Source: Eledone cirrhosa | Lineage: Eukaryota | Reading direction: 5' to 3' | DNA length: 64,000 bases | NCBI GenBank assembly: GCA_964016885.1 | Contig: OZ024741.1 | Location: 178,126,001 to 178,190,000, forward strand | Shown here: positions 1 through 64,000 of the stretch, in pieces | Position numbering within the stretch: position 1 is the first letter of the stretch | How the letters are laid out: the number at the start of each line of letters is the position of its first letter | Notes under the pieces: model-generated | What the model was told of the DNA's origin: nothing | The model's database searches: none | What the model saw: only the letters and a program-made list of their open reading frames with translations | Translations under genes and position numbers: made by a program

Positions 1-236
1 GTGATTTCCAGTTGGTTAGTTTTTTGGCCTGCCCCTTAAGAGTTTCAACTGTGATACTCAAATCAGTTTGTTGGTGTGCCTGTTCACTAATCTCCTTTTG
101 TCTCAATCCACACTGCCTGGTCATTATGTTTAACATCCTGCTCCCATATTCCTCTCCAGAATGTCTTAGTTTGTTCCGCCTCAGGGATCAAGTCGTTGCC
201 TCTTTCTTTCCCTTCAAGCTGTCCAAACAGCATCTT
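1..236 (-). mobile_element. R4/Dong-like non-LTR retrotransposon internal fragment (pre-RT region)
   Basis: Manual minus-strand translation KMLFGQLEGKERGNDLIPEAEQTKTFWRGIWEQDVKHNDQAVWI...KKLTNWKS matches the typical FW..IW / W.. / NWKSPG region before the RT of R4-clade elements; frameshifted. Confidence 0.65.
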
Positions 237-239
237 GTG

Positions 240-400
240 GTTGTTGTTATTATTATTATTATTATTGTTGTTATTTCTCTTTGAGTCTCAGTCATTGATG
301 TTAGTTAACTGGAAAGTGTGTTGAAATGAATATCAAGACACTACCTGCAGCCTCAGATATTCAGGACGTATCGGAGTGTTCTTGCTGTTCCCAGCAAGCA
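240..400 (-). mobile_element. 3' end of another R4/Dong-like element with (TAA)n tail
   Basis: Minus strand encodes LLGTARTLRYVLNI* (R4-type C-terminus), then a short 3' UTR, then an (AAT)n/(AAC)n tail at 240-273. Confidence 0.6.
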
Positions 401-2060
401 TTATTCCAGGTCGACTCACCTTCACCCTTGCTTTTCTGCATAGCATTAATACCCCTTACATCCGAACTTAATAGAACAGGGTACGGTTATATAAATGACA
501 ACAAAAAAATAAGCCACCTATTTTATATGGATGATTTGAAGCTATATTGCAAAGATAATTACGAACTTGAAGGCCTTTTGCCGACAGTAAAAACGTTTAG
601 CGATGACATCAGGGTGGAGTTTGGACTTGGCAACTGTACAAAAGCCACTTCCAAGAAGGGGAAGCTTGTCAACTCAGACTCAGTTGAATTGGATGCTGAA
701 ACAACCATAAAGGAACAAGCCTATAAATACTTAGGGATTAATGAGGGCTCTGGTATACAGCATGCAAGCATGAAAAAGAGGATAAGGAAAGAATGTTACA
801 GGAGAGTACGTGCAGTTCTGAGATTAGAACTAAACGCTCGTAACAAGGTGCTAGCCATAAATTCCTTGGCAGTCCCAATTGTCACTTATAGCTTTGGTGT
901 CTTGAACTGGAATATGAGTGAAATTAAAAGAATCGACACAAAAATCCGAAGCTACTGCCCTGTAATAGGATGCACCACCCAAAAGCAGATCTGGATCATT
1001 TTTACCTTCCTAGAACTCAAGGAGGTCGTGGCCTGATCCAATTTGAACTTGCTTACAAGACCACCATCATTGAACTTGCCAAATACATTGAAACAACTAA
1101 CGACTGTATGATGAAACTTGTTGAAAAGCATGAGAGAAGTAAGAAGCTTCATTCTATCTTGAAGGAAGGCAAGAAAAATGCTACTGATCTCATACTTTAT
1201 ACCCAGGATGGACAGACTAAAGAAGCTGATGCAACTGATGCTGCTAGTCACATAAAATCACTGGCAAAACCAAAAGGGTAAGAACAATTAGCATCAAATT
1301 GGGAGCAGAAACCTGTGCATGGCAAAATGTGGCCCCTAGCAAACAAGCTGATGTTGACCAAAGGCACATAAATCAGTGGCTACGTAGTTCAGGGCTAAAG
1401 GCGGAGAGTGAAGGCTTCATCTTAGCTGCCCAAGATCAAAGCTTATTGACTCGTAATTACCAGGCCAATGTGATGAGAAACGGAATAAATCAAAAGTGCC
1501 GATTCTGCAATGCTGAGGTTGAAACAGTGGAGTACTTAGTCTGTGGATGTAAAGTTTTAGTATCAGTAGAATACAAATATAGACATGACAGAGTTGGCCA
1601 ATATCTACACTGGGTAATATGTCGGCATTACAAAATCAAAGCTGAAGACAAGTGGTACAATCATCACCCTGAGGCTGTAACTGAAGAAGAAAAAGTAACA
1701 ATTCTCTGGGACTTTCCTGTACATACTGACAGGACCATAAAAGCAAAGAGAACTGACATCTTTGTAAAAGATCAACATAACAAGGTCTGTTTATTGATAG
1801 ATATGAGCATTCCATGTGATCACAATATCGCGGCAAAGGAATTTGACAAGCTACGAAAATATAAAGATCTGCTTATTGAAATTGAGAAAATGTGGCACCT
1901 CAAGGCCGTTACAATACCAGTGATTGTGGGAGGACTGGGAATGATGAAGAAAGGACCAGAACAATATTTGCGAATTCCTGGTTTATCCTCTCTGCACGAG
2001 GTGCAAAAAATTGTTTTTCCTTGTACTGCATCCGTATTGAGAAAAGCACTATCACTGTAA
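400..2060 (+). pseudogene. R4/Dong-clade retrotransposon RT + CCHC zinc knuckle + restriction-like endonuclease, frameshifted and 5'-truncated
   Basis: ORFs 326-1036, 970-1281 and 1299-2060 carry FQ(G)DS.SP, HLFYMDDLK, YKYLG, LYLPR..GGRGL, CRFC..E..EYLVCGC, RHD and RTDI...LIDMS..K..KY (PD-(D/E)xK-like). Confidence 0.88.
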
Positions 2061-2117
2061 GATTGATAACCATCATTGTATTTACATATGCATATGCACA
2101 TGTGTATATATGTATAA

Positions 2118-3350
2118 TGTTCTTTGTCCGCTTGGATAAGGAGCTGCATCCCAGATCTGGACCAGTTCTCCTGCTTTTCCTTCAATTATTTTCGTGTTGG
2201 ACTCTCGATGCCGGCGAGGATGGCAGCCATTAGCCAGGGAATTTCGATGGCCGGTGGAACGTAGGTCACCCTGATCTTCACGAGTCTCTGACCACAATAG
2301 CTTGTGAGCAGTGTGAAGTCGTCGCTTCTTGATGGGGCCATGTAGTGCTCTCTGGATTTCCTGTGGTGTTCTAAAGAACACGTCCACGGTTCCATATTTC
2401 TTCCCACGTCTGATGTGGGTTTTTTTTTGTCCACACATGTCCCAAAGCTTTCTGCATTTGGGACTCGGATGCCCGTTCCACTCGGCGTGATTTTGTGTTT
2501 ATCGTCCGATATGTCACGGTGGATAGGCGCCGATGCTCCACATTATTAGGTGTGTATGTGTGTATGGGCTAACCCTGCACCCATCTATTTTTACCATTCG
2601 CTTGGCTTCATTTAATTCATCCTGGCTTACCCCGATTGTTTCACTTTTCTTGGCAGCTTTTGCAAACGACACATTTTGTCTTGGGCTGGTGTTGATGTTG
2701 TTGTTTTTATTCTCATTGTTGTTGTTGTTGTTGTTATGTTTAGTTTCAGTCGTGGCGGATGTGGTGGTGGTGTCAATGGTGTGCGGCGTGGAAGAGTCGA
2801 TTTTGGGTAAATCCATTTCGATGTCATGAGATAATAATTTATTTTTTGGGGGTTCTGTGGTCGCTGTGGCGGTGGTGGTGGTGGTGGTGGTGGTAGTATC
2901 AGTGGTGTTGGTTGTTGTTTTTGACATTGTAGTGGCGGCGGTGGCGGCTTTAACACCTGCAGTTATTGCTTATGGCGGAAAATCCATGTCTTTATGAGGC
3001 AAATCTAAATAATTCAGACTGCTATTAATTATATTTTCAGTGTTGGCAACCGTGGCAAGGCTTACAATGGTGTTGGTGTTGGTGGTGGTGGAGGAGGGGG
3101 ATGTTGGTTTGTTAAAAACAGGAATTTTGTCGTCCATTGTTTTTTTTCAAAGAAATATTTTGTTTGATAAATAAAAGTTTAAGTTGTGGGCTCAAGGCCA
3201 CAATATTTTTTGTGTCCTTTTCAGAAAGCAATATATGTGAACTTATAAACACTTAACAACCAACATTTTCCATATCTCGCAATTTGAAACAACTGACAAC
3301 AACAAACCTTTGCGGAGCTCACGATAATACGATTTCCTACGTAGGTCGCC
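2118..3350 (-). mobile_element. Tx1/L1-like element A: 5' UTR + ORF1 only, 3'-truncated
   Basis: ORF1 pieces (SYCGQRLVKIRVTYVPPAIEIPWLMAAILAGIE; QENWSRSGMQLLIQ) are homologous to ORF1 of elements B and C; Thr/Asn-rich N-terminus; the 5' end abuts (AAT)n at 3351. Confidence 0.75.
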
Positions 3351-3552
3351 AATAATAATAATAATTGTTTCTACTTTAGGCACAAGGCCAGCAATTATCC
3401 AGTGCATTACTGGTACTTTATTTTATCGACCCCGTAAGGATGAAAGGCAAAGTCAACCTCGGCGGGATTTGAACTCAGATCGTAAAGGGACGTAACTATG
3501 CTGGAAAGCATGGCGTCCGACCAACCACCGATACTGCCAATCCACCGCCCTT
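3351..3552 (-). mobile_element. tRNA-derived SINE (family S1)
   Basis: Reverse complement of the copy at ~32120-32300; A box TGGCAGTATCGG, B box GAGTTCAAATCCC, core ttatcgaccccgtaaggatgaaaggcaaag, (TTA)n tail. Confidence 0.8.
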
Positions 3553-3840
3553 AATAATAATAATAATAATAATAATGATTTTTTTATTGGCCACAAGGGG
3601 TAACACGAAGAAAAACATTAGAGACGGCACAGAACAGTATGGGACGATACAAAGTGGGTTTTGGTCGTGTAAACAGATTATAAAAAAATTGGACTAGAAA
3701 TCCAAAAATTTCAAACAGCAAAAATTCCCCAAAAAGGAGGAAACCTCCGAGGGTCACTCGTGGCGAAAACCACACAAAAACGTCACGGCCACCCTGACCA
3801 CTATGGAAAGCGCCCTCTCACAGTTTTCCCACTCCTCAGT

Positions 3841-6800
3841 CTACAGGCGCATACTCAGAGCGGGCTCGTTCACTTCGACCAGACTCGCCACTTTCACCCA
3901 CCTTTCAACAAACTTACTAGAAGACAGCTGATCTTCCTCCATACTGATTTTCTTCTTGAAGTAAAACTTGACAAAGTTAATCAGGGATTGGCCGAAGAGG
4001 AAATTGTCCGTCTTCAACCTTTTAAACCTTGTCCACCACACAATTTCTTTCGCCATGTCCACCAGGCAGATGAAAACTGCCGGCTCATCCTCCTCTTTGA
4101 AGGTGGATGGCGGAGCTATCTGCACAATGGACTCAGTCGATAACCGGATCCGTCCTACACGTGAGAGCAGCTGTTCAACATAGATCCACAAATCAGCAAT
4201 TCTCGGGCACTGAACGAGTGCGTGCAGGACGGTTTCGTGGCACTCCCACGCATCTCGAACAGGCGCCGCTGACAGCACCTTCGTGCCTGTAGAGATTATC
4301 CCTAACCGGCAACGCTCCCCGGTAGCACTGGCAGGCCAGGGATTTCTGGAAGTTGTTCATAGGCCCCGGTCTGAAAGTTCTCTGCGACGCCCAGAGTTTC
4401 GCCGAGAACTTCGTCGCTCTTTCCCTCCACTAGCCCTCTATAGAACGCCGAGGTGGATGTTCCACCGATACTAGTGCCCAGCTCGTATAGGCCGGTGAGC
4501 ACTTGGAGACATTTCAGCTTCCAAGCGCTATCCCTCGGTCTTTTCCTGATCCAGGACTGCAGCTCCGTCAAGGAGACGAGCTGGGGAAAAGCGCGGCTGG
4601 CAAACGGTGACCACACCTTTTCACCGTCAAGGAAGCACCAGAGATGTCGCAGCCTCAGCGCACGTTTGCGCATCATCAGCCACGGCATGCCTAGTCCTCC
4701 ACGCAACGAGTGTTGACATCAAATGGATCTTCTGAACATGGGAGAACGTCCCCTCCACATAAAGCGGAAGAGGAGGCGCTCCATTTTGGTCAGAGTTGGG
4801 CGGGGCAAGGTACGACGTTCACGCGGTAGCAGTTGACGGACGTTATCTGCGCATTCGCCACCCAAACTTTCAGTCGACAGCCGACCTTTCAGAGATAGCC
4901 TCCTCTCGGCCCATATCTGGGTGAGAAAGGCCACCCTGCTCGTCACCTCGCTCCAGTTTTTCTCCATCTGGAGGTCCAGACCGAACCAGATCCCGAGCAA
5001 TTTAACCGGTCCTTCTGTCCAGCGCCCCGCGTACCGAGCGCATGATGCTGAAAGGCTACGACAGGTGACCATTCACCCTCACAATCGAGCAGATGTCACT
5101 GTGCATCGCAGCGAGCCAGCCCCTAAAAACGGGTCTGAAGCCGGCCGCCTCAAGGACCTCAGCCAGGTACCGATGGTCGACCCTATCAAATGCCTTAGAT
5201 TGATCCAAGTTGATCAGGGCGCCACCCGTGCTAGGTTCCTTAACCACCCTCTCTATGATGTATCGCATGAGATGGAGGTTGTCGTGGATGGATCTGTCCG
5301 GGGTTGCGCATGTCTGCGCCATCCCTTTGCAAACACCTTGGCCAACATCTTAAACTCTGCGTTTAGCAGAGTTATGGGGCTGAAGTTTTCTATAACGTCC
5401 ATCTTGTTCGGGTCTTTTCTCAGCAGCGCCAACGCTCCCCGGCTCACAAAACTTGGAATGCTCGCATTCTGCTGCCACTTGCAGTAGACATCTGCGAAGA
5501 GTTTGACGAACAAGTCTGGCATGTGCGCATAAAGCTCGTAGGGCAGACCACCAAACTTGCCAATTTACCCCTCGTGCCGTCAGACATCGCACCCCGTATT
5601 TCACCTGCTGTTATCGGATTTTTGCAGCATTGCGCTGCGGTCGTCGAGAGCCCCGACAGTCGGTCGAGGTATGCACCGAAATACATACTCCGACCCGTCC
5701 CACCGCCGCTCCCGAACAATTGAGCAAAGTGCTGTTGAAAATCCGCACACATCTGCTCTTGTTCGAGCAGCATGCGCCTGTTTTGATCAGGAAAAGACCG
5801 AATTATGGACTTGTTGCCACGTCTTGCCTTCACCACCCGGGCCCATTGAACGGCTTTCACCCCCTCGTGTCTCAGAGCACCCGCTCTAGCTCTGACAATG
5901 CAGCCTTCGTGCTTTGCTTTGAAGAATTGGTCGAGTGCCAATCTTGCTGCAAGCATGTCGGTTGCGATGCCTGTCCTAAACGCCTCTTCTAGTTTTCTAC
6001 CTCTACTCTATTTTCCTCTATCACTACTCCTTTGCTAAACCTTATCGATTCTAATCTAATAGCCCTTTCAGGGTAAACCACCATCTATTGTTGACGATCG
6101 TACCTGTCAACGCACGGTTACCTAATTCGGTAATCCGGTCTCTGTAATCTCTGTGGGCCGGGAACGACGCGTTCAACTTCCAGTAGCCGGGATCTTGCCT
6201 ATGGAGCCTAATTCAACAGATCACAAAGTTGTGTTCCGTGTAGTCGACTACTTTAAACTCTGGACAACCTACACTAGCCTTATCTGTTTCCCTACAGAAT
6301 TCCCTATATAAATACAATCTGGATGACCCGATATGATTTGTCCATGTCCACATTGGCACATTCGGATAATCCAGTCGATACCTATCAGACAGTTCAAAGC
6401 GTCTGAGCAGGTTGTTGAGGCTTTTACACCCTCCTGGCCTGTCTACTAGCCCCATATAATCCCAGCGTGCATCTAAGATACCGACAAGTCGCCCACTAAC
6501 ACTAAAGAGCGGAACGTTACAAGAAAGGTCTCTAGACGTCTGAAGAAATCTGGCCGTCCTACCCCTGTTGGGGCGTAGACAGCTACTAGCCTGAAATCAT
6601 TGCCTTCGCTGCCGGTCACGTCCTGCACAACCAACTTACCCTCTGGGTCCAGGAAGATGGCCCGTATGGCGAGACCCAAGCCTCTCCGAAAAAGCACTGC
6701 CACCCCTCCCCCCGATCCTCGACGGCTGGGAGATGCGTATACATCGTAGCCGCCGAAGATTGGTGTGAAGGCTCGTACTTCGGAAATGCTGGTCTCGCTG

Positions 6801-6914
6801 ATGGCCACCACATATATATATGTTTAATGACCTGAGATCGTTGAGCAGGTGACCCTGCTTCCAAGATGACCCCAGACCACGTATATTTCTACTGCCTATT
6901 CTAAGTACGGCCAT
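3841..6914 (-). pseudogene. ORF2 of element B: APE endonuclease - RT - C-terminal Cys/His domain
   Basis: NIRGL, SET, VYAP, GD, WTW, D(H) APE motifs; GYWKLN; PITLLN, DQSKAFDRVDH; GGLG; ETVLHALVQC. Many frameshifts; the QG/YADD segment is missing at ~5060. Confidence 0.88.
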
Positions 6915-6946
6915 GTTGGATGAGAAACGGAGCAAGTGAGAAAGGA

Positions 6947-8905
6947 TCACTGACCTTGATTGTGTGGTGAAAGGATAGAAGAACCCTCCCTTTGGCTGGT
7001 CGTTGGTGTTTCCAAGAGGATATCGGTGTATATCCACTTGGTAACCGACCCTCTGAAGTCTCCAACTGCTTTGGGGAATTTTTGTTTTAAAAGTTTGTAA
7101 TGTTCTATTTTGATTTCAATGATGCTTATATTTGTCGGGAGAGTTTTTGGTGTTGGTGGCGTGTAGTAGTGTTTTTCTGTGATGTCTGTGTGCTGCTTCA
7201 TATGTTGTAGGAGTTCTTTATTTGCCATGTTTATGACTGTACTTTTTGCGGGGAGGGGCGATTTTGTTGCTGTTTTCTTGTTGTTGCTGTTGGGTGTGTG
7301 TGTTTTGTTGTGTTTGCGATCGTGGTGTTTTTGGTGATTCTGGTGGTGGTGTGCTTGTTGTCGGTGGTGATGCTTATGGTGGTGTTGTTGCAACTCTCCT
7401 TGCAGCCTTTACCCCTCTTTGTCTGCCTTCGTTTTGGAGGGTGAAGCTAAGAGTTATTTTCTTTTTTGATTTTTGTGGCAGACCGTTTTCCACTTCCCTC
7501 CTGCTGCACACTTCATGTCAGACCCCGCGGCGTCCGGGAGGGGCATGAGCTCCACTGCTGTTGGTGGTGGTAGTGGAGCCCGCCCCGGAGATTTTACTGC
7601 CGGCGTAGCTACTGCGACTGTTGGTGTTGCCACCACTGCTGTCGCTGATTTAGTTGTCTGTGGCCTTGGTATGGGTGCCACGGACCTTGCCATCCTACTC
7701 ACCATGGAAGGGTCTTCTGCCTCTGTTGCCTTCCCTGGTCTTAGTAGCAGCGGATCAGGCGTCGGAAGGAGGGGGGGGGGGGGCTCTTCTTGGCTGACTT
7801 CTGCGGGAAGAATGCCCTGATGTGACCCTTCTGCCCAGAGAGATAGCACTTTGGGCGCCTTCCTTCCACGCTTATAGGGCATTGGAGCTCTTCTTCGCGG
7901 GCTATCATGTCTGGGATGACCTCGATGCACTACTGATCAGTCTGCATTAGCATTTGCATGCCTATTCCTGACCAGTTCTCTCTTCCCATTCTCTGTATTT
8001 GCAATATGGTGGTCTTCTCCTCGATTCCAGCCAGTACAGGCGCGGCCAGCCAAGGTATGGGCACGTCGGGAGGGACCTGGCTCACTTTGACCATCACAAT
8101 TTTCTGCCCGCAGTACGAGGGCACCAAGACTATCTCCTCACTCTTTAGGGTTTCCAAAGAGTGAGACTTCGCCTCTTGGGTGGTGGCGAAAGGTACGTCT
8201 ACTATGGCGTACTTTCTTGCCTCGGGTGATGTGGGTTTTCCACGCCCAGACGCACCCCAAAGCCTTTTGGGATTTGAGCTTCCCTGGCTCTCTCCACCCG
8301 ATTTGGCATTTTGCCTACGGTGCGGTAAGTCACCGTGCGCAATTGCTGTTCTTTGAAAAAATCGGGTGGAGGTTTCAGGGAAACTCTATTGTCGTTTCTC
8401 GACACCATGGCTCTTGCGACTGCCATCTCCTCCTCCGTGACTAGCACTGTCTCTATATTTTGGGCTACACCTGTGAAAGACCTGGCCCCTTTTTCAGCGG
8501 CCTCATTATTGCTGCCGCTATTGGTCTGTTGGTGCTGTTGCTGTTGCTACTGCTGTTGCTGTTATCACTGTTACCACGGTTGTGTTTTCGGTGCCACCGT
8601 TGTTGTTGTTTTCGGTGCAATTTGTATTGTTGCTGTTGGTATTGTCGTTGTTTATTTTCTTGTTAGCTGTGTTAATATCGTTGTTGCTTTTGTTGTCAAT
8701 TTTTTTCTGTTGTCTGCATTTTGGTTGACGCTGTTATTGTTGTAGTTGGTGTGGTAATTTGTTCAAAATTAGTGTTCTCTGTGTTGTCTTTGTTCATGTT
8801 GTTTGTCGTGGTGTCTGTGGTAACAATTTTTGTAACCCTCCTCTCAACTTTTACGCCGTTGTCAGACGACAGCAGACATATTGCTGTGGGGGGGGGCTCA
8901 GCCAT
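6947..8905 (-). pseudogene. ORF1 of element B (gag-like, degenerate zinc knuckle)
   Basis: Starts MAEPPPTAIC; low-complexity N-terminus; VEGRRPKCYLSGQKGHIRAFF is a decayed CCHC knuckle at ~7800-7870; homologous to ORF1 of element C. Confidence 0.7.
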
Positions 8906-9399
8906 GTTTTTTGTTTAAACAATTTTTTATTAAAGTAAAATTTTCAAATATTTGGGCCGAAAGGCCCAGATATTATACTTTCCCCTTCACAGGATAAAGT
9001 CTAAGGGCTTATATCCCTTACACAACAATAAATATTTAACAACAAATAATTTTAACAGGCAAATAAAGCGGCATACTGGGAGCGAGCAAAAAGCGTCCGA
9101 ACAGACCGATAATAATAATAATAATGATTTCATTTATTGGCCACAAGGGCCGACATATAGGGGACAATACAAAAGACTGGGACAGTGGGGTTTTACAGAA
9201 AAATCGAGTAAACAATATGAATAAACAAAGTAACAATAACAAAGTAACAATAAAGTAACAAGAAAATTACAACAAGAAAAAATCCCCAATAGGGGGGATG
9301 ACCACCTAGGGTTCGCTCAGATACCCCACCAGTCCTGAACGACCCGACGCTTCGAGAGCACCCTGGAAGGGCACCCCTCTCCTCTTCAAATTTACCTAC

Positions 9400-12300
9400 C
9401 TACAACTGCATGATCAGAGTAGGCCCACTCACACGGGCCATTCTCGCCACATTCACCCACCTTTCAGCAAATTTACTGGGGGGCAGCACTTCTCTCTCCA
9501 CCCTCACCTTCCTTTCCAAGTGAAACTTGAAAAGGTTGATGAGGGATTGGCCGAAGAGAAAAGTGTCTGTCTTCAGTCCTTTCAACCACGTCCACCATAT
9601 AACCTCTTTCGCTACTGCCACCAGACAGAGGAAATTTTCCTGCCCTTCCTGGCCAAAAGAGGGCGGCGGATCGATCTTCAATATGGACTCGGCCGATAGC
9701 CGGATCCGTTCTACACGCGACAACAGCTGTTCAACATAACTCCACAAGTAAGTAATGCACGGACACTGGACGAGTGCGTGCAGAACGGTTTCGCCGCTCT
9801 GCGCGCATCCCGGGCAGGTCCGTCTGACAGCACTTCCGTGCCTGTAGAGTGTATCTCGAACCGGCAGTGCCTCCGGTAGCACTGCCAAGGGAGGGATTTT
9901 TGGAAATTATACATCGTCCCCAGCTCGAAAGTCCTCTGGTACAGACTGGTTAGTTCGACTTCAGTTTGACTCCCAGAGCCTCTCCAGGTGCGTCGTCGCA
10001 CTTGCCCACCACTAATCCTCTATAGAACTCGAGAGTGGAAGTTCCACTGACCGCATTGCCCGCCTGGCAGAGAGCAGTGAGTGCCTGGCAACATTCCAGA
10101 TGCGAGTCACCCAGTCTCGGTTTCTTCTTGACACAGGACTGCAAGTCAGTCAAAGAAACGACCTGCGGAAAGGCCCGTCTGACAAATGTTCACCGTATAG
10201 GCAGAATATCTGGAGATGCCGCAGCCTCAGCGCGTGCCTGCGCATCATTAGCCACGGCATGCCCAGCCCTCCACGTAGAGGGTGCTGGCAGCAGATGGAC
10301 CGCCTCACCAGTGGAACCTGACCCCTAAACAAGAATTTGAAGAGGATCCGTTCCAAGATGGCGAGGCGCGAACGGGGGCAAGGGACGACAGTCAGACGGT
10401 AGTAGATGACGGACGCGATGTACGCGTTCGCCACCTCCACCCGACCTTTCAGTGATAGCTTCATCCCAGCCCATTTCTGGGTGAGACTGACTACCCTGCC
10501 CGTCACCTCGTCCCAATTCTTATCCACTTGGAGGTCTGGCCCGAACCAAACCCCTAGCAACTTTACCGGTCCGTCCGTCCAGCGCCTAACGACGCTGTTG
10601 GACGGCATGGACTTGCCTCTCCAGGTGCCGAGTTGCAAGCCTACTGACTTTTCCGGGCTAAGTTTGGCTCCCGTCAACCTTTCATATTCCTCCAATAAGT
10701 TGCCGACCACCTCGATTTCTGAGGTGTCCGACACCATCACGGTGATGTCGTCCGCATAAGCCAACACAGCCTTTCCGCGTCCTGGTTCGGGCGGGATGCC
10801 CTGCAGCAGCTCCAGCTTCCGCAGTAAAGGCTCGAGAGTCAGTACGTACAGAAGGGAGGAGAGAGGCACCCTTGACGGACCGATCGGGAGACCTGAAACG
10901 GTTCCGAGAGGTGGCCATTAATTTTGACCATCGAGCAGGTGCCGCTGTGCATTGCAGCGATCCAGCTTCTGAAGACGGGGCTGAAGCCATCCGCCTTGAG
11001 CACAGCCTCCAGGTACCGATGGTCGACCCTATCGAATGCTTTCGATTGATCTAAATTGATTAGAGCCCCACCAAAGCCAGGTTTATAGCCTACCCTCTCT
11101 ATGATGTATCGCATTAGGTGGAGGTTCTCGTGTATGGACCTGGTTGGGATTGCGCAAGTTTGCGCCTCCCCAACCAAATGCCCGACGACAAGCGCCAACC
11201 TCTTCGCTAACACCCTGGCCAAAATCTTAAACTGTGTGTTGAGCAGAGTTATGGGCCTGAAATTGTCTAATGTGTCCATCTTGTTCTCGTCTTTCCTTAT
11301 CAGCGTCACTACGCCCCAGCTCACAGAACTGGGAATACTCCCGTTTTGCTGCCAGTTGCAGTAGAGGACTTCGAGGAGATTGGAGAACAATTATGGCATA
11401 TTTACGTAAAGCTCGTAGGGCAGACCATCCAAACCGGGTGACTTGCGCTTCATGCAGCCTACAAGGGCATCCTGAATCTCGGCTGAAGTAATTGGCCTTT
11501 CGCAACGCCCAGCGTCAGCCGTCGAGAGTTGCAGCAAGCCATCGAGGTAGAGACTGAAGTCCGCCACCATCTCTGACCCGCCACCTCCTCCGAACAACCG
11601 AGCAAAATATTGGCGAAAGGCCTCACAAATCCTCTTGGAATCGCCCAGCTCGTGCCCGTCTCGGTCCGTCAAAGACCGAATCGTGGTTTTATTACCACGC
11701 TGCGCCTCTGCCACGCAGACCCATCGAACAGCTTTGGTTCCCTCGTTTCTCAGAGCACGCGCCTTAGCTCTGACAATGCAACCTTCGTGTTTCGCATTGA
11801 AGAAATGGTCTAATGCCATTCTCGCCGCTAGCACATCAGTTGCAATGCCACTACCAATAGCCGCGTCTAACTTATCTACCAACTCCCCCTCCTTTCTATT
11901 TTTCTCTAATGCTACTTCTTTGCTAAACTCTATCGACATTACTCTAATCTCTCTTTTGAGAGCCCCCCACCACCTACTGTTGACGACTCCCCCTGTGAAC
12001 TTTTTCTTAACTAAATTGTTGACCTGGTTCCTGTAAGCCTTACGTGCCGGAAATGACATGTTTAGCTTCCAGTAACCAGGTCCTAACCTACGCGTCTTAT
12101 CTAGGTCGACCATACAGATCACAAACTTGTGATCTGAATAGGCGACCGTTTCAAAACGTGGACAGCTTACACTATTTCTCTCTATTTTCTTAATGAATAT
12201 CCTGTCTATATACGATCTAGATGACCCCATGCGGTTAGCCCAGGTCCACACTGGCGCATTAGGGAAATCTAGTCGGTACCTGTCAGACAGTTGGAACTGG

Positions 12301-12733
12301 CTGATTAGGTTCTTGAGGCTTTTGCACCCCCCGCTCCTATCGGATACTCCCACACAGTACCAGCGTACGTCTAAGATACTGTTCCAGTCCCCGCTAACAG
12401 TAAAGGGCGAGACGTACCCAAAAAGGCTTCCGGGCGTCTAAAGAAGCCCGGCCGTCCTGCCCCAGTAGGAGCATAGACGGCCACCAGTCTAAAGGCACCA
12501 CCTTCATTATTGTTCACGTCCAGGACCACCAACTTCCCGTCTGGCCGGCTAACAGACGCAAAGATCTGATAGTCGTCGAAAATGGGGGCTAGTGCGCGCG
12601 TGTCGGAAATCCTGGTCTCGCTGACTGCAATTACATCCATTTCTATAGACCTGAGGTCCTTGAGCAGTTGACCCTGCTTCCAGGACGATCCCAGGCCTCG
12701 AACATTTAAACATTCTACTCTTAATACGGCCAT
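9400..12733 (-). pseudogene. ORF2 of element C: APE - RT - C-terminal Cys/His domain
   Basis: MAVLRVECLNVRGL, SET, YAP, SYIDRIF, SDH, PGYWKLN, KSPGLDGLPYE, NFRPITLLN, DQSKAFDRVDH, VRQGC, AYADD, GGLG, CPGC..ETVLHALVQC; frameshifted. Confidence 0.92.
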
Positions 12734-12815
12734 GTTGGCAGGTTAAACAGAGAGAGAGGAAAGGTTTACTTACCTTCCGAGCTCTTGTGAAGGTCGGGTT
12801 GTTCGACCTCCATAG

Positions 12816-14741
12816 TTAGTGGGTTTTTCTTTTGGGAACCCCTTTAAAAGTCTTGAAGTGGGTTTTACGTTCGGGTTCCAACGTCCTGAGGAAAGCTGTT
12901 TCGTATATCTTTGAATATGTCGAGCGACATTCGCACCAGAACCAAATCTCCCGGCACGCGAAATGTGCTCGATTTAAAAATTTCCCCCTCTTTTTGTATA
13001 TTTTCACTTCGTGCTACGAGAGCCATCAGTTCCTTGTTGGCCCTCCTGACGAGCACGAAGTTTTGTATGTTTTGTTGGTGTGATTTTATTTGTTTGCGTG
13101 GCTGTGGTGGTGATGGTTTTGGTGTTGTTGTTTCGGTTGTATCTGTGTTTGTTGTGAGTGCGGTGTCTGTGGTTTCAGATGTTTGTGTGTATATTTGTTC
13201 TTCCGTCTGTTTCGGTTGTTTCCTTTTGGGGGATTCTGGTGATGGTGATGGTGGTGTTGATGTTGGTTTTATTGGAGAGATGTTTGCGTGGGTGGTGTCT
13301 GCGTTTTTTAATGTGGGTGCTTTTGTGCTTTGTTGAGTTTATTTTTTTATTTTTGTGTTTCCTTTTTTGTATTTTGGGGGATTTGGGATTTCCCTCATCT
13401 TCACTACTCGTAGATGAGGGTTCAGTGTCTGTAAGTGTGTCTGTATGTATGTTTAAGGTTTTACTGGTGTGTGTATTTTTGTTGGGGGGGGGGGGTAGAT
13501 TTGACAGCTTTCCTCGTTTCCCCCCTGGGTGGTCAATGTTGGTGGTGGTCTTGCTATTGGTGTTGTTGTTGGTGGTTTTCCCAGTGCAGGTGTTGGTTGT
13601 GGTCCTCGCCCGGCGTCGGCAGCAGTGGAGCCTTTCGACCCCTTGCCTCTTTCAGCAGTTGAGGGTAGAAGGCTCGCAAATGGGTTTTTTCCCCACAAAC
13701 AAAATACTGCGGCCCTTTACCTTCGGTCATAATGTGAATGACAGTCCCATTCTGAAGGCGGATGTGGTCTGGGATTGTCTTCACATTTTCGGACCTGATC
13801 TGGAGAATGATCTCCAGGTCAACCCCGGACCAGTCCTCTCTGGCCGTTCTGGTCACTTCTATAGGGACTGTATCCGTCTCCTCCACAATCACACATCCCA
13901 GAAGCCACCACATGTCAAGTCCTGGTGGGATTCTGGGAATGCGGAGACGGGCCGTTCTTTTTCCCATATGGGAGGGGTACATTATGACCTTACTGGTTTT
14001 GCAAGGAGTCATAGCGTGTTTCATAGCGAGGGCTTCTGACTTGAACAACACCGAAATGGTGCCGTACTGTCTCCCCCTCTCTATGTACTGTGTGTCTTCT
14101 CTGATGAACCTCAGCGCGACTTCGACATCTTCTTGTGGGATTAACGCTGCCCTTTTGGTTTGTGCTGAGATGCATCAATAATGCACCGTTTTGCGATCCA
14201 CTGCCTCAATAGCTTCTACCGGGACAGTTAAGTTGGCCCAAGTTTGCTTGATGAGCTTCCATGCCTGGGCCAACTTTTCATCTTTGTTTGAGAAGTCCAT
14301 GTTGAAGCATGGCCTCTTTTTTGCTGCTGCCGCAGCGAAAGTGATCTTGTTTTCGTTGGGGGTGTTGTTGACGTTTTTCTTGTTGGTGTTGTTGTTAGCA
14401 CTGTCGCCGTTATCATTGTTGTCTTTGTTGCCACCGTTGTTCTCGGTGCAGTCGATATTGTTGCTGTTGGTGTTGTCGCTATTTGTTTTCATGTTAGTGG
14501 TGTTGATATTGTTGTTGTATTTGTTATTTTTTTGTATGTTATCTGTATTTTCGTTGTCGCTGTTACTGTGATTCCTTTCAAAATTAGAGTTCTTATTGGT
14601 ATCATTGGTGTCTTTGTTTACTTTGTTTGTGGTGGTGTTTGTGTTATCAATGTGTGTTAATTTCCCTGTAGCGCTCCTCTCAACTTCTACGTCGTTGTCG
14701 CACGACAGCCGACATATTGCTGGGGGGCGTGGCTCAGCCAT
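12816..14741 (-). pseudogene. ORF1 of element C
   Basis: MAEPRPPAIC start, Asn/Thr-rich tract, REDWSG motif and decayed knuckle EGKGPQYFVCGEKTHLRAFYP, all aligning with B. Confidence 0.7.
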
Positions 14742-15859
14742 GTTTATTTTTCTTCGTAAATTTGTTAACATGTAAAAAGAAGTTCAAATATTTGGGCCAA
14801 AGGGCCCAAATATTATACTTTCCCCTTCACGGGGCAAATTCTAAGGGCTTATATCCCTTACACAACAAGAAATATTTAACAACAAATAATTTAAACAGGC
14901 AAATAAAGCGACTTACTGTGAGCGAGCAAAATACGTCCGCTTAGACCAATAATAATAATAATAACTTCTAAAAAGAACATAGTAATATAAAACTTGACGC
15001 TGGTACACTCAACTTTAGAATTATGATAATAGCTAATGCATAGACTTTGTGAGATATCAACGCAATATATACCTCAAATCATTTGGTATTGGACACTACT
15101 GATGCTACATTTGTCTGCATTTATGTTGGCAATCAGTATACTGCATCAGAAAATTCTATTCTAGGCGCCTATTATATGATGTTATTCTAACACAGTTTGA
15201 GAGCTAACGCATTTTTCTAGAAGTATCTGTATTGAAATTATATCATGACATTCAAATTATTACGTGATCCATAATTTCTCTATTTCTCTTTTAAATCTAA
15301 CATCACGTGATGTGATTACATACTTTCTGAATAAAGCTTTGACATAAAACTGGTTCAAGATGGAGTAGCGTTTAACAATTTTATTCATGCACCTATTTAT
15401 CTCCGTCTTTATATACCTATGTATTGTTTTCAGATTTCACATTTTCTCAACATTGGATGATGGAATTATTTGGCTTCCATAGGTTGGTTAATGTCATTCC
15501 TAATTTCCTCTCAGGTTTATCTTAAAATGCTATTTGCCGAGATTATATGTTATTTGCAATATCATTACTCATTCTTCCTGGTATTGGTGGATGTATATAA
15601 CGAAAAGGGGTGGATGAGCTCGCGAGGGTCAACGGCCATCCTATATTGTGCGCATATGTAAATATGTATATATTGTATGAATAGGTGTATGTGGGATTAC
15701 TTTCTAACCTTTTACAATTTTTTACTTTATAACCTATGTACATCTGCGAAGGTTAAATCACCAAGTTGAGATATTGTGCGGGATAGCCTCCCTTGATGAG
15801 AGTGGGTGAAGTCTCTCTGAGTTTTGAGTGACAGTGATACGATAAAAACACTTGTTGTA

Positions 15860-18440
15860 TTTGCGTTACAAACACTTACAAACTCTTTCTTCCAACATGC
15901 CAGGAGCCAGCATATGGAAGAGTAGGCTCATAAAGTTAACATGAGAATTTCACTTCAGAGATTCGATGTACAGAGGAGGCTACCTCCGGATCCCCCAATA
16001 ATGGGCAGGAAGGCACATAGCATCCCTGGACTGATGTGACAGCTGCTACCAGGGAATCACACCAGCAGCATCGGACTCATCTGAATCATGGGAACAAAAG
16101 AAACACTCGGACAAAGAAAAGGACCTTCATTATTTACACATAAAACACATGAAATGTCAATGGTTTTAATACCAACTCTCTTGAGACAATGCTTTATAAA
16201 CTTGAGAAAGTAAACTGGGATATTATTTGACTATCACAGACTAAATCAAAAGAAATCAAAATCAAAATTAACCAAGATACCGGACACTAAATTTACCTAT
16301 CAAGCAATGAGACTCGTCGCATAAATGGAGTGGGTTTCTTTGTTAACAAAAAGTGCACATCACTAATATACGACTATGAACCTATATCAGACAGACTATC
16401 TTTTCTGAGCTTTAAGGATACGTTTTGTAAACTTGTACTTATCCAGTGCTATTTTCACCGCATCTACACATCCAGAAGAAGAAATCAATGAGCTTTATGA
16501 CAATATCCAGGCCATTATAGATGAGATACCAAAAAGAGATCACCTCTTTTTAATAGATGACTTTAAAGGTGGGCGACTGAATTAATTAAATATTGGGAAA
16601 TATCCACATTTAACTTGAGAGGTAAGCCTATAACCTAGCTGTGTACATGGAACAATCTGCTGATCATCAACACAATATTTGAAAAGAAAGGCCTGCTCAC
16701 TTGGATATCGCCAAGCAGTATAACTAAGAATCAAATCGACTTTATCATTGCAAGAAAATGTTCAACAAGGCTAAGCATATTAGACAGCTCTACTCTTAGC
16801 ACTCTTGATATGTATGACCACAACTTTGCCTGGCCACAACGAACTAAAATACCATCGAAAGTTAACTTAAACAAACTCTCATGTAACGAAACTTCAGGCC
16901 AATTCGAACATGAGTTGCAAAACCACATTTCAGCTTTGCAATTTAACGAAGACTCCCCAACAACATTTATGATACCATCTTTAGAGGCATAAAAGAGGTA
17001 CCTGAAGAGGCTTTAACTAAGGAAAGACTTTCCATTCCACAGTGGATGTCACAACAAACATAGAAAGCAATATCTGAAAAACATAGATCAGAAGAGAACG
17101 TGGCCATACATCAGCCCAAGGCTGAATCCGAGAAATTTATTAAATCAGACAAACTTAAGCAAATGTGCAACAACATTGAGGAACTAAATAATCTACCACC
17201 CTACAGCTTATATCATGCTGTTTTAAAGAAACTAAAGACTAAACCAAGAAAACTTAGTTGGGGCAACAAAGATTCAAATAGTATTATTCTCATTATCCTT
17301 GTATGCTTGGCTAAATTATGAGGAATGTAATTCAGCATCTCAGAACCAACAACCATTCATGATTCGACATCAGATGCGATTCCACCTATTTCAAAGGCCC
17401 ACGTCGGTCACTAATGACCATGGTTTTGCACCTATACACAAAGTTTCCATCCGATAAACAAGCCCGGGAAAAGTCTGCTTATGAGGCACCAGCAGTCAGC
17501 TATGCATACCAGCCTCCCCTCTTCACGACAACAACGTTTTCCAAGGGAAAGGTAATTTCCCATACAACTTGGCACCGATGACGTCACAACTTATTTTTAC
17601 AACTGAATGAACTGGGTCAACGTGAAATAAAGTGTCTTCCCCAAGAACCCGATGTATAATGCTATCCGAGAATTGAACTCACATCCACTCAATTACACGC
17701 CCAGCGCACCAATCGCTAAGACATGCGCCAGGTATATACAAGAAAGCATTGGTAGTTGTATTCTACAAACAGGGTAGCAGGCTTGACTGTGGGGGACTAT
17801 CGTCCTTTCAGCCTATTGATTCATGTTTACAAGATGTTCATGAGGATCGTTGCAGCATGAGTAAAGTCAGACCTTTATGCCTCATTTCCTGAAACACAAG
17901 CTGCGTATCAACTTGGAAGAGGCACCACTGAGCAGATCCTAGCTATTGAATAAATCATTGAGAAAGCAATAGAATTCGACAACCCTCTGCACATTACCTT
18001 CATTGACTCAACAAAAGCTTTTGACAGCCTGTGGCTAATCTTTATAAAAATTAACAAGAGTAACAAGAAATACAAGATCACTTCAGAAGTTTTCTATTCC
18101 AGAACCACCTCATGAGACTTATGATTAACAAACACTCAGTGAACATATCTCAATCAATGACCTACTCAACATTACAAAGCTTAACCCAGTTACATCAGTT
18201 ATCAAGTCAATAGTACTTATACTGTATGGTCATATCAAAAGATCAACTCGTGGTGTGAGTACGTTATGCCGAGAAGGAATGTTAGCCGGTAAGAGAAGCA
18301 AAACGATGGCTTGATAATGTCAACTTATGAACTGGACTTGACCTTTGATCTTTAAGCTCTGCTGTTAGGGATCGAATTGTGTGGAGAGGAATATCTCATG
18401 TTGATGTGAAGTCTGAAAAGGCAGTGAGCATCTACGAGAT
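15860..18440 (+). mobile_element. Heavily decayed APE-RT LINE (RTE-like) with internal deletions
   Basis: Readable remnants: NGVGFFVNK, PISDRL, IQCY, LTWISP..KNQIDFI (APE); QAAYQLGRGTTEQI, FID.TKAFDS (RT). Interrupted by a SINE. Confidence 0.65.
17395..17732 (-). mobile_element. tRNA-derived SINE (family S2) nested in the LINE
   Basis: Shares core ..caactgaatgaactgg..caacgtgaaataaagtgtctt and a tRNA-like head with the copy at 22195-22520. Confidence 0.65.
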
Positions 18441-18814
18441 GTAATGAAAACGGAAGATTATCTTGTCCATATTGTTCGCCTACTCTACTTTCTTCATAAT
18501 TACATTTCTTCTTATAAAGCTTCGTATTTATTTTGTCACAAATATAGAGAAGCTACTTGAAACAGCTAATAGAGCTCAGTTTACTATTTAACTTAAAGAG
18601 TCGCATACTATTTTTCTATCAGCGTGTTTTGAATATATTGGTGCTGTACAGTTCGACAGTTTGCTTTTGAAGCATAACAATCATTAACCTAAATTTTACG
18701 ATACATAGTCAGGTCATTGATCTGCGTTGAGATAGACTTAAATTGCTATTGAATAAATATATATTCAGCTATAACTAATAACAGTTCGAAATAGCATAAT
18801 GAATAAGGATTTCA

Positions 18815-18925
18815 AATATAAGGCCAGGACCAGCAAGTTGGAGGAAGAGTAATGGCAATTAACGCGGGAGAAATGAAAGTGAAAGTTAACCTCGGCGAGA
18901 TTTGAATTAAGGCCATAAATACCCA
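18815..18925 (-). mobile_element. SINE S1 fragment
   Basis: Contains aaagttaacctcggcgagatttgaa as in the other S1 copies. Confidence 0.5.
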
Positions 18926-19739
18926 TAAGAAGTGCCACATGCTGAAAAAACGAAATTAGACACTGTTAAAACAGTAAAAGAAAAAAAAAGAAATAAGGTA
19001 ACAAAATAGAAAATCGATAAATAGAAAATAGAAAAAAAATAGAAAAAGGTTCCCAAAATATTGATCAAATACTTAAAACCAATAACAGTGATATGCTAAG
19101 TCTTTAAATAATTTCGGTCTCTAACTAAAAGTCTCTAACTAATTTATCGATGCCAACTCAACAGATGGGGATTTTCTCTCAAACCATCCCGGGAGTCAGA
19201 AATAAATATAATGACGAAAATATATGTATGAAAGTACAATGACCAGAAGATGTGGAATCGTTAATAGATGAAGGCAAGGAAAAAACTGGTTACGGTTGAT
19301 TTCAATGATATGTGTGAAATGTTGGCAGAAACGTAAGATGTTCTGTCATGATGACTGAATTAGTTTTTCACCATTTGTGGGTGAGTAAAGCTAAATGTCT
19401 TTGCCTGTTTTACATTTATAAATCCCCCTTTTAATTAATGTGTTTATGACATGACATCTGGTATGCACATTTCATATTTTGTTCACATATTTAATGCACA
19501 TATTACGTTAACCGTGTTTTCATATAAAGGAGCGTCCAGTTCTGCATGAGCACATATGTCTAACAAATGAAACCCTTATTAAAATTATCATTATTCATAT
19601 TGTTTGTTTCGTGACTGTCGAAACTGCAACTGCAATATTGTGAGAACAAAACAGAACCTTACCGCTTCGTTCTTCGCGTGGATTAACAAGGGTCACGTTC
19701 AGGATTTAGGTAGAGGAGCCTGTTCGAAAAATATATTCC

Positions 19740-20304
19740 AGTCTCCATTTCATGCCGCAAATACTGGCACTTGGCCTATTGCCTGTCCTGGGAGACGTGG
19801 GATAGAGGCACAAAGATTGCGTATCCACAAACTCCATCACAACCCTTACGTGAAAGAAGCAGAAACTAGTGGAGTAGACTAGCTGGTACCGGCTAGATAT
19901 AGTCGGTTTTCCTCAACAATGTTCCGTGGCTCTGATACTGCAGATTTAGATGGAGGATGGAAAGTCCACTATTTAAGTGAGACGCTAGAAGTGACTGCAA
20001 AGGTGATATGGGGATACTCACAAGTTTCCGGCTGAAAAAAAAAGAGAATAGAAAAAAATGAGATCACAACTCCAATACTGAGGTCACGTGGTTAGCATGT
20101 CTCAAGAAAGAATCACTGGACAGATCTTAAGGACAAACAGTGCGGCAGAAGTCCCAAGGGTAGACCACGTGCAAGTTGTTTGGATAACATCCATGAGCTT
20201 GGTTGGTATAGCTTGGGTATCCAGCCGGATGAGTTGGAAACGGTTGCTTCTGGAGGGACCCGTTGAATGGTTGTTTCACGACCCTGCTCCCAGGGCCCCC
20301 TGTA
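19740..20304 (+). mobile_element. Short, decayed RTE-like LINE remnant ending in (GAA)n
   Basis: Traces of an APE start (LDIVG...GWK) and a 3' segment resembling RPR..W.D, followed directly by a (GAA)n tail. Confidence 0.4.
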
Positions 20305-20389
20305 GAAGAAGAAGAAGAAGAAGAAGAAGAAGAAGAAGAAGAAGAAGAAGAAGAAGAAGAAGAAGAAGAAGAAGAAGAAGAAGAACAAC

Positions 20390-20420
<31 letters not shown>

Positions 20421-20465
20421 TCAACATCAACATCAACAACAACAGCAGCAACAATATCAACAACA
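20304..20465 (+). repeat. Compound microsatellite (GAA)n-(CAA/CAT)n
   Basis: Directly visible. Confidence 0.95.
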
Positions 20466-20534
20466 TGCTACTGGATATACAGACTGATTAGAGTACCGTA
20501 CCAAATGCCTTCGTTGCATTTAGTTACTAACAAT

Positions 20535-20690
20535 TATGATCAAAGTTCCAATACCGCCAAAAACAAATTTACATTTCATAATTCCGGTGTCGATAAAATA
20601 TACACCAGTTAAGTCTTGGTATTTATATGATCGACATTCCCATTCCCTTATATGGCTGGCCTTGTGCAATGTATGAAATAATTATTATTA
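20535..20690 (+). mobile_element. SINE S1-related fragment
   Basis: gtcgataaaata..accagt..ggccttgtgc..aataattattatt. Confidence 0.5.
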
Positions 20691-20919
20691 TATATATGGA
20701 AGAATACATAACTTCTCCCGGGTAGAGAACTCAGAACTTTATGCTTTTAACGTAATATCTGAAAGCTCCTGACAACTATGTTGGAGATAAGATTAATAGA
20801 TTTCGAAAAAAAAAATTAAGATATGCTAAGAATGAATTATCTAGAATGATAGAGTCACTGTCATTCTCATTTGCTCACTGGAAATGTTTGCTTGCTTCAC
20901 ATAACGCTTTATATATACG

Positions 20920-21049
<130 letters not shown>

Positions 21050-22194
21050 GTAGTTAGCACGAATGTATGTATAACTTTGCTATTACAGATAAAAGCCTAT
21101 TTACACAAGGAAACAAGTCAATGATTAGTCGTTATGTATTGGCAAATACATAGGTGATATTTGTTATCATAAATCACTGCAGCAAACAGATCACCTATCT
21201 CGTGGGAGCTAATGTTTGCATTGCTGAATATCTATGCACAAAGCAGTTTTAATACCTGTCAGAGAGATATCATGACCTGACGTACATTTCTATGTAAATC
21301 ATGTGGAACCTGTGTGTATTTTAAGAATATGTTGCATTTATTAGTATTCTCACATGAGGAAAGTAGGATGCTGAATTGGCAAAAACAGTAGAATGTCGAA
21401 CTTTATATTTTTCAGTGAGTAGACACCAGACCCTGTTTTTTTGAATTTGATTTCCTCAAGCCTTGTCCATTATTCTCCTCAAGAAGACAATGTATGTACC
21501 AGTGAGAAAACAACTATTCATCATTTTTTTAAATCCATTATATTTTCCAAAACAACAAGATAAAACTCGTCAGTATTCAATAGTTTATTCCAACTCTGCC
21601 GACTTGCCTGCCAATGTCTCTTACCACTAAGATATTAATAATATTGAAATGAATTCAAGCGAATATTTTCCCATGCTTCTAGACGTGTAGTTTCATATAT
21701 TTTCTACCAGGCTAAAAATAAATATTTGTTGAGAAGAAAGAACTGCTATATCTGTCACAGCGAATTAGTAATTTGCATGAACTAAAATAGCAACTATTGT
21801 TGCCTAGGGAAATGCATACCATAATTTTGTGTACACGGTAATGTAGATACGCTCACCAAACTTCTACATCCGCAAGATCACAGATTTGCATTGTCACTGG
21901 CTTTCTACAAAAACTTTCGAAGGCTTGGTGTTTTATACTCCAGCCTGCCTCTCAGAACTATATAACATATTGGCAGAGCTGAAATTTGCTATTGAATATC
22001 GACACGTTTTATCTTGTGGTCTTGGAAAGAGATGGGTGGTGTGATGGTGTAATGTTAGCACAGTGGTCTGGATAACCAAAGATGTGGGTTCGAATCATAA
22101 GTGCATTAATACTAACCATTTTGCATCAGTCTAAAATTTCTTTAGTAAAAACAATACGGCGAAAGCTTCTGTTTCTATTTATATATATAAGTAA

Positions 22195-22520
22195 AGACCT
22201 CGATTCGGTCACGAATGACCATCGGATATGTAACTAGAAAGTTCCCTTCCAAGGCACAAGTCCGGGCAGGGTTGTTTGAAGACCAGTACATGCATACCAG
22301 ACTCCTCTCTCCACACCGCCGATGATGTCCAAGGGAATGACAAAGGCCGATACAGCTTGGCACAAGTGACGTGGCAACTCATTTCTACAGCTGAGTAAAC
22401 TGGATCAACGTGAAATAAAGTGTCTTGATCAAGAACACAACGCAAAGCTGGGTCCGAAAATAGAACTCACAACCTCAAGATTGTAAGTCTGACGGTCTAA
22501 CCACTACGCCATGCGCCTTC
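22195..22520 (-). mobile_element. tRNA-derived SINE (family S2)
   Basis: Minus head ggcgcaTGGCGTAGTGGttagac...GAGTTCtattt, with the core shared with 17395-17732. Confidence 0.75.
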
Positions 22521-22820
22521 ACGCAATCACATGCGCACACACACACGCACACATACATGCACACACACACATATATATATATGTATATATATATAATATA
22601 TACATATAATATATATATATATGATATATATATATTATATATATATGTATATGTATTTTTAACCGTTGGTCAATCACTGATAAACATTGATTGCCAAATA
22701 AATTAACTATGGAGATATAATATAAAAGATACAGAAGCGAAAACCAATCCAGACCAAAGAGTGAGTGTGTTCAGTCATTATTTCTAGCAATATTATAACA
22801 ATATGACCCTCGCCAATTAT

Positions 22821-22875
<55 letters not shown>

Positions 22876-22904
22876 TATATATATATATTAAAATAACAGA
22901 TTAA

Positions 22905-22955
22905 AGTTTAAGCAAAGAATCGCTGCTTTCATCCTTAACAGGATCTTCTGAAACT
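22905..22955 (-). ncRNA. Type I hammerhead-like motif, U4A core variant (PLE-1 pLTR)
   Basis: agttt-CAGAAGA-stem II-GAAA-gcag..ttgc-TT-aaact; further copies at 25583-25633 (+) and ~38008-38056 (-). Confidence 0.5.
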
Positions 22956-23883
22956 AACAAAGTCAATCTATAAACGCAGAACTGGATATTTCAAAAAACG
23001 TTGCACCCGGAGGAAGACAGGAAGACGATACTTTGGTTCGTGGTAACGTTCGCTGGCAAAGAACGGGAAAAAACGAATAATACGTCATTAATAGGAGCGG
23101 TGAAAAACAATTACGCGCAAAGACAAAACCACGTTTATGGTATAAAAGAGGTCGTAGACTAATGTTCTCTTAGGTGGTGCATAGAGACGTTCTCTGGCAA
23201 TGAACGAAAAAACGAATATAATAAGTCATATGTGGAGCGTGGAGAACAATAGCACGCAAAGACAAAACCACGTAAATGGTATAGCAGAAATCGTAGACTA
23301 AAATTCTAACTAGGAGACCAAATGAATCTCCGCTACAAAGTTAAGAACAAAGTAAATAAATACAATACAGAAGTAATAGAAACAAATAAATACATACACG
23401 CAAACAGATACGTACATACACAAGCATACGCAAAACCTTACCATGGGTATACAAAACCACGCACATATAAATATGTGTGTGTGTGTATGCTTGTGTACAA
23501 ATAAATAAATAATTATATAAACGTATATAAGTAAATAAATACGTATATAACAAGCGCACACGCATACCTACATATAAATACACGAATGTTCGGAGACGTA
23601 AGTCAACTAAAACAAGAAGTACACATATACACACACCCACCATACGTACGAACCTGCACACTCACGCGGACGCAAAACTCCCGTATACACATAGCCAAAC
23701 CCTAAATACCAGAATATGTAAAACGTATACGCTATAACAGTCAAATATACGTACGAGAAGGTATACATACCTTCACAAAACATACGGGTAATATATACTT
23801 ACCTATGCAAATAAATAAAGGAATAAACAAAACATATACTTAGCTCCCACATCAAGACGTAAAATATCCACGTTATGATCGTG

Positions 23884-25371
23884 CTATCCGTTAGGGTATA
23901 ACGTGGGGCTGTAATACAGGAAAGTTTTGTGCAATTTATGTTTACAAGCCGAAATTGCCTCAGATTTTTTGTTTAAGATGTGGTCTGTAGCGTAGAGTAT
24001 TTCCAGGGCCTCAGCGGCGCAGAGGTCACATGGTCTTTTATTTCCGTTATACGATCTAGCCCTAGCTAGGATCTCCCAGTGTAACTTATATTGGGTGTGG
24101 TTGTCTTTTAGGCTCCAGATATAAGCTGAAAGTGACGTCATATTCCTTCTTAGAGGGTAACGAAAAGAATGGGTATGCATGTAAAGACGCTGCTTGAAAC
24201 TATTGGCGGTTAACCCTATGTAGGCCCTACGGGACGTGGGTGTTACAACCTTACATTTGTAGACAATGTTACTAGAGAGGCATTTCCCGGATAGGGGGCA
24301 ATCAGCCCGATTCTTACAATTACAGTTAGTACTAACTACTGGGTTGCACGTGTTCCTACGGCTAGGTAGTTTAGCTAAATTTGGAGCTGTGATGTTATGT
24401 GCAAGGTTAGGAGTCGTAGAGTAAGAAATTTTAATAGTATTTCTATTAAAAATTTTACTATCTTTATGTGTAGGGGGAAAATGCTTCGTAATAAGGGAAA
24501 GAAATATCTTAGCTAATGGTGTGGCCACCTCCATATTATATGGTGGGTTAAACCAACAAATGCGACGGGATCTATTTCTTCTAGGTCTATTTTCGTACTC
24601 TGTATATGCTACCTTATCGACAAATCCACTTCGAGCAAGAGCTTCATTGTAATAAGTGGAATGGTCGTTGAAAATGCGCTCGTTTGTGGAAAGACGGGAA
24701 AGCCTCAACGAAACGTTTCTTACCAGGTTCTTGGTTATGCTGGCAGGATGGTTGGAATGCTTACTTATGTAATTAAGCGTATCATTCGGCTTTCTATACG
24801 GGGAATACAACCCATTCAATAAATTGAGGGTAACGTCGAGGTAATTAACGACCGAGAGATTGGCCTCAACCTGTATAGAGAGGTTGAAGACTTTAAAGAA
24901 GGCTGTGAGTTCTTTTCTGAACCTGTCGCAAGCACGAGGTCCGCACTTAGTCATGGTCAAAAGACCATCGTCACGGTACAAACCATCGTCCTTGATAGAG
25001 AAAAGAAGGAAAAGGCCAATAAGATCAGTAACCTCCGCAGAGTCACTGGCGCCCATAATCACGTCGAATGGGGTACTATTGGATTTTTTTATCCAAATAG
25101 AGTCGTCGAAATTAATCACCGACTTTCGGGCATTAAGGATGACATCAACTTCAAAATCCTTAACCACTGTGAGTGTTTTAGCGAAATTGATAGCTCTAAG
25201 GAGAAGTGGTAAAGTGATGGAGGAGCAGTAATTGTTGATGTCGAATTGGATAAATCGGCAATGTTCCTTGTTACATATGCCGTTGAACCAATCAATCACC
25301 GCGAAAGAATTGTTCCACAGTGCGAGAGGGGCCAAACTTCTAATTTCAGGTATAATTCTATCAAGAATCAT
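23884..25371 (-). CDS. PLE reverse transcriptase + GIY-YIG endonuclease (C-terminal ~495 aa, open)
   Basis: FIQFDINNY, MGASDS, LYRDDGL, VNYLDVTL, YRKP, SNHP; CNC..CPL...C linker; IVY..YIGLT..FKQR..H; CDLC..E. Confidence 0.9.
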   Translation of the reverse strand: MILDRIIPEIRSLAPLALWNNSFAVIDWFNGICNKEHCRFIQFDINNYCSSITLPLLLRAINFAKTLTVVKDFEVDVILNARKSVINFDDSIWIKKSNSTPFDVIMGASDSAEVTDLIGLFLLFSIKDDGLYRDDGLLTMTKCGPRACDRFRKELTAFFKVFNLSIQVEANLSVVNYLDVTLNLLNGLYSPYRKPNDTLNYISKHSNHPASITKNLVRNVSLRLSRLSTNERIFNDHSTYYNEALARSGFVDKVAYTEYENRPRRNRSRRICWFNPPYNMEVATPLAKIFLSLITKHFPPTHKDSKIFNRNTIKISYSTTPNLAHNITAPNLAKLPSRRNTCNPVVSTNCNCKNRADCPLSGKCLSSNIVYKCKVVTPTSRRAYIGLTANSFKQRLYMHTHSFRYPLRRNMTSLSAYIWSLKDNHTQYKLHWEILARARSYNGNKRPCDLCAAEALEILYATDHILNKKSEAISACKHKLHKTFLYYSPTLYPNG

Positions 25372-25742
25372 TTTACTAAGTCTACCTAAATCGGACTTCG
25401 TAGGGTTAATAAGCCGAATAGAGGGGTTGTTCGGAAAATTGGATTTGTGATCCTTCAGGGTAAAGTGGGGAGAGATAGGGTCCAGAGAACGTTACCACGA
25501 ACCAAAGTATCCTCTTCTTGTCTTCCTCCGGGTGCAACGTTTTTTGAAATATCCAGTTCTGCGTTTACAGATTGACTTTGTTACTTTCAGAAGATCCCGT
25601 TAAGGGTGAAAGCAGCGATTCTTTGCTTAAACTTTAATCTGTTATTTTAATAAATATTTGCTCTACGGTTCTTATATATTTTGATATATATTTTCCTTAT
25701 CGAGCCCTCTTTGGATTTTAGTCTTCAATTTTATTATTATTA

Positions 25743-25793
<51 letters not shown>

Positions 25794-25796
<3 letters not shown>

Positions 25797-26176
25797 GAAT
25801 GTATATATAGTGTATTTTGCAATACACTGTATGCTTAATTAAAAGCATTTCGAAGACCTTATGCTATTGTTTTAGAGTAGTGATAGTCTCACTTACTTTA
25901 ATTTTCAGCAAACAGGGGAGATAAAGCCGACAGGGCCATGTTTCGCATTTGTTGATGCTTATCAAGGCTAACTACTCCCCCTGTTTGCCGAAAATCATGG
26001 ATGTTTGATTCTTATAGAATTAGAGTAAATAATAAGGAACTGATTATACAGAGCGGTTGCCGGTCAAGCAGAAATTGAAAATTAGAATTGGTGCTTTGAA
26101 ATAGCTATATATATATATGAATGTATATATAGTGTATTTTGTAATACACTGTATGCTTAATTAAAAGCATTTCGAA
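25794..26176 (-). repeat. Retrozyme-like family R3, ~1.2 units
   Basis: Homologous to the 318-bp unit at 58226-59200; terminal redundancy of ~60 bp; starts in (TA)n. Confidence 0.8.
25925..25969 (-). ncRNA. Type I hammerhead ribozyme, U3-A8 variant
   Basis: agcc-TTGATAA-gcat caacaa atgc-GAAA-ca tggccc tg-TC-ggct. Confidence 0.78.
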
Positions 26177-26400
26177 ATTTCTGTCAAAGAGATCGTTCAT
26201 CATTTCCATAAAAAGTTCTCTATTTTCTTTTTTCTTGTCTACAGTTCTAGTTAAATTTTTCTGTAAACCTTTGCATTCGGCATAGAGTTTGAGCACCTTA
26301 TCAACGCAGTGGTCAGTTCTTCTGGTAGGAATTCGTGCTTTTTTGCTAACAAATGGAAACTTCTTGACTCTTACATTCTCGAAAAAACGCTTGAAACTTG
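26177..26400 (-). pseudogene. DNA-transposon transposase N-terminal fragment (hATm-like)
   Basis: KARIPTRRTDHCVDKVLKLY..KGLQKN..RELF..MNDLFD resembles a recurrent invertebrate transposase N-terminus; the family assignment is from memory. Confidence 0.45.
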
Positions 26401-26705
26401 CCGATTCGAGGGTAGTTTGGCTCCACTTTCCTCTCCTTCCTTCCATTCCTGCCCTTTCTCCCCTTCCTCCCCTTCCTTTCATTCTCGTTCCTTCCTTACT
26501 CTCCTTGATCTCCTTTCTTACTCCTCTTCTTGCTCCCCTTTCTCCTTGTTCTCCTGTTGTTACTCCTCTTCTTGCTCCCCCTTTCTCCTTACTCTCCGTT
26601 TCTCCTTGCTCTCCCATTCTCCTTGTATCTATATACTTGTTTATATACAAATACGATGAGAAAATCGGAGCAAGGAGAAATATGAAAGCAACGATAGTAA
26701 GGAGA

Positions 26706-26781
<76 letters not shown>

Positions 26782-26803
26782 CATATATATATATGTATAT
26801 ATG

Positions 26804-26852
<49 letters not shown>

Positions 26853-26974
26853 CATATATATATATGTATATATGTATATATATACATATATATATATACA
26901 TATATATATATATATTACTCAATACCGAGTACTCATTTCTCTCAGCTGTCAACCACATACGGATATATGTATAT

Positions 26975-27325
26975 TAGGGTGGCCATTACCGATAGGTTTT
27001 GCTGCTCCCAAATCGAAAATTATGTGTTTGCCCTATACCTGCGGTCTGTCCCCAGCTTCGCAAGTTGCATCCCCATTATATTTATTGTCACTTATCCTTG
27101 TAATACCAAGAATAAGTTGGAACAAGTTTTTCAATTTAAGATAAAAATGTTTTATCTGAAAAATGACTTTCCAGGCGAAACTTCAAAATGTCACGGTTGA
27201 TGAGGGTCGCCTTGCATTTGTTCGCTTGAGCTAAACATTTGCATAGGCTGGTTTTCTATTAACTGAAACAAATTAGAGGAGTGGGAGTTAAACTTTTAGA
27301 AAGTTGAAAAATAAGGACCACCCTA
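26975..27325. mobile_element. MITE with TAGGGTGG terminal inverted repeats (hATm-like)
   Basis: tagggtggcc ... ggaccacccta; flanks atgtatat / atatatag are an imperfect 8-bp TSD. Confidence 0.6.
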
Positions 27326-27334
27326 ATATATAGG

Positions 27335-28513
27335 AGGTATAACACTGGAAGGTAATATACGTAGTGATAGAGCACTCAGTCCATGGGACGATTACATAGA
27401 CACGGACTCATGCCACCCTCGTACTGTTTTTAGAAACTAATATCAGTACTAGAATCTCTAAACTCTCCTCTAATAAGGTATCTTTGACAGAGCCCCCCCC
27501 CCCCACACACACACACACTACTATAACACGGCGTTAGCTAACAGTGGCTTCTCGCTACCAATTACTTACTCCCTCCTCTAACAACAACAGCAATAGGAAA
27601 AGAAATCGTAACAATAGACAAACTATCTGGTTCTCTCCTCCCTTCTCACTCAACGTTAAAACTAATGTAGGAAAAATATTTGTTAGCCCTCTTAGATAGA
27701 CACTTTCCCATAGGTCACAAATACCGCTCTATCTTTAACAGATACAGAGTAAAACTAGGCTACTCCTGCGCTAAGAATATGAAGGCCCACATCACCAACA
27801 GTCCTAAGAGCGGCCCCCTGCCAGGATGTTCTTGCCGAAAGCCTGAAGATTGTCCCCTTCAACAGCAATGCAACACACCCGCTGTAGTTTATGAAGCTGT
27901 GGTCACTTCCAACCGACCAAATCAACCATAGAAGGTCAAATCTCATGTGGCTATGGCAGAGGGTCGATTTAAGGAACGCTTTCTGAACCATCAGTCACCC
28001 TTTAGGTAAGCGGACAAACGATCATCCACGAGGCTCGCGAGCCACGTATGGTCCCTCAAGGACTCAGTTATAGACTACTCCATTCAATGGAAAGTCATCA
28101 CTAAGTCCAAGCCATACGCAAGGGGCAATCCGTCTTGTGGACGATGTATTGAAGAAAAGATAAATATTCCAAGGATATTACGCAATAGAGATTACCTAAA
28201 TTCAAAAATGCATCTTCCAACATTGTCCACATCTCTGGAAAAACCTCTTGCATAACTACAAAACTCCAGATTGAATAACAACAACATTCTAATTATCTAA
28301 TCAACTCGAACATTCGTTCCCGGATATTCGCAGTTACCTCCTTTACACCTTTCGCCCGTGGTTTTGTATCACTTGGGTGAGGTGACCGTTTCTGCGCATG
28401 CGCGTTCAACGGTTGTTCTTCCTGTACAATATAACCAGTACCAGTCCGAGCTGAAGAACCGCATAGGGTGAAACAATTGATCTCGGTATGGTAAACTAAC
28501 TGTTGTGTTACTG

Positions 28514-28517
<4 letters not shown>
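27335..28517 (+). mobile_element. PLE-2 3' fragment (GIY-YIG), with pLTR and inverted pLTR piece at its 5' side
   Basis: IWFSPPFS.NVKTNVGK.F, CSC..CPL..C, VVY, F KERF.NH remnants; 27335-27395 matches 51660-51715 of a minus-strand solo pLTR. Confidence 0.78.
28446..28486 (+). ncRNA. Type I hammerhead motif (PLE-2 pLTR), cleavage triplet mutated
   Basis: ccgag-CTGAAGA-acc gcatag ggt-GAAA-caattg-AT-ctcgg; GAT stands where GTH is required. Confidence 0.6.
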
Positions 28518-28558
<41 letters not shown>

Positions 28559-28616
28559 TGTTGAGTATGTGTTGGTTGTTTACCTGTGCATGCATGTTTT
28601 CCTGTTCAACTTCTTA

Positions 28617-28673
28617 CTGCCTGATGAGGTCATAGTTGTTGAATAATGGCTATCACTGAAATGTATATAGCAG
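28617..28673 (+). ncRNA. Type I hammerhead ribozyme in a ~170-bp solo element between (TA)n tracts
   Basis: ctgc-CTGATGA-ggt..atagtt..ggctat..act-GAAA-tgtata-TA-gcag; homolog at 51521-51575. Confidence 0.78.
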
Positions 28674-28722
28674 CAAATATGAATAAACGAAGCTAATTTT
28701 AACCAGTTGACTTACACTTCTT

Positions 28723-28772
<50 letters not shown>

Positions 28773-28827
28773 GTGAGGTTTTTTTTACAAAATGAAAAAT
28801 AACCGAGGTGTCCTACACGAGTGGAAG

Positions 28828-29115
28828 TATAAAGAAAAAGGGATGAAATCGAAAATGCAACTGAAGTCTTATTTTTTTTAAAAATATATATATTTATTTG
28901 GTTCCTTTACCGGTTTCGCAGTTCTTCTGCTTTTCAAAAGGTGAGTTGAGATGGAGGGTCTGTGGTTTTCCTCACTGAGAAAAACCACAGACCCTCCATC
29001 TCAACTCACCTTTTGAAAAGCAGAAGAACTGCGAAACCGGTAAAGGAACCAAATAAATATATATATTTTTTAAAAAAATAAGACTTCAGTTGCATTTTCG
29101 ATTTCATCCCTTTTT

Positions 29116-29120
<5 letters not shown>
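28828..29120. repeat. Near-perfect ~290-bp palindrome of two inverted hammerhead-bearing pLTR ends
   Basis: Arms of ~145 bp centred near 28975. Confidence 0.92.
29009..29046 (+). ncRNA. Type I hammerhead ribozyme, U3-A8 variant (mirror copy on minus at 28904-28941)
   Basis: cctt-TTGAAAA-gcag aagaa ctgc-GAAA-ccgg-TA-aagg; palindromic stem III ACCGGT. Confidence 0.75.
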
Positions 29121-29158
<38 letters not shown>

Positions 29159-29191
29159 TGTATGTGTGTGTGTATATATATATATAGATAT

Positions 29192-29300
29192 ATGAAAGGA
29201 TTCAGGACCCCGATGGCTGAGCTCCGTCCGTTTCGACAGCTAAATCCGAACGTTCATATCTAACTGTCGAAACGGCCGTCGGTGTCCTTAATCTTTTCAT
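29192..29300. repeat. Short fold-back element with hammerhead 3' half
   Basis: Imperfect hairpin with GAAA-cggccg-TC on the right arm; related to 38145-38270. Confidence 0.55.
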
Positions 29301-29489
29301 ATTACCCATACTACTACCCCAATTATCGATTTATTTTGTGCGTTATGGTCTAGCTGGTTGTTACCATACCCTATCTGATATATAGATATATATATATCTA
29401 TATACATATATATATTGACGTAAATGAGGTATATTATAAGGTAATCCAAGTAGAGGTTATGAGTAATCTGTTCAGTGGATGATTTTAAC

Positions 29490-31950
29490 GTGCGACCATC
29501 ACCCTCTCCCTTTAGCCCTGAACACAACAGACACTGGTGGATGAGAGTTTGATCTACTTCATGTTCTTTGCTACGGAGAACAACATGCCTATGCAGTGGC
29601 TTCTGCTCCCATTTAGTGCAGTCTCTTTTAACCTTCGTGTTTTTTCGCACACTTTCTTTGCGGCTTTAATTTCAGATTTGCTATCATTTTCAAAATATAT
29701 TCTCACTTCGTCGTCAAACTTCTTACATTCCTTTGTCATTGAATATAACCTCTTCTTCCTTTCGTGATCTGCAACCATTTTCACCATTCAGTCATCTATG
29801 GTTTTAAGTTACTGATCAAGTTCAATGATCGATATCATGCATGATAGTTCGCGCTAGAGTATCTACCTCCATTTTGCCTAAGGTTTTGGGGTGATAGGTT
29901 TGTATTCCATATAGCCATGTTGTATTTCAGGAAGTTTGATATGACTGGGGAAATTTTCAGAACATCAAAAGTTTTCAAAATCCAAAAGTGGCGAACAATT
30001 TCAAATATTTCTTTCTCATACTCAATCCAGACAGTACCCAAGCTTCTTTGCTTATGGCAGATTTCCATTATCATACAGTTAATGAGAAGTTGGTCTTTGC
30101 ATCTAAATCTTCTGCTCAATATGGTAACAATGCTTTTCATCAATATTTGTGTAGGTTGCCTCAGTAAAGATTCAGGAGAATTTTGTATGATGCGGGAAGA
30201 CAAGTGATAAAACGAGAATTTGGGGGATATTTGTTTCTCTCGATTTTGGCAAGAGATCTGTTATACCTTATGCAAACCAGCCAGGTGTTTCCTCAGGATT
30301 GTGCATAAGTTCATTATAATATTTTGCCAACATACCATGGGTAGCAGTTACAGAATAGAACCAGAAGTTTAGCAATGTATCAATGCCAGTGGATTTACAT
30401 TTGTTTGATTTCTTTTGATGCCAACTCCAGTTCTTTCATAGTTATGTCTTTAAAAGTCTGCCTTTCTAAATTATTGTATGTTTTCCATGTTTTTATCCTT
30501 TCTCCCCTCGCATTATGGTATTTCTCTGAATGCCTTACTGTTTTCCAAAATTCCTGAATGTTATGATTTGAAGGAGGTTTATTTACTTGAATTTTCCGTG
30601 TTTCCCATTAAAATCTTTTGACATCTGACATAAACAACTTGTTTTGCCTGTAAAAGTTATTTCGCTTTTCAAATCTTCTGATTCTTTGAGTTTCCAGTTG
30701 TACTTTCTGTTTCAGTGTTTATTTCATTGATAGTTATCAGGCTTTCAAGTTACTTCATCTTTCGTAATTACTTTCCTTTTCTTCCTTGACTTGACAGATA
30801 TACCAGCACATTTCCTCCAGGATCGATATTTCTCCCCTCATACTTTCGATTTCCTTCTTAATTTCTATCTTCCAGGGTGGTCTTTTTGTAAGTGTTGTGT
30901 CTTTTTCTATTTCGCTCTTTCTTTAACCCCTCTCTAATACCATTGCTACTGCATAAATAACCTCATTTATCTCTAATATAACAGGTTCCATTTCTTCAAT
31001 TATTGCTTTAGCAGCCTGATTTCCATGTTTTGTATGTCTTTTGTTCTGGTTGTTGCTTGTCAATCTTTGCAAGGACTCTCTTACTAATGCTATTATCTTT
31101 ATTTTTCCAAGTTCATAGCGAATTTCCTGCTTTGTCTGTTATATCTTATATCCATGTTCATGAGTAGAAATATTTTCATCCATATTGTCAATCTGTTTTT
31201 CAGCTTCATCCTGCTCAGTTATGATTTTGATACCTTCAATGGTCTGTAAAATAACTCCTGGTGACAACATAGTCCATACGTTTGTGCTCTTTTTCTGTCA
31301 AAAACTCATATATATCCCTTTCTGTTATTGGTATTGTCAAATCTTTTTCAACATACTTCTTAATTCCATTTAACTCTGCATCTGTTACTCCCTTGTTTCT
31401 AGCAATATCGCTTCTTATATATGCACACTTGTTTTCGTCCAGGTTTGCTCTAATTTCTGGATTTCTTCCCCTCCATACCCTAAAAGAATTCAGTGTGTGT
31501 TTTAATTCCGATGATTTGCCAAATGAGTGGTGGAATGCTTATATCACTTCTTTATACTCTTCTCAAATCCATTTGATACGTTGGGATTTTGTCTTCCATG
31601 TGGTGCTGAACTTGAAGTGCTTGTGTTGAGATTATTCTCGTTCATCTCACTATTCAAGTGCATATTGGCAGAAGAGCTTGTTTTAGCTGCATACCTTTCG
31701 ACCTTTGGCAGATTCCTCCCTGAGAGACGCGACCTTTGTTGACTCGGACGTAGACTGGCCCGGTATGTGCTTTTGTCTGTAGATATCGTGCGACTTATTT
31801 CTTCTTTCTTTATGCGTTTATCCTTCACTGCCAAGGGGTGATTTTGTTCAAAATAACACATCTAGAACGATTATAAAAAAAGATGAGCTCGTCCTACCCA
31901 TACGTCACAGCTACTTCTAGCCGTGTGAAGCGAGTAATTTCTTGGCGACG
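29490..31950 (-). mobile_element. Decayed R4/Dong-like element with internal deletion
   Basis: CKDQLLIN..KQRSLGTVWIEYEK.F..V.H.WI (RT 2/3 region) is joined to RQNGGR and KWEQKPLH..VDQ..SGLKGE, which match the element at 400-2060. Confidence 0.72.
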
Positions 31951-32117
31951 GGTTATATGAATAATGCTGTCTTTAATGTTTTCTTTCGTGGTTAAAACGG
32001 AAATAATAACTACCATCATCATCATTACCACCATCTTTATCAATCCCATTATCACCATTATTATTGCTGTTGTTGTTACTCGCTGTAGTTTTGCTGTTAT
32101 CATTGTTATTAATTTCT

Positions 32118-32302
32118 CATTGGCAGAATCGGTAGAGGGTCGGACGCCAAACTTTGACGCATAGAGTTACGGACCTTTCCAATCCGAGTTCAATCCCGCT
32201 GAGTTTAACTTTGCCTTTCATCCTTACGGGGTCGATAAAATAAAGTACCAGTAATGCACTGGGTATTTGCTGGCCTTGTGCCAAAAGTAGAAACAATTAT
32301 TT
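32118..32302 (+). mobile_element. tRNA-derived SINE (family S1)
   Basis: A box TGGCAGAATCGG, B box GAGTTCAATCCC, S1 core, ends gaaacaattatt. Confidence 0.8.
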
Positions 32303-32719
32303 CTATTTATTTATCTCTCCTAAAAATGGACTGGCAAATTGAAACTCACCTTTTCTAGTGTTGCTGCTGATTTTGGTATTGTATTTTGACTTTGTCTTAT
32401 ACCCTCCCTCTCCTCAGTAACTTTGATATACATAGGTTAGTTGATTTTTACAGCCTGTTCAAGGACAGCAGCATCAATACGTCTTATCTTATGTTGACAG
32501 AAAGCGGGGTAATGAAGGGACACTGTTCATACTTCAGGTAATTTTTATTTCTCTTTGCCATTTTAAGAATTCGTGCAGCTTAAAAGAAATGAATTTGGAA
32601 ATTTGAAAAGGTTCTTTGCCAGTTCCTTCTCTAAGAGAAATTATTTCCGGTTATCAAACGAATGAAATTCCTGAACGAGATGAGTACGCGGGAGTATGTG
32701 TGTATGTATATATACATAC

Positions 32720-32804
<85 letters not shown>

Positions 32805-32808
<4 letters not shown>

Positions 32809-34224
32809 GTTATTATGAGTATTCCAAAGCTTGGTAGAACAAGTTGTGAGGAAAGTTCTCAACATACGTTAAGGTGACTCGACAGGTTGGTAGGGATTAT
32901 GTAGTGGAAACACGAACAAACGAGGAGTGTAATCAAAGAAGAGAAATAGGACGAAGGTAAACAGTTACAAAAGAATTTAATCCACGTATTAACAATTGTT
33001 TCATCAGAATTTCAGTCCATTATTGCTACACTATGTTATAATAGGCAATCAAGAAAGATACTGTGGCATCCGAATTTTCAAAATACAAAGTTGGAATGAC
33101 CTTAGGAAATGAAATAAGGGGTAGTAAGGTAAGATAGAGGAACAGAGAGAGAGAGAGAGGGGGGCAAAAGAGAGGGAGAGAGAGAAAAGGGATAGAGGTA
33201 GGGAGAGAAAGAGAAAGAGATAGTGTGGTGTGAGAGGATTTGTATAGGGAATGGGAGGAAGGCTGTGTGCTAAAAGTTGTGATGAGTAGAGGGAGAGAGA
33301 AGGAAGATAGAATTTTAAGAGGCATTTCGAAGTGGACAGGTAAAAGTCTTACCAGAGAACAGATGAAGGAAGATAGTATTAAATTTCATATATAGTCTAT
33401 TTTTAGGGGTGTAGAATTGTTATTTAGGGTATAAAGATAGGTAGTGTTAGGGTTTGGTTGAAGGTTTGAAGTGTGAGAATTTCGCTTTCAGTTTATGCTT
33501 GCAAAAAATTGACCTTTCAATTTTGTTGTTGAGTAGTTGGTGGCTTGAGCTTAGAATATGGAAGAGCTCATTATTACACAACGGGCACGTTTTCATCCCA
33601 CTCCATATGGAGGAGCATGTGAGAGTTTGGTCCATTTAAGGGTGTATTGTCGGTTACTCCCTTTTAAGTGCCACATTTTGTCGGCGAGAGTCGTTACGTA
33701 ACGGTGTTGGTGGTGCTTTATTGCGTAACGATGCGTGTACCAACGAGTTTTGAAGGTGTTTGCAGTGCTGCCTATGTAGTACCAGGTTTGGTTGCCCGAC
33801 TCAACCGAGCACCTGTACACTAGGTTTGAATGCAAGCATTCGTTATTCAATGGACAAGTCTCTGGAAGGTGGCAATTACAATTTCTGTTATGGGCAGTGG
33901 GGAAGTTATAGGTGGTCTGGGATGTGTGTGTGAGTGTGTTTTGTGCATACTGATTGTTAGTGGGTGGTTGTGTATTAAGTGAATTATTGTGTTGAGTGAT
34001 TGGAGTGTTGTTGTTACGGAGTTTTTTGGCGTTGAGCATCTTAATGTGTGCGTCTAGGTTTGGTGCAGTGGAATAAGATAGTCTAATTGTTTTGGTATTA
34101 AGTATACTCCTATATTTATGTGAATTTGGAAAGTGTTTTTTTATAATTTTGTAGAATGTGGAAGGTAAGTTAGAGCTAATAGAAGAGTTAAAAATAGGAT
34201 TATATCAAATGTAAGATCTACTCC
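32805..34224 (-). mobile_element. Inverted 3' partial copy of PLE-3 (GIY-YIG + 3' UTR + pLTR)
   Basis: Reverse complement of ~36409-37700 plus the pLTR tail; ORF 33593-34039 is nearly identical to 36590-37030. Confidence 0.92.
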
Positions 34225-34517
34225 TTCATCTGTTCTCTGGTAAGACTTTCGCCCGTCCACTTCCAAATGCCTCTTTAAATTCTATCTTCCTTCTCTCTCC
34301 CACTACTCATCACAACTTTTAGTACACAGCCCTCCTCCCCCTCCCTATACAAATCCTCTCACACCACACTATCTCTTTCTCTTTCTCTCCCTACCTCTAT
34401 CCCTTTTTTCTCTCTCTCTCTCTCTCTCTCCCTCTCTTTTGCCCCTCTCTCTCTCTCTCTGTTTCTCTATCTTACACTACTACCCCTTATTTCATTTCCT
34501 AAGGTCATTCCAACTTT

Positions 34518-34618
34518 GTATTTTGAAAATTCGTATGCCACAGTATCTTTCTTGATTGCCTATTATAACATATTGTAGCAATAATGGACTGAAATTCTGA
34601 TGAAACAATTGTTAATAC
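34518..34618 (+). ncRNA. Type I hammerhead, U3-A8 variant with ~70-nt extended stem II (PLE-3 pLTR)
   Basis: gtatt-TTGAAAA-t tcg(g)a...tctga t-GAAA-caattg-TT-aatac; copies at 37548-37648 (+) and 32986-33086 (-). Confidence 0.6.
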
Positions 34619-34841
34619 GTGGATTAAATTCTTTTGTAACTGTTTACCTTCGTCCTATTTCTCTTCTTTGATTACACTCCTCGTTTGTTCGTGTTTCCAC
34701 TACAGAATCCCTACCAACCTGTCGAGTCACCTTAACGTATGCTGAGAACTTTCCTCACAACTTGTTCTACCAAGCTTTGGAATACTCCTAATAACTGAAT
34801 TTATGCTCCTATCTGGTTGAGTCACCACTTCAACCTACGCC

Positions 34842-37185
34842 TTGGACATGGAAAAACATTACATCGGTATGTCCCTAAAGAATATACCTTTACCCAAAAG
34901 GAAGGATTACACTCTTGGAATGATCCAGCGCACCAACGATTTCATACGCCGCGTCAGATGGAAAACATTCCACTTCGACAAAGGACGTAAGGATTATACC
35001 GCGAACGCTGGAAAGAATACATATGGGTTCAACTCCTGTAAAAACCCACCCACTAACCCTCTACTGGACGCCTTCGAACAGGACTTACTTAAAATGGTCA
35101 TGAATACTAAATATAAGAGGTTCAAAACCAACAAGCTTCATAAAGACATGGATACCTTTCTAAACAAGCTGCGCACCACTAACGGGATTATTGTCAAAGC
35201 GGATAAAACATCTAACGTGTACACAATGGACATTAATACCTACCACGACCTTATACCGAAGGAATTACATAAAAAAATATAAGAAAACCAATAACAAAGC
35301 ACTACTTAACATCAACAAACAAGCACACCATATTGTCAAAAGTCTAGAACTTGAATATAGAACTGAGCCCATGACAACTTGCACCCCCACCTTTAATCTT
35401 AAGGACCACAAATTAGATTTCCTAGATAAACCCACTATTAGATTAATATGCCCCTCTAAGTCCGACATAGGTAAAATTAGCAAGCATATTTTAGATAGAA
35501 TAATAATACAATTAAGGAATAAACTAGTTATTAAACTTTGGGACAATACTAGCGACACAATTAAATGGTTTAATAGTATAGATAACAAAAATACCTCTAA
35601 CTTTATACAATTCGACATTAATGACTATTACTCCTCCATATCACCCGATACTCTAAACAAGGCACTAGAATTTGCGAAAGCCAACTCTGACTTAACCGAC
35701 GACGAAATAAACATTATCCTAGCAGCTAGAAAGACGATAATTAAATTTGAAAATAACTTTTGGATACGTAAGTATAGAATAGATAACTTTGACATAACTA
35801 TGGGTGCTAATGACTCAGCACAAGTTACGGATATTGTTGGTATATACATAGCCCACACCTTACATAATAAAGTTAGTTACCTTCAAGGCGGAATATATAG
35901 AGATGACGCTCTCCTATTAGTTAAAAACATGAATAAACAAAACATAGAACGAACCCGTAAGAGCATTAGAAGAACCCTAGATAGCCTTGGCCTTAAAATC
36001 ACCTACGAATATAGTACCAAAGTAGTTAACTTCCTAGATGCCACCTTCAACCTCAACACCCAAATTATCACACCCTTTCACAAAAACAATGAGAACCTCA
36101 CCTACATCCACACTAGCTCTAACCACCCACTATCTATTATAAGGTCCGTGCCACATAGTATATCACTTAGAATATCCCGCCTCTCATCTAACCAACAAAT
36201 ATTCGATCAACACGCTGAATACTACAACACTGCATTAGAACGGGCTGGCCACACCGACAAACTAGAATACATGGACCCACACAACCATAAAACACATAAC
36301 CACAGACACGCCAAACGCCCCACAAACACCCGCACACACGCACCTAGACCCCCTAATATTAACCACACCACAAATACAACAGCAACATCAAAGCAAAACA
36401 GAACACGGAGTAGATCTTACATTTGGTATAATCCTATTTTTAACTCTTCTATTAGCTCTAACTTACCTTCCACATTCTACAAAATTATAAAAAAACACTT
36501 TCCAAATTCACATAAATATAGTAGTATACTTAATACCAAAACAATTACACTATCTTATTCCACTGCACTAAACCTAGACGCACACATTAAGATGCTCAAC
36601 GCCAAAACACTCCGTAACAACAACACCCCAATCACTCAACACAATAATACACCTAATACACAACCACCCACTAACAATCAGTATGCACAAAACACACTCA
36701 CACACACATCCCAGCCCACCTATGACTTCACCACTGCCCATAACAGAAATTGTAATTGACACCCTCCAGAGACTTGTCCATTGAATAACGAATGTTTGCA
36801 TTCAAACCTAGTGTACAGGTGCTCGGTTGAGTCGGGCAACCAAACCTGGTACTACATAGGCAGCACTACAAACACCTTCAAAACTCGTTGGTACACGCAT
36901 CGTTACGCAATAAAGCACCACCAACACCGTTACGTAACGACTCTCGCCGACAAAATTTGGCACTTAAAAGGGAGTAACCGACAATACACCCTTAAATGGA
37001 CCAAACTCTCACATGCTCCTCCATACTGGAGTGGGATGAAAACGTGCCCGTTGTGTAATAATGAGCTCTTCCATATTCTAAGCTCAAGCCACCAACTACT
37101 CAACAACAAAATTGAAAGGTCAATTTTTTGCATGCATAAACTGAAATCGAAATTCTCACACTTCAAACCTTCAACCAAATCCTAA
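34842..37185 (+). pseudogene. PLE-3 RT + GIY-YIG ORF (one frameshift ~35270, one stop 36757)
   Basis: SLKNIP, IVKADKT, FIQFDINDYY, TMGANDS, IYRDDAL, VNFLDAT, SNHP, CNC..CPL..C, LVY..YYIGST..FKTR..H, CPLC..E. Confidence 0.92.
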
Positions 37186-37722
37186 CACTACCTATCTTTC
37201 TACCCTAAATAACAATTCTACACCCCTAAAAATAGACTATATATGAAATTTAATACTTTCTTCCTTCATCTGTTCTCTGGTAAGACTTTCGCCTGTCCAC
37301 TTCGAAATGCCTCTTAAAATTCTATCTTCCTTCTCTCTCCCTCTACTCATCACAACTTTTAGCACACAACACTCCTCCCCCTCCCTATACAAATCCTCTC
37401 ACACCACACTATCTCTTTCTCTTTCTCTCCCTACCTCTATCCCTTTTCTCTCTCTCTCTCTCCCTCTCTTTTGCCCCTCTCTCTCTCTATGTTCCTCTAT
37501 CTTACACTACTACCCCTTATTTCATTTCCTGAGGTCATTCCAACTTTGTATTTTGAAAATTCGGATGCCACAGTATCTTTCTTGATTGCCTATTATAACA
37601 TAGTGTAGCAATAATGGACTGAAATTCTGATGAAACAATTGTTAATACGTGGATTAAATTCTTTTGTAACTGTTTACCTTCGTCCTATTTCTCTTCTTTG
37701 ATATATATATATATATATATAT

Positions 37723-37804
<82 letters not shown>

Positions 37805-37850
37805 CGTGTATGAGTATGATCATGTGTGTGTGTGAGTGTGTGTGCGTGCG

Positions 37851-37894
<44 letters not shown>

Positions 37895-37896
<2 letters not shown>

Positions 37897-38058
37897 AGTA
37901 ATAATAATAAATTTGAAGACTCAAATCCAAAGAGGGCTCGATAAGGATAAATATATATCATATATATAAGAATCCTAGAGCAAATATTTATTAAAATAAC
38001 AGATTAAATTTTGAGTAAAGAATCGCTGCTTTCACCCTTAATGGGATCTTCTGAAATA
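37895..38058 (-). mobile_element. Solo 3' pLTR fragment of the PLE-1 family
   Basis: Reverse complement of ~25585-25745. Confidence 0.82.
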
Positions 38059-38144
38059 TATATATAACGTAGAAAGTGTGGTAAGGAACCAGATGGACCA
38101 TAACGCACTAGCGTACTCAATACTTAGGGTAGTAGAGTGGGTAA

Positions 38145-38270
38145 TAGGAAAATGTTCAAGACCCCGACGGCAGAGCTCAAGCCTCTTCGATGGCTATTTC
38201 TGGACTGGAGTCCAGAAATAGCCGTCGAAATGGCTTGAACTCTGCCGTCGGGTTCTTGAATATTTTCCTA
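38145..38270. repeat. Fold-back element with hammerhead 3' half
   Basis: ~60-bp inverted arms centred near 38208; right arm GAAA-tggc..gccg-TC. Confidence 0.7.
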
Positions 38271-38286
38271 TATATATATATATTGT

Positions 38287-38326
<40 letters not shown>

Positions 38327-39876
38327 TTATATTTGTATATGTATGTATATATAGATATACAAATATATATATATATTTGTGTGTTTTCTTTGTTTGTGTG
38401 TCTGTGCTTGAGTAACTATCAATTAGACGGCCTCGAATTCCGCTTCAAAGGATCTCCCATTTCAAAACTAGAAATGACTTCTCGTGTAATTCAGAATATG
38501 TTATATAATATATTATATAGTATGAATTAACACTGCGACAAAAAATGACAATTCACCGCCTGCAAATTAGGAATCCATAAACAAGAAATGTCCCCTTTAC
38601 CCAATATAAAGAAGAAAGCTTAGAGCGAACTTTACCAAATTTTCATGTCTTTTTTATTCTACCAATGTTGCCAGTCAGAATGAGGGGGAAATTGCATTGG
38701 CAAAGAAAATGTTTTATAGAAATATTTAGGCAAAACCTGAATTCTTTGCACACACAATTTTTAATACCTTTTCAGACAGGTGTTACGTCCCTTGTCATGG
38801 ATTAGGACGATGATACAACCTGTTACGCCCGTTGTTTTAAAAAAAAGCACAATGACATTACACATGAAGTTAGAAAATTAGACATGAAGAAACTTTTGAA
38901 AACCTGTTTAAGGAAAACCGATCAAGTACATATTTTTAGCGTGAAAAAATAATTTTTTGTTATGTAATATATATGTAACCATTATATATTATAAACAAAT
39001 TAAAAAGTTAGGTAGTTCCTTCAGATCTTATAAGTTACTAGCTGCAGTACCCGGTAATACCCGGGAAAGGTGGGGGTATTTCCCATTTCTCAGAGTGCGC
39101 CTGAAAATGCTAGCAACCCTGGGTGCCCATACTAGATTTTCAATAGCAACCTTGCTAGGTGCGTCTATGGCAGAACAATTTTTAGCTGTTTAAGTCATAA
39201 ATCCTTCTTCCATCCAGCTTTCTTCATTCAGAGTGAATAAGCGGGGGAAGTTTGAGCTCGAAAAGTATCGAACCTATTCAACAAACTTATGTATATGAAT
39301 AGCAAACTTACTGCCTTAGCACTCAAGAACAAACACAGAACAATTGAGGAAGTCATAGCAATTATTGAAGAAATTATGACCGAGTGAACATACTCAGGTA
39401 CTGTTCAAGCACCCTGTATATCTCCGTTTGTAATGCCCTTCGAATGACTGAAGCAATTCAATGAAACCATCCCGTTTTCTCCCTATAGTAGACATAACCT
39501 GAGAAAACACACCATAATAAGTCGGATAAACAATCAGAAGAGTTGGCCCTAAAGAAAGCTTTGTACCGTTCATTGTTGCAACGTGTCAATAAAGGGGGTG
39601 TAGTTACAACTTCTTAATTCGTCTTAATCTCCCCACAAAATATCGACAAGATAAACTCTATTCTCAAAGACGTCATGTTACAATTAATATGCCGGGAGTA
39701 CGACTATTCGCCAACATACAATTTGAGTTTTATTCTTCGGACATCTCATGGTAAGCCAACTTCCAGGTCATTGATCGTCCCATTGTTTCGTAACTTCCCA
39801 CCGATTCCTGCAGTTGATCTTAATGTGACCTAAGCGTGTGCACGTGTGCACGTGTTCAGAATCCATATCAGCGTAT

Positions 39877-39966
<90 letters not shown>

Positions 39967-40281
39967 AAGACATCTGTTCAGTCGTCAACCAAAATTAAAC
40001 TGTGTGTCTGCTTTGTTTGAAATGTTTTATGTATATTTCTAATAAGTTATTGCTCCTTTTGGAGGACTGGGTGGTGGGAGTAGGAAGGGGAGTGGTGAGA
40101 GGGATGGCTTAACATACAGTAGTAGTATCTCCTCTTCCCCTCTCTCACTGAAACGTTCCTCCATTGTAAAGATGTCCAATTACGCAGTCCTGTTTCTGAA
40201 TATTAGATTAACATGTGTGTAAAGTTTCATCAGGATCGAATCACTAGTGTAGGCGCCAACTGATTATACACAGTACACAGA

Positions 40282-42780
40282 TACAAAAACAGACCCGATC
40301 CCTAAAGTCCAACCTATCCTCAACGTGGCAGGGCGGTGGTAACGGGTAGTGTTGGAGCTATGCCGTCCGGAAATTCGGTTCCTGGTAGGGCCACCCAAGG
40401 AGGATTGGTCTGGCACCCAGCGGCATTAGGGCCGCAACCCGGCAAAAGGGGCTCTCGTGAAAATCGAAGAGGTGTCAGTTCCAGAAACCGGCGGCTTCGG
40501 GTAGTTTATGTCCCTGCGTCTGTGGAGAATCAGCGGCGAACAAGACGTTTTTTTTTTTTCTTTTTTCTCGTTCGGGATATACATGCGTGTTTTGGGGGGA
40601 CCGCTTCTGAATTCACTACTACTCCCATGACACTTCTTCCATGAATCCTACAAATACGAACTATGAATACGAATTACCTTCCCGCTACGAACGCAATGGA
40701 AAACAACAACACTCCTACCGCTATGGCTCTACAGACTACTCCCGCAGTAGTCCCGCTCTTCAGACGAAGGAAGGAATTGAGGGTGGCGTGCTGGAACGTC
40801 CGAACACTTCGTGACGACAGTGTTCCAGGCACTTACAAAGAAGGCTCTGCACAGGTACTGCGTTAGTGTCGCTTGCCTTTCAGAAGTTCGACTTCCCGAT
40901 GTTGGTCATCTTCCTATCAAAGTTCCTGGCGAGGACATCTCCTACCACTTGTACCATAGTGGCGTGACTGACAACAGTGGCCTTCCCGGGGTCGCTGTAG
41001 CCCTCAGCCCCGACTCGCAAGCGGCTCTGCTGGCGTGGAAGCCGATATCACACCGATTCGCGCTGGTTCGATTGAAGAGTCAAATCTCCAGCGTCAGCGT
41101 AATTTCCGTCTACGCTCTCACACTCAATGCGGACGAGGCGGACAAGACGCGGTTCTATGCCGATCTCCAAACAACCGTGGATGGCGACTCTCCAGTGATG
41201 TTCTCATTGTCACGTGGACAGGGCCGGCTGATGATACAACACTGCATATTCGAGGACGTTTCGCCCTAGGCGTACGCTGTGACAATAGTGAACAGCTCGT
41301 ATCTTTCGCGTATGCCAATCGTCTTATCATCACTAACACCCGGTTCCAACATCCTCGGCGTCACCTCGTCACGTGGCGATCCAATGACGGAAGAAGAACA
41401 GCCAATCAGATTGCCTACATCCTGGTCAGATCTCGTTGGGCCAGCTCAGTGATGGACTCGCGTGCATATCGAGGGGCTGATACGGGCAGTGAGCATGGGT
41501 CAGACCATACTCTTGTTCGAGCTTCCCTTCGTCTGAGACTGCCGGCGAAACCTCCTCCCAACCGCCAGAAAAGGATCGACATCTCGCAACTCAAGCTCGA
41601 TGCTGGAAATAATTTCCGGCTAGAGCTGCGAAACCGATTCCAAATGCTGAGTAACGGAGTGGAACAACAACCGGAGCAGGAGTGGAACGCGCTCAGGGCG
41701 GCGACGGTTGAGGTGGCCAGAGGCCATCTCGGGTCGACCCAAAGACGCCATCGGGACTGGATCTCCGGGGTCACTCTTGAACTCGCAGAGAGGACGAGAG
41801 TGGCCCGACTCGAAGGTGCACCCAATCTTCGAGATCTCCGACATCTCCAATCTCGGGATATACGGGCCGATCGGAATGCACACTGGCGCGAATCGTGGTG
41901 ATGGATTAGGCCTACGCGGTTGACATCGTGCTGATGGGCGCTAACGGGACAGATGTACAAGGTGCTCTCGAAAGGGTGCACTCTGCAGCCGCCGCTGTTG
42001 GTCTACGAATCAATGCCGCCAAGTCGAAAGTCATGACGTCACTGGTCTCGCCTGATGCCTGGCAGCCAATATTTCTCGAGGGCGTGGACCTGGAGGATGT
42101 GGGTCCTTCGTTTACCTGGGATCAACAGTAGTCCCAACAGGACAGGGCGCAGCCGAGGTCAAACGTCGCATAGGAGCTACCAGATCCGCTTTTGGGCGCC
42201 TCCAGCGGTGTCTGTGGAACAGAGGAGAGATCACCTCGGCGACCAAAGGGCGAATCTACCAGGCCGTCGTTCGCACTATCCTCCTCTATGGCTGTGAAAC
42301 ATGGCCTATGAGGGTAGTCGATCAACGGGGGCTGGAAGTCTTCGATAATGACTGTCTCCGCCGCATTCTTCGCTGCCGACGCGTTGATCGGGTACCTACC
42401 GCTAGTCTTCGTCTTCGCCTGAATCTTCGACCCCTTCCTTCAGTGCTTCTGCAACCGCGCTTGAGATGGTTTGGTCACTTAGCCCGGCGCCTGAGGGTGA
42501 GCTGATCCGCGATGTTCTCCTCCCACCTCCACTCCCTAATTGGCGCAAGCACGTTGGCGGGCAGCTGAAGACCTGGGCAACGACGATCAAGGAGGACCTC
42601 TCCGAACTCTCAGGTCCGCAGGTGGTCGGCCTGCGCCGATGGAACCGTGACTGGCTCGCTATCTCTAGTGACCTAGCCCGGGACCGTCGTACGTCGGCTG
42701 CCATGGTTCTGGATGCCGTCAGGACAAGGGAAGAAGCCGGCTCAACCCGCCCAGGGTGAATGTCGACACAAGTACAAGTA
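40282..42780 (+). mobile_element. RTE-clade LINE with large internal deletion
   Basis: LRVACWNVRTL, LSEVR, ISVYA, TWRSNDG, GSDH (APE); jump at ~41895 to AYAVDIVL, F.YLGS, LLYGCETW, RLRWFGH; (ACAAGT)n tail; candidate TSD agtacacaga at 40272 and 42780. Confidence 0.85.
40299..40356 (+). ncRNA. Degenerate HDV-like ribozyme at the RTE 5' end
   Basis: P2 tccaac/gttgga, P3 cta/tgg, L3 tcctcaacg, P1 ccct/aggg, P1.1 gg, short P4; catalytic C not evident. Confidence 0.4.
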
Positions 42781-43419
42781 GTACACAGACAGACAGAAAT
42801 AGCCATTTATACAGTAGATTTAATGATGATAATATTAAACATTATATAAGGTTACCGTCAGGCCTCATGTGGGAGGTAAACTATTTGACTGGCCATTACA
42901 GATATACATTTTCGTTAACATATAGAGAGAACATAGAATGTGAAAATGCAATTTTGGTTATTTCGAAAGATTCTGTATTAATGTGCCAAGAAATTTGATG
43001 ATTATGCATATAACTGTTTTTACTCTTACTTTTTTCAGCTGTGTTTACAGACTTTTCAAAACGATATTCGTTGTAGTCCTTCGAAAAATGTTTTTGGCTC
43101 TTGTTTATTTAACGCTGAACACAACCAACGCTATTAGTTTTATCATTGTCGCGTATTTCGCCGAGAATATATTTCATTACAAAGGACTTCGTGTTTCTTT
43201 AATTTAAAAAAAATGTTTTATGCGCATAAAAAATTGTGTGTTGGCTGAATTTACTTATAAAACTTTTCTCTATATTAATAGGTTTTTCATGAGTGAAAGT
43301 TTCCCTACGCTGGTAGGATGGGAAGACATCGAAATTTGGCAGAATTATTCATCCACATTCTTCTATATGTTGGCTTAGACAGCCTGTTTGTTCAATATCG
43401 ACGCAGCCTTTACAAATTA

Positions 43420-43510
43420 TAATTGTCTCTATATTGGGCACAAGGCCAGCAATTACCCAGTACATTACTGGTACTTTATTTTATCGACCCCGTAAAGATG
43501 AAAGGCAAAG
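43420..43510 (-). mobile_element. SINE S1 3' fragment
   Basis: ggcacaaggccagcaatt..ttatcgaccccgtaaagatgaaaggcaaag. Confidence 0.7.
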
Positions 43511-44700
43511 CCTTTACAAATTATAATGTATAATAGAATCTTCGAGTTGCACGAGAAGGTATTTTTAATTTTTAGGATGGGACAATCTTTGAAATTAAAT
43601 TCACAGCCCTCTAACAGATAGTTGTCTACTACGCAATGAGGTCGATTGCATGTGTTTACTTCGGGTTCTTTAGTAATGATTTGCAGTTTTGCATTCGGTA
43701 ACATCTTTTTTCGTGAATTTGGTTGTCATTTACTTTTTGCGATTGGTGTTTTTGAAAGACGTTTTTCATTTTCTTGTCCTTTAATAAGATAAGTAAGTTT
43801 ACTTGTATGCGTGTGTATCCCTCTGTGTTCTTTGGATTCAAAGTTGACGTGTGTGCTATGACCTTTTTCTTGTTTTGGTTTTGTTTCTCAGGATGTTTGG
43901 ATATTGATATGATTTGTTTTTTTTTGTTTTTTTTATTATTGTTGATTAAGTTCTGAGGATATTTGTTTCATCTGTTCTAGTCTGTGAACTCTAGTTGTTG
44001 GTTTTGTGTCTACTGCCCAGATTTGTTTGGCTAATTTTAAAGTCTGTGGGTAACGTGTGATGGACGAGAAGATGAAAAAGGAGGTATTGTCGGAAGTCAG
44101 TAGCTTGGAAATATATATCAGTCTCTAACGTTCTGTTTTTTGTTTTGTTATTAGAATATCTAAATTTAGAAATGTTGTAATTGCTAAAATCCATAGTGAA
44201 TTATATATTCTAGTTTATATCATTTGAAATTTATTTAGTTAATCAAGATTCACCTTCGACAATATGAAGCAGTCGTACAAGTAATTCTTCCAGTTTCCAT
44301 TTATGTAGTCGCCGAGACTATTCCCATAAATCAGTTCTGTATATTTGGGGTTGTTTTTTTTGTGTAATATATTTATTCGTGGTATCCCATGACTAGTTTG
44401 TTTTATGTTGGCGTATAGATATTACAATACGTATGTGAATGTGTGTGTGTCATATGTTCTATTCTTAAAATCGGAAAATTATTATCTCCATGTAAATTCA
44501 TACAGACCATTATTAAATAGTATTTTTGTTATATTGAATTTTATAAATAATGTCAATTCTGAGACCTTTGTTATGTAAATTGCGCTAGCTTTAGAATTGA
44601 AAGTGAGGCTTTATATAAAGTGCTGTATACATTATCTCACTAAATCAAGATATCAGCTGAAATAGGTGGCGAACATATAATTCTACTTAACTATATTATA
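43511..44700 (-). pseudogene. Old PLE remnant (RT thumb + start of GIY-YIG)
   Basis: ETDIYFQATDFRQYLLF and NTFSCNSKILLYIIICKG resemble PLE TDIYYK.T..QYL and F.C.S.N.IY.I.C motifs. Confidence 0.5.
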
Positions 44701-45330
44701 TTTTCTTCAACGTTTCTTTTGCGTCATTTGCATTTAAATCCAAAGTTATATAAGGTTTCGTAGAGTATTTTAAATGAAACTATATTGTATCGCTTCGATT
44801 TCTTACTTTACATATGTTATTTCTCAAATTAGAATCATTTTTGTAAGTAAATTATTCTCTTATTTTTTTCTAACTTGGTTCACTAGAATATGTCTATGGT
44901 AGGAGACCACGTTCAATGGTGGGACTTAATTGAAGCATAATTTATTTCAATCTTAAACTTATTTTATCCATTATCACAACATAAACAAGACTTTAGATCA
45001 ATGTACCCTGACACACACACACCTTCACACTCTCACACCTTCACACTCTCACACACTCATATATATATATGTGTGTGTGTGTGTATTATTTAATATAATA
45101 AAGAGAGACAAACACAGATGTATATACATATATGCGTTCAAATCACAAGGGACCTAAAGCATATTGTATAAATCTATGCTTGAAGCGAAATCCTATTTCT
45201 TTTCTATTATAAGTTGATCCAACTTATGCAGCTTCATATGCAAATGAGATTAATCACCTCATTTACTCAGACGAGAAAACTATATATTCTCGGCTGTCTT
45301 CTAGTCCAGCAGTCGCAAGCAGTGGGAAGC

Positions 45331-45374
45331 ATCGTCCTGACGAAGGCCAGTTAAGCCTGAAATGCATAGACGGT
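45331..45374 (+). ncRNA. Canonical type I hammerhead ribozyme, solo
   Basis: atcgtc-CTGACGA-aggc cagttaa gcct-GAAA-tgca-TA-gacggt; palindromic stem III ATGCAT. Confidence 0.82.
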
Positions 45375-45660
45375 TGTCCCCTTTGCTTCTGCTGGACACC
45401 ACCAGAGGGCGTTAGCTCCCCCCCCCCCCGCCGGTGTTTGCATAGCTATGGCTTCCGCTATATATATAGGGAGTGTAACGTGCAGTTACTGTAGGTTCAT
45501 CCGTGTGACCACTGCCATTACCTCAGCGAGGTCCGACGAGCTTTTGATTCCAGAATCAGGCTAGATCAATACAGATCGAACCTTCAGCTGATCAGTAGCC
45601 AAATGTGCATTACTACCCAATAGACGTAATGAAGACATAACAAATTGTCCTTTTATTATG

Positions 45661-45700
<40 letters not shown>

Positions 45701-45701
45701 T

Positions 45702-45773
<72 letters not shown>

Positions 45774-48555
45774 GTGTACAGTACTGGTTCTCAATATTAC
45801 ATATATAGTTTTTAGTAGTTTTCTTTCTTTGAACAACTTTCCTGAATAGATACACACTATCTAGTTCTCTCTTTTAGGAAACCTGAAAAGAATGTAATAT
45901 GTTTAACTCAATAGTGACGTTCAAAAGGCGAAACAAAAAAACCATTCTACTTTTTCATAAAGGTATTCATTTTTCTCTCATATATTACATACATTTATAT
46001 TCTTTGTTTATGTATTTCATAGGTTTTTGTGTATGTCTGCATGTGTGTAATATCATCAGTTGTATGATGCATCTACTTAATTAAAACAATACGCTGTATG
46101 GTTATCTGTTAAAATATTGGCAAAATAAGTTTCGTCTCAAAAATAGAAAATGTAAGAGGATTATTTCATTGCAACTAAACATAACACAATAGAGCAGACA
46201 TCTGTACAGCGAAAAATCTAAATGAAAAAAACTTACATTGTTGTATAATATAAATATCTAAAACAAAATATTTTGTATTAAAACTTCCGTAGCAACATAT
46301 ATTTGTATATTTTGATACTTTTATTTTGAAAATCTTTCTTTTGACACTTTTTTTTACGATTATCGTATTTATCTGTGAAAATAATGAGCTGTCTCTACTA
46401 AGAGATTTTGTTTTATTTTGTTCTCAAGAGCTATATTGAATAATTTATTCTGCTTATCTTCAAAATGCCATATTTAAATACTGTTATTGCTTAGAAGAAT
46501 TTATACATTTTTATTTTGTACCTAGACTCTTCAGTAGACATAGAGTTAGTTTTCTTTGTTTTAGTCAGGAAGCCAAGTTAACTGTACTTGAGCTAAATTT
46601 TAACAGATAAAGTAATTATAACGTCCTACAAAAGTAGCAACTCATAACTTTGACTAGTTGTTTTCATTTTATCGTCCTAAATTTATAAATCAACAAAACT
46701 TCGAGAAATTTGAAAGAGCAAATTAAGTTTGTCGTAATCTTATTGAAATATTTACATTGAGACTGATTCGTTGTGTATATAAATCATTGAATCTCAAATA
46801 TGAAGCCTCGTGGCTACAATATTGGCTAATTACAAACAAACATGTTTTTTTTATCTCGTGATACATATTTGATCTACTTGATATGAAGATAGGTACAATA
46901 TTTGTATATGGCGGCAAATTATCAGAGTCGTTGGAGTTTGAGCTGTTTCACTGTTCACCAAGGTCTATTTTGTCACTACCCTTAACTGTGGCAAATTTAA
47001 TGTGTCAGTACAAATGTTTCATCCAATGACATATTTCGTTATTTGGTACAGTTCTTTGCTTTCTGAGTTCTGTTTGTGGCTGCTTTAGTTCAACCTTTTA
47101 TTCAGCACGAGCACCCGGTTTTACAAGCATTCCCAATTACGTTACACTACTCTTTGAAGTATTCAAAACATAAACGATCACGGGTACTGATTCTTGAACT
47201 ATTACTCTTCTATAAAAAGAATATCACTAACAGACTTTATCCTATTCTAAAAGCCTCCAGTTGTGGCACTAAATAGACACATAAGTTAGATTTGAGCTTT
47301 TATCTATAATCAGTTTGAAGTCGGATGATGGTTTTCATTTTACCATGTGCTCTGTTAGCTACGTATGTTGTATTCAGATTTTCTAATTGATATTTATTAC
47401 ATACACTATCGCTGACTATCACTTTGATGTGCTGCATTCACTCATATAAACCTTATCCGCACCCGTTGGTACTATAATTTCTCTAATTGTTTGTAAACAA
47501 CATTCCGTTCTATGTCAAATATATTGTCTCATATATTCCTTCTTTAATTTCTTTAGTTGCTCATGTTTAGCCCAAAGTCAGACGTGATCGAACATATGTA
47601 ATGTGATGTATACTGTTGGTCTGATTATGATGAACTATCATGTAACGCGTTCATAGCTGACCAACAACTTTCACCGTCAAATATGATATCTAGGACTTCG
47701 TTGTAGAGTGTGTATTGACTTCATTGTAGAGATTGCGGTGGTAGGAGAATAAAGTATTCGACATGTATTTATAGCAGGTAGAAGCTTCACTTAAAATACA
47801 TCCCTTCGACTAGGATATATTTCACTGTGACAAATAAGGATTAATATGGTTAGAAATAGCGATGTTCACTGTTCTTGCTCATTTATTGCGTGAAGTTGAA
47901 TTTCTTGTTTTTGTGGTATTTGGAGGTGTCTCTCTCTCTCTCTCTCTCTTGCATATTATGAGTTTAAGTTCCATTAAACAAAACTTTTATTCTCATTCCG
48001 GTTATCCAATTTGATTAAACATGAGCTTCGCCTTCATGTTTGACGTATAGAACCCTGTAGTTATACATGTGTCATGCAGAGCGCCCGCTTGTGAAATATA
48101 TCAATATCATTAGAAACAGTATTAATAGTACAATTATCACTGTTCGATTCATCGTACAATTATCATTAAAGTGCTGTTGCTACTAGACTATTTACAGACA
48201 CTGTTATTATTCCAGCTACTATTCTTGTTCCAGTTGCTTCTAATAAACTCTCAATAGCAAAGTTATATTTATAGTTTGATCTCTTGATGATACGATAACT
48301 GATTTATATCTTAATGTATCTTATCAAGGAGTCAACACGTTGAGAATGTGGCTTTACTACGTTATTATTACTTGACGCACACATTGAACCGGAATTATCA
48401 AAAGTTTAATTTAAGCCTCCATCTTTAATGAAATGTTTCTTTCTTTCTTTCATTTCGCTGAAGTCTTAATGGACATCACATGATGATGTTTCTTTTCTTT
48501 CAGCCTCATAACCGTGTGCTTCATTCCCTCTCAACATCTCTCTCTCATATGTAAA

Positions 48556-48719
<164 letters not shown>

Positions 48720-49232
48720 CATATATATATATACATGTATGTATTTATGTATGAATGTATGTGTGTATGTATGTATATATGTTTGTATGTATGTATGTAT
48801 GCTTGTATAAATATGTTCCCCCTCTTTCTTTTTCTCGAGATCAATTATTGTGTTTTCCCACGTTCTCACATAAAGTTAAAACAGATATGTTGTGTCCATT
48901 GTTTTTTTGTAATTTCTGATCAAATGTTATAAGTGTTATATCTTCTGTTCAACATACAAACACAAAGAAATAAGTTTCAATTAGATTTAAATTCTGTTGA
49001 AAAGAATACAATACATTTAAAAAATAATAATGCAGGTTTCAATAACACTGTTAAGTGATTAAATTGTACAGAGGATATAAAGTGGTGACAAAAATAAGCA
49101 TAGAAAACATTAGAAAAACATAGAAAGTTTCAGTTTCAATAGAAAGCCATATTATGTTTTCATATTTATTTAGTTCCATTCATCTAATGGACGTCTTTCC
49201 GCTAATAAATAAACACACACAAATGTATATGA

Positions 49233-49355
<123 letters not shown>

Positions 49356-49978
49356 AAATATACGTATATGAGATTAGAGCAAACATCACGGGCGCTCTAT
49401 CTCAAACTTATTTCTGAAAAGCATTAGAAATACGCAACCGGTAAAAACTTAAAACCAAATCTGAATACTAACCAAAACATATTACTAAGTTTTACTTATT
49501 CCTAATTAAACTATTTTTCACTGGGAACAATTTGTCAGCATTTTCTTTTCTTTTTACCAGTATATATATATATATATATATATATTGTTATACTTTGGGA
49601 GGGTCACGTTGCCAATAAGAAACACACGCACCATTGCTTTCACTTCAATATATTATAATAAATTTATAAATTTAGGAATTTATAAATTTCCGGTTGGTTG
49701 GTTGGTTCCATAATCAGATGGTTGTTTATATATTGTCAAAGTTCTTTCGTCACACATTCTGTGACCTCTTCAGTGACTGGGGATTCTTTTCTTTGTTTTT
49801 GTGCCTCTCCTTTGTTCTGTACTATGCCATTTGGTTTCTGTGTGTGTGTTGTGTGCTCAGTCTGCGCATGCGCCACATCCGGGTGTCTGTGTGTGTTTAT
49901 ATTCGTTTATTTATTTGTTTATTTACATGATACAGGTTGGTTGTTTGTTCTATGTGCGTGTGTGTTTTCATTTTGTCC

Positions 49979-50641
49979 TTAATTGTAAGTTGTGATGTTG
50001 CTGTTCCACTCATATTTTCTATTTAATTTGGGTTGTAATTCTTTTATGTTTATTGCCTCTGTGATTTGTCTAAACATTGCGTCTTTTCTGTGTGTAGATT
50101 CTATTTTTATTTCTATGTTCTCTAATTTACCCTTATGTTCTATTTTAGCATGTTGGTAGAGTACAGATGATTCTTTACTATCTTGAAGGTCTCGCCAGTG
50201 TTCATTTATCCGTTCCCCTACACTACGAGCTGTCTCACCTATGTAACCTATATTTTTGTCTCTACATTGTCCTTCAGTACATCTTATGCTATATACTACA
50301 TTTCTAGTTTTACAGTTAATATGGGGGCTTAATTTACAGGTTATACATTTCTTATCTATACAGGGGGGTCTTTGAAAAGGGTATGTCTTGCTAATAAGTT
50401 TTTTTACGGAGGTATCTGGTCTTACTACTATCTTAATATTGAGTTTATGTTTATCTAGGGCCCTTCTAAATTTGTAAGCTAATTCACCTCTAAGGGTTGT
50501 ATCGATGAACATTACACTCTGGTAGTTATTGCTATCATACCATGAGTTTATTCTATTAGCCTTATTCCTAGTTCTTTCTATTATATTCCAAAATTTGCTC
50601 CTATACAAGGGGCAGGTCCCATTTGTGTCATTATTTACCAT
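49979..50641 (-). pseudogene. PLE 3' fragment: GIY-YIG endonuclease
   Basis: C..KKCITC..INCKTRNVVYSIRC..YIGETARSVGERINEH..S.LYQH..RQITEAINI..P.LN.K.EW. Confidence 0.82.
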
Positions 50642-51247
50642 TTTTTTCCCATTTGGTTCTGGCTCCTCTATACACTCTGATTTTATCTCTCTGATTGTAA
50701 CCAGAGAACTGCATACGGTGGAAGAAGTGTTGTATGTGTCTCTCTAGTTCTTCGGGGTTGCACATGCGGGACACGTTTCTCATCACCCGTACCAAATCCG
50801 CAATCAGTATGTTGATTTTGGTATGGTCCGAAACAGCTGAGTTTCAGTGGATCAGATATTTGGAAGTCATGGGTTTGGCATAATTGGAATGGAGGATTTG
50901 TTTTTTGTTATTAATGGTATCTAACCAGAGCTCTTTCAACGTGTTAACCAATTGCACTAAAGTGACACCACGATCTCTTTACATTATTGTTAACATTTGT
51001 ACTGTCTGATAAATAAAAGTGTTAGTATAAGAGGAAATATTTGCCAGTGGCTCTGTAAGGCAATTGGGTAGGTCTGCACAATGGTTAAATGCAGGTGTTG
51101 GTACGAATCATACGGCTGTCGATGTAAATGTTTTCCATATCCTGTGTTTATATGCACTACCTATTAATAGTCAATCAGCGTTAATGCTCCTTACATTCAA
51201 TTTAAAAACCTTCTATTGCGTAACTGTATTAAAAAGAGATTGTTTAT

Positions 51248-51311
<64 letters not shown>

Positions 51312-51520
51312 TAAAATAGATTGTTTCTACCGATATATATATAGAGAGAGTGATTTTGAGTATGTGTTGGTTGTATATCAACACCAAAGTATGCAGGCTG
51401 GTGCATGATTCCAGTTCTTCAGTAAAATAACAACCCAACCAGGAACTGGGCATATCAGAGTATTGACAAAATTATACACCTCAACAACATATGTACTTGT
51501 CTATACCGCGCTAAATCGGA

Positions 51521-51575
51521 CTGCCTGAAGAGGTCACAGCCAAAGAAGGCTGTCACCGAAATATATATATAGCGA
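51521..51575 (+). ncRNA. Type I hammerhead motif in solo element 51350-51615
   Basis: gc-CTGAAGA-ggt c acagcc aaagaa ggctgt c acc-GAAA-tatatata-TA-gc; same family as 28617-28673. Confidence 0.68.
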
Positions 51576-51651
51576 AGCTAAATTTTAAACATTTGACTTA
51601 TTTATTTTACTTTATTTTATATATATATATAAATATAAATAAATATGTATG

Positions 51652-51840
51652 TATAGTGGTAGAACACTGGAAGGTTATATACGTAGTGGTAGCGCACTCA
51701 GTCCGTGGAACGAGTTAGGTAGAAGTGGTTACCCAACAGTTAGTTCACCATAGCAAGAATAATTGTTTCACCTTAGCGGATCCTCAGCTCGTAAATCCTT
51801 GGCAGGTCCATCCAGTAGTGAAGTGGTTCGGCACCACTAT
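51652..51840 (-). mobile_element. Solo pLTR of the PLE-2 family with hammerhead motif at 51754-51791
   Basis: Minus: cgag-CTGAGGA-tcc gctaa ggt-GAAA-caatta-TT-cttg, then ctatggtgaactaactgttg as at 28487-28510; a related end occurs at 57500-57541. Confidence 0.65.
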
Positions 51841-51861
51841 ATACATATCTATATATGTATG

Positions 51862-51919
<58 letters not shown>

Positions 51920-51924
<5 letters not shown>

Positions 51925-54152
51925 AATATGAATATAAAATGAAAGTGCTTTTTTTAAAAAAGGAATTTATTAGGTATTGACATATGTTTCTGTAACAGAC
52001 GGAATACCTATGTACCGCTGCTTGCGTAATCATATAATGTTAGCAAGTATTCGATAGCAAATGTATAAACAGTTGTCACTTCTTCAGAGATTTCGGATAA
52101 ATTGGATAAAATCAGAAAAATTTATTTTGATATTACTATGGGTTCTAATGATACGGCAGAAGTAACAGATCTTGTGGGAATTTATATCACCCACAGACTA
52201 CAAGGAAAATTCAAGAATCTCCACGGTGGAATATACCGTGATGATGCGCTCCTATTAGTTAAGCATATGAATAACCAGAATTTAGAAAGGATGCGTAAAA
52301 ATATCAGAAAGCTTTTTAAGGAACTACGATTAAATATTACATTTGAATATAACCTCAAAGAGGTCAATTTCCTTGATGTTACTTTGAATCTCAATACAGA
52401 AACTATTAAACCGTTCCATAAACTAAATGAGAACCTTAAATATGTTAATACGAGTTCTAACCATCCACTCTCTATAATTAAATCCATCCATAGAAATGTT
52501 TCTCTTAGAATCTCCCGCCTGTCGTCCAACCAACAAACCTTCAAAGAACATGCCGAATATTATGATGATGCACTTAGGAAAGCCGGACACCTAGATAATA
52601 TAGAGTATATAGTCGAAGATCACCTAAACACCCAAAATAAATCCCATAGGAGTAGAAATAGCACAGAATCACTACCATACATACACTACCGCAATAGACA
52701 CAATAATAGTCGCACACCACCAAACAGAAGGCGATGTAAAGAGTATATTTGGTACAACCTGGTCTATAACAACTCTATTAAAACCAATCTACCCTCAAAA
52801 TTCTTTCGATTAGTTAAAAAATACTTTCCAACATCACATAAATATAATAAAATCTTAAACCCTAACACTATTCGACTTTCATATTCAACCGCCCGTAATA
52901 TTGAACAACATATAAAAAAGCTTAACGCAATACGGTTGTATAAACGCCTTCCAACACATAACAATACACGTAAAACACTAGCTATAACATCACAAAACAA
53001 CAAACAACATCCTGTCCTACCTAAGCAACCGCATCAATCCACCCATGACAATACAACAACGCAAAATTATAATTGTAACTCTGTCCAACCAGGAATGTGT
53101 CCGTTGAACAATCAGTGTCTTGAACACAACATCATATACAAATGTACTATCGAATCGGATAGACAGAAGTGGTACTATGTGGGATCTACAGCCACCTCCT
53201 TCAAATCACGCCTTTATAGACATCGTTACTCGATAAAACATGAACACCAGCGTTATGTAACAACACTCGCAGACAAGGCTTGGCAGCTGCGTGAAAATAA
53301 CCAACAATTTCACCTAAAATGGGATATAATAGCGTCTGCCCCTCCACGGACAGGAATTTTGTAAATTATATAATTTGGAATTATTTTGTATTATGAAATC
53401 CAAAAACATTTTATTAAATAACAGAATAGAGCGATCGTTATACTGTAACCATCGCTTAAAATCTACATTTTCATATTATAAATACTACCAGGATTGAATG
53501 CCTGTCTCCATCTCCGTTTGATTGTCAAAGTACATATTAACATTCTCTATTAGTCTTAATTCTAACAACTCTTCTATTATTTACCATTTAATATAAACTG
53601 CTATAGATAAAATGAGATTTCTGATTACTTAGTTCAATTCCCTAATGCATATACCAGCTGGCTACTAGCATTGATGATATTCAGTAGCAATCGAAATCTC
53701 CCCCTTCCCCAATTGACACTTTATAATTAATACTACTACACCAAATGACCAGCCCTGTCCACTGTCCAATTGGTCAAGTATAGATTAAAATTGGCACTCC
53801 CAAAAAATTCTTATTTAGATAAAATAAACCATTTACTCATTGTATTCTCATTAGAAACCCTTTATATACTTGTTTAGCAGTAAATTGAACTACCATCTGT
53901 CATATACTATCACCTCTCTTCTTCCTCTATTACTAATATAAATACTTCAATTTTTCTGATTTTATCCAATTTATCCAAAATCTCTGAAGAAGTGACAACT
54001 GTTTATACATTTGCTATCGAATACTTGCTAACATTATATGATTACGCAAGCAGCGGTACATAGGTAATCCGTCTGTTACAGAAACATATGTCAATACCTA
54101 ATAAATTCCTTTTTTTTAAATAAGCACCTTCATTTTATATTCATCTTTTCTA
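51920..54152 (+). mobile_element. PLE-4, 5'-truncated, with inverted pLTR (51920-52122 = reverse complement of ~53950-54152)
   Basis: The inverted repeat is directly visible; it is preceded by (TA)n. Confidence 0.9.
52123..53437 (+). pseudogene. PLE-4 RT + GIY-YIG (close relative of PLE-3)
   Basis: FDITMGSND, GIYRDDALL, VNFLDVT, SNHP, CPLNNQC, IIY..YYVGST..FKSR..H; frameshift near the C-terminus. Confidence 0.88.
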
Positions 54153-54259
54153 CATTTTCTCCGGAATATAATTTATACTCGTTGAGCAAACCTACACGTA
54201 CGCTGTTCATCTCTAACGTAACGATATATTATCACTACATTATTGATAACCTGAAATGT

Positions 54260-54302
<43 letters not shown>

Positions 54303-54625
54303 AGGGTTGACAGATCCAGCATATTTATCAATGCCAGTATATATATATATATATATATATAAACGGAAAAAATGAAACGAAATTTCATTTCCCACTCTTA
54401 GTACGGCTGTTACTTAAATATAAGTATGTACACGTACATACATATATGTATACAGACGTACAGTAGTATGTATATATGTATACATACATGCACACATATA
54501 TATATGTACGTATGGATTCACCGAACATTTATTATAATGCTCGGTGTGTTTGTAACCAAACATCCCGTATTAAGCCGTAGTGTCTAGCAACCATCGTTGC
54601 TCGTTTGTTCAACACTGACAAAGGA

Positions 54626-54668
54626 ACGCTGTACTAGTTTCAAGCTTATTAGCTATCGTCAGCAACGT
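54626..54668 (-). ncRNA. Type I hammerhead ribozyme (R1)
   Basis: acgttg-CTGACGA-t agct aata agct t-GAAA-ctag-TA-cagcgt. Confidence 0.85.
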
Positions 54669-54993
54669 ATGCCTTCCTGCCAGATTGTTGAACGTATATA
54701 CTTACCTTATGCATATTAACAGCTGAGTAGCCCAATTTGCATATCGAGTGGGTTAATCGGCTGGGTGCACCGAAAACGATAAACGGAAAAAATGAAACGA
54801 AATTATATGTGTACATACTTATATTTAAGTAACAGCCGTACTAAGAGTGGGAAATGAAATTTCGTTTCATTTTTTCCGTTTATCGTTTTCGGTGCACCCG
54901 GCCGATTAACCCACTCGATATGCAAATTGGGCTACTCAGCCGTTAATATGCATAAGGTAAGTATATACGTTCAACAATCTGGCAGGAAGGTAT

Positions 54994-55036
54994 ACGATGC
55001 TGACGATAGCTAATAAGCTTGAAACTAGTACAGCGC
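54994..55036 (+). ncRNA. Type I hammerhead ribozyme (R1)
   Basis: Intact core; two stem I substitutions. Confidence 0.8.
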
Positions 55037-55413
55037 TCCTTTGTCAGTGTTGAACAAACGAGCAACGATGGTTGCTAGACACTACGGCTTAATACGGGAT
55101 GTTTGGTTACAAACACACCGAGCATTATAATAAATGTTCGGTGAATCCATACGTACATATATATATGTGTGCATGTATGTATACATATATACATACTACT
55201 GTACGTCTGTATACATATATGTATGTACGTGTACATACTTATATTTAAGTAACAGCCGTACTAAGAGTGGGAAATCAAATTTCGTTTCATTTTTTCCGTT
55301 TATCGTTTTCGGTGCACCCGGCCGATTAACCCACTCGATATGCAAATTGGGCTACTCAGCCGTTAATATGCATAAGGTAAGTATATACGTTCAACAATCT
55401 GGCATGAAGGTAT

Positions 55414-55456
55414 ACGTTGCTGACGATAGCTAATAAGCTTGAAACTAGTACAGCGT
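55414..55456 (+). ncRNA. Type I hammerhead ribozyme (R1)
   Basis: Intact core, GTA triplet, palindromic stem III ACTAGT. Confidence 0.87.
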
Positions 55457-55657
55457 TCCTTTGTCAGTGTTGAACAAACGAGCAACGATGGTTGCTAGAC
55501 ACTACGGCTTAATACGGGATGTTTGGTTACAAACACACCGAGCATTATAATAAATGTTCGGTGAATCCATACGTACATATATATATGTGTGCATGTATGT
55601 ATACATATATACATACTACTGTACGTCTGTATACATATATGTATGTACGTGTACATA

Positions 55658-55741
<84 letters not shown>

Positions 55742-56168
55742 CAAATAACGAAACGAAATTAAATTTCGTTTCGTTTGTAACTCACTTTTGTATGACTGAC
55801 GCTTAAACAATTAAGTTAAAAATGTACATCCACATATGTATACTGAAATACTAGTATGCATATGAATACACACACGTATACATATGTAGATGTACCAAGT
55901 CTTTCACTGGTCACTTTACTGTGAGTGGCCAGCTATTCTGTATGTAAACACACATTTTTAACTTAATTGTTTAAGCGTCAGTCATACAAAAGTGAGTTAC
56001 AAACGAAACGAAATTTAATTTCGTTTCGTTATTTGTTTTTATCGTCTCCGTTGAACCGGTACGTACTCACACTCTATGCAAATTAGTCTGCCCACCACTA
56101 ATTTTCATAGAAAAAGCATATAACGATATGTGCTTTTACGATTCTCCAGAAAGGTCGGTAGATAGGTA

Positions 56169-56213
56169 AATATTGCTGATGAGTTGTAACAACAACGAAA
56201 CTAGTTCAATATT
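56169..56213 (+). ncRNA. Type I hammerhead ribozyme (R2)
   Basis: aatattg-CTGATGA-gttg taacaa caac-GAAA-ctag-TT-caatatt. Confidence 0.88.
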
Positions 56214-56634
56214 CCTTGTCTGGCTTTCTGGAGAATAGAGGAAAGGTGTTTCCTCAAAAACCAGTATGACTCTAAAAACCGGTTTGTCTGTGTGTTTACA
56301 TACAGAATAGCTGGCCACTCACAGTAAAGTGACCAGTGAAAGACTTGGTACATCTACATATGTATACGTGTGTGTATTCATATGCATACTAGTATTTCAG
56401 TATACATATGTGGATGTACATTTTTAACTTAATTGTTTAAGCGTCAGTCATACAAAAGTGAGTTACAAACGAAACGAAATTTAATTTCGTTTCGTTATTT
56501 GTTTTTATCGTCTCCGTTGAACCGGTACGTACTCACACTCTATGCAAATTAGTCTGCCCACTACTAATTTTCATAGAAAAAGCATATAACGATATGTGCT
56601 TTTACGATTCTCCAGAAAGGCCGGTAGATGGGTA

Positions 56635-56679
56635 AATATTGCTGATGAGTTGTAACAACAACGAAACTAGTTCAATATT
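56635..56679 (+). ncRNA. Type I hammerhead ribozyme (R2)
   Basis: Identical motif 466 bp downstream. Confidence 0.88.
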
Positions 56680-57034
56680 CCTTGTCTGGCTTTCTGGAGA
56701 ATAGAGGAAAGGTGTTTCCTCAAAAACCAGTATGACTCTAAAAACCGGTTTGTCTGTGTGATTACATACAGAATAGCTGGCCACTCACAGTAAAGTGACC
56801 AGTGAAAGACTTGGTACATCTACATATGTATACGTGTGTGTATTCATATGCATACTAGTATTTCAGTATACATATGTGGATGTACATTTTTAACTTAATT
56901 ATATATATATATATATATATATATTGTACAAGAGTGTTGTTTATCTTAGTTGTTACGGCGATGATAAGCAGGTGTTAGCCATCAAATCACTACACGTCAG
57001 TAGTTCATCCCAGGTAGGTGATATTGAGAGTATT

Positions 57035-57362
57035 CATTTATCAAATAATTGTTTCTACATTTGTCACAAGGCCAACAAGTACCCAGTGCATTACTGGTAC
57101 TTTATTTTCTGGACCCCGTAAGGATGAAAGGCAAAGTTAACCTCGGCGGGATTTGAACTCAGATTGGAAAGAGCCACAACTCTATGCATCAAAGCATGGC
57201 GTCCGACCTTCAACTGATACTGCCAATCCAGCACTCATTTATCAAATAATTTGTTCTACTATTGGCACAAGGCCAGCAAATTACCCAGGATATTACGGGT
57301 ACTTTATTTTATCGACCCCGTAAGGATGAAAGACACAGTTCACCTCATTTATCAAATAATGG
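57035..57362 (-). mobile_element. SINE S1 copy plus partial tandem copy
   Basis: S1 core and head at 57045-57232; a second 3' part at 57246-57345; cattt atcaaataat is repeated three times at the junctions. Confidence 0.75.
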
Positions 57363-57599
57363 TAGTTAAGACGGAATTAAATCACCATAAATGTTTATTG
57401 CATTATTCATATTTCTGTTACATGGTTATTCATGTGGCCTCGTCAAATGCTTACACGATAATTGGTTCAGCTATGCAATCATTGTGATATGCCGATGGCC
57501 ATGTAGGTCCGTCCATCCAGTAGAAGTGGTTCGGCACCACTATATATATATTTATGTATGCATGTATGTATGTGTGTATGTATGTATATATGTATGTCA

Positions 57600-58200
57600 G
57601 GTGCTACTGTTGGTGCTACTGGTAACATGTATCCCAGTACAACCTGTCTCATGGTCGGGTCGTTGGCGAATAAACTGGCAACCGCACCAAAGTTTCTTGG
57701 TGAGGAGGGTGACTTTGGACATCTTGCAGGACGAAAACAAAACCTGTCAAGGGGAAAAGGAGCTCTTAAGAGTCAATGGCCATCCAAAATCACCGGGAGA
57801 GATAACCCCTTAGCCTTTGTCAAGGCAGAATTCTAGGAGAAGAAAACTCTGATATAACACCTGCAACCCTGATGGTATCCAAGGATGTTGACTTGTTCTT
57901 GTTTTTGGTAAATATCATCTTGGTTAAGAGAGTGGGACTGGCTTTGTGCAGTGCCTTTGCTCACTATAAAAGCTTCACGGCAAGGTATTGCTTTACATCT
58001 GGAGATCTCTCTGCACCTGTCGTCACATGGTACCATGGGCCCAGCACTATGTGTCGATAATTGTCACAAGTGTAGTGTTTGTACCAGAGTTTTCAACTCG
58101 CTGGCTGGACTAGAAAGTCACACTCGTTCAGCGCATCGGTAGGTGTTCTCCTACATGGATATAAAGTAGTGGCCGTCCTCGAAAACGAGTTGGCAGCCAC
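57600..58200 (+). mobile_element. Internally deleted RTE-like LINE remnant with C-terminal C2H2 finger
   Basis: 5'-UTR-like taaactggcaacc.cacc; HKCSVCTRVFNSLAGLESHTRSAH near the 3' end. Confidence 0.45.
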
Positions 58201-58353
58201 CATATATATATATATATATATATATATGGAAGTATATATAATGTATTTTGCAATACACGTTATGCTTAATTAAAAGCATTTTGAAGACTGTATGCTATTG
58301 TTTTAGAGTAGTGACAAATTCACTTACTTTAATCTCAGCAAACAGGGGAGATA

Positions 58354-58399
58354 AGCCGACAAGGGCCTTGTTTCGCTTTTGTTGAAGCTTATCAAGGCT
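58354..58399 (-). ncRNA. Type I hammerhead ribozyme, U3-A8 variant (R3)
   Basis: agcc-TTGATAA-gctt caacaa aagc-GAAA-caag gcc cttg-TC-ggct. Confidence 0.8.
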
Positions 58400-58993
58400 A
58401 ACTACCCCTCCTGTCTACTGAGATTACTGATGTTATATTCTTATAGAATTCTAGTAAATATTCAAGAGCTGATTATACAGAGCGATTGTTGGTCAGGCAG
58501 AAATTAAAAATTAGAATTGGAGCTCTGAAATAGCAATATATATATGGATGTATATATACTGTATTTTGCAATACACTTTATGCTTAATTAAAAGCATTTT
58601 GAAGACCGCATGCTATTGTTCTAGAATGATATAAGAATATAAGATCAGTAATCTCAGTAGACAGGAGGGGTAGTTAACTTTGATAAGCTTCAACAAAAGC
58701 GGAACAAGGCCCTTGTCGGCTTATCTCCCCTGTTTGCTGAGATTAAAGTAAGTGAATTTGTCACTACTCTAAAACAATAGCATACGGTCTTCAAAATGCT
58801 TTTAATTAAGCATAAAGTGTATTGCAAAATACATTATATATACATCCATATGTATATTGCTATTTCAGAGCTCCAATTCTAATATTTAATTTCTGCCTGA
58901 CCAACAATCGCTCTGTATAATCAGCTCCTGATTATTTACTAGAATTCTATAAGAATATAACATCAGTAATCTCAGTAGACAGGAGGGGTAGTT

Positions 58994-59039
58994 AGCCTTG
59001 ATAAGCTTCAACAAAAGTGAAACAAGGCCCTTGTCGGCT
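58994..59039 (+). ncRNA. Type I hammerhead ribozyme, U3-A8 variant (R3)
   Basis: Same motif, with G-U closing stem II. Confidence 0.78.
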
Positions 59040-59218
59040 TATCTCCCCTGTTTGCTGAGATTAAAGTAAGTGAATTTATCACTACTCTAAAACAATAGCA
59101 TACGGTCTTCAAAATGCTTTTAATTAAGCATAAAGTGTATTGCAAAATACATTATATATACATCCATATATATATTGCTATTTCAGAGCTCCAATTCTAA
59201 TATATATATATATATATA

Positions 59219-59921
59219 TTAGGCTGCTCAGCCGTTAAGATGCATGAGGAAAGTATATACTTTCAGACGTTCAATCATCTTGCAGGAAGGTATACGTTGC
59301 TGACAATAGCTAATAAGCTTGAAACTAGTACAGCGTTCCTTTGTCAGTGTTGAACAAATGAGCAACGATGGTTACTAGACACTGTACTGCTTAATTCGGG
59401 ATGTTTGTTTCACAAACACACCGAGTATTATCGTAAATGTTCGGTGAATCCATACGTATATATATATATATATATGTGTGCATGCATGTATATATATATA
59501 CATACTACTGTACGTCTGTATACATATATGTATGTACGTATACACACTTATATTTAAGTAACAGCCGTACTAAGAGTGAGAAATGAAATTTCGTTTCATT
59601 TTTCCGTTTATCGTTTTCGGTGCGCCCGGCCCATTAACTCACTCGATATACAAATTAGGCTGCTCAGCCTTTAATATGCATGAGGAAAGTATATACTTTC
59701 AGACGTTCAATCATCTGACAGGAAGGTATACGTTGCTGACGATAACTAATAAGCTTGAAACTAGTACAGCGTTCCTTTGTCAGTGTTGAACAAATGAGCA
59801 ACGATGGTCGCTAGACACTGTACCGCTTAATTCGGGATGTTTGTTTACAAACACACCCAGCATTATAATAAATGTTCGGTGAATCCATACGTACATATAT
59901 ATATATATGTGTGCATGTATG

Positions 59922-59971
<50 letters not shown>

Positions 59972-60020
59972 CTACTGTACGTCTGTATACATATATGTAT
60001 GTACGTATACATACTTATAC
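59219..60020 (+). repeat. R1 subfamily, ~1.8 units (436-bp period), hammerheads at 59294-59336 (G8A) and 59730-59772
   Basis: Clearly homologous to 54804-55660, with shared diagnostic differences (gaggaaagtatatactttcagacg). Confidence 0.88.
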
Positions 60021-60030
60021 ATATATATTG

Positions 60031-60984
60031 AAACGTAACCCTGGTATGTGTATATGAATTTTTTCTTCTAACTTTAATTTTATACCTAATTGTGTATGGT
60101 TGACGAGATATTTAATCGATTTCCACGTGCTATGGAAATGCTGGGTAAATATTCTATGGCTGTTGACTGCGAATAGATGGATATCGTTTATTTATCTATT
60201 ATTTCTTCACAGGTGCCTTTTAATCTTATAGCCTGGTTTAATTGGTTTTTGTGTGGTTGATTATGCTAATTGGGAGAGGAAATTGAGTATATATTTTATC
60301 AAATGATTCTAAGGACATAATTTATAGTATATTGCTCTGATTATTTTATCTATTTATTCATCATTGAGCCACATCGTGAATGGTTGCCAAAAACATATCC
60401 ATGACTTTGTCTAGTTTGTCTATCTGTAAATCTTTATATTTGATAATCTCCCATAAGTTTGAGATGCAATTTAGGCAATATTAGGCTGCGCTTTCTAGCA
60501 ACCAGCCTACTAGCCGTAAGGCACCAATCACATTCTTTCTTACTTGACCACTGCCACGTCACAGTTCTTAGCCATTTTGAATTCGTTTCTGGCGGGGATC
60601 ATTTAAGAAAAATCTTTGTCCAAGTGAGTTTGTCTCCTGATGATTTCGAAGCTCGACAATTTATCCTTGATAGGATATTTCCGAAAGTAAACGAAACCCT
60701 AAATGGTAAAAACGTAATCCTGGTATGTGTATATGCATTTCTTCTTCTAACATTAATGTTATACCTAATTGTGTATAGTTGACGATATATTTAATCGATT
60801 TCTACGTGCTGGGTAAATATTATATGGCTGTTGACCGCGAATAGATGGCTATCATTTATTCATCTATTATTTCTTCACAGGTGCCTTTTAATCTTATAGC
60901 CTGGTTTAATTGGTATTTTGTGTGTAATTGGGAGAGAAAATTGAGTATATATTTTATCAAATGATTCTAAGGACATAATTCATA

Positions 60985-60990
<6 letters not shown>
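60031..60990. repeat. Partial tandem duplication, ~680-bp period (60031-60330 repeated at 60710-60990)
   Basis: The direct repeat is visible; bounded by TA-rich tracts. Confidence 0.8.
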
Positions 60991-61035
<45 letters not shown>

Positions 61036-61446
61036 GAGAATCGACGTGTTCTCTTACCTTTCTCGCTGTTAATAAGGTCCCTGGGCTTAAACCGAACTGC
61101 CTTTATTTAACTTCGTCCTGTCTCTCCCCTCTCTTGCGATATTCAAATAACTAACAAACAGTTTTATCGCTCTACATGTCTAATTACAATAAATGTAATC
61201 TGAAATTTTCAAATGTTAATATTATTCTGTTTATATGTCAATAGAAGAGCGACAATGACGGAGTCATTCTAATGGGATGGCTTAAAGAGTCTGTTTGCAA
61301 AATTGCAAACGAATCGAATATTATTATTATCAATATTCGAAAAACTCAGAATATACACAGACATACACACATACATATGTATACACTCTGCTTGTGCATA
61401 GAGTGCTCGATTTGGTACCAACACCAGTATTTCACCGTACGATCTA

Positions 61447-61490
<44 letters not shown>

Positions 61491-64000
61491 ACCTACACTA
61501 TATATATTTATATACCTACACTATATATATATATACATATATACTCATAAAATATCAAATACATTTTGACTTGTCCAATTGTATTATTATATAAACTGAA
61601 TTTAGGATGTTAAACGTTTCAACTCTTATGTATTTGATTGCGTGCATGATGTTTCTACATATGAGCGTTTATCAGTGCGTATGTCAACGCATATGTGTAT
61701 GTATGTGTCTATGTATATACATGTATTTGATTGCGCCTGAGCAAATCTGTTTTCGTGTGTGTATAGAGGTAACGTGGCTAAAACACACACATAAGGTTTT
61801 TTTGTTTCTTCAACACATCTAATTGCAACAGACCTGCAGTCTGTTAGTAGTAGGAAAGTGGTTGAAATATAATTTATTTTGTAGTTTTAATATCGTACGC
61901 AAGCATTCATCACATATCGTATATATCGCTGACTGACCTTATACGGAACTCAGTAGGTATAGTGTTCAGTACATGACGAATGTGTTCCTCCAGTTGAGTC
62001 AAATTTGGAGGATTTGAGCTGTTAAAGTCTTTCTTCGCCCGCCCCAACATTATAAAATTGCATGGCGTTATGTCCGTGCTTCTCGCTGGCCATTCATCTG
62101 GACCTCGACAACCAAGCCAATGCTCTGGAAATTTGTCATCAAGCCACTCGTGGACAGTGTGTACAAAATAAGGAGGTTTCCATTTTGCATGAATATGTGG
62201 TGATTTATGTTGTCTCGAGTGGTTACAGTAGGTCTAAGTTATAATAAGATTCAATAAGGAGTTTCTTTCCACCCACCCTGTCATGATGTTAGGGAGAGAA
62301 AGGGATAAATACATGTGTACATTTATACATAGATATGTATATGTTCATAAGCGTGCGCTTAAATCATGTTGGCCAGTGACACAACACTCCATTTTTCAGA
62401 ATAACGAACATTTGTTAATGAGACAATATTGAAGTGTTTTTTTTTTTACGGGTAGTAACAGTCTATTACATTTTCCTTTGATGTTTGGAATATTGCTTAC
62501 GCTTTCATTCTGTAAATTGTGCTGTACATAAAACCAAAACTTCAGTGTTAACGAATTGTTTGAGGAACAGTGTTGAAGGCTCAAACAAGTTGGATTTACT
62601 GTATATAAATTCAGTGAAAGTGGAAGCTGACACTTGAAAAGCTTGTTAAATTGTTTGGGTGCATGTAATGCGATACATAAATAATGTTGTAATGTCTTTG
62701 AATGGTAAGGGCAAATCAAACTTAAATTATTCAATTTATATTTAAGACCATTAATGCTTTTAACATGATCAAACGTGAATTGAACTAAGCAGAAATAAGC
62801 ATATAAAAATGAAAATGAGAAACCCTAAATCGTGAATATAATTATATTACTGTAACAAGCTCTTATTGATGAATAAATGTAAGGGTTATAATACCAGTCT
62901 AAATTATACATAGAAAGGCATTGAAAGTCATTAAAGGAAATAATCTAATAATTACGTTCTTTACAGTTTTCAACAAGAAATTTCGTAAATTATATTTTTA
63001 TTTAATTTGAGAAAAGTAAATCCAATCTATCTTTAGGTAGTAGTGCATATCACATTAAATGACAATTGTAGGATATTTGGTAGTCACTTCAATGAGACTA
63101 GTTTCAGTCCCGCTTTCAATTATAGAAGCGTACATTTGCATTGCGTTTGCAATTTTAAAATATGTAGTTTGATCCTCATAAACCCCACCACCACTTCATC
63201 AGATATGAAGCATTAATTATTTTCAATGAATTTGATGGTTTCAAAACATAGAATCAATTTGAAATTATTTTTGGATTTTTCTCATTTATAGCGTAATTAT
63301 AGAGCAGTTCAGCCTTTCGTGAGCGTTAATATTTTATTTATAATACCAATTTCGATTACAAAATCTGTATTCAACTATCTACATCAAGGACTACACCTTT
63401 GACTTTAAAATAATGTCCATGTTTTTATGCACTATGGCAGACATGTATTATTTGCGCCAAGTGTGCAATGCCGATATCGACGTTAATTCCTGCAGCATTC
63501 AAAGGTACTTAGTATTATGTTGGAGGTTATTAAATTCTGCTAAAGTGATTGAAAACAAGAATTATTTTCCATGATTTAATACTGCATGTTAATGGAGTCA
63601 GTGGCCTAAAAACGATACTTCAATAGTTTCAAGTATTTTATAATTCACCTGTGGTTAAGATCATAGAAATGGTTTGCTTCAATCGATCCCATTCACAATT
63701 ACTAAGAGGAAATTGTATTTTGTCAACAAGAAGTTCGATTTTACATCATCAGTGACGCCAAAAACTTTATACACCTTAAGGATTGAAGATTCTTTTATAG
63801 AATTAAAGAACAAAGTTGAAATTTTATAAAATATTTTTTCTTATTTCTTAATGACAACTGTCTTAAGTCCACCAAGCTGAAGAAAAGAGAAACAAAATCT
63901 ATTACTCACCGACATCACAGCATCACAGACACGTAAGATGTATTTCGATTGATCAAGAATCACCCAAATAATATCCACAGCTGTTCCCATAATAATAACT

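Follow-up and report, generated by a model that had tools for sequence, protein, structure and literature searches.

Tandem hammerhead repeats of Eledone cirrhosa as putative non-LTR retrozymes with an insertion footprint of Penelope-like elements

Metazoan non-LTR retrozymes, as described in one account (PMC7229834), comprise short tandem units of 150-450 bp that lack an ORF, are below 50% GC and carry a canonical type I hammerhead ribozyme; they are found in thousands of copies with target duplications of more than 4 bp, coexist with Penelope-like elements (PLEs), and both their cleavage and their circles were demonstrated. Dependence on PLEs was also concluded for vertebrate retrozymes, with units of 51-972 bp, from Xenopus data on co-occurrence and on homology to pLTRs (Li, Clavereau, Pollet 2026, bioRxiv 10.64898/2026.07.22.740005), in a preprint whose sampled classes, as set out there, include no mollusc. 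Across these reports, the mover is given as 'likely PLEs' on the basis of co-occurrence and end homology (PMC7229834; PMC7761336; bioRxiv 10.64898/2026.07.22.740005). EN+ PLEs of the Hydra and Neptune clades are described as inserting into (TA)n targets as partial tandems with an inverted 5'-truncated copy and a tail on one end (Craig et al. 2021, PMC8557442). The same work describes non-autonomous head-to-tail PLE derivatives in Chlamydomonas (Chlamys, e.g., MRC1), which generally share the 3' ends of their partners.

Considered here is a cluster of tandem repeats at positions 54361-60020 of a 64,000-nt stretch of Eledone cirrhosa DNA (the window, i.e., the whole of the DNA analyzed). Given predicted hammerheads combined with PLE-type insertion scars, these repeats, termed R1, R2 and R3, likely belong to a known kind of passenger element. 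As judged from their sequence, and with a probability of roughly 0.8, R1/R2 and R3 would be non-autonomous non-LTR retrozymes moved by a PLE RT-endonuclease. They share with the metazoan elements short, ORF-less, low-GC tandem units, a canonical type I hammerhead, copies in the thousands, target duplications of more than 4 bp and coexisting PLEs, and with EN+ PLEs the partial tandems, inverted arm, one-sided tail and (TA)n target. R2 (466 bp) and some R1 units (as long as 538 bp) exceed the 150-450 bp range, whereas the 51-972 bp range of vertebrate units covers all three. The inverted arms, fixed ends and (TA)n targeting seen here do not figure in the account given in PMC7229834; by contrast, the elements described there were shown to cleave and form circles, while cleavage and circles of R1-R3 are predicted. 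The case for PLEs is made here by the insertion footprint, with no pLTR homology found, unlike that made in Xenopus. R1-R3 differ from MRC1-type elements in encoding nothing, in their 318-466 bp unit and in their canonical hammerheads, and no 3' end shared with the PLEs discussed below (PLE-A, -B and -C) was found.

Cluster layout and predicted hammerheads

A tandem-repeat search recovered arrays of period 420 at 54809-55664 (99% match), period 466 at 55952-56900 (99% match) and period 318 at 58621-59203 (96% match); another R1-type array, with a 436 period, occupies 59210-60020. No coding ORF was found in the cluster units, frames of at least 70 aa being TA-repeat read-through; unit GC content is 38, 36 and 34%, and an LTR-internal region-LTR layout is not present. 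The ORF-less units of 420/436, 466 and 318 bp reported in the earlier note are thus real. Absent from that note was the finding that three of the four insertions (R1, R2 and R3) start with an inverted partial arm.

The R1 inverted arm (54359-54804, minus strand; 1.06 units) has as its outer 3' end the long, tailed end (unit position 273) and holds an intact hammerhead with a predicted cut at 54632. The R1 direct arm (54806-55667, plus strand) spans 2.05 units of 420 bp, has the short end (217) as its terminus and holds hammerheads with predicted cuts after 55030 (helix I with two mismatches) and 55450 (an intact copy, GUA). A (TA)39 tract at 55660-55737, one of 33 (TA)8+ tracts in the window, is the target common to the R1 and R2 insertions. 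The R2 inverted arm (55735-55954, minus strand; unit 83-302), with the long end outward, is without a hammerhead, and the direct arm (55952-56900, plus strand; 2.0 units of 466 bp), ending at the short end (228), contains two intact copies with predicted cuts after 56206 and 56672 (GUU). In the R3 inverted arm (58218-58625, minus strand; 1.3 units), the short end (140) faces outward and an intact U3-A8 hammerhead has its predicted cut at 58358 (GUC); in the direct arm (58621-59206, plus strand; 1.8 units of 318 bp), which ends at the long end (171), the hammerhead at 58717 has GGAA instead of GAAA and is likely dead, and that at 59035 has a G.U at the helix II base. The last insertion, R1', is a solo arm (59210-60020, plus strand; period 436, short end) of an R1 subfamily (~90% to R1), both hammerheads of which are damaged (59330, CUGACAA; 59766, A.C in helix II). 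A further R3-family copy, 86-87% identical and with a predicted cut at 25929, lies at 25787-26176 (minus strand).

Scanning 54361-60020 with a type I hammerhead descriptor yielded six cores, as compared to a mean of 0.005 and a maximum of 1 in 200 dinucleotide shuffles. In total, ten hammerhead copies were found, two of which lie in inverted, minus-strand arms (54632 and 58358); five are intact, one has the G.U pair and four are damaged. All six cuts predicted in the earlier note match a hammerhead-like site, yet several lie at imperfect copies (55030 and 58717, damaged; 59035, G.U). Because two consecutive intact ribozymes occur in the R2 array and not in the R1, R1' or R3 arrays, release of a 318-nt monomer from the cluster copies is unlikely and that of a 420-nt monomer doubtful; for the R3 and R1' copies of the window, monomer release is unsupported. 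The R2 array fits the preprint's description of two consecutive complete hammerheads as 'active' (bioRxiv 10.64898/2026.07.22.740005). In further loci examined, 122 and 67 cut-to-cut units were counted, overlapping loci being counted twice.

In the hammerheads of R1-R3, helix II has the canonical 4 bp and a hexaloop, and helix I is extended. One type I hammerhead per unit, as claimed earlier, holds; a paired helix III does not for R1/R2, where helix III is a single A-U pair with a palindromic CUAG loop (dimer type), matching the description of axolotl HHR_Amex1, just as the U.U at the R1 helix II base matches HHR_Amex2 (PMC7229834). R3 has a helix III of 4-5 bp and a U3-A8 core variant, present in 99 of 100 among the R3 matches listed. 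The same core is described in the hammerheads of Schistosoma Cercyon PLEs (Cervera and de la Pena 2014, PMC4209133), although there in minimal hammerheads of PLE ends and here in a canonical fold. The U3-A8 core of R3 and the predicted R2 cut after GUU were counted against the retrozyme reading. Rfam returned nothing at gathering score for the cluster units: R2 matched the whole Hammerhead_HH9 model below its cut-off of 52 (38.6 and 37 bits, E 2.8e-7), the inverted R3 copy matched weakly, again below cut-off (22.7 bits, E 0.035), and R1 was absent among the best 150 of 175 low-score rows. Rows for miRNA families at lower score were rejected as stemming from TA-rich hairpins.

Double-sided changes were seen in 19 of 95 predicted R1/R2 pairs, helices beyond the ribozyme included, and compensatory swaps in R2 helix II, R3 helix II and R3 helix III. 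Predicted folds of the circular monomers gave z scores of -8.3, -11.6 and -5.6, with helices I and II retained. Going by the covarying pairs, the predicted RNA structure is under selection.

Families, insertion anatomy and neighboring PLEs

Homology between R1 and R2 spans their full length (64% identity; z 12.9 with the core left out), and R3 is at most distantly akin to them (z 2.4 and 4.1); as such, the three independent families of the earlier note become two superfamilies, R1/R2 and R3. Genome-wide copy counts, which that note had proposed, revealed dispersed, high-copy elements, with 40,322 exact R1/R2 core matches (control 2), 2,111 R3 core matches (control 0) and 5,644 places where an R1/R2 long end abuts (TA)n in an exact match (control 0). 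A literature search, conducted outside Repbase/Dfam and the supplement of PMC7229834, found no description of cephalopod retrozymes, and neither 'hammerhead' nor 'ribozyme' appears in the text of the O. vulgaris repeat paper. R1/R2 and R3 are accordingly described here as putative new families of non-LTR retrozymes.

Insertions lie in (TA)n, their arms being arranged head to head; the 3' ends are of two fixed kinds, short and long, located 140-302 nt beyond the predicted cut, and a tail is present on one end only, of 26-74 nt as compared to 30-40 in PMC8557442. Since picking arms by a full unit or hammerhead biases toward crossing the cut, the figures that follow come from a recount of arms chosen solely by their long end (134, of which 131 could be aligned and three could not). 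An inverted same-family partner accompanied 92 of the 131; among the 87 partners clear of the locus edge, 75 ended at the short end, none at the long end and 12 elsewhere. The predicted cut was crossed by 93/131 arms, 66 were longer than one unit and 21 longer than two. When 135 head-to-head insertions were scored, (TA)n was found on both flanks in 88; most sites are pure TA and hence uninformative as to target duplications, which measured 12-13 bp at six less pure sites (L032, L037, L038, L057, L062 and L156). An independent public sequencing run contained both of these ends with TA following, and contigs of four runs of unrecorded kind contained an R2 head-to-tail joint, which could equally reflect a tandem array or a circle.

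Opposite arms of an insertion differed less than did separate insertions (R2, 0.59 vs. 1.55%; R3, 1.53 vs. 3.68%; R1, 3.48 vs. 5.40%) and 15 private variants were common to both arms; such similarity could alternatively come from gene conversion or a homogeneous multimeric RNA. Counted against the retrozyme reading, shared R1 variants more often occurred in one arm only (55) than in both (14), and an R3 locus among the top matches (L065) has long ends on both sides. Within long R1 arrays, divergence between units reaches 6-8%; to account for this and for the one-arm variants, templates would have to be mixed or the copies to have later decayed or been amplified locally.

Just upstream of the cluster lies PLE-A (51922-54260, plus strand), a 5'-truncated autonomous Hydra-clade PLE comprising the RT's C-terminal part together with GIY-YIG (ORF 52069-53364); the short end terminates its inverted arm (51922-52138) and the long end, with a 105 nt tail, its body. 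PLE-B (49560-50790, minus strand) is a Neptune-type 3' fragment with a CX4CxxC linker, GIY-YIG and a minimal hammerhead in the 3' UTR. Pfam recognized neither fragment and the clades therefore rest on motifs; those of the PLE-A family (RWK, DKT, a CxCX5C linker, and CxxC and CxH in the EN, from the L097 ORF, with a (TA)n target) were read by eye against PMC8557442 rather than placed on a tree. As in R1-R3, short and long ends were paired in PLE-A (four resolved pairs) and PLE-B (4/5 pairs). Autonomous PLEs of the same genome have open frames of 783 and 995 aa, and protein searches returned 78,501 and 46,030 candidates. PLE-A is presented as a candidate mobilizer and PLE-B as a second candidate. 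Comparison of R1-R3 at the DNA level to the ends and UTRs of PLE-A, -B and -C and to other hammerhead fragments gave low-complexity matches only; because no homology of R1-R3 was found to these UTRs, which represent a few of many PLE families, no partner is named, a point counted against the retrozyme reading.

The clustering itself was also considered. Under a uniform model, two exact long ends within 6 kb have a P of 6e-5, with some 30 such windows expected genome-wide; an R1/R2 piece lies within 3 kb of 5 of 35 R3 loci (P 0.012). With chance windows of that number and shared (TA)n targets, the notion of a special 'system' was rejected: new (TA)n-flanked insertions land in shared targets, and the cluster is therefore a (TA)n target hotspot.

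Templates and alternative explanations

The retrozyme reading, supported by every sequence-level test (units, hammerheads, copy number, duplications and PLEs), suggests the following course. An array would be transcribed and cut by its hammerheads, R1/R2 acting as double hammerheads via a palindromic ACUAGU helix III and R3 probably also as a monomer, and the 318-466 nt monomer would likely be ligated into a circle. A PLE enzyme would cut (TA)n or AT-rich DNA with a stagger of about 12 bp, a step that left a footprint. Copying, to judge from the fixed ends, would begin at two sites with short TA-like microhomology; with one start per target end, both outer ends would be 3' ends of the element, the tail being on one. 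As the copies mostly cross the cut site and often exceed one unit, the template would have been a circle or an uncut multimer, the former being distinctly the likelier. The two cDNAs would then be joined head to head at variable points, a step that likewise left a footprint. Counted against this reading, one of nine predicted Xenopus retrozyme dimers cleaved in vitro, according to bioRxiv 10.64898/2026.07.22.740005.

The strongest alternative retains the elements and the PLE mobilizer and assumes as template an uncut or partly cut linear multimer, with hammerheads that are slow or otherwise used and with no circle. Crossing of the cut fits this template equally well, arrays of 8 to about 30 units elsewhere in the genome could supply such RNA, R1/R2 helix III is weak, and PLE minimal hammerheads are reported to cleave poorly in vitro (PMC4209133). 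However, most insertions are below two units, such that, were there no circle, longer copies could be templated by few of them, and the closing rod covaries along with the ribozyme helices. In addition, arm 5' ends pile up within 26 nt after the predicted cut, a window chosen after seeing R3, in R2 (7/39; null 2.1) and R3 (20/113; null 9.6) but not R1 (5/62; null 4.1); arms beginning exactly at the cut (-2 to +3) number 1, 3 and 4, too few to weigh. A linear template is hence considered rather unlikely.

Quite improbable is that the units are mere pseudo-LTRs or 5'-truncated ends of autonomous PLEs elsewhere in the genome, the case that the earlier note named as refuting its claim. The units do show every PLE insertion feature, 24 of 57 Xenopus retrozyme families match known TEs, nearly all being PLE ends, as stated in the preprint (bioRxiv 10.64898/2026.07.22.740005), and a small share of the PLE candidates was examined. 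Yet upstream of the 3' end, sequence re-enters its own 318-466 bp unit, the canonical hammerheads are unlike the minimal type of PLE-B, and none of the 131 arms, picked by the 3' end only, runs on in the same orientation into a PLE ORF or UTR, when queried with the proteins of two PLE families and the DNA of five PLE fragments. In this sample, then, that case failed; an old origin of R1-R3 by internal deletion of a PLE is possible.

Spread as satellite DNA by unequal crossing-over or rolling DNA circles, the hammerheads then being relics, is least probable of all, the fixed paired 3' ends, one-sided tail, variable 5' ends, 12-13 bp target duplications and RNA-level covariation being unexpected and the anatomy of long-end arms contradicting it for dispersed copies, although long R1 arrays with mixed, shared variants (L019, L022, L024 and L025) imply that local DNA amplification probably contributes in R1.

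Double priming and significance

Possible rather than probable is that, for these retrozymes, one ribozyme-made RNA circle is primed twice, from each target end, at two fixed TA-like sites. The first primer would act at the long site and the second at the short site, such that two reverse transcriptases chase each other round one circle, yielding a one-sided tail, inverted overlapping arms and longer-than-unit copies. On this proposal, long sites would terminate both arms whenever these derive from two different RNAs. Long ends were paired in all four mixed-family junctions of the long-end sample (L225, L268, L270 and L298) as compared to none of the 87 same-family partners. Mixed head-to-head junctions numbered six among about 190 loci, four with PLE-B or PLE-C ends, and may represent chimeric insertions or deletion events that later joined neighbors; as L204 joins a short and a long end and L192 is disrupted, they do not name the partner.

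For this genome, some 40,000 hammerheads are added, R1/R2 representing very roughly 0.6% of the sequence (40,322 x about 440 bp). Thousands of young copies bearing the PLE insertion footprint offer a line of evidence as to the mover different from co-occurrence and end homology. An in vitro system for PLEs is, according to Craig et al. (PMC8557442), the next task; being only 318-466 nt, the units would be convenient substrates. If double priming is true, in vitro tests of PLE priming would become feasible with elements this small and young, and the proposal would provide a general account of the PLE tail and inverted pLTR.

Hammerhead-bearing repeats of the cluster

The tandem periods reported in the earlier note for the ORF-less repeats R1, R2 and R3 were recovered at 54809-55664 (420), 55952-56900 (466) and 58621-59203 (318), together with a further array of R1 type and period 436 (59210-60020). 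No coding frame was found in any of these four arrays. A descriptor search returned six type I hammerhead cores in the cluster (54361-60020), versus 0.005 in shuffled sequence. The proposal of one hammerhead per unit held in part, direct inspection of the ten copies in the cluster revealing five to be intact, four to be damaged and one to carry G.U at the base of helix II. Likewise, the pairing proposed for stems I-III stood for helices I (6-7 bp plus an extension) and II (4 bp with a hexaloop) of R1 and R2, but not for helix III, which comprises only one A-U pair and the palindromic loop CUAG. According to Cervera and de la Pena (PMC4209133), this one-pair form is canonical among metazoans and shows its activity in the dimeric state. 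R3 combines a helix III of 4-5 bp with a U3-A8 core, seen in 99 of the 100 R3 matches listed and known in Schistosoma PLEs (PMC4209133, available text). An Rfam scan of the cluster gave zero matches at the gathering score; R2 matched HH9 below that score.

Across the 3.0 Gb of genome searched, the repeats are dispersed and high-copy. Three first-look searches yielded 395, 727 and 1,225 candidates, while exact R1/R2 cores numbered 40,322 (control, 2) and R3 cores 2,111 (control, 0). An end-to-end alignment of R1 with R2 gives 64% identity (z 12.9 without the core), and 19 of the 95 pairs in their common fold present double-sided changes, some in helices distant from the ribozyme. R3 units are mutually 89-96% identical, with both-sided changes in only 2 of 87 pairs, but base-pair swaps within helix II and helix III are recurrent across R3 copies. 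Circular monomer folds surpassed 30 shuffles each (z -8.3, -11.6 and -5.6), with helices I and II retained. About 31 R2 units occupy one long array closed by an inverted arm; long arrays are found at G000:C1:5738327-5752443, on contig C28 near 45.63-45.68 Mb and on contig C12 near 20.41 Mb. In long R1 arrays, unit divergence ranges from 0.4% (locus L023) up to 6% (L019, L022 and L024).

Insertion anatomy and the RNA template

Inverted arms, on which the earlier note was silent, begin three of the four cluster insertions. The commonest form is a head-to-head pair of arms with both 3' ends facing outward into (TA)n (90 top-hit and 60 positional loci). These ends are fixed at two distances from the predicted cut, namely 217 and 273 nt in R1, 228-233 and 302 nt in R2, and 140 and 166-171 nt in R3. 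The motif of the long end, which carries an extra tail, is common to R1 and R2 and abuts (TA)n in 5,644 exact junctions. To guard against selection bias, 134 arms were picked by their long end alone, of which 131 were aligned. An inverted same-family partner was present for 92; among the 87 partners with their full extent in the locus, 75 bore the short end, none the long end and 12 ended elsewhere. As an exception, top-hit locus L065 carries long ends on both sides. In an independent public run, contigs stop into TA at the identical two end positions.

Both sides were flanked by (TA)n in 88 of 135 head-to-head insertions, and six insertions in less pure sites showed duplications of 12-13 bp, overlapping with the ends of the element. 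The cluster is a case of mild co-targeting of (TA)n. R2 and R1 arms in loci L155 and L324 end in (CAT)n instead, the L155 flanks bearing this repeat in opposite orientations. The spacer between R2 and R3 (56925-58200) is made up of common SINE-like repeats, also seen at 3360, 32119 and 43409.

Copying starts 140-302 nt beyond the predicted ribozyme cut. Of 131 long arms, 93 crossed the cut, 66 exceeded one unit and 21 exceeded two units; as a cut linear monomer cannot yield such arms, their sequences point to a circle or an uncut multimer as template. Mismatch was lower within than between insertions (R2, 0.59 vs 1.55%; R3, 1.53 vs 3.68%; R1, 3.48 vs 5.40%). Subfamily variants occurred in both arms vs one arm in 25 vs 9 cases for R2, 74 vs 49 for R3 and 14 vs 55 for R1, and 15 private variants were common to both arms. 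This likeness is compatible with a single molecule having served as template, but equally with gene conversion or with a multimer of uniform units.

Over the 26 nt that follow the predicted cut, a window set post hoc once R3 had been seen, arm 5' ends were enriched in R2 (7/39; null 2.1, P 0.003) and R3 (20/113; null 9.6, P 0.0008) but not in R1 (5/62). Because these nucleotides also form one strand of the long rod of helix I, the enrichment can be explained either by run-off at a cleaved end or by stalling. In the long-end sample, all four mixed-family head-to-head junctions were long on both sides, the long end in L225 being inferred from extra sequence beyond the end of PLE-C, a broken Hydra-type copy in the window. 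Such junctions hint at a short end produced through double priming of a single RNA, although later deletions between adjacent insertions could also generate mixed junctions of two long ends.

Relation to Penelope-like elements

Two Penelope-like elements (PLEs) lie beside the cluster. One is a truncated autonomous element (ORF 52069-53364) from a family in which a frame of 783 aa is open and carries Hydra-clade motifs; the other is a Neptune-type fragment, and in its family a 995 aa frame occurs together with a minimal hammerhead. Both families pair short and long ends as the R elements do, with tails of 105 nt (Hydra-type) and 57 nt (Neptune-type). According to Craig et al. (PMC8557442), PLEs occur in partial tandems and inverted copies, carry a tail on one side only and favour (TA)n, features attributed there to the PLE endonuclease. 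The earlier note had named as a refuting case that the units are merely pseudo-LTRs (pLTRs) of a PLE, a case that failed for the arms sampled. Same-orientation run-on into a PLE ORF or UTR was seen in 0 of 131 arms, and R1-R3 shared no homology with the ends of the PLE copies compared. On this sample, R1-R3 are not plain pLTRs, and none of the PLE ends compared points to a partner.

A CUGANGA...GAAA hammerhead was not found in the 3' UTR of five copies of PLE-A, the Hydra-clade element (window 53364-54260; L094, L097, L100, L117 and L119), in contrast to the canonical hammerheads said to be universal in that clade; a half-core, CUGAAGA, lies near 53985. Further broken Hydra-type copies span 27450-28515 (PLE-C, with a hammerhead near 28455 whose helix III is the palindromic CAAUUG) and 35788-36600. 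First-look PLE protein candidates number 78,501 (Hydra-type) and 46,030 (Neptune-type) genome-wide, many with open frames at 93-95% identity; the PLE expansion in this genome is very large and recent.

Other short hammerhead elements were noted in the window. R4 (28766-29122), also present in L170, L192, L205 and L270, is a perfect palindromic insertion with short and long ends in (TA)n and, on both strands, a U3-A8 hammerhead with the helix III palindrome ACCGGU. Another, at 45085-45660 between TA tracts, has its core at 45337 and the helix III palindrome AUGCAU. Two short TA-flanked PLE-like 3' fragments, at 28558-28728 (core 28621) and 51345-51630 (core about 51527), are identical over their initial 20-odd bases.

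By every sequence-level feature, R1-R3 are non-LTR retrozymes (cf. PMC7229834, available text), with putative cleavage and circular RNA, the properties that experimentally define the retrozyme family. Dependence of retrozymes on PLEs has already been proposed (PMC7229834; bioRxiv 10.64898/2026.07.22.740005), and a 2014 paper put forward that PLEs may use a circular template (PMC4209133). Among titles and abstract openings from mainly open-access literature on octopus or cephalopod retrozymes, inverted or microsatellite context and Penelope twin priming, none concerned these families or this footprint. Judged from their genomic copies, R1/R2 and R3 are new families of a known kind that bear a useful genomic footprint of probable PLE mobilisation.
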